NCBI GenBank assembly: GCA_002256025.1
Contig: NKIB01014732.1
Coordinates: 1-41,097, forward strand
Direction of reading: 5' to 3'
Source: Asterionella formosa
Taxonomy: Eukaryota
DNA: 41,097 nucleotides
The position numbers were made by a program, and so were the translations under genes. Under the pieces are notes generated by a model. It was not told the DNA's origin, did not search any database, and worked only from the letters and a program-made list of their open reading frames with translations. Positions 1 to 41,097 of this stretch are shown in pieces. The number at the start of each line of letters is the position of its first letter. Positions within the stretch are counted from its first letter, which is position 1.

Positions 1-1004
1 TTTTTTTTCAGAACACACCATTTTGTCTGAAGAAGACCAAATGCCATTTCTATTCTTATCCTTAGCTGTGAAAGGAAAAAGTTAAATGTATCCTGTGTTG
101 GATCATCACGTTGTGAGCCAACAAAGGGAACAAGCATTACATCAGACAATGTGTAAGCTGCATCGCCGACCAGATAAAAACCTGTGTTGAATGCTGCAAC
201 TTGATCGAAAATGGAAGTTTTTTCAAAAGCTACTTGGTCACTGCATTTTCCCGGTGCAATTACACCAAAATAAATAAATCTTGAGTCAGCATCACAAACA
301 GCCTGGACATTGATTCCATAAGTCATGTAGTGACCGGAAAAAAATGAACCAGGGTTGTTGCCACTTTCAACTATAGTCGGGCGGTTGATGGTGGCAAGGA
401 AGCCGTCAATAGCACCAACACATCCTCTCATCACGCCCTCTGAGCTTTTGCATTCAAAGCTGGAAGCCAATTTGATAAATTCTTCTTTTTCTTTTGGAAA
501 AATAATTTCGAGTTCTTCACAGTTTAGTACAGCATCAATGAACAAATCACGACATCGATAAAGTGAAGCAATGCTACAACCGTAGGCATGACGAATGTCG
601 ATGTAACTGCCACCAGCCAGCCATCGCAAACCAATGGCTACCACAATTTCGGGAATTATGGGCTCAGAAGTGCCACATTTGGAATAATTCCCTGCAATCT
701 GAATTTCCAGCATGGAGGTGAGTTTTTTGAATGCTCTGTGTGACATTCTGTATGTCTTCTCGAAAGCAATCTCGTGATTGAGTTTCTCGACATGTGATTG
801 CCAGGAGATTCTTTCGTGGTGCCACTTGTGCCTTCGTTGTCGTCGTCGTTCAGATGACTGAAGCTGCCGTTTACAGCGTCGCCTTTGTCGTTTGGATGAG
901 TGTTCTTTTTCCTCTGCTTCCTTAGTTAAATGACAGAGGAAGAAGAAATCAAGATCACTACTGTCATCGTCATTATCATCAAGTAAATCAAATGGCGACG
1001 ACAT
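1..1004 (-). CDS. PIF/Harbinger-type DDE transposase (DDE_Tnp_4/HARBI1-like), 3' end beyond window
   Basis: Manual translation from ATG at 1004 is open to the window edge (~334 codons): MSSPFDLLDD...FEKTYRMS...LRWLAGGSYIDI...GCVGAIDG...FFSGHYMTYGINVQAVCD...PGKCSD...YLVGDAAY...FNFFLSQLRIRIEMAFGLLQTKW. All three D/D/E motifs are present. It is absent from the ORF track because there is no stop in the window. Confidence 0.93.
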   Translation of the reverse strand, partial: MSSPFDLLDDNDDDSSDLDFFFLCHLTKEAEEKEHSSKRQRRRCKRQLQSSERRRQRRHKWHHERISWQSHVEKLNHEIAFEKTYRMSHRAFKKLTSMLEIQIAGNYSKCGTSEPIIPEIVVAIGLRWLAGGSYIDIRHAYGCSIASLYRCRDLFIDAVLNCEELEIIFPKEKEEFIKLASSFECKSSEGVMRGCVGAIDGFLATINRPTIVESGNNPGSFFSGHYMTYGINVQAVCDADSRFIYFGVIAPGKCSDQVAFEKTSIFDQVAAFNTGFYLVGDAAYTLSDVMLVPFVGSQRDDPTQDTFNFFLSQLRIRIEMAFGLLQTKWCVLKK

Positions 1005-1298
1005 GATTCATGCAAATGTGTGTTTTTAATATTATATTTAGTTTCCCGGTAATTATATTTTGTTGTTGCTTGATATCAAGACCATCATTATATTCTGGAG
1101 GGATATACACATGATCTTCGCCAGCCTGTTGCCGTTGAAGATTCATTTTACTCCATGATACAATGTGATCACAAATTAGTGATACAGTGACACTTTTGGA
1201 ATGAATGAAATTCAGTTCAAATCGAGTTACCGTTGCTGATACATTTTCAAAAAAATTCAAATTCCGTGATACACGAAAAAAAATGATAAGAACGACCC
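1..1298 (-). mobile_element. PIF/Harbinger DNA transposon (one end in window)
   Basis: Transposase ORF plus a candidate terminus reading GGGTCGTTCTTATC on the minus strand from 1298, abutting TTA (1299-1301), the typical Harbinger target-site duplication. The other terminus is not visible. Confidence 0.7.
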
Positions 1299-1517
1299 TT
1301 ACATACGGTACATAGTCTACTGTATCACCACTGAAAATTATTTGTGTCTATTTACCGGTATTCAAGCAAAAAAGAATACCATAGGACGGCATAATCATAA
1401 TTTTCTACATGAAGAATCATGCACCGGTCGTAAACTGGTTGGTATCTATATCGACCCAACTGATACAACAACAGAATACTCCAGAGTCCAGAGTATGATT
1501 CATCACCACCCCCCGTG

Positions 1518-2585
1518 ATGTTTGTGCTGAGAAATGTCCGGCGGCGACTGGTACCGGTATCTTCACCCTTTTCATTTCACTATACTAATCGGAAGCTCAC
1601 GCCATCAGTTAGAATTTCGTTCCACTCTCGTTCAAGTTCCACCAAACTTCCACAATCAATCATCGTTGGGAGCTGCTCACATCAAACCGAGAACCTATCC
1701 TACTGGGACAGGTTTGTGCGCCTAAAGCCAGACCTTGTGATTCTTGGAGGCGATAATGTGTATGGAGGCAAAAACTTAGATACCCTCCAACATGCATACA
1801 AAGAGCTGAAGGACAACGCCAGCTTTCAAAATGCACTCAAGGCACAATTTCATATCCTTGCTACTCTCGATGACAATGACTATGGAAATTCAGGTGACGC
1901 CTGCGAATCTAACCCGAACAAAGAAGAGGCAAAAAACATGTTTCTTGAATTTTTTCATGTACCCAGAAACGACCCTCGTTGGTGTAGAAATCGAGGAGCG
2001 TACACTAGCTATCAATGGGAGACAAGGCTTCAAATTATCCTACTAGACCTTCGTTACAACATGTCACCCTTTCTTGTCACAGGTGACCCTAATTCATCAG
2101 CACAATATGTTCCAGATTATGCAGATAAGTCCAAAACCATATTAGGAATAGAACAATGGTCATGGCTAGAGCAGGAACTGGAAAAACCAACTCAGGTACG
2201 TTTGGTGGTGAGTCCACTTCAAGTCTTGGCCGATGGTCACGGATTCGAATGTTGGGGGATGCTACCTTATGAACGTGATAGACTTCTGAACTTGTTGCAT
2301 CAGTCGAAAGGGACGACCATCATTGTATCAGGAGACCGACATGCCAGTGCACTGTATCGGCAAGCTGATTTGGTTGAAGTGACATCGTCGTCACTGACGC
2401 ACACCATTGGAAGTGGCATGTTGGACAATGAAACAGACTCGTGGAGGGTTGGAGATTTTATTTACTCAAATAATTTTGGTATGATTCAATTCGACTGGGA
2501 TGAAAAAATTGTCATGATTGCGATCCATGATGCATTAACTGGCTTGGTGGTAGAAAATTGGAGCTTTCCAATGAAACAGCAATAA
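1518..2585 (+). CDS. phoD: PhoD-like alkaline phosphatase/phosphodiesterase with Arg/Ser-rich N-terminal presequence
   Basis: Motifs GSC, GGDNVY, LDDNDYG, LDLRY, ILGIEQWSWL, ECW, SGDRH and EVTSS match the PhoD metallophosphatase pattern. Single exon; ATG at 1518. Confidence 0.88.
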   Translation: MFVLRNVRRRLVPVSSPFSFHYTNRKLTPSVRISFHSRSSSTKLPQSIIVGSCSHQTENLSYWDRFVRLKPDLVILGGDNVYGGKNLDTLQHAYKELKDNASFQNALKAQFHILATLDDNDYGNSGDACESNPNKEEAKNMFLEFFHVPRNDPRWCRNRGAYTSYQWETRLQIILLDLRYNMSPFLVTGDPNSSAQYVPDYADKSKTILGIEQWSWLEQELEKPTQVRLVVSPLQVLADGHGFECWGMLPYERDRLLNLLHQSKGTTIIVSGDRHASALYRQADLVEVTSSSLTHTIGSGMLDNETDSWRVGDFIYSNNFGMIQFDWDEKIVMIAIHDALTGLVVENWSFPMKQQ

Positions 2586-3398
2586 CAAATCCAACTCTAC
2601 GGTGATGTTGGTATGATATGATTGGAATCTTTCTTTGTGTCGCAATGGAAGAATTTGGGTTTTTCCTTCCACAATGCGACAAACTGACTTGACTTGAACT
2701 GGTTCTCCTGCATAATCCAGCATTCCAGGCTTTGACAAGGCAGGACTGATTCAAATGCTTACAAGAAGCTCTCAATGTTTCGCAGCACCTTCTCCTTAAC
2801 GTCTGGATCATCAGTGATGCCTAAAGAAATAAATAATGACCATTTCATCGCTCTATGATGAAATCTCTAAAGCTTCTGTATCCAAGACGAATCATTCCGG
2901 TTACAGAAGACTTCCTGGGACTGAAGTACCATTGCCTATTCAACTGCAGCGTGCTATGGAGGAGTCCTGGGGATCAGTTTACATAGCCTTAACCAACTAG
3001 CTGCATTTGTACATTGTCCGTAGGTCTATCTAATACAGCTTTTTCCGAGTGCTAATACCAATCGCCATTTATCCAGGCATTTGTAGGCAAGAGGAACGGA
3101 AAATAGCAAATACGACGTCAACACTGCACTATAAGTCCTAATGAGAGACGCTTGCACGACTTACTATTTTTAAGTCAAACTATGTAAAAAAGTAAATATA
3201 GAAGCGAGGAAAGAACTGTTTCTTTTGGAAAAACGACACAAAAAGAAATTCCAGATGAAATCGAAATCGTATTCTCGACAATCGAACAGGAGGAGAGGGA
3301 CAAAGATGTAAGTTTGGACTTAATTGTGGTTTTGTTCAATCCCAAGAGGTAAGAAATGCAATTTTCCCAGCAGTCCGAGTGGCAACCACCCTTTCGAC

Positions 3399-3998
3399 TC
3401 AGTTATTATTGGAAACACAGCAGCAAGAGTGTTTCTCACGTTTAGTATAAGTTTCCTTGCTCATGGTTTTGGAAACTTTGAGCTCATAAAGTAAAATGAT
3501 TTGAGGATATACAATAAAGCTCCTTATGAGTATCATCGCAAAATTGAAGTCAGGAATGGGCATTTCTTGATCCTTTTGGAAGAAAACAATGGAAAAGACA
3601 CCGTACATCATCCAGACGACATTAATCAACACGAGCGAAAAACTGAACATGAGTGCTCCTACCAGGGCAGAAACAGCGCAGCAAATGCCAACCACAGCGT
3701 ATGTGATCGCATCCGAAGGTGGGGGTGGCATGTCGTCAAGGATCTCCCTAACTTCATCATCTGGGATCAAGTTTTTGAAAGCATCCGATCGTATGAATGC
3801 TATCACAGCCATGAAATGCGATACGCAAACAATAGCTATAAAGTTGAGAACAATGGTTGCTCTACGCACATCGCAGCAGAAACCACAAAACACATGACCT
3901 AGCTTGGGGCGACTGTAAAAGGAAAGGCTGTCTTTATCATCGTCGGCCTCGATGCCTATCAGATTCCCATAGGAAGAGCCGTTCAATTTTATGGTCAT
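3399..3998 (-). CDS. Multi-pass (~4 TM) membrane protein with Cys clusters at both ends, function unknown
   Basis: 199 aa with hydrophobic segments, N-terminal GHVFCGFCCDVRRA and C-terminal REKHSCCCV. Resembles a family I recall from diatoms (not verified). Confidence 0.75.
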   Translation of the reverse strand: MTIKLNGSSYGNLIGIEADDDKDSLSFYSRPKLGHVFCGFCCDVRRATIVLNFIAIVCVSHFMAVIAFIRSDAFKNLIPDDEVREILDDMPPPPSDAITYAVVGICCAVSALVGALMFSFSLVLINVVWMMYGVFSIVFFQKDQEMPIPDFNFAMILIRSFIVYPQIILLYELKVSKTMSKETYTKREKHSCCCVSNNN

Positions 3999-4525
3999 GG
4001 TTGTTAAAGTAAAAGTGATTTCAAGAGGTATTTCTTTTTACCTTTTGCTTCTAGCATACAATGTTGAATTCTTGGTTTGTTGTGAGTATAATTACCGGTA
4101 CCAGGTGCTTCGTTGAAGCAATGATGTATACAGAGTACGATTTTCATCATTCGCATGGTGATATGAAGACTCCTGTGTACCGTTAACGGTTATTCTCCAA
4201 TTGCATATATTTTCAGATACTTCGTATGTTTAGAAGTTTTGATAAGGCAAAAATTGATTCGTGCGGGGTCAATCCAAAAGCTGAGCGAACAAGAAGGACA
4301 AGACGCACAGCAGTGCGAAGCCGGAAACCAGAGACCTGCAGGTAATAGGAAATTTAGCTCTGTTCTCCTTATAGTAGACCGTCTTCTAGGGCAACTTCAC
4401 TACCGGTAGAGGGGGGGGGACATGAGGTTTTCCTCGTGTTCCTTCGACGTATGGACTGAGTAAAATAATATCTATGGTTGAAACAGACAAGTCAAATGAA
4501 TCTTGTTTTTATTTCCAAAATCAGC

Positions 4526-5296
4526 CCAGTCATGATCTTTTGACTCCAGTCATGATCTTTTGACTCTAGTCATGAACATGAATCAATCTTTACTCATATA
4601 TGAATCAATCTTTGAGTCTTGTCGAGATCATAAGTCAACTTCCTTATATATGACTTAATTTTGTTTGGTTGGTTTGCTAAAAGTTAATTCTATAAGCTCA
4701 CTTTATTTGGAAACACCAAAAGAGTCAAATTCATCTACCAACATTCTCCTAAATTCACCATGATCCTTTGATCCACTGTCTAGCACCTAAATTGCTACAT
4801 ATATATATATATATATATACTACAAATTAATTAGTCCAACTTGTAGAAAAAATGTGCCATTGGTGATTTCAGTTTTTGTTTTCAATATCAGCAGAGTTAT
4901 TACAATCATTCTTTTGTTGTTGTTTTGTTGTCTTTGCTTGTTGTGCTTAATATATTATTTAATAGGAAAGCGTCACTCTCAATTTTCGACATGGTCAACA
5001 AGGCTGAGACATCAAGATGCAGGATGCTCCAGATAACATAATAGGAAAGTGTCATTTTCAATTTCCGTCATAGTCAACAAGGCTGAGACATCAAGATGCA
5101 GGATGCTCCAGATTATCACAAAACAGCACTGTAGCACTTTGCATAGACATTAAAATTGCAGAATCTCAGCTGAATAATAATATACCATGTAGCGCTTACA
5201 AGGGCTACAACTACACTGCAGCATTTTGTATCGACAAAAGAATCACAGTATCTCAGCTAGAAAATAATTTACCATGTAGCACTTTTGAGGGCTACC
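4526..5296. repeat. Patchwork of short tandem duplications and (AT)n
   Basis: 20-bp unit CCAGTCATGATCTTTTGACT x2.5 (4526-4576); (AT)n at 4799-4819; ~79-bp duplication (4960-5038 / 5039-5113) sharing AGGCTGAGACATCAAGATGCAGGATGCTCCAGAT; diverged ~87-bp duplication (5130-5208 / 5217-5296). Confidence 0.8.
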
Positions 5297-5516
5297 TCCA
5301 TTACCTAGCACCTGGTACATGGTAGCCTTACTTTTTTCCCTTATGTACCTATTCCTGGTAGTTGAACAAGGATGGTAAAATTGGAGTTCCTCATGGCACA
5401 CTTGTATAACACTGCTGCAGACCTTGCCAGTATTGTTTGTGTGTTCGTTTTAGAGGAGTCTGGTACATTGTAATAGGAAATGATCACAACGGACCTTGCC
5501 CATAGTATTTAATTAA

Positions 5517-6671
5517 GCTTGCGGCCCCGGCTTAACCCAAGTTTGGAGAAAATATCGCTAGGGTTGTAAAAACGGCGTGAAACAGGGAGTTTCCAACTAT
5601 GAATTCCCATGATTCGAGTGTCCATTTGAATATTTGAATAAAATAGGAATCGGCGCCAGATTGACAGAGTTCCATTTCAAGCAAACTAAAATGATTTTTA
5701 AATGTCAATACAATATTTTCATTACTGAATGTAGACATGATTCTGCTTAACGACAAACACATATATAAAGGAGGAGTACGCTGACATGTACGCTCATGGT
5801 TCGTGTAGAAACGTTATATTGAATCTACGCTGCTGTGTGTAGGTTTAATAAAAGTCAGTACGGTACCAAGTACCGAAGTCCCATAGTACCAGTGTACAGA
5901 CCAGATAGTCCATAATCTCGGTTCATGACGTTTGAAGACAGGGTGAAACTAGAACCGGTGTAACGGTACTGATTTTGCCTGCTGGCATGGTACGTCTAAT
6001 GCATATGGTTCAAGTGTGGCTGGCGTGATTTTACAAGACCGGAGTACTTCAGCCAATCTGGAGCAGGTAAGTAAATTCAATTCAACCAATCAGAATATGT
6101 GTAATGACGCGGCTACGTACCCTGGAGTCTTTTGGGACTGAGAGTTAAGCAGCAAAACATACCTACGCAAGACTCTAAGTCTACGAGAACGTTTTGCACA
6201 TACAAATTCCGATTCCAATATTTTGGCGACCGTTGAACAACCCGATCGGGTCGACTTTTTGGAGGAGGATTGCTCTACATCTGCGGGGTTTCATCAAGAT
6301 TAAAGTAGATAGCCGTGTACCCTATAACGTCAGGAGTTAACTTCTGGAGAGAAACTGCAGTCGTAGATTTTTAGAAAAGCTTTGTAGCCCCTTTTTCTTG
6401 TTGACTATTTTTGCAATAGTTACGATTCTACGATACATAACTGCAGTTTCTCTCCAGAAATGAGGTCCTTGCCATATCCGAAGATAGAACATACCCCTAA
6501 GTCGACCCATGAGTGTATCTACTAATCATGTGCAAAGTGGTTGTCTTGGTGAAAGCTAATTTTACCTTTAGCTATTCTATGCACTTGTACGTAATGTGTG
6601 GATGAAGGTACATCAGAGAATTATTCTGGGAAGAAACGGACCTCGCAATGTGTGACTGCGGGGCCGCAACC
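5517..6671. mobile_element. Non-autonomous TIR element with TAA target-site duplication (Harbinger/Tourist-like)
   Basis: GCTTGCGGCCCCG (5517-5529) and CGGGGCCGCAACC (6659-6671) are 12/13 inverted repeats, each flanked by TAA (5514-5516, 6672-6674). No long ORF inside. Confidence 0.65.
6336..6459. other. Conserved hairpin, copy 1
   Basis: Perfect 20-bp inverted repeat TTCTGGAGAGAAACTGCAGT (6342-6361) / ACTGCAGTTTCTCTCCAGAA (6440-6459). Homologous to 22955-23089. Confidence 0.8.
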
Positions 6672-8306
6672 TAAATTAATTATAGGCTGGTACTCTACAT
6701 AGCATCATCATCATTATCATTCTTGTGCCCAATAATTAAATCATGCCGAAATCAAGGAAAACCGCTATGATGAAGGTTGCCTCTGCATGGACAGTTGGAT
6801 GTGGATGTAACTCTTTCTGATCTTCAACTTCTCACACCTCTTTCTTCTTTCTTACTTACAGTTTCTCATGAAAGAAAATTCAAGATTCAATGAAGAATTG
6901 AGGTCGCTGTCAAGGTTGTTTTGCCGGCGCTTTTCTTGGTATGATGTTGATTGTTATTTAATTTCTGCCTTGCCTTTTGTTCATTGCAATCACTCACACA
7001 AGTTGTCTAGCTTTTTTATCAGAAACTAAGAGCTTTTTGACAGCTCCAATATAAAATAAGGTAAGTACCAAGATGAGTGGTCTGTGCGCTTTGCCATTGT
7101 TATCGATTTCGCAACTTTAACATAGTTATCTCTATACTTGTACTTGCAGGAATCAATGCTTCTCATACAACAATCATCCATGACCACAGATAGTAGTGAA
7201 ACAGCAGCTAATGCTTTGCTTCAAGACAATGTTGTCTTATAATGATTGAAGGTTGCCAACGCAAACAAGCAGAGCAGTGATTCTAAATCAGCATTCTATT
7301 CAACTATTTTTGCAACTACTATTGGTTGCAATAGCTAGTCAAAAAATGGAAATATTGTTTGAATAGATATGACCACAACAACATTAATATTGCAATACCA
7401 TAGCCATTTTGCTTTTATTTTTCATAGAAATTATATTTGATTGCTGCGAACAATAATTGTGGTCGTTGATATAGAAAGTATATGATCAGGCATACAAAAA
7501 TATTGTAAGTTCACCCCAAAATTTTTGTCGGTTTTTCAAGAAGCAAATTTATGGAAGTTGTGGACACTATTTTAGTTCACCCCTATCATAGATATTCTAT
7601 GATGCATCACATTTTATATTTGATGTCATACCATTAAATTATGCATGCACATAGCCCAATTAACCATAGTGGCCTACCCAAATTTTTAATTTGGATGAAC
7701 ACATTTGACTAGCTTTTCTTCTGGTGGTTGTACCAAAAAATCGGTGATGTAGATGTAATATTTTTCTATCTACCAGGTTTGGCCAAGTGAACACTGTTGC
7801 TGTTGTCAAAATGGTACTCTGGTGGACAACTGAACAATGATTTTACTATCACCAAAAAAACAATGTGGTCTCCCTACCAGATCTGTCAATCCTTGCTTAA
7901 AGTAGCTCCAACCATCATCTCAATCACCTACCGGTACACCACATCATAACCCATATTACATCTATATCTGAATGTAGCATCCCACAAACCAGTGAGAGAA
8001 TCATAGAAGATCTAACCACACCTTAAATCGGAAGCTGACATGGATAGATTGCAAAGCTTATCTTCCACCACAGCGCCACACAAATGCCACAACTGCCGAT
8101 CTTTCGAAGGAATCTTACCATTTCGAAATTTAAAAAAGAGAACCCGGAAATCCCATATTCTCACAATATGATGATTATATTTTTTGTCAGAGCGTTGTCA
8201 ATTATGATGTGAGTAGCAATCAACAACGAGAAAACGGTTCCCTGCTCTCATAAAGTCCAGTGTCTACACCGGCATCAAACTAGCGGCAGACTAGGTCTAG
8301 GTAACA

Positions 8307-9263
8307 ATGACAGACCAAGACGTGGTCGAATTCTTTGGGCCCTTGTTGTTGGAGCGAAAGATGGACAATGTCAACATTAAATTGGGTCGTGCCATGATGT
8401 TGCAGCAACTCGCAGCTGACAGCGACGATGATGATGTTACTATTCCCACTACGTTTCACTTCATTTGGTTGGGTGTTAACGAGATGCCATTCAAGGAAGC
8501 AGCAGAATCGTCGAATTGGAATGAACCCATGATATCATGGAAGGTACAACATGAGGAATTCAATATTACACTTTGGACTGACAGTGACGACGCCATGTAC
8601 AAGCAATGGTACAATAAGCGAGCCTTTTTGTACGCGATGGATCATGGCATGTATGGCATGGCATCTGATATAATGAGATTGGAGATTCTATTTAAGATCG
8701 GCGGTGTCTATGTGGACATTGATTACTATTGCATCGACTCAATATGGGATCTATTGCGAGGCAAGGACTTTGTGTGTGGAGCTAGCAATACTGGATGCAT
8801 AGAACTCAACAATGGATTCATGGCGGCGATTTCAGGGCATGGAGTCGTGAAAGAAATGATGGAGAGCATCCATGGCTGGTTTGACTTGTACGAGGCTCAA
8901 TCGCAGCAAATGGCCTTGACAAAATCGTTTTTGGATGCAACGACGGCAGCCGCTTTAGATCAAGCATGGCAACTTTCTCATAATGATATCATCGACCAAA
9001 CTGGACCAGGATTATTAACACGAACCATTTCTAGCGTATTGCTGACTGGTGAGGCCACATGCACCAACACACGTCGAATCGCCATCCTCCATCATAAAGT
9101 ATTGCACCCAGTACCCAACTCGGTTCGGGGAGCCGCGGCTAAGTTAGCAATGGATGCATATATTGTACCAGGTATGACTAAGGCCATTCACTTATGGGGA
9201 TGCAGTTGGCAAAATAATCACGAGGAATCAAGAGGTGAAAAGGAACGAGCCAATATACTATAG
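8307..9263 (+). CDS. Glycosyltransferase family 32-like (DXD sugar-binding; OCH1/SUR1-like)
   Basis: IPTTFHFIWLG, SW...LWTD, ASDIMRLEILFKIGGVYVDID, LNNGFMA, TGPGLLT and AIHLWGCSW are the standard GT32 motif series. Confidence 0.88.
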   Translation: MTDQDVVEFFGPLLLERKMDNVNIKLGRAMMLQQLAADSDDDDVTIPTTFHFIWLGVNEMPFKEAAESSNWNEPMISWKVQHEEFNITLWTDSDDAMYKQWYNKRAFLYAMDHGMYGMASDIMRLEILFKIGGVYVDIDYYCIDSIWDLLRGKDFVCGASNTGCIELNNGFMAAISGHGVVKEMMESIHGWFDLYEAQSQQMALTKSFLDATTAAALDQAWQLSHNDIIDQTGPGLLTRTISSVLLTGEATCTNTRRIAILHHKVLHPVPNSVRGAAAKLAMDAYIVPGMTKAIHLWGCSWQNNHEESRGEKERANIL

Positions 9264-9499
9264 GACGACAAATAGGCACGATTTTTAAAATCGCACTGAC
9301 TTCATCGAACCGTTAGAAGCTCTCTACAGGAATTTCCAGGCGATCATAGTTGTCCAAGGTTATCAGAATTGTACGACAGACTAGCGTTTACACGACTATA
9401 CGAAGGACAGCCTGTTCATTGTTTAGGCCCTAATTGTTGAGTAGCGCTAAAGTGTCAACAGGAGTATTTCAGTCGTTGCACCATCCTGGCCTTGATGAC

Positions 9500-10453
9500 T
9501 TATTCGTTGTCAGCGAAATAACTGTGCCCTTGCTCTTCATACAACTGCTCTGCGTAGTAATATATCTCCATGTCCAGTTTATTAATCTCGAGTAGTCTCT
9601 TCCATTCAGGAGAATCATGTTCCACATGAGGATGTTTGTGCTGATTCGAACCATGACTGACCAAACGATTTATACAGTAGTCCCAATCGCGGTGTTCAGT
9701 CCACCCAAAGGACATGCCAAAGCGTTGCAACGAATCCTTCATTTTTTTATCAAATCCAATAATCATTTTGGAGAGAACGGCCTTGGCTTCCTCCAGATCG
9801 TCTGCAGTTACATATGACTTTCCCACAAGGAATCCTACCATCCAATTTCGCTCGGCGAAATCAGACTGAGCGAATGCCATTATGGTCATGTTTGCCCATT
9901 CTGGATGGTAGTACTGCTTTTCCCAGTAAGCGTCCTGCAAATAGTAAAACAAGCTCACCGCTCTAGCGACAGGGTGTCTCAACAAGGTGAAGAGAGCTGC
10001 AGGGTGGTCTGGGGTAAATAACGCCGTCGTGGATTCGTGTAAATATGAGGTGAAGACAACGTCTGCAGGTTGGACGTTTGCAAACCCCAATTGCTGAGCG
10101 TGTAGAATACCTGGTATTGTTGTCGTGTCGACGTTGACATAGTTTCTTCCGTCTACATGTACTGTTTCGAGCTCTGTGTCGTCGTCATGGCCACCTAGAA
10201 TGCCAACTTCAGCCGCGACGATGTAATGTAGGCAATCTGCCACCAGATCATGCACCGTGGTACCTCCAGCCTTGGGTACGTGCCAAAATACAGGCGTAGC
10301 CTTTCTCCTGCCATGGTCGTTGATTTCAGCCACATTGGAGATGGCAGCAAGACGCCGCCGCGAGGAACGGCTTCTTGGCAAACGTGAAACATCCGTCGAA
10401 CATGCCCTTGAAAGAAGGAGCGCGACGTATACTAGACCTTGTCGCAACTTCAT
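9500..10453 (-). CDS. Golgi-type sulfotransferase ST1 (canonical PAPS loop, intronless)
   Basis: 5'-PSB FWHVPKAGGTT; 3'-PB TLLRHPVARAVSLFYY; C-terminal NKLDMEIY. Signal/anchor MKLRQGLVYVALLLS starts at 10453; an in-frame upstream ATG is also possible. Confidence 0.88.
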   Translation of the reverse strand: MKLRQGLVYVALLLSRACSTDVSRLPRSRSSRRRLAAISNVAEINDHGRRKATPVFWHVPKAGGTTVHDLVADCLHYIVAAEVGILGGHDDDTELETVHVDGRNYVNVDTTTIPGILHAQQLGFANVQPADVVFTSYLHESTTALFTPDHPAALFTLLRHPVARAVSLFYYLQDAYWEKQYYHPEWANMTIMAFAQSDFAERNWMVGFLVGKSYVTADDLEEAKAVLSKMIIGFDKKMKDSLQRFGMSFGWTEHRDWDYCINRLVSHGSNQHKHPHVEHDSPEWKRLLEINKLDMEIYYYAEQLYEEQGHSYFADNE

Positions 10454-11423
10454 GTTCACTCTTTTTCCCCTCGTGGGAGTCTCGATTACCGGTAGGAGGA
10501 TGTATTGCGCTTGATGGTTCCCATGTCGAAACTGGGTGGAATCGTCCGGGTCGAAAGTCATCAGCCTCAAAAACATCAATGAAGCAAGAACAGATCGATA
10601 TTCCGGTGGGTGGCTCGGACAATTTGCTACCAAATGTATCTACCGGTAGCTGTAGTTCCTTGTACCTGGTACCAGGTATCAGGTAGGAGAAGACATAACA
10701 ACAGTCCTTATTATGTATGTGTAGGTACCGGTATATCATGCATGCCCTATGTATGTGTATGATGCAGAAGTAGCCACACGTCATTTACACAGGTACATTG
10801 TGTAGTAGAACAACATGAGCAATACTTTGGTTTTACCGGTACCAGGTACATAGTATCGTGGTACCACCAGTTTTAGGTGCTGGGTATTCGAGTTCACGGC
10901 GATACATAGTTATAGTTTTAAATTCCGTACCTGGTACCAGGTACCACATCAAAGCACCAAATCATTCTACTGGGAGTAAAAGGCACCAGGTATAAGGTGT
11001 GGGTACCGGTAAGTATTTAGTCACCCATAGACTCAATTGCTCATATAGATGCATGTACCTGTACATTCTTTTGTATGGTGTACGCATAATGTAATATGGT
11101 ACCAGGTAGCGATAAATACACATAGGTTCCACGAAGATTCCGGTAATCATCCAGTAGCTATATTTGTCAACAGCGACGACGAAAGCTTTTTTGCGTTCGG
11201 ACATCACCGACTGGTCACTTGGGCAATTTGACAGAACAACGAACACGGTTTCGGTAGAATCCTGCAGAGAGGGAGACATAGGTTTGCAGAGCGGCCATAT
11301 TATCCCATCATGACGGTCGTAATTTTTCCTGACAAATCTACCGGAATATGCACCAACAGTTATCCTGTGCTTTCCAAATCTCCTTGCTGGCTCATTGTAT
11401 AACACTGTGTTATTCTTACCATC

Positions 11424-12751
11424 ATGAGCTCTGAAATGAAAGATCCTCCCACCGCCACGACGAAACCAGTCGACGAAGAAGTCGGCTGGGAAGATTGGGA
11501 CGAAGATCAGCGACGGGCGCTGGGAAAATCCCATCTGAGAGTTATCGCATCACTCAAAGAATACACGGAGAGAAATGCTCGTCCACAACAAATTGTCCCT
11601 CTTGAAATTGATCTCCAGAAAGGAGGAAGTGAAAGTCGAAGGAAGGGGTACTTGAACAAAAGGTGTCTAGTGATGTGTTCAGTAGGCCTCCTCGCTGTCG
11701 CTGGAATTACCTCTGCCATTATTCTCCTACCACATCACGGTGCACTTCCGCCGCAGGAGGTTTTGTTTCCAAATTACTCAGTATCTGGAAGCATGTTAGG
11801 GCTGATCGGTCACCGTAAGTGGTCGCCACCTCAATATAAAGACTTGCTTTCAGACGTTGACCTGCCCATCAACAATGTGCAACCACTCTTATGGACAATG
11901 CCACGAAGCGGTAGCCTCTGCGTTATGGATATTCTAAGTTACTGCGTCAAGCTTACTTTGTCGAATGGAGCTGGAAGAGGACACGATGAAGAGGAAGTAA
12001 GTTGACTTTAATGGGAGGCGATTGCTGCTATTTCTCAAACATTGTTCCTAACCTATTGTTCCTATTGTTTCAGTCACTTACCATCTTTACTGAGAAAGAA
12101 AACATTGCCCACTTTGCCAACGTTGACACTACGACTTTTCAGGGGCTAAAGCGTGCTGAACGCTTAGGTTTGATAGAAAGCGGACTGATCCAGGTCCTGG
12201 CTACTCCTCACCTTCCCGAAGCATCTAACCTGTTTCAAAACAAGGCTAAGACTGGGCGTGTCTTTGCCATTTTCAGAGATCCAGTCAGCCGAGCGGTCTC
12301 TGATTATCATTTTCTAAGGAGTCTTGACTTGGACGATCCATTGGCTCTTCCTGAAGTGATGTCTCTGAGCCAATTCGTCGAATCTGAACATCTAAGGACC
12401 AATGTTCTTACGAAGACTCTAGCCAACATTGTTGACAACACATTTGTCACTGAAGTCCATGTCATGTTTGCCAAACAAGTTCTTCAAGAAAAGATATTGG
12501 TAGGTTTGGCTGAGAACTTTGATGAGTCGTTGAACAGGTTCTTGGCGTACTTTGGTTGGGTGCTACATGATTCCGTCTGTGCCGCCAATTTCAAGGCAGC
12601 TAGAGATACTAGGGAGTCTCATCCACACCTGAATGACGAGCAAGAGGAGTATCACACATTGCGAGATCGCAACTGGGCTGACGTTGAAGTTTATGAGTTC
12701 GCCAAACTTGTGTTCGCGGGACAAAAGCAAATTAAGATTAGGAGTGACTAA
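11424..12751 (+). CDS. Sulfotransferase-like ST2 (type II membrane, variant PAPS loop); exons 11424-11996, 12074-12751
   Basis: A GTAAGT...TTTCAG intron (11997-12073, phase 0) joins two ORFs in frame (416 aa). TM CLVMCSVGLLAVAGITSAIILL; LWTMPRSGSLC; NVDTTT; FRDPVSRAVSDY; NWADVEVY. Confidence 0.85.
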
Positions 12752-13293
12752 AGCTGCAATGCTTTCTTCCTGAAAAGGTTACCAGGTACTTTCAAACATC
12801 TGTATTTTAGCCGATAAATTTTACCTATACTATGAAATCCTTCAGAATAGTTGGTCATTCGATCAACTGCCTTCCTGTCATTTGCCTACTTATTAGAAAT
12901 GCGCCCAATCGTCGTAGCATTGCTTATGCGATGATGTTCACAAAAAATCGAGGTGGGCAAATGGGACTGCTATATGAGATCTTCATGTATTAGCAATTAT
13001 ACATAAACTCTTTTTTTACATTTCTTGCATCACAACCTACGGTCATGATTTGTAGTATTACCTGTATGGCACCCCCTACAATAGTATATACTCTGCTATA
13101 GACAACAAACTTATAGATCGTTATAGTTGACACGATTTGAATTCGATCCACAACTTTTGTAGCCTCGTTGTGTTGAAGTTGACTCCTTACTTTGAACGCA
13201 GAGGAGCTAAAGATAAAGAACTAGTGGCGATAGCAAGGCAGTGGATGTAATTTACTCATTTCAATTGTGGTTCAAATCAAGGTTGAGGATACT

Positions 13294-15253
13294 TTACGGC
13301 ATATCAGCAAAGAGTTCAGTTCCTTGCTGCAAAAAGAGCAGAGTGGCATACTTGTAAAGCTTCATATCCAATTTGTTTTGCCAAATTAACAAGGACCAAG
13401 CTTGGGTACCTTCTTTCACCTTCCCCTTTGCCGATTCATTTGTTCTGTAATCCCCAACCAAAAAACGAGTTCTACAGGCAGTTTGTTTTTTTGTGTTCTC
13501 TGTATACTTCCATCCGAAGTAAAACTCAAACCGCCTCAAAGACTCTTCCTTTTGCTCCAAGAGGCCAATTAAAACCTTCTCTTTCAGAACCTTCTTGGCC
13601 AGTTCAAATTCTACTTCACCTACTTCGCCAGACATGTGATCTGTCAGCATTCGAACCATCCAGTTATTCTCAACATGTTTACTTTTGCTATAATCGTCCA
13701 AGGACATATCCACAATGGCAGGGACTTTGTGACTCTTGAGAAAGTAAAACATGGAAGCTGCCCGTTCAATGGGATGCCGAATCATAGCAAACGTCCTTCC
13801 ACGGTGAGACGACGAGAATAGACCAGACGCGGCTTGAAGGCGAGGCGAAACAATAAGCTGGGCCATCCCTGATTCAGCCAATCCAAGTGCTTTTGCTTCC
13901 GAAATTCCTGATATAGTTGTTGTATCGACGTTGACATACTTGTGATCGTAGATGGTAACGATTTCTAATTTCTATGGAAACAAGGCAGGACTAATAGTCA
14001 GTGTGGACTGATTGAATGTGAAAATTTTCAAGAAAAATCTCACTTACCGGAACAGGCTCGCCTTCCTTTCTTTGTGTAGCACCAACCTCACTTGCCACTA
14101 CTAAATCCTTGCAGTTTGATAAAATATTCTTCACCATACCACCTCCCGATCTTGGAATATACCACAACAAGGGGGTATCCTTATGTGATGGGTCCTTGGT
14201 GTAGATTTCTGCGAGACCAGCTTGCACGGATAGGGACATGTACTTCTCCGGATCAGCTTTGTCGAATTTCTCGAGCGTATCTACCGGGGCATTTTCCTCT
14301 TTGAGGATAGGGATCTTGTCATCTTGTTCACTTCCCTTGGTCCTTAGTTCTTCTAAAGGTGTGACTACTTCGTCACGTTCCAAGTATAACTTGGGTTTGT
14401 CCATGTAGTCATCTTTCTTTGGTACTTCTGCTAGCTTCTTGGCTTGTTCAGATGGTTCACTCATTCTTCCAAGTAATTCGATATTCATGGGGCGATCTTC
14501 GCCTTCATCAAAGGCCCTGTATTGTTTCTTGGTAATCTTTGATTTTCGGAAGTGCTTTCGAGTAAGGCTATTGCTGGATTTAAGCATTGCAATCCACTGA
14601 AAGGCACCATAAAGAATACCAAATAGAAAAAACAAAACAATGGATGCTCGAAGGTGGACTTGAGGGCCCGCGCTGCTGCTTTTGCCAGTCGGTCGGCTAG
14701 GACGCCGAGATTGCAAGATGCGACTTTGACCGATTGCAGGAGTCACCAATGGACGATGCGCGCTAGGAGACTCGGTCTGAGTCTCGTCGTCGCCATCCAG
14801 CTTGGCTCCCAAGCCCAAGTTCTCGAGAATACCTCCAATACTTTCTCCAGACTTTTCACCGACACTGCCAGACATACGGGAGCTTGCTCCACTCGCCGTC
14901 GATCGGTTTCCAGATTTATAGGTTCGCCGCTGGCGATGAGACATCGCTTGCGGCTCAGAGGGATAAATGTAAACTGAATCAATGGGCCTACCAGTGTCCA
15001 CGGTCAATGAATCCATATCCCTCGGGATATTGGAATGGTTCCCCTTCTTGGCGGTGAGTCCACTTGGTCTAATCGTTCCCGGCATTTCAGCCCGAGGGGC
15101 GTTGGCCCTAACTTGCGACGATTTAACAATTGGAAATACTGACGAGAGAGCGCTGGATTCGGCCTCAGAATAATCGTCATTTTTCTGGAAATCGTCAACC
15201 AAGCCATCAACCAGTTCATCGCCGCTTTTAGGAAGCTTCCTCCTAAGGGACAT
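13294..15253 (-). CDS. Sulfotransferase-like ST3 (type II membrane, variant PAPS loop); exons 15253-14048, 13971-13294
   Basis: A GTAAGT...CCATAG intron (14047-13972, phase 0) gives 627 aa. TM IVLFFLFGILYGAFQWIAML; LWYIPRSGGGM; YVNVDTTT; IRHPIERAASMFYF; NKLDMKLY. Confidence 0.87.
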
Positions 15254-16463
15254 TTTCGCTAGATCAGATGTAGGTTGTTCTATTCGTACGATGTGACAGT
15301 TTGATTTTTGTCCTTTTCTGAATATATTAGCAGAACCGTGGCAAGAGGGAAGTGCTTATACGATGTGGATCCTTTCGGCGGGAAGGGAGAAGAGCCTTAT
15401 AGCCTATTCCCGAGTTAGATACTGGTGCACCTTCTGTTGCAAACAGTGGAGACATTTCTCGGTGTCCTGGTTTTTCTCGTGTCGTTAATGGTGGTCTTAG
15501 TGTGTTACCGTACTGGAGTACATATTAAAAAATATGTCATTATTTACTATTTATTGGTCTTTTAGAATTGTTTTATTCTATGGTGAGCTGCTTGTACGAT
15601 ACTGACTACCTCGTACCAGGTACCGGTACCTGGTAGTGGGAGTACCTGGAATAAGCTAGCAGAGAAATATTACAACGTGCCCCAGGTAAGCAAAGTCATT
15701 CAATAGTGAACAGGCACAGTATGGTGGAAATATGTATGACCAATACACACCGGAATGTATGTTGAACAACCCATGGATTTATACCGGGCAGCCAAGAGCT
15801 CCTGGCTGGTAACCACACAGCAGTAAAACCAACAGGGTATGAAATTAATTAAATAGCACACAATAGTAGAATAAAGCACCTACCGGTAGTGAATGTTTTT
15901 CTCTGTGTGCGGCAATGAATGGATTCGTCATGATTTGCGCTGCAGCTCTATATATCGTGATCCGTTTATCCTTTACTAGGTAGCACTAGATAGGCGTAGT
16001 ACTAGCTGCATAAGAATAAGGAATTTACTGGAAAGGTGATGCTAATATTTTAAGAACTACATTTGCCAACATTTGCACCTTTGATGCTCCTCCCCTTTGT
16101 CTCAACTGCTTTGCCTTCTTGTTTTCTTGCCGCATTTTACCAAAGCAGTAGAAGTGGTCATCATTCAATGGCTCGCTTTTGCTGCCCTTTCCTTCATCAT
16201 CATGTGAACATGTGAAGTATACCCAACATGTCAATTATACTGGTAAGACATCATTTTACAATACACAAGTACTTCACTAGTGCTATTCCTATTCGCTAAA
16301 AATTTGGGCACAAGATTTGACCATTTTAGGATTTGGTCGATGCAGTGGGAAAACTATGAAAAATTCGACTACTGGTAAAATAATCCTCGACCAAGTGATG
16401 TGTTAGTATACTTTCAACTGCAATTGGCTTTGGTATTTGGTCGATGCTGTGACGATGCTCTTA

Positions 16464-16605
16464 GCGTTTACTTCGGAGTAGGCTCGTCTGCACGTATGTC
16501 CTCGTGTGCTTTTGCCTTGCGTTTTATGCACAACTTCGATGTGCGGCTTATTGTTTGCGTTTACTTCGAAGCGTGCTCGTCTGCACGTATGCCCTCGTTT
16601 GCTTT
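16464..16605. repeat. ~50-bp direct repeat (period 93) in the ST3/ST4 divergent intergenic region
   Basis: GCGTTTACTTCGGAGTAGGCTCGTCTGCACGTATGTCCTCG (16464) versus GCGTTTACTTCGAAGCGTGCTCGTCTGCACGTATGCCCTCG (16557). Confidence 0.8.
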
Positions 16606-16920
16606 AACGGTACCTGCTACGGTACGTAGCATTGTGATACGTCTCACCAACAAAGCTACCCGGTACCTGGTACCAGTACCGGCATGGCTGATCACGGTAT
16701 GTACGAACGAGGGTGTGGCATCCTCTTGTGACTGTTCAGCTTTGCTTATACAAATAATATCATTTTCACGGAGGTCGCTAAATAGATCTGTAAACTATGT
16801 CTGCTTCTGTTAATATTTTTTGAACATGGGACACGACCTTATTACTACAGACGCTGCGACGAAAACTTTGCCGCTTCACAGTAGTTCTCGTCACCTCCAG
16901 TCAGTGAACCACATTAGGGC

Positions 16921-19062
16921 ATGCAGCTTTTCAGAAAGAATGCGATAGAAAAAGGTGACAGCGATGAAGAGAGTGGAGTGGTCTCAATGGAATTTGAACG
17001 AAATGGGGAAGGCCACAACTTCAACCTGGATGCTATCTTGAGCCATGACATTTGCTCCCTTGCGTCTACAGTGAACGATCGAACTGGAATATCTTCCCTA
17101 TTTAAGGGTGCTCATAGACGGAGAGCACAGGTTAGGGATGATCTGACAGTAGCGACCCCGAATAATCTGAGAAAGGCAATGACTCCGTCGTCGTTAGCAT
17201 CATGGGAGAATTCGCCTGTACAAATGCTGACACCAGCTCATATTCGCGGGTCTCGTAATTCTCTCCCGCAAAACCAGTTTATAGATTCCCTCGTGAAGAA
17301 TCTGCGTATACCCTTTTGTATTCTGCTTGTGTTGGTTTTCTGGGGTCCACTGTTCTTACAAGGCTCACGTTCAATAGAAGAAAGCCAGCCTCAAATATTT
17401 CAACAAGTTTTCTCACATCCTCTAAAATCACCAATATTGGATGACAAGAAAAAAAATGTGCAGGAAAAATTTGTAAAGCAAAATAACTCGGCAAGTATGG
17501 AAAACAATGTCGATCAAAGATCGCAAGGCTTGGCCGGTCTCAGTCAACCAGTCCTCACAGCACTTCTGGCACTTAAGGACCGAGAATATCTTCCTGACCA
17601 AAAAGAATTTGTAGAAACGGCAAGCAAAGAGTCTCCCCCAATGAAAAATGAACGGGTAGATGACTTCTCACTAGACCAACTCTCGAACGAAGCTAAAGAA
17701 AACCTCAAGATTGCGGGTATAAAGCGACAGCTACCTCATGCTTGGCAAATGGAGGCAAAACAATTAGATAAACAAAAGCATCATCAAGAGCAGCAAGAGT
17801 CGAAACAGGAACAGATCCATTCTCAACAACTCAAACTCATGCAGCAACAGCGTCTTATAGAACAACAACTTCTACAGGAAACCCAGGTTTTATCTGGTAA
17901 GAAAAAGCAGTTGGACTTGCAACACCAAGCGGCAGGAAAGGCCCAGAAACCAATCCTGCAAGTCTTTGGTAACTATAATCAAGTACAATACAAACAGAAA
18001 TCGAATGATTCGCAGTCACAATTATTCCAGCAGAATAAATTCCGCGAGATCGCACAATTGCGTCAACCAAACCCAACACAACATAAACAACCCGCCTCTT
18101 TAGGGAGCTATTACCATGGATTGGCACCCGAACTTGTTCCTGATATTCTTCACGAGAAATTTGCCGATATTTGGTCGCCTATATCCCCGCAGGAAGTTCC
18201 GCTTTTTTGGCACATACCGAAGAATGGCGGCACGACTGTCGCAGATATCTTAACACACTGTTTGGACCTCGTTAGCGCTTCAAATATTGGAGCAACTGAG
18301 GGTCACGGGATGGAGCCTACCCTACAAGTGAGGGTATACGCAGATAAGGGGAAATATGTCAATGTTAATGCAGCTACACCTGATGGGCTCGAAAGAGCAA
18401 AACAATTGGGTTTAGTATCGTCTGGATTGGTCGATGTAATTGTTACGCATAGACTTCACTTGGGGGCAAGTTTGTACGATTCACAACATCAGGCGAGAGT
18501 TTTCGCCATGTTTCGGCATCCAGTAAAACGAGCTACATCCATGTTTTATTATCTACAACGAGCTAAATGGGAGCCGACTTACGACCATTCACTTGCTGAC
18601 TTGACTCTGGAACAATACGCGGAGTCTGGAAAGGCTGAAGAGAATTGGGTCACGCGTTTTCTGATTCACGAGTACACCAACCACCTTACCGAGGATCATG
18701 TAACGATGGCCAAGGAAGTAATGAGACGAAAGGTCGTCGTCGGTCTTCTAGACAGATTTGGTGATTCGCTAAAAAGATTCGAGCTGTATTTTGACTGGTG
18801 GCGAGCGAAAATTAAGCCCGACGCAGAAGAGAAAATGCAATGCCAACAGGAACGAGCTTTAGCCTCGAAAAACCACCTTCACCATCCTGATCCTCCGGAA
18901 TCATCTGCAGCCTTTAAAAAACTTGCCAAGTTGAATTGGGCCGACATGCAGCTTTTTCAATATGCGATCGATCTATTTGAAGAGCAGCAAGCATTGGTCA
19001 GTGAGAAGGATGCCTCCCTCACAAATGACTATATACGAGGGCAGGAACTACGCATTCATTAG
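16921..19062 (+). CDS. Golgi-type sulfotransferase ST4 (canonical PAPS loop, Gln-rich stem, intronless)
   Basis: 713 aa; TM IPFCILLVLVFWGPLFL; Q-rich stem; FWHIPKNGGTT; FRHPVKRATSMFYY; NWADMQLF. Confidence 0.9.
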   Translation: MQLFRKNAIEKGDSDEESGVVSMEFERNGEGHNFNLDAILSHDICSLASTVNDRTGISSLFKGAHRRRAQVRDDLTVATPNNLRKAMTPSSLASWENSPVQMLTPAHIRGSRNSLPQNQFIDSLVKNLRIPFCILLVLVFWGPLFLQGSRSIEESQPQIFQQVFSHPLKSPILDDKKKNVQEKFVKQNNSASMENNVDQRSQGLAGLSQPVLTALLALKDREYLPDQKEFVETASKESPPMKNERVDDFSLDQLSNEAKENLKIAGIKRQLPHAWQMEAKQLDKQKHHQEQQESKQEQIHSQQLKLMQQQRLIEQQLLQETQVLSGKKKQLDLQHQAAGKAQKPILQVFGNYNQVQYKQKSNDSQSQLFQQNKFREIAQLRQPNPTQHKQPASLGSYYHGLAPELVPDILHEKFADIWSPISPQEVPLFWHIPKNGGTTVADILTHCLDLVSASNIGATEGHGMEPTLQVRVYADKGKYVNVNAATPDGLERAKQLGLVSSGLVDVIVTHRLHLGASLYDSQHQARVFAMFRHPVKRATSMFYYLQRAKWEPTYDHSLADLTLEQYAESGKAEENWVTRFLIHEYTNHLTEDHVTMAKEVMRRKVVVGLLDRFGDSLKRFELYFDWWRAKIKPDAEEKMQCQQERALASKNHLHHPDPPESSAAFKKLAKLNWADMQLFQYAIDLFEEQQALVSEKDASLTNDYIRGQELRIH

Positions 19063-19816
19063 GTTTCCCTTATAAGGTGATTGCATTCTATTTGAAATAG
19101 ACCCTGGAAATCTAAATGGGGAAAGCGGTTTTCACATCTTCGGGTCCTTCCCTTCAGGTTAGTAACAGAGATGGCCATCCTCCCTTTCAATTTTTGCTCA
19201 ACTCAATTCAACGCTGCAAATGGAATTTTTGATTTGTGGGCTTGTGAGCTCATTCGATGTCACCCCCCTACAAGCAACGCCTTTTTACTCAGGACGAGTA
19301 AAGTTTGGTAGCGTTAAGGGACTGCAATAAGCACATTAATTTTCAACACTGCATTTTAAATACAGAGAAATGACATCGCCGCGTGCAAACTTTTCCCCTC
19401 GACTTGTATTTGACTAACGATGTATACGTTCCATTTTCTCTTTCCTGCTATGTAGGATCACTTTTATTAGCGTCTTGTTGATATTTCCCATTGCATTCTT
19501 CCTGATTAACCTTTGTGTCACTTTTAATCGTCGAAGCGCTACAACATTAATAATGAGGCGTACAATTAATGATGACATGTGCCCCCATACTTTGCTATTA
19601 TATTGCATTTATAAAGTTATAAGTATTTAGTAAACGTCAGCCACAATGGAGAGAACAAGCAGCAAGCACCGCGACAACAGATTGTTTGCATTGACTCGCA
19701 CAATTGCATATATCTGATATCATAACTGAAAGGTCCAAAATCTGACTTGAGCCAGCTTGAGAAATACAAGATCTTGAACGTATAATTGTCCCAATTCTAT
19801 TCCTGAAACCAATTCC

Positions 19817-20870
19817 CTAAGCTTTAGTTGGTGCCTTCGTTGGAGTCTTGGTTCTAAAAACAGGCGAATGTGGGGTTGGCGCGACTGGACGACTGGTTGG
19901 TCGCCTGGTTGGGCGTCTTGTTGGACGCTTGGTTGTACCATTCGCAACGCAATAAGTTGGCTTGTATGAAGACATGACGCAAGTTTGATTTTTAATCCAT
20001 GATGCGTAGTTGCTCACCCGAGTAAATACAGTAGGTGTGCCGTACTTGGCGCATCCAAAGACAGCATATGAAACAATGCCGAGTTGAACATCATTTGCAG
20101 TGCTGCTTCCTTTCGTGATGAGTGGACCTCCAGAGTCCCCGTAACAAGTCCCCTTGAAAGTGTTGTATGCACACATCATCGAGGCGGCGTCAAGGTATTG
20201 GCCATATGTACCTTGACAGATTCCATGTTCCACGTCCGAGACAGCAACTTCGCGCAAAACATAATTGGTGGCGGTATTTGGTGCTTCTGAAGTCACACCG
20301 AATCCCATCACTGTCTCAAATGCGCCGGTTGCTGGCACTGCCGAGTTGAAATTCAATTTAATTGGGTTGATCGACCAAACGCCTGCTGCAAGCTTGACGA
20401 TCATAATATCATTTATGGCGGTGTAAGTAAGTTTATAATTTGGATGAGGAGTCACTGAAGCGATTTTCCGAGTGATGTATGTAGATCCGCTAGCAAACGT
20501 CGAAATGCCCACAGAAGCGGTACTGGTAGCTAGATTCACGATCGTCTTGTCGTAGCAGTGAGCAGCCGTTAAAACCAGGTCTTTGTGAATCAAAGTGCCC
20601 CCGCAGACGACGTCGTTTTTCCCATCGACAGAGTTAAAAAAAAGTAAGGTAAAATATGGATATCGCTCCGAGTCCACTGCTGTGCCCCCAATAATGAGTT
20701 CTCTTTCAATAGGCGAAGCTGCTCCCATCAACAAGGGAAGTGCTAACAAAAGGAGGGAAATGAATTGGTACTACATGAGGAGGAGAATAGGAGATTGGTT
20801 TTAGAACAAAGTAGCGATATTGCAAACGAATGATCTTGACGACCGCAACGCGGAAGACTTGGGAAATCAT
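19817..20870 (-). CDS. Secreted S1 (trypsin-fold) serine protease with PTRR/PTKA tail; 5' structure uncertain
   Basis: IIGG, CGGTLI, LTAAHC, DIMIVKL, CYGDSGGPL. Signal peptide YQFISLLLLALPLLMGAA. The start needs either a short first exon (20870-20844, intron 20843-20771) or is disrupted (ATG TAG at 20776-20771). Confidence 0.9.
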
Positions 20871-22150
20871 AGCTATGGAGATTCATTCACGATCGCTGTT
20901 GGATCATTCAGTCTCGGTTGAGGTGCTGTTTTGCTATGTGAATGGCTCGATATTCAATTCATGATGGGACAGTTGTGTCCACAACTTCACTTACACGCAT
21001 GGTTAGAGCTGATGAAACACAACGACAGGGATGTTGCTCCGCCTTTTGCGTTGTTCTGGTGGCCAAGAGTGCTGATGGTGTAGGATGACGCGTCATGGTT
21101 GCTGTTGTAGGCCTTAGGATTGCGGAGAGTTGAGAAAAGCAAAAAATAATGATGGCGTCGGAGTGGGCTGTTTGCGAAGGAGAGGCGATCGAGCCGAGCA
21201 GGACATTTACCTACCTTGTCATGTAGCATTCACTACGTAGTACCAGGTCCCTGGTACCTGGTAACAGATAACAGATACTCCGAGAACCTGGTATGGAGTA
21301 CCAGGTACAAGGTACCAGTAGAAGCGGCATCATTGGCAATTGGCACTGATCATTTTTTAGCTCCTCATTACCCGCATAATATATTCATTCTTGATGCCGC
21401 AATATATGCTTATGTCGGTACATACCTACATAAAAGAGTCTGCCTGCCTTCTTTGCCTGCACGTTACACACAAATATCATGAATATTACTCCGCACCTAG
21501 GTAACCTGGCACCCGGTAGCAGGGACCATAACCGTTAACTAGCGGAGTGTAGGCTACTGGCGTACCAGGTACTCAGGTTGTAGTGGCAGTACGACCGCTT
21601 GTCAATCGTGTGTTTGTGGTTAACAGGTAGTGTCATTCGTGTATACGTCGTATACCGGGGACGCTCACCGTCTCCGGGGTATCTGATCACCCCGTGACGG
21701 TACCTGGTACCAGGTACCAGGGACTCCATCGAGGGCGTCGTTGTGGGCTCATTCGTCAGAGATTTTCACCTTCTTGCTTCTGGTTCATACGACTCAATAA
21801 ATTTTAAAATTTTGAATGTTTCAATGATATATATTCATGCACACAAAAGAAGAAATGATATGCAGAGGCAGTAGGTATGCATGATACCGGTATCTTGCAC
21901 GATTCTTTTTCATCTCGCACATACATGCTAGGAGTACAGGTTATTATAAGGACGTAGACAATACCGAGAACGACAGTGGATTCACAAGAATGTAAATGAT
22001 TAGCCCGATCTTACGGTGCCCGAAATACGAAGATTGACTCAAACGGAGACCTGTTGGGCCTTTAATGATCATTTTTTTCCTTCATTACGCGGCTAAATAA
22101 CTCGCAAATCCCCCCGATTACGAAGATTAGCTAATCTTCGTTCGTCTGAA

Positions 22151-22938
22151 GATTTGGGGTGTCATCCCCGATATTTACCCAATCTTCGTGTTGGCTTTTG
22201 ATGAAGGATCTTCGTTTCCCAAAGATTATATAGTAATGCAGCATCGTCGGGCAAACGAAGATTGTCTCAACCAATCAGAATGTCGGAAACAATACATGAT
22301 CGTCATCTCATTTACTGATGATATACTATACCGGGTAGTTGATACTTCTATTATTAGTATTTTGTCATTATTATTGCATAGTATTATTATAATAATTTTC
22401 AGACAACTCTTCGATTTATTTCTGTAAAAGGATAGCACTCATGGCACGAAGTTAGTGTACTTTGACGTCAACAGCACTGTGGAAAAGCGGAGCAAAACAT
22501 CCCAGTTAGCAGTAGAGATTGTCACTTAAATCATCAAGCTCATCATTGTGACAATCTTTGGTCTATATGAGCAGTTTTGTCTAGCTGCATCATGATGAAA
22601 CTACTTCTATATGACGTGTCTACCTCGAAACATACCAGCAGTAAAACTCCGAAAAAAATTATTGTTACTTCGCGATTTTCAACTTCTTCATCTTTCAGCC
22701 AATTTTAAAAGTCATGATAATCATATTAATAATTTGCAATAATAATGACAATAATACTAATAGAAGTATCGACTACAGGTACTATTTCATCAGTAAATGT
22801 GATGACGATTATACATTGTTTCCGCTATTCTGATTGGTGGAGACAATCTTCATTTGCCCGAAGCTTAATCTTTGGGAAACGAAGATTGTTCAAGAAAATA
22901 CGAAGATTGGGTCAAATATCGGGGATGACGCTAGAATC
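22151..22938. mobile_element. Foldback/long-inverted-repeat element, non-coding
   Basis: Diverged ~230-250 bp inverted arms (22151-22404 / 22711-22938), e.g. GTCATCCCCGATATTT / AAATATCGGGGATGAC and TCTTCGTTTCCCAAAGATT / AATCTTTGGGAAACGAAGA, around a ~300-bp spacer. Confidence 0.75.
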
Positions 22939-22954
22939 ACTCAGTATACACGTA

Positions 22955-23089
22955 GTTAACTTCTGGCGAGAAAGTGCAGAAAGGAACTTCGGTTATTTTA
23001 CTATGCCAAATGAACCGTTTGGCCCGGTAATTTCTGGTCTTTTCAGAATAGGAAAAAGCCGAACTTCCATTCTGCACTTTCTTGCCAGA
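22955..23089. other. Conserved hairpin, copy 2
   Basis: ~37-bp imperfect stem TCTGGCGAGAAAGTGCAGAAAGGAACTTCGG / CCGAACTTCCATTCTGCACTTTCTTGCCAGA with an inner GCCAAA...TTTGGC hairpin. Homologous to 6336-6459. Confidence 0.8.
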
Positions 23090-23109
23090 TCCTATGTCCT
23101 GATGATCTG

Positions 23110-23125
23110 TTAGGGTTAGGGTTAG
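23110..23125 (+). repeat. Interstitial telomere-like repeat (TTAGGG)2TTAG
   Basis: TTAGGGTTAGGGTTAG read directly, 20 bp after hairpin copy 2. Confidence 0.6.
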
Positions 23126-23519
23126 TGGTATTGCTTGTGATGAGACGGAGTTGTAGTTGAACAATAGTCAATCTGGTATTGATACCCGGATTTAGTAAAT
23201 ATAGGAGAATTTATTAAAATGATATGCATCATTAATTAATTATGTCATTATACCGACTTGCCGGGTTATTCTTTTGTCTCTTCTTCTGATACTGATTTGT
23301 TAGCGATTTGGGCGTGCCATCTCCGCGTTCCACTGCCATCGCCAAGACATCATTAGATTTACTTTCTTCTCATCTCACTTTGCAAAACCGACAACCGGAG
23401 AAAGGTACGCGGTCGGATGTTTTGAACTAGCGCGCTTGATCCTAATTTCAGACGCCGAGCCCCCTGATCTTACACTTGTTCTTTTTGTCGCATTTCATGA
23501 TTCAGAATCAAGAATAACC

Positions 23520-23648
23520 ATGGGAGCCATTCAAGATGCCGCTGAGTCTGCCGCCGAAAATGCTGTGTACCAAAAGGGAGGATACCCTGCTCTGATCCAA
23601 TACAAGGCTGCTCGATTCTTTAAGACTTACTGTGGATGTTGCGCCTAA
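23520..23648 (+). CDS. 42-aa microprotein MGAIQDAAESAAENAVYQKGGYPALIQYKAARFFKTYCGCCA
   Basis: Strong start context (ACCATGG), biased codons (GCC/GGA/TAC/AAG), and a plausible 5'-UTR intron AAG|GTACGC...TTCAG at 23405-23505. Confidence 0.65.
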   Translation: MGAIQDAAESAAENAVYQKGGYPALIQYKAARFFKTYCGCCA

Positions 23649-24249
23649 ATCTCATGTCGATGTTCACATTGGTTGTCCGTGTGCCATGTGTTCGTGAAGG
23701 ACATGAATCTTGGGGATTTGAGGCTAGAATAATGAATTAAAACAGCCATTCATGGCGGCACGCTTTGCCATATGTAGCTGAAAGTGATAAAAGGAACCTT
23801 GAATTTCCTTTCATGCAGGTCATGTAGAATGGCATTTTGCTATAGACCCATAGTGTGAAATTGCATAGGTTTCCCTGCTTGTCACGAATGTGTTAACTCA
23901 TGCAGCTTGGAGATATGGGCTAGCCATGTTCTGACAAGAAACTTTAATTTTCGCTTGATGTTTTCTTGGAGTATTTTTACTGGCTTCTTTGTATTCGAAA
24001 AATAACAAACTCAGCTATCTGGATTTCATCATAAGGGTCAATCTTAACAGAGATACAATTTAATTTTTATTATATCTTCAGAAGAAAATGAATCGTTACA
24101 GAGATACATTCGCAAATATCTCTCAGTAATGGCAAAACAGTTAGCTGTTTTCTTTGTGTCTTCCCAAACATGTGCATCATCCCAGACTCAAAAAAATCAG
24201 CGAAATTACAGTGATGTGGTATAACCACTCCTGCTGCACATCATCACCA

Positions 24250-24425
24250 CCTTCCACCTGCATCCAGAGTTGCCTGTCAAGACTACTGAGGCTTATGTAT
24301 GTGGTTGCAACTTCTTCACTCATGCTTTGGCTCATGAACAAGTCACAAATGAAGAGGCCAAGGAGCGTAGGACAGTCTTGGCAGAGGCGGCAGTACTGAA
24401 GAAGTATGCTGTCTATCACAGCAAT
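24250..24425 (+). pseudogene. Decayed fragment of a diatom repeat-protein gene
   Basis: Translates HPELPVKTTEAYVCGCNFFTHALAHEQVTNEEAKERRTVLAEAAVLKKYAV, resembling a repeat unit I recall from diatom proteins (HPE.PV...CGRN.F.R.SA.EQ...E..ER...LA.AA.LKK.AV). No start or intact gene context. Confidence 0.5.
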
Positions 24426-24555
24426 GTGTCGTTCGAAATTGACAGGAGTTCTTGGGGCATTCATTGACAGAGGCCTTGTTGCCACGCTTTATGTTGAGTC
24501 CTCCTTAAACGTAGCCAGTGGCACTATCCTCTTGATGTTTATCGGCTTTCTACCA

Positions 24556-25277
24556 TTGCTGTCATACGAAACAATTGTATGTAAATGACTTTTTGCTGGA
24601 ACAATCCTTGTATCCTTTCTGACTCTCTCTCTCTCATTCTTTATGCAACTCTTCATTTTTAAGATTGTCCTATTGGGCGACTCGGGCGTTGCAAAGTCTA
24701 ATCATGTCTTTCATTTTACAAAAAATGAATTCAACAAAGACTCGAAGTCAACCATCGGAGTTGAGTTTGCGACAAAGACTGTGCAGATTGAAGATAACAA
24801 ACTAGTCAAAGCACAGATCTGGGATACCGCCGGTCAAGAATGGTACCAAAGTATTGCTTTGTCATACTACAGAGGTGCTGTAGGTGCCGAATTAGTATAT
24901 GATGTTACAGACCGAAACTCATTCAACCATGTCCCGATGTGGTTCAAGGAAGTCAAAGAGAATACCGAAAAGGATTGCTTGATCATATCATGTTGATTGG
25001 AAATAAGACTGATTTGAATGACCAGCAAACCGTAACCATATTTGTCAGAGACGGACGATCCTTTGCTCGCAAGAATGGCCTTGCGTTCATGGAGATATCA
25101 GCCTTCAAGTCCACTGGAGTTGACAGAGATTTTCAAAGAATTTTCCAGGAAATTTACAAAACACAAATGAAGAAGCAAATTAAGTCAGCCAACGCGAAGG
25201 GAGAGGAATTGGAGCATGGTATGGGAGGGCAATTTCAAGCTGGCCATGGTCAAGCAATTACATTATCATACCGGTAG
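24556..25277 (+). pseudogene. RAB11: Rab11-family GTPase pseudogene
   Basis: FKIVLLGDSGVAKSN, SKSTIGVEFATK, KAQIWDTAGQE, YYRGAVGA, GNKTDL. Frameshift from an ATCAT duplication (24982-24991), damaged P-loop and switch II, no C-terminal Cys, and an intron remnant (GTATGT at ~24577) with a lost acceptor. Confidence 0.88.
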
Positions 25278-25998
25278 GCTACAAGTATTACCGGTACTGG
25301 TACCAATACCTGGTAACTGGTACCGGTACCATACCTGGTACCTGGTACCAGTTCACACAATGCATATAATGATTGTACTACATAAAATCTGCTACTTCAT
25401 ACGCACCTCATGGAATTGTAGGTGCCATACTACGTCACAGATGAGCATGGTACTTGAGCATGCATGGGCGGTAGCTATAGCACGTATCATGATGTGTTGT
25501 TGCCTACAGCATAAATACCGGTACATGCATTACCGCTATGTAAATGATCTACCAGTAGTGGACTGCTTAGACTAGCATGAACCCGGCATTTCAAATCTGT
25601 GGGAAAAATCGTCCACATCGCTTTTCCGTCCAGTTCTTGGTGAGGGAAATGAGTGTGTACCCGGTACACGAAGAAGCAAAGCAAATTATCGCAAATTGCA
25701 GGTACTTGGTACCAGGTACCAAGTACCCCTACCAGGTACCTGGTACCTGGTACCTGGTAGCAAAAATGAGCACAGGCATAGATGGTACTGTTTCTCCTCC
25801 GAAAAATCCACAAATTATTATTATGTATGATTAGTTCAGTACCTGGTAGTCTACTGTAGTATATGAATGTATGAAGGGAGCACAAGTAAGTAACAAGATC
25901 CATCGTTTGTTATAAATGTTCATCTACCGGTGTTAGTTGGTTCTTGACCGTTTTGCAATCAATTGCTCCAACCTCAGCTTCGCATAGTTCACTCGACC

Positions 25999-27536
25999 AT
26001 GAGAGTCCAAGTTGTATTGCATTTATCTGTGCTGATCCGCGCAACTTCAGGCTTTCAATCGCTTCGATTGAACCCAATCCGGTCTGTTGTTAAATGTAAC
26101 CATGTCGGAAGCCGATCATCGTACATTGTTCGCCATCAATCGGCAGCATCGCTGAAATCTACAGCTACCGAGGAAGATGGAAAGGGCCAAAGCGTTTCCT
26201 CTGCCACATTCAGTCTGATTAAATCAATAGTTGGAACTGGCGTTTTGGCACTACCCTCCGGCCTCGCGGTCATGAGCGATTCTCCTGCGGCGTGAGTATA
26301 CTTCGATAGCTAGGGATAGTTTGACATTCGCTTGACAAGTTGTCATTTGCTCCTTTCGGTCTCGATCACTAACAATCCTTCAAATATTCGAAAAGTATTT
26401 TTCCAGCAATTGGACTTATACTTGGACTTGGTGGCCTCAGTGCGTACACTTTCTATCTGATTGGTCGACTTTGCCATGCAAACGGGTCCAAAGATCTCAC
26501 TGGAATTTGGGAACTCGAAGTGGGAACGAATTCATCCTGGATCTTATCTCTGGCTACCTTCACATATTGTATGGGCGCTGCGTTGACATATTCTATTGTC
26601 TTAGGTGATACATTTCAAGCGTTGGCAGCAAGCGTTGGAGTTTCGGGAGTGTGGGGAACTCGACATGCCGCGATCCTGGCAGTTTCGCTGCTAGCCCTGT
26701 TTCCTCTGTCTCAATTACAATCTCTCACAGCTCTAGCACCCGTATCACTCGTGGGGGTGATTGGAACGGTTGTCACCTGTGTATTCATGGCAACACGATA
26801 TTTCGATTCCGCCTACCGATTTCCCAATGGGGCTTTCTTGCCAACGTTGGCCCCTCATGTACTGCCTTCCTTTGGAGCCCGAACATCCAAAGGGAGCCCA
26901 ATATCATCCTTGATTCTTGGAAGTATGTCTGCTACAGCGTTTTTGTCTCACTTCGCTGCGCCTGACTTTTTAAATCTGCTCAAGAAGGGACCATCGAGGT
27001 TGAAAGAATATGGACGACTGACTCTTCAAGCATTTAGTGGTGTTGCCTTGATCAACATCGCCATTCTTTCATTTGGATTCTTGACTTTTGGTGGAAACTC
27101 GGCCGGAGTGATACTCAACAACTACTCCAATCTTGATGTGGGTGCTTCCATTTGTCGATTGTTAATGGCTATTAGCGTCATTGGAGGCTATCCATTCCTG
27201 CTACGTGCTTGCAACAAATCGCTGGTTAACCTGTTATGGAAAGATGGAGAGGTGACAGTGCGCACAAGTCAACGGATCTCTGCCACCATACTAGCAGTCA
27301 TCACAGGATTGTCTCTTCTTCTACGAAATGCGGGGCTAGTTGTATCATTCAATGGTGCTGTCATGGGGTCTGCAATTACTTACATATTTCCAGCACTGTT
27401 GCTACTGAAGTCAAAGCAGGGAGGCCGATTTGAGCGGCTAACAAGTCCCATGCTCATAGTCTTTGGAGTTTTGGTTGCATTGATGGGCGGAAGTGTTTCA
27501 TTGATGAATGCATTTGCTCCAAACCTTTTGCATTAA
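25999..27536 (+). CDS. Amino-acid transporter (Aa_trans/AAAP family), predicted plastid-targeted; exons 25999-26291, 26396-27536
   Basis: Signal MRVQVVLHLSVLIRATSG followed by F and a transit peptide; SATFSLIKSIVGTGVLALPSG; GFLTFG...ILNNYS. The GTGAGT...CACTAAC...AAAG intron (26292-26395) restores the frame. Confidence 0.9.
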
Positions 27537-28214
27537 TTTGACACAAGAACTATACATATTCCAAGTTAAAGTTTGCCAGTGGCTTCGCCATGGATCCTGT
27601 ATAAAGGCGCTAACTCTCAGCAAACATTTTCCAAGAACGTATTTGTTGTAAGTTATTATAAAGTTTTCCCACCTGCTTCTTACTTGCAGCTTGTTCACAG
27701 GCACTCTGAGTGACTGAAAGTCCTTCTTGTTCTCCATATCTTGAAATAAGCCGAAAGAGTATGGTGAAAGATATTTCATTGTGTTACCCAGTCTAATGCA
27801 TTTTTGGGCAAGGTTTGTAATGGGCACTAATGCAGCATGTTTTCAAAGTGTTCTTTGCACTACTAGTAGGTATACAGTAGCTTCCCACTGCTATGCAAAA
27901 GCTTTGCACCTCCAGCAAACATGCATATACATTAGACTACCTGGTATGCCTCCTGGTCATTGGAATGAGGGTTATGAATTCATCACAGACAAGGATGGGT
28001 AGGCAATATATGAATTGGCTGATGTGGTAGTAGACTATCTTCCCCACCTCATCTCCTGATTTCCAGATTTCTTGGGTGCCAAGGGTTTTGACTTCCTGTT
28101 CCCAGTAAATACTCGAAGTATGCACTGGTAGCCTATATCCAAACTGTAAGTGATGAACGGAAATGTCACCCACCAAAGCATCAAATGCTATCACAAGCAC
28201 CACAACAGGAATGA

Positions 28215-28550
28215 ACAACATCTACAAAATCAAGAACAAGAGGACTGTCTTCAGTACAGACAAGTGACAACAAGTGTCTACAACAAGTGTCTGCAACAAG
28301 CATCTACAACAAGTGTCTACAACAACCAACAACCAACAACCAAGGAAGTGAAAATGATACCGGAAGATCCCATTGCCAAGAACCAACACAAGGTATAATG
28401 AGCGCCGCAACAGTAATGACATCTACGAAATCAAGAAAAAGACTGTTTTCACAACACACAACCGCCCACAACAACCAACAACCAAAAACCAACAAGCACA
28501 ATGGTACTGGAAGATCTCACTGTCAAGAACCAACACAAGCAAGGCATAAT
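28215..28550. repeat. CAA-rich tandem and direct repeats in a CpG-poor degenerate region
   Basis: CAACAAGTGTCTA-type units at ~28261-28325; ~80-bp direct repeat ~28320-28399 / ~28469-28551 (AACCAACAACCA...GGAAGATC...CAAGAACCAACACAAG). Confidence 0.7.
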
Positions 28551-29872
28551 GATAATCACACCTACGAGTTCATTAAGAAATACATTGTTAGCATAATTGT
28601 GAGAATATCCCATTTTCCGGGTTCTCAGATTTAAATTTCGATGATATGATATGAATCCGAGAGCATGGCAGTTGGTGTGTTTGTGTGGTGAGGAAATTTA
28701 TTGGCTTGGCGATCGTTGGATGAGATCTGTCATGTTCAGGGATGTTGCTGTTGGCAACAATGATGCAATCGCTATTATTGTAATTGGAATATATGATCAT
28801 GTATGTTGGTATATGTTCGGGTCTTTGGCTTTTTGGTTTGGCCTTCTATTTGAGCGAAGTGGGCGAAAGAGAAACGAAATTTTTTGCTGTCTCTGAATGT
28901 GAGCTTTCGCTCACAATAGCTTATTAGACTATCTTGTCACTGAGATCCGCCTTGTTTGCTATTTAAAACTACATTTATTTATTTGTCGGTTTTTCTCAAA
29001 CAATACTCCTTTAGCTACATTGTAGCTTCAATGGCGATTTGATTGTTTGATTGATTTTCGACTAGAAATAGTACAGCTTTCCTAGCGAATATGACATACT
29101 GTCAAACCATGATACATGAAAAATACACGACGAAGCTAGTAAATTATGCTTCCACTACTCAACCATTTACTGTAACAGTCATACATAGTCTCCAATGAAT
29201 CCAAATAGACAGGCCTGTTGCCTTTACAGGTTGTTTTTAGATCCGTAGTCGTCTTTAAAGTTACCGCCATGGTTGTTCGAAAGTCACTAGCTTTGTCGTG
29301 TTACCGGTAATTGATTTTTTGGGGTATCAAATCAATCTTCACAGGTGATTACTATGAGCTAGTCTTAAAAAGTACTAAACTGTACTATTTATAGGGATTT
29401 ATTGACAAGCCTCATCAACAAACTCGGGGAAACTAGAAAAACAAGTTTTAGCTTTAACAACCAACCCGGAAAACTGGAAAATTTTGACTACCGGTACGGT
29501 CATTGTTTGCATGTGATGATAGTGCATCAAAATTAGGACGGAAATCGTCGCGCCAAACAAGATTTCCGATCACGACACATAAGTACATGAATACATTGGT
29601 TGTTTAAAATATAAAATTTGTGTTAGCTATATATACGAAAACATTGATAAAGGACGGTTTGGACTCTTGGGAAAACAATGCTAATGAATGCTGGATCATC
29701 TTATTAAAGGATAAATATTTTTTATTTGTATTCGTTCATTCGGTCAGCCTAACAAAAAGTCGGGCCTTTTTTCATTATTAAAAAGATCAAAAAAAAACGA
29801 ATACAGGTACCGGTAGTATATCCTTTCGTTCGTCGCCCTAGCATCCTGCATTTCGTAGCCACTCGCGTCGCA

Positions 29873-30775
29873 ATGTCTAAAGCTACGATCATCTCTGAGG
29901 CCTTCGGTGAAGATGCCAATCTCTATGAAATTCTCGGTGTCAACAAAGATGCTACATTAGCCCAACTACGCAAAGCATATTACAGAAAGGCTCTGACATG
30001 TCATCCTGACAAGGCCTTAGGGAAAGAACAAGAGTTTCAAGGACTATCAGTTGCTTACGAAATCCTCAAGAACCCAGAAAGCCGAGCAGAGTACGACGAA
30101 AATGGCGAACTCGTCGATGAAGAAGAACTCAATGCTACCGAATTCGATGCTTGGAAGTCCTACTTTGATAACATTTTTGGGGGAATTACAACAACTCAGA
30201 TAGATAAATTTGCCGAAAAATACAAGTGCTCAGAAGAAGAGGAGCAAGATGTTTTAAAATACTATCAGCAATTTCAGGGAGATCTGGTGAAAATGTTGGA
30301 AAGTGTCATGTTGTCTTCTGAACGTGATACCAAACGATGGGTTGAAGACTTCATTCGGCCTGCCATAGAGGATGGTCGAGTTCCTGATTACAGCAAGACA
30401 GTAGAAAAGACACTTAGAAAATGTTTGAAAGTTGTTGAAGTTCCCGAAGAAGACAAGGTCAGAGTTGCTGACTTGTGTGGCGACGAAGGAGATTCCACTG
30501 AATCGGAAGACAGCCAGCCACAAAGGAAACGACCTGTATCAAAGAAGAAATCTTTTCCCAGGAAGAGGAAAACAACCAAGAAGCAACGAGAGGCTGACGA
30601 TGCGGATGCTCTCCTTGCCAAGATAAGAGGAAAAAATTCTCTTGCAAAAAGGAAAGAAGGCTTCAACAGTTTGCTCTCCGGACTTGCCAGCAAATATGGA
30701 GGCATCGATGACGACCCCTTGGATGATGAAGAGTTTGAAAGGATCCAAAAAGGAATGACGAAGAGAAAGAAATAG
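29873..30775 (+). CDS. DNAJC9: DnaJ-domain co-chaperone, DNAJC9-like
   Basis: J-domain LYEILGV...HPDK...AYEIL; YKCSEEEEQDVLKYYQQFQGD; basic NLS-like stretch; C-terminal FNSLLSGLASKYG. Confidence 0.82.
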   Translation: MSKATIISEAFGEDANLYEILGVNKDATLAQLRKAYYRKALTCHPDKALGKEQEFQGLSVAYEILKNPESRAEYDENGELVDEEELNATEFDAWKSYFDNIFGGITTTQIDKFAEKYKCSEEEEQDVLKYYQQFQGDLVKMLESVMLSSERDTKRWVEDFIRPAIEDGRVPDYSKTVEKTLRKCLKVVEVPEEDKVRVADLCGDEGDSTESEDSQPQRKRPVSKKKSFPRKRKTTKKQREADDADALLAKIRGKNSLAKRKEGFNSLLSGLASKYGGIDDDPLDDEEFERIQKGMTKRKK

Positions 30776-31243
30776 CTCAGATTTTTAAAGAAATGAGAAC
30801 AGCTTGTCATATCAACTCAATGTATAGCCGCAGAAAGTTAGAGCCAAAACAATTTCCAAATATTGATAATACAACGGAACGACACATGAGGTAAGGAACA
30901 AAAAAAGCAAGGGAATGAGAAAAATGGTGCTTTTTATGTAATGCCATCCGATGAATCTTGATTTGAGCGCTCATGGTCTAATTTCGATCTAGGCCTTAGC
31001 GAGCATATTAATTCCATGAACATTGCATTTTCCTTGATAAAATAGTTGCTCATTTCTTAAGTTATCCTTTTGCAGGTGGCAACGGCACAAGATTGACCAT
31101 ATGAAAGTAAAATTGAAGAAATTTTGCTAAACGCAAATTAGTACAATATCTAAATTTTAGAAGAGTGAAAAATGACTCCTTTGTTGCTCCTAATTGTCAC
31201 TAGTTACTGGTCTAGTTTTCCAAGGTAGTTTTTACATATCTAG

Positions 31244-33038
<1,795 letters not shown>

Positions 33039-33998
33039 CTATACCTCACAGAACACTGAAAATATTTTACTCCCTGTGGAATAATAATTAGGAAGATTAT
33101 ACTCCGTATATATATTATATATATATATATTGATGTACGGCAGTATCGGAGAATACCGGTACCGGGTACTTTCGTTGCGATGACGTGAGAATGAGACTAC
33201 CGTATTGCCCTTACCCGTATTAGTGGTTCCGGTAGTTTTATTATTGTAATAAAATAAATAATAACAGATCGAGAGTGATGTTGCGATCTACAAGTACCGG
33301 TGTCTATGATAGATGACTCGACACCTTTCGTTGAAAACAGGAGTCAACCTATTTCTCCAATGATTATTTGAGGACGAAGCGTTGCTATTGATCAAGCTGC
33401 ACTTCTATTTAATCGTGTGTTGTAAGAGGCAGTATAGCAGTGACTGATTACTTTGAGCCTCCCGTATTGGTGTTTTGTTGACGCCAACGATATCCAATGA
33501 AGCAAACCCTCGATCTTTTCGGAGGCTTCTCTATATTTTATTGTAACAATCTACACGTGTCAACACAAATACCGAATACCGGTAGGTACCGGTTTATGTA
33601 GCTAAGCAAAAAAAATAGGGGGCTGTTGAAATTATTTGCGCGGCCCTCCTCCAACAATTATATTACTGGCGACAGGGATACATGCTAAATATGATTACGT
33701 AGATGTTGGATCTACACACGTTAGGATGGCTTATTGGTAGGTACTTACAACGAAAAATAAATTCTTCTGCTCTCCGCAGAAAATATTCTTTGTTAGCTTT
33801 AACATGTATAATGTTGGCAATGAATACCCAAGAATTATTCAGTCCCAAAATGGAGTGAGCAATAGCAAGCATTGACAACACAACAATACAATAAGGTACT
33901 CCGGATTATCATGTTTCTCTATTTTACATAGGAGGCCGTGATTGTGTACGATGTGGGAATCTATGCACGTAGTTTAAGAATAGAGCAAGAAGGACTTA

Positions 33999-36900
33999 TC
34001 AATGGTTGTAAAAGAAGTAGTCGTATGAGAATGACATCGACATGGACATGGACATTTCATTGTAGATTGTTGGATTCTCTGTCACTGTTGGTGAGCGAGT
34101 GGGCAATGCCAGCGACGAGGGCATAAAACTTGGGTTGATCGAATTTGACAAAATACTTGGTTTCAATGTGTTGGATGGTGAATTAGAAGGAATTGGTGAT
34201 GAAACAGTTGGTGCCGATGAGTTCATTGGGGTTGGGCCAAATGTTGCAGTGGGTATGAACGTCGGTACCTCCATGTTTGTCGGGGTCTCAGTCGACGTCG
34301 GCCTCTCAGAGGTGGATGGTTTTGACGTTAATGTTGGAGGTCCAGTCATCGTCGGTACCTCTGTTATAGAGGGTTGCTCAGTGTCGGCCAGAGTTGGTTG
34401 CTCTGTGGTTGTTGGCTTCGAAGTTGGAAGACTTGGAGTTGACGTAGGCCCTATTGAGGGTTGGTTTTCGACAGGCGATGGCGCCTCGGTGATATCAATA
34501 ACCCCATTTGGATTCGCCGTATTGGATGGCATTCCAGTATATGTCGGAGTTTCTGATGGTTGACCAGTATTCGTTGGTCTCGAAGTCCCTGTTGGGGCTT
34601 GACTTTGGATTGTAGGGTCGTCCGGTATCGTTGGTGTTGAGCTAGGTGCGTCACTTTCTGCACATACTGGGGGGAGACTTATGCTGGGACTTGATGTCGG
34701 GACATCTTGAAAAGCAATATCCACAACGGCGCATTTTTCTGCCATGAAAACTGTACAAGCGCGACCACATATTGCATCGATCTCGTCAGCTGTAGAAAGA
34801 ATGCCATTACAAAGGGTATTACCAATGCCAAAATTACCAGAATCACGAATGAAAGTTGAATTATCTTGAAGGTTAATGGCTCCTCCCTTGCCTTTTCCTC
34901 CTGCTTGGTTGTTAACGAAACAAGATTTCAAAACGGAAATTTCCCCTTTTTCCAGGATTCCAATTGCCCCCGACTCTCCAACGTTTTGGACAAATACTGT
35001 GTTTTGAACAAATAGTTTACCGCCAACGTTCAACACCGCACCATTTACAACGTTGTTGTCAGTGAAATTACTTTGTAAAATTTCCACCGTCATGGAATTA
35101 CTTAATATACGCGAGGAACGCTGAAGAATCAACAATGCCGACGTTCCTTCGTTGCCTCTCCATTCGCAGTCCACAAACGAAACTGTAGACGTTTCTGTCC
35201 CCGCAGCATGAACTGATATGCCCATCGAATTAATAAATGTTACTCCAAGGAATTTTACATTGGAAACTGTGCCGCGAATCAAAAATTGATTAATGCCACC
35301 CGAAACGGTGCAATTGAAGCGTCGCTCCCCTTCGTTTCCACACTGAATAATGATATCACTGGTGAAAATTGCAATGGGAGAAACAGACAATTGAGGGAAG
35401 GCGCTAACATCGAAAAGTGAGTCCGAGCAAAGAGTAAATATTCCTCCTGTGTCTGTTTCGGATGCTTTTTGAATCGCATGGGACAAAGTGTCCCATTCCG
35501 CAAAGCAGAGAAGATTCGGTGCGCTGGACGGATTTGGCGATGAGAACTGCTCTGATGGCTGCGTTGTTGGAGCCGTTGATGGCGCAGACGTTGGGAGCAA
35601 CTCAGACAACACGCAGGTATTGGCATCAAAAGGGATACACATTACATTGTCAACTTCAATTAATGCTATTTCAGTACAGCTGACATTTGCAGAGACACTG
35701 TTTCCTCTGCCGAAGTTGCCTTCAGCTTTTACGAGCGTCGAGTTTCTATCAAGAAGGATAGTACCCGGTCCCGCCTTCGCTGTATTTGACAGGAAGCACG
35801 AATCTGACACAGAAAGCAATCCGCTGTCACGAACAACAATTGCACCGACTTCTCCCTCATTGTTGATGAATAGACTCAGTTTGACATTCAAGTTCCCCCC
35901 AAAATTGACAAGTGGTGCAATTTCAAAGTCATTGTCGCTAATAGTGCAATTCCGAAGTCGGACACTCATGGCCTCCCCTTGTTTCGGCAATAACGTTGTG
36001 TTGATGGTCGCTGACATATCCAATTTCCCACCATACAGAAAAATCGCGGATGTACCTATTCCTTTTGAAAACGTACAATCGGAAAACGTGGCACTTGCTT
36101 TACTATCCCCCAAAGCTCGAATAACGACTCCTCTTGAGCCTACAAACTTCAATCCTCTGAATTCAACTTGAGCAGCCGATTTCACAATCTCAAATTGAGA
36201 CTTGCCTCCGAAGATGACACAATTATCATCAGCACTGCCATTAATACCGCATTGAATAATGATGCCATCTATGCCCACAACAATCGGCGTAATAGTCAAC
36301 TGAGGGAAAAAATCCACGTTCATGAAAGTGTTGGAACATATGGTGAAAATGGTACTAACATCAGATGAGGAAGCCAATCCAACAGCAGCAGAAAGTGCAT
36401 CCCACTCAGCAAAGCACCCAATGGATGATGGACTTTGACTCAGTGAAAATGAAGGGACCTCTGAGGGAGCATCTGAAACTATGATTGCTGAAGGTGTCAA
36501 TGTTGGAGGTGACACAATATCAGTTGCTAAACAGCGTTTGGATTGAAGTGGGAGACACGTGCCACCGCATGTATCTGTATTAACAATGCAGGATCCACTG
36601 CTTTCAGAAAATACCTCATTGCAGTTTACCACGGTCGTCGAGTTGTTCCTTTCTCCGAAATTGTTTTTGTTACTAAGAAGAATCGAACCCGCTTGTACAA
36701 AGGCGATGCCAGGAAGGTTGTCGCTTTTTACATTAATGAAACAAGACTTTACCAAATCCACACTTCCCTTAAACAAAGTGACAATTGCTCCTCCAGCTGC
36801 CACGATTTCAGTGAATAGAGTTCCGTCAACAAACAGAATACCATTGAAATTGCTGATCGACGCGAAAGTCACGACGTTGCCGATAATTGTGCAGTTAACC

Positions 36901-39900
36901 AACATTACAGTCATCGACTCTCTCTTTGGGGCTGGAATATCAGCAAGCTCTAACCCATCTACAACATCTATCCCTCCATTGTATATTTCAATTACAGAGG
37001 AGCCTGTATGGCCGGCCCACGCACAATCAATAAAAGCTAACTCGGAACTTGCCTCACCGGAAGCAGATATTGACGTCTTCCTGGAAGAAAGAAATGTAAC
37101 TCCTAAAAACATAATGTTTGTTGAATTGCCTTCAACACGAAATTGTGTAGTGCCACCTCGCACGACACAACTTTCGTCTCTATTCCCGTTGATTCCACAT
37201 CTAATTAGCGTGTCTCCAATACTTATTCTGATTGGTGTGAGCGCAGGATCGGGATATTGATCAACATTGAACAATGTACCTGGACAAAGTTGAAAAGTTC
37301 TACCCGTTCCAACTGAAGGTGCCTGTTTGATGGCAAGGGATAGCTGCCCCCAGTCCGAATAACAATCGGCAACAATGCAAAGTTGCGAGGTGAAACGCTC
37401 GCAGTTTCCGACACACTCATTTACATTGAAGCAGTCCCCAGATTGAGTTTGAACGAAAATTCCATCATTGCACGTTTGCTTTGGTGATTTCATTTCCACT
37501 CCATTGCTAAATGCACAGTTGTTGACATTTGAATCCAAAGTCGATAAATAGTCTAGAAAAACTGGCGATGGCAGAAATTGATAGGCATTGTCCAGAAAGG
37601 TTGAGTTCTCGATTGAGAAGTCTCCTCCATAAGCAGCAACGACCGCACCCTGAAGGTGTGGCGCGATACAATAGTCAGCAAAAAAATTTGTGTGCACGGT
37701 GGCAAGATTATCTTCCCGGTAGAAACTTACATTTGCCGTATTGTTGACGAATTCGCTATTGAGAATTGTAATTCGCCCTCTAATTATCAAAATGGCCGCG
37801 AGGTTGTTGTCATTGTTCTGTTAAAAATAATGAACCAAAAATGTCAGGATCTCGGACGGCAAGAGACAAATTGTATGAAGGAGCCAGTGTGCGTGCGACA
37901 CGTCCTGCTTACCTCAAACAAGCAATCTTCAAATGCCAAATTTAATGCCCCAGACTTCTGTAATACTCGCCAATGACGAGTGCCTTTCAGGACACCACCG
38001 AGAACATCTGCCACTTCGCCATCTTTAAGCTGCGACAACCCATCTGTAATTTCGACAATTCCTAACGAATCAAACGCGACAGTCGACGCAGTTGGTGCAG
38101 TCGAAAACACTATAGAAACTGGTTGCTTTTCTGTCCCAGTTGGGGCGAGGCTACCGGGGATTGAAGGAGCGTCTGAAAGGACTGAGCTCGTAGTAACTGA
38201 TCTTGCACTACCCAGTGTCAGTAGACTTTCTTTGGTTGTTGCTGCGATGCCAGTACGAGCAAACAATGCTGGTGTCATTTGTCTAGATACAGGACTCGGA
38301 ACAAGAGACAATGAAGGTCCTGGAGTTTTGCTGGGCACTGCAGAGGGCGAAAATGATGATGTTGGAATTCTCGTTTTTGTTGGCAGAAACGACGGCTTTT
38401 CTGAGAACGTCGGATTTCTTGATTGTGTCGGGCTAGTAGACTGAGTTGGATTATTCGATGGAAATCTAGACGTTGACGGTTGACTAGTTGGTGCTTGCAC
38501 TTCGCTGCTTAATTCAGTGGGTTTGATAGATACTGATCCATTGGGATTGAAAGATACGGATGGACTAACTGTCTGACTTGGACCCTGAGAAGGGACATAA
38601 CTGCTTGATGGTTGCTTACTTGTTGACGGTGCCTTGACTCCGCCCATGAAAGGAGCGCCTGACACAGATGGCCTTCCGCTGGGCAAATTAGTTATGGATG
38701 GACCACCCGTCGAATTGGAAGGCATCGCGGTGAATCCAGGCTGTCTGGACCCTGAAATAGGTGTAGAAGTCACTGTCGGTAGCCCCATTGGTTGAGATGT
38801 CAATGTTGGACCAACACTGGGGACGGGGTTTTTGGTCGGCGTGCTTGTCATCGTAGGAACCGTAGATTCATTCAAAGATGGGATATTAGTTGAAGATGGG
38901 TGTGCAGTCAGTGTGGGGCCTGAACTTGGTATAAATGTAACAGTCGGTAGTCCTGTTGTTTGCAAAGGTTGGCTTGGTAGCACTGTTGGAAACACTGTTA
39001 AGGCAGATACACCGCTAGGAACTGGCGTCGTTGATGGGTTCGGAGTATTTGAAGGTCTCCTACTGCTTCCGATTGCTGTCGGGAGTGCTGTAAGGGTAGG
39101 ATTCGATGTGATTGTCGGTCTAGAACTCAAAGAAGGTAGAAAGGATTGAAGAACACTAGCTGTAGGCCCATGAGTCAGCGACGGAGCAAACGAAAAAGAG
39201 TTGAATGACGGCAATGCTGTCAACGTCGGGTGAGGAGATTTTGAAGGCGTGGTACTAAGTGTTGAATTGATTACTGTCGGGTTTCCCGTCACATTCGGAA
39301 TTCCTGCTTGTGAGGGAAAAGTGGTTACTTCCTGAGCTATAGTTGGCAATGGGGTACCAGTTGGCATCTGAGTGGATGATGGGGTTGGAACAGGCGTTGC
39401 CACATCAACGTCAACTGCAAGAATTGTACCATCTCCTCGATTTTCCTTCATGCAATAATATATCAGTGTAAGATCTTAGGATCCGTTGTCACATTGAATA
39501 AATGGTGATACTGGTGATATCTTCTTTTCTTACCTTCCAAATGCAGTCACGAAAAGTCACCTCCCCGCCACGTCCAGTGTAAATAATTGAAGCGTTGCTT
39601 GCTTGCAGAAAGGTGACACCCATTACTAGAATACCCTTCGGTCCCCCACTAATAAGTATATGAAAGCTTCCTTCGGCAAAAATGCATGTATTCGAACTCA
39701 TTCCATTGTCGCCACACGAGATCACAGTATTATTGGAGGTAATTACAATGGCTTGAATTTCTGTAGCCGGCGGTATTGTATTGTTGTCGCCTCCTTGAAT
39801 GTTATCATCATTGAAGAGATCATCATCACCTCCTGATGGGGGAGGGACGGTAGAGAAGTTGAATACAGTATTTGGACACAAAACGAATTGTCCTCCAGTA

Positions 39901-40106
39901 CCATTTGAGTTCAACCTGATATCTGTCCTCAGAGCAACAAGGCTGGAATAACCGACTATAGATACATCAGAAGGACAATCTGACGGTCCAGTGTACTTTC
40001 CAGCTACTGTAGCAATACAACATAAAAGTGAAACAAACAGGAGATGGGCGACTGTCGGATTCTGATGGCAGTACGGGATCCACCGCTGATCTAATAAATC
40101 CGCCAT
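33999..40106 (-). CDS. Giant secreted modular protein (~1947 aa): four Cys-containing beta-helix-like modules plus Pro/Thr/Ser linkers; exons 40106-39534, 39445-37913, 37817-37731, 37649-33999
   Basis: Three ORFs joined in frame by GTAAG...AG introns of 88, 95 and 81 bp. Hydrophobic leader LLFVSLLCCIATVAG; repeated FxLC..T.F...I.CG.NG...C...GG..(Q/H)F modules; PT repeats; MSMSMSMS tail. Confidence 0.85.
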
Positions 40107-41097
40107 TTTTCTTTGTTTATTGATGGCTTCGATGGGAATCGATTATTGAACTTGATTTGTGTTTGTATTGTGTTCAAGGCTGTCAATAAGGGATCGCAAA
40201 CAAGTTGCAAAATCTGCCACAAGGTTGCGCACTTTTTCATAGATATTTGTACATACATAAATATAAATTGAGTGCAAGCGTTGTGGACACATCAATAGAA
40301 ACGCCTATACTTTAGATACTAAATACAAGCAGTCACAAACTTCGAAGAAGAGGAAATGCGTAATTAGATATACATATATTATATAGATTAAGCGAGCGAT
40401 GCGTTGGATTTGAAATCCGACATCGGTCCTACTCCCATCGGATTTGCACAAACATAACGGTAGTAGACCTAATATGACAATGTGCATACCGGTATTAGTT
40501 GGTTCGTGTACCGGTACATTGACACATAAAAAATTAATCCACGAAGTCTACCGTACCAGGTATTGTAAGTCCGTATGGACGAGGTCGCCGATACATACCG
40601 GGTAGTGTCTAGCTTAAATAAGTCATATAAAGACATGGATGTATTTTATATAATTTGAGTAGACAACTCGGTGACACGATACCTGTGTATTACACCAGTA
40701 TTATAGACAGCTCTAAATATCTACCGGTATGCACCTTTCGACAAGACATCTCATCAGACTACCGTATGTATATTTCCTACCGTACACGAGTACCGGTAGT
40801 CTACCGGCAAATATATTCACCATAGAGTATTGCGAAAAATTGCCAAACTACGCTAGCTAAAAGTGTGACGATGAATTGATTTTTTATTACCGGTAAGGTT
40901 GCTGCATTTGAACCCCTAGCTCGAGGTAGGGTTAATAAAATAATATTGAGTCAGACTAATCAAACACCTACTCTCCACATATAAATCAAATATGTATAAC
41001 GCTCAACGGAGCTTTCACCAATACACACCCTTTCCATATGCTTACATACAGTCTTCGGACAAAGTAGGGGGGGGGGGTGTAGGTCCACGCTATATTT

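Follow-up and report, generated by a model that had tools for sequence, protein, structure and literature searches.

The transposons closest to those described here are the Kol0-like two-gene Kolobok elements (PMC9587614), which have been reported in a diatom and which share with our elements the TTAA target, 5'-RR...YY-3' termini, short terminal inverted repeats, a DDE transposase and a small second ORF, here of probable KolX type. KolX, the second ORF of the Kol0 group, is described as similar to the P2X7 cytoplasmic ballast. Our elements differ from those of PMC9587614 in the placement of the second ORF, which precedes the transposase in L133 and L195, and in carrying a long structure-conserved internal hairpin, which the main text of that paper does not mention (0 occurrences of hairpin, stem or secondary structure). 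A hairpin within a cut-and-paste DNA transposon is known from the rice CACTA transposons, whose miR820 is a proven microRNA with the host target OsDRM2 (PMC3459959). The Kolobok hairpin, in contrast, is a candidate source of small RNA, with no target in the DNA-methyltransferase and Argonaute loci tested, and its stem sequence is wholly different between lineages. The omega RNA of Fanzor/TnpB (PMC13565253) is likewise structured and non-coding, lies close to the right end of a DDE transposon and is kept in non-autonomous copies, but the scaffold of the Fanzor omega RNA runs over the element end, whereas the Kolobok hairpin stops 150-251 nt inside. A Fanzor omega RNA was rejected for our elements, since they have no nuclease gene and the position is wrong; the Fanzor/TnpB-like domain PF07282 had 0 matches in the assembly of this incomplete genome, where absence is no proof. 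Multi-base compensatory stem changes such as those found here are described for hairpins maintained by template switching (PMC8794818), a process that explains the origin of the changes but not the persistence of a stem at one place across distant families.

The window analyzed is a stretch of 41,097 nucleotides from Asterionella formosa (contig NKIB01014732.1). It contains two hairpins, at 6342-6459 and 22962-23089, which were shown with near certainty to be one internal feature of Kolobok DNA transposons, which follows the transposase stop codon and precedes the right terminal repeat. The features of the window are listed below.

5513..5516, plus strand: left TTAA target-site duplication of the family-A element
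5517..6671, plus strand: non-autonomous Kolobok element of family A, about 1.16 kb, an internal deletion derivative; first bases GG decayed to GC, ends in CC
6067..6140, plus strand: remnant of the last transposase intron, by homology to L133:4176-4247 (donor GT at 6067, end approximate); contains a CCAAT-type motif at 6081
6141..6312, plus strand: remnant of the last, acidic transposase exon (start approximate)
6342..6459, no strand assigned: hairpin copy 1 (family A), with two small hairpins in the loop
6460..6560, no strand assigned: gap-free conserved block 3' of the hairpin, with a CCAAT box on the minus strand; families A and B identical at 69/100 positions, no codon periodicity
6657..6675, plus strand: right terminal inverted repeat, followed by the TTAA duplication decayed to TAAA (6672-6675)
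22003..22936, no strand assigned: unrelated foldback that contains a nested 307-nt repeat and happens to adjoin copy 2
22954..23106, plus strand: isolated, decayed 153-nt fragment of a family-B Kolobok with hairpin copy 2 at 22962-23089; 83-84% identity to the B consensuses
40894..41095, minus strand: third Kolobok piece, a family-B right end that the contig end cuts just short of its hairpin

The elements of copy 1 and copy 2 belong to sister families, A and B, of a single Kolobok group, which could be aligned at both ends and over about 700 nt around the hairpin. The initial annotation had placed the copies in otherwise different elements, one flanked by TAA, and had considered the end or origin of an undescribed mobile-element family. 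None of this was upheld: the families are alignable beyond the hairpin, insertion duplicated TTAA, both families are Kolobok, and the hairpin sits inside the element, some 212 nt short of its right end. A match to a known transposon family, named in advance as a finding against novelty, removes the novelty of the element, which belongs to a known superfamily, but not that of the hairpin, which we did not find described. An upstream motif noted initially for both copies lies outside any common module, since 6081 is in the last transposase intron and 22267 in the unrelated foldback repeat. That foldback was joined to the hairpin in none of the 40 scored candidates besides this window.

Families A and B are present in hundreds of copies in the genome, and the right end of family A alone gave 139 genome matches. 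TTAA flanked both sides in 17 of the 22 complete elements and one side only in four; three of the misses were contig ends or decay. The same duplication was found at L195, L180, L183 and L191. Termini were GG...CC in both families and in L195, which fits the Kolobok pattern 5'-RR...YY-3' with short terminal inverted repeats. The 794-aa transposase ORF of L133 matched PF20700 in a Pfam search (E 5.4e-43), a family 'Mutator-like' by Pfam naming. SYD, DDD, DPSH and INE motifs were read in this ORF, with residue roles that we take from general knowledge, and they give the DDD/E and C/DxxH signature of Kolobok. The second ORF of L133 had no Pfam match and that of L152 matched PF20478 under the cut-off (E 0.0086); a profile built for this analysis tied both to 14 small ORFs of the same set, and the second ORFs of L133 and L155 were 37% identical over 84 aa. 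L133 is filled by its two ORFs. Features of KolobokP were absent from it: its left and right ends differ in sequence, excluding long terminal direct repeats, and no nuclease domain, such as the His-Me finger of KolobokP, was found in its ORFs.

Copies that carry a transposase have the hairpin after it. One near-complete autonomous element has a hairpin that begins about 50 nt past the stop codon and leaves about 213 nt to the right end. The stop codon of the family-A element is TAA (6301-6303), three codons ahead of a TAG (6310-6312) that aligns with the family-B stop. Among non-autonomous copies, 24/26 of family B and 21/27 of family A retain the hairpin. The two copies match at 92% over 26 nt (6335-6360 and 22954-22979), and the two inverted repeats and both paired base changes reported initially were confirmed. 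Folding z scores for copy 1 and copy 2 were -7.6 and -10.1 on the plus strand and -7.4 and -6.8 on the minus strand, and 0/200 shuffles were as stable. The family-A consensus stem has 31 bp, 7 nt of the 5' inner arm being deleted in copy 1. The interiors had been called unrelated in sequence. This goes too far, as they align almost gap-free; in the inner 14 bp of each arm A and B are only 4/14 identical, yet these pair in both families. The GTCCT shared after the hairpin is partly chance, the B consensus having ATCCT or ATACT there. Two G-U pairs are indeed present in copy 2; they depart from a B consensus that is Watson-Crick at these places and stand beside A-A and C-C mismatches, and are therefore without value as strand evidence.

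Several other readings of the region were rejected. An ORF through or after the hairpin is contradicted by stops in six frames and by A/B differences of 33/32/33 by codon position. The arms resemble the terminal repeats no more than shuffles do, except for one 10/12 match in copy 1 (reached by 1/30 shuffles). A flip-flop loop is excluded by the right ends, with 95 forward loops, one reversed and 15 unscored, so that orientation is fixed in 95/96 scored. A hammerhead ribozyme was not upheld, as the CUGANGA-like word occurs 3' of the hairpin in family B only and is absent from A. A link to telomeres or telomerase RNA was dismissed because, of the B copies shown, copy 2 alone is followed by a TTAGGG run.

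In seven A/B sequences, 16 of 31 stem pairs were altered on both sides, and 94.8% of 210 cells paired, compared with 35-47% in slid controls. Of these double changes, 11 of 16 involve a transversion type that has no G-U intermediate. The double changes fall in adjacent triplets, as would be expected of template switching without any RNA function. After insertion, private changes per site were equal in stem and flanks (A, 0.014 and 0.010-0.016; B, 0.012 and 0.009-0.010), and 84 of the 87 private stem changes were one-sided and two compensated. Shared variants of family B, however, occupied 4/68 stem columns and 94/320 other columns (p=1.2e-5), and none of the 30 pairs listed carried a shared compensated change in the B subfamilies, where 26-37% of the remaining columns varied. 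The stem of family A was no less variable than its flanks, with shared variants in 20/62 columns, 12 of them in compensated pairs. As inserted copies decay arm by arm and family-B lineages conserve the stem, it is well supported that pairing rather than sequence is maintained in the lineages that replicate, and that copies decay after insertion. Probably the arms were re-matched by template switching and the paired state was then retained by selection.

Similarly placed hairpins were detected in four further lineages (L153, L210, L148 and L194/L195/L206), with a core transposase identity of only 34-46%. Their sequences are unrelated to those of A/B and they lie 150-251 nt from the right end. 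The A/B pattern is repeated between L195 and L206, where the outer stem is conserved and the inner stem replaced yet paired, with almost gap-free spacing. The stem of L153 has only 14 bp, which is short for a Dicer substrate. In a quick tree, in which L181 still carries the label HP although it was later scored hairpin-negative, hairpin size and position persist across terminal branches of 1.1-1.4 changes per site. The module was thus rightly described as structure-conserved, and the 16/31 double changes and the distant hairpins support this more strongly than two copies could. Within the hairpin-bearing clade L181, L155 and L156 showed no hairpin: L181 fell from z -5.5 with 12 shuffles to z -2.6 with 200, and L156 (z -7.6) was not counted as it is a GU-rich simple repeat. 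L193 (z -6.7) was not counted either, lying within its second ORF. The sister clade is without the hairpin. Where located in hairpin-bearing elements, the second ORF lies on the same strand as the transposase in L133 and on the opposite strand in L195; nine loci with a convergent second ORF downstream had no such hairpin. No relative was found in viral contigs.

One contig of RNA run X5 shows that the transposase is transcribed and its message spliced as far as the last exon; L133:4176-4247, the homologue of 6067-6140, is spliced in this run. No RNA contig demonstrates a transcript across the hairpin. Run X1 had coverage in each of the 30 bins and peaked at the two ends, as expected of DNA, the intron was retained in runs X2 and X3, and none of these runs indicates strand or transcript ends. 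A fold-back contig in run X2 probably reflects misassembly of the repeat. Folding was better on the minus strand in B2, L195, L206 and L148, better on the plus strand in L210 and L153, and much the same on either strand in copy 1; the alignment of the A and B consensuses speaks for plus. G-U pairs were rejected as a strand indicator because they are inconsistent across lineages. The best small-RNA target matches (15-16/21) equalled those of shuffles in six partial loci, including four DNA-methyltransferase loci and Argonaute, and antisense matches to the genes or body of the element were not above shuffled controls. Rfam gave no match at either copy and, at six related loci, two sub-threshold matches only, the better being MIR9481 at 36 of 130 bits. 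An Argonaute-type gene is present in the genome. In another diatom, most small RNAs are reported to be 25-30 nt long and to map to transposons (PMC4247016).

We estimate a probability of roughly 0.45 that the stem is read as RNA and its duplex cut by the host double-stranded-RNA machinery, setting expression of the element. The stem would be carried either by the transposase transcript, at its 3' end, or by a transcript running inward from the right end; a 25-50 bp duplex would then be cut by machinery of Dicer type, the conserved stem base and flanks would fix the site of cutting or binding, and cutting would set the element's expression. Hairpin retention in transposase-less copies fits a DNA-level need at least as well as an RNA function. 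It is rather doubtful, but conceivable, that the stem adopts its fold in single-stranded or cruciform DNA, at a constant spacing from the right end, and to the same degree that it is bound there by a protein (transposase, the small second protein or one of the host) in excision, gap repair or copy-number gain. A nearly fixed right-end distance within lineage pairs (212/213 and 151/153 nt), the almost gap-free A/B alignment from stop to end (about 55% identity, with only 38/94 identical in the last 94 nt ahead of the terminal repeat) and the inconsistent G-U strand agree with such a signal, as do L268, in which two right ends meet as mirror images at the base of the stem, and L270, with an inverted loop, which show arms engaging in DNA rearrangement. 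However, the short elements L242, L254 and L226, each seen once, have both ends without a whole hairpin, the sister clade lacks it altogether, and arms resembled element-end motifs better than 2/30 shuffles in only 1/10 comparisons. Long loops disfavour cruciform extrusion, which is therefore unlikely with loops of 45-87 nt.

The triplet-adjacent multi-base compensations and many transversion-type swaps are the signature given in PMC8794818 and could mean that a functionless inverted repeat arose once in the clade ancestor and was kept matched by arm-to-arm copying. Hairpin-less copies, together with L181, L155 and L156, would agree with this. We regard it as unlikely, because such copying is rare in inserted copies (2/87), because under copying alone compensated changes should accrue at close to the neutral rate whereas the B subfamilies share none in 30 pairs, and because size and position outlast 1.1-1.4 changes per site. 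Slightly more unlikely still is that the hairpin acts as RNA in forming the 3' end of the transposase message, terminating it or stabilising it, a function that would be required in elements without a convergent second gene downstream. The upstream second ORFs of L133 and L195 and the nine hairpin-less convergent loci suggest it, but the complete sister-clade elements L180, L183 and L191 have neither a convergent ORF found nor a hairpin, and the hairpin lies anywhere from about 30 to 270 nt away from the stop. Two RNA runs of low depth have coverage that stops ahead of the hairpin or inside it, but at different places and in contigs, which cannot show an end.

We tentatively consider it possible that an algal Kolobok clade carries its own shape-conserved structured non-coding RNA where sister lineages have a convergent second gene, and that a small RNA or protein binding tunes silencing or transposition. 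If true, eukaryotic cut-and-paste transposons would have a third kind of RNA module, in addition to the Fanzor scaffold and miR820. The subfamily set is a clean natural case of triplet-wide compensation, useful to separate template switching from selection. Cut-and-paste transposons are thought to require little beyond their ends and a transposase. A stem-loop of 120-160 nt kept by shape at the same place in five distant Kolobok lineages points to an unrecognised requirement, which may be a regulatory RNA or a folded-DNA signal.

Both hairpin stretches and their inverted arms were present in the window as initially annotated; the hairpins span 6342-6459 (copy 1) and 22962-23089 (copy 2). Folded on either strand, both copies gave z-scores of -6.8 to -10.1, with none of 200 shuffles as stable, and neither matched Rfam. 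Genome-wide search identified many further copies, and both hairpins are repeats. DNA search of the Asterionella formosa genome returned 383 (copy 1) and 620 (copy 2) first-look candidates, with identities of 85-91% and 82-86%, respectively, among the 40 scored for each. The exact two-arm pattern had 406 genome matches with both strands counted (control, 0), and the right ends of the host elements had 139 (family A) and 311 (family B).

Copy 1 lies inside a 1.16-kb family A element bounded by TTAA-GG ... CC-TTAA, and the elements related to copy 2 (family B) measure 1.06-1.24 kb and have ends of this type. The flanking duplication, previously given as TAA, is TTAA, which was found on both sides of 17 of the 22 complete elements. 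The family is Kolobok, a type of transposon defined by TTAA duplication together with RR...YY ends and reported from a diatom (PMC9587614); the gene content of the host here likewise suggests a diatom. The two copies had been assigned to otherwise different elements; A and B are in fact alignable for 240 nt from the left end and 700 nt from the right end, and their hairpins coincide in position. The upstream CCAAT-type motif described as common to both regions belongs to the transposase intron at 6081 and to a foldback repeat at 22267. Copy 2 amounts to a scrap of just 153 nt that shares 83-84% identity with the B consensuses, with the unrelated foldback on one side and a short TTAGGG run on the other. 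Both window copies are decaying relics. At L003, L030, L033, L248 and L261, Kolobok elements adjoin with one TTAA common to the neighbours, which suggests that newer copies inserted into the target duplication flanking older ones.

The foldback (22003-22936) is multi-copy, and a different 307-nt repeat is nested in it at 22400-22706. Elsewhere in the window, a 180-nt, partly self-inverted repeat (1124-1301) is 90% identical to L061:4166-4347, and about five related ORFs sharing an FWH.PK.GG motif cluster at 9500-19062, presumably resembling sulfotransferase-like genes. A small GTPase-like sequence across two frames (24589-25277), which we take to be Rab11-like by its motifs, is probably a pseudogene. 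GGTACC/TACCTGG micro-repeats are dense at 10650-10950, 21230-21735 and 25290-25760, and likewise in the middle of non-autonomous Kolobok copies.

The transposase at locus L032 stops just 5' of the hairpin. Its transposase piece had 151 genome matches, and the hairpin was located 3' of it in many copies having sufficient downstream DNA. The layout is displayed by L133, a near-complete family B element from a metagenome with 99% identity to L225 of the A. formosa genome; its intron was skipped at GT..AG in one contig of RNA run X5.

Features of L133 and KolX-like ORFs of related loci
L133, 1131-1625, + strand: small KolX-like ORF, upstream, same strand
L133, main ORF: 794 aa, PF20700 (E 5e-43)
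L133, intron: 72 nt
L133, last exon, acidic: ends at 4401
L133, 4455-4577: hairpin
L133, 4790: right end
L195, 739-1311, - strand: KolX-like ORF, upstream, opposite strand
L155, 3477-3770, - strand: KolX-like ORF, downstream convergent

The placement of the small KolX-like ORF thus varies within one clade. Convergent second ORFs of up to about 400 aa occur in L152, L187, L193, L201, L203, L204 and L207; they have a long, conserved N-terminal part of unknown family fused to a KolX-like tail (weak PF20478 match).

In a hand-picked set of seven sequences from A and B, both sides were changed in 16 of the 31 stem pairs, and pairing was kept in 94.8% of 210 cells. Slid controls, preferred to a shuffle control that kinship of the sequences alone can beat, gave 35-47%. 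The main A and B consensuses were identical at 14-15 of the outer 17 bp and at 4 of the inner 14 bp, and both were paired. In family A, two adjacent-triplet swaps are mirrored on the opposite arm, all four combinations being present. Of the 16 double changes between and within A and B, 11 were transversion-type swaps. The triplet and transversion-type swaps fit template switching as the route, as described for compensatory multi-base stem changes in PMC8794818. Across 49 family A and 59 family B copies, chosen by hairpin similarity or right end with 74% identity required, so that very decayed copies are missing, single-copy changes were equally frequent in stem and flanks, and those in the stem were one-sided in 84 of 87 cases; therefore, copies decay once inserted, and one arm is rarely copied from the other in them. 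In family A, variants common to at least four copies occupied 20 of 62 stem columns, of which 12 belonged to compensated pairs. In family B they occupied 4 of 68 stem columns versus 94 of 320 other columns (p=1.2e-5), and stem conservation there needs selection besides template switching.

Metagenome scanning detected 115 transposase loci, of which the best 80 were retrieved; 36 of these had sufficient downstream DNA for folding. Long stems 3' of the transposase were detected in L133, L194/L195, L206, L210, L148 and L153, with total lengths of 82-160 nt, arms of 14-53 bp, distances of 150-251 nt to the right end or contig end, and z-scores of -5.4 to -14 where 200 shuffles were used. Hairpin sequences were unrelated from lineage to lineage, and the core transposases shared 34-46% identity with the query. 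Between L195 (complete, 4.6 kb, TTAA on both sides) and L206 the outer stem is kept and the inner stem exchanged yet paired, with a single gap in the loop, repeating the A/B pattern. All hairpin bearers fell into one group of 17 (SH-aLRT 99) in a quick, midpoint-rooted tree of 38 rows with long branches. Within this group L181, L155 and L156 had no hairpin, and 5-7 rows end before one could show. The other group (21 rows) had none outside the coding region; its three complete elements gave z-scores of -0.7 to -3.2, versus -11.8 for L133 and -13.8 for L195. The second ORF was convergent downstream in nine loci, all without the hairpin, and upstream in L133 and L195. A second, 24-bp hairpin lies within the transposase coding tail at L134:3290-3385 and at the same place in L148.

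As to function, we tentatively favor a putative stem RNA that the silencing machinery would process as a duplex (probability about 0.45). A cis signal acting as folded DNA is less probable, a neutral hairpin is improbable, and a 3'-end or stability element is slightly less probable still.

The stem matched neither the element's own genes nor six partial silencing-gene loci. Comparison of the stem with the element's ends gave no match, one of ten comparisons being better than all but one of 30 shuffles. Loop orientation was constant, except in one mirrored element with two right ends and one inverted-loop scrap.

Both arms were present in most non-autonomous copies (24 of 26 in family B and 21 of 27 in family A among those with sufficient DNA), contig ends having cut 4 of 30 and 2 of 29, respectively; three short elements with both ends had partly or wholly lost the hairpin. 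The 100 nt 3' of the hairpin align without gaps between A and B, at 69% identity, and no coding signal was found in them.

Rearranged copies were also observed. L268 (G000:C9251:646-1195) is a 549-nt element of two family A right ends mirrored at the hairpin base, with TTAA on both sides and halves unlike at several places, as if produced by fold-back copying at the stem. In L270 the loop is inverted relative to its own right end.

No description of such a hairpin was found in literature on Kolobok and hairpin, subterminal, diatom or compensatory transposon hairpins, as far as the available text goes; a mention in Repbase, in subscription papers or in the supplements of PMC9587614 is possible. 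The element type is already known, and the hairpin is a real, shape-conserved internal feature of one Kolobok clade.
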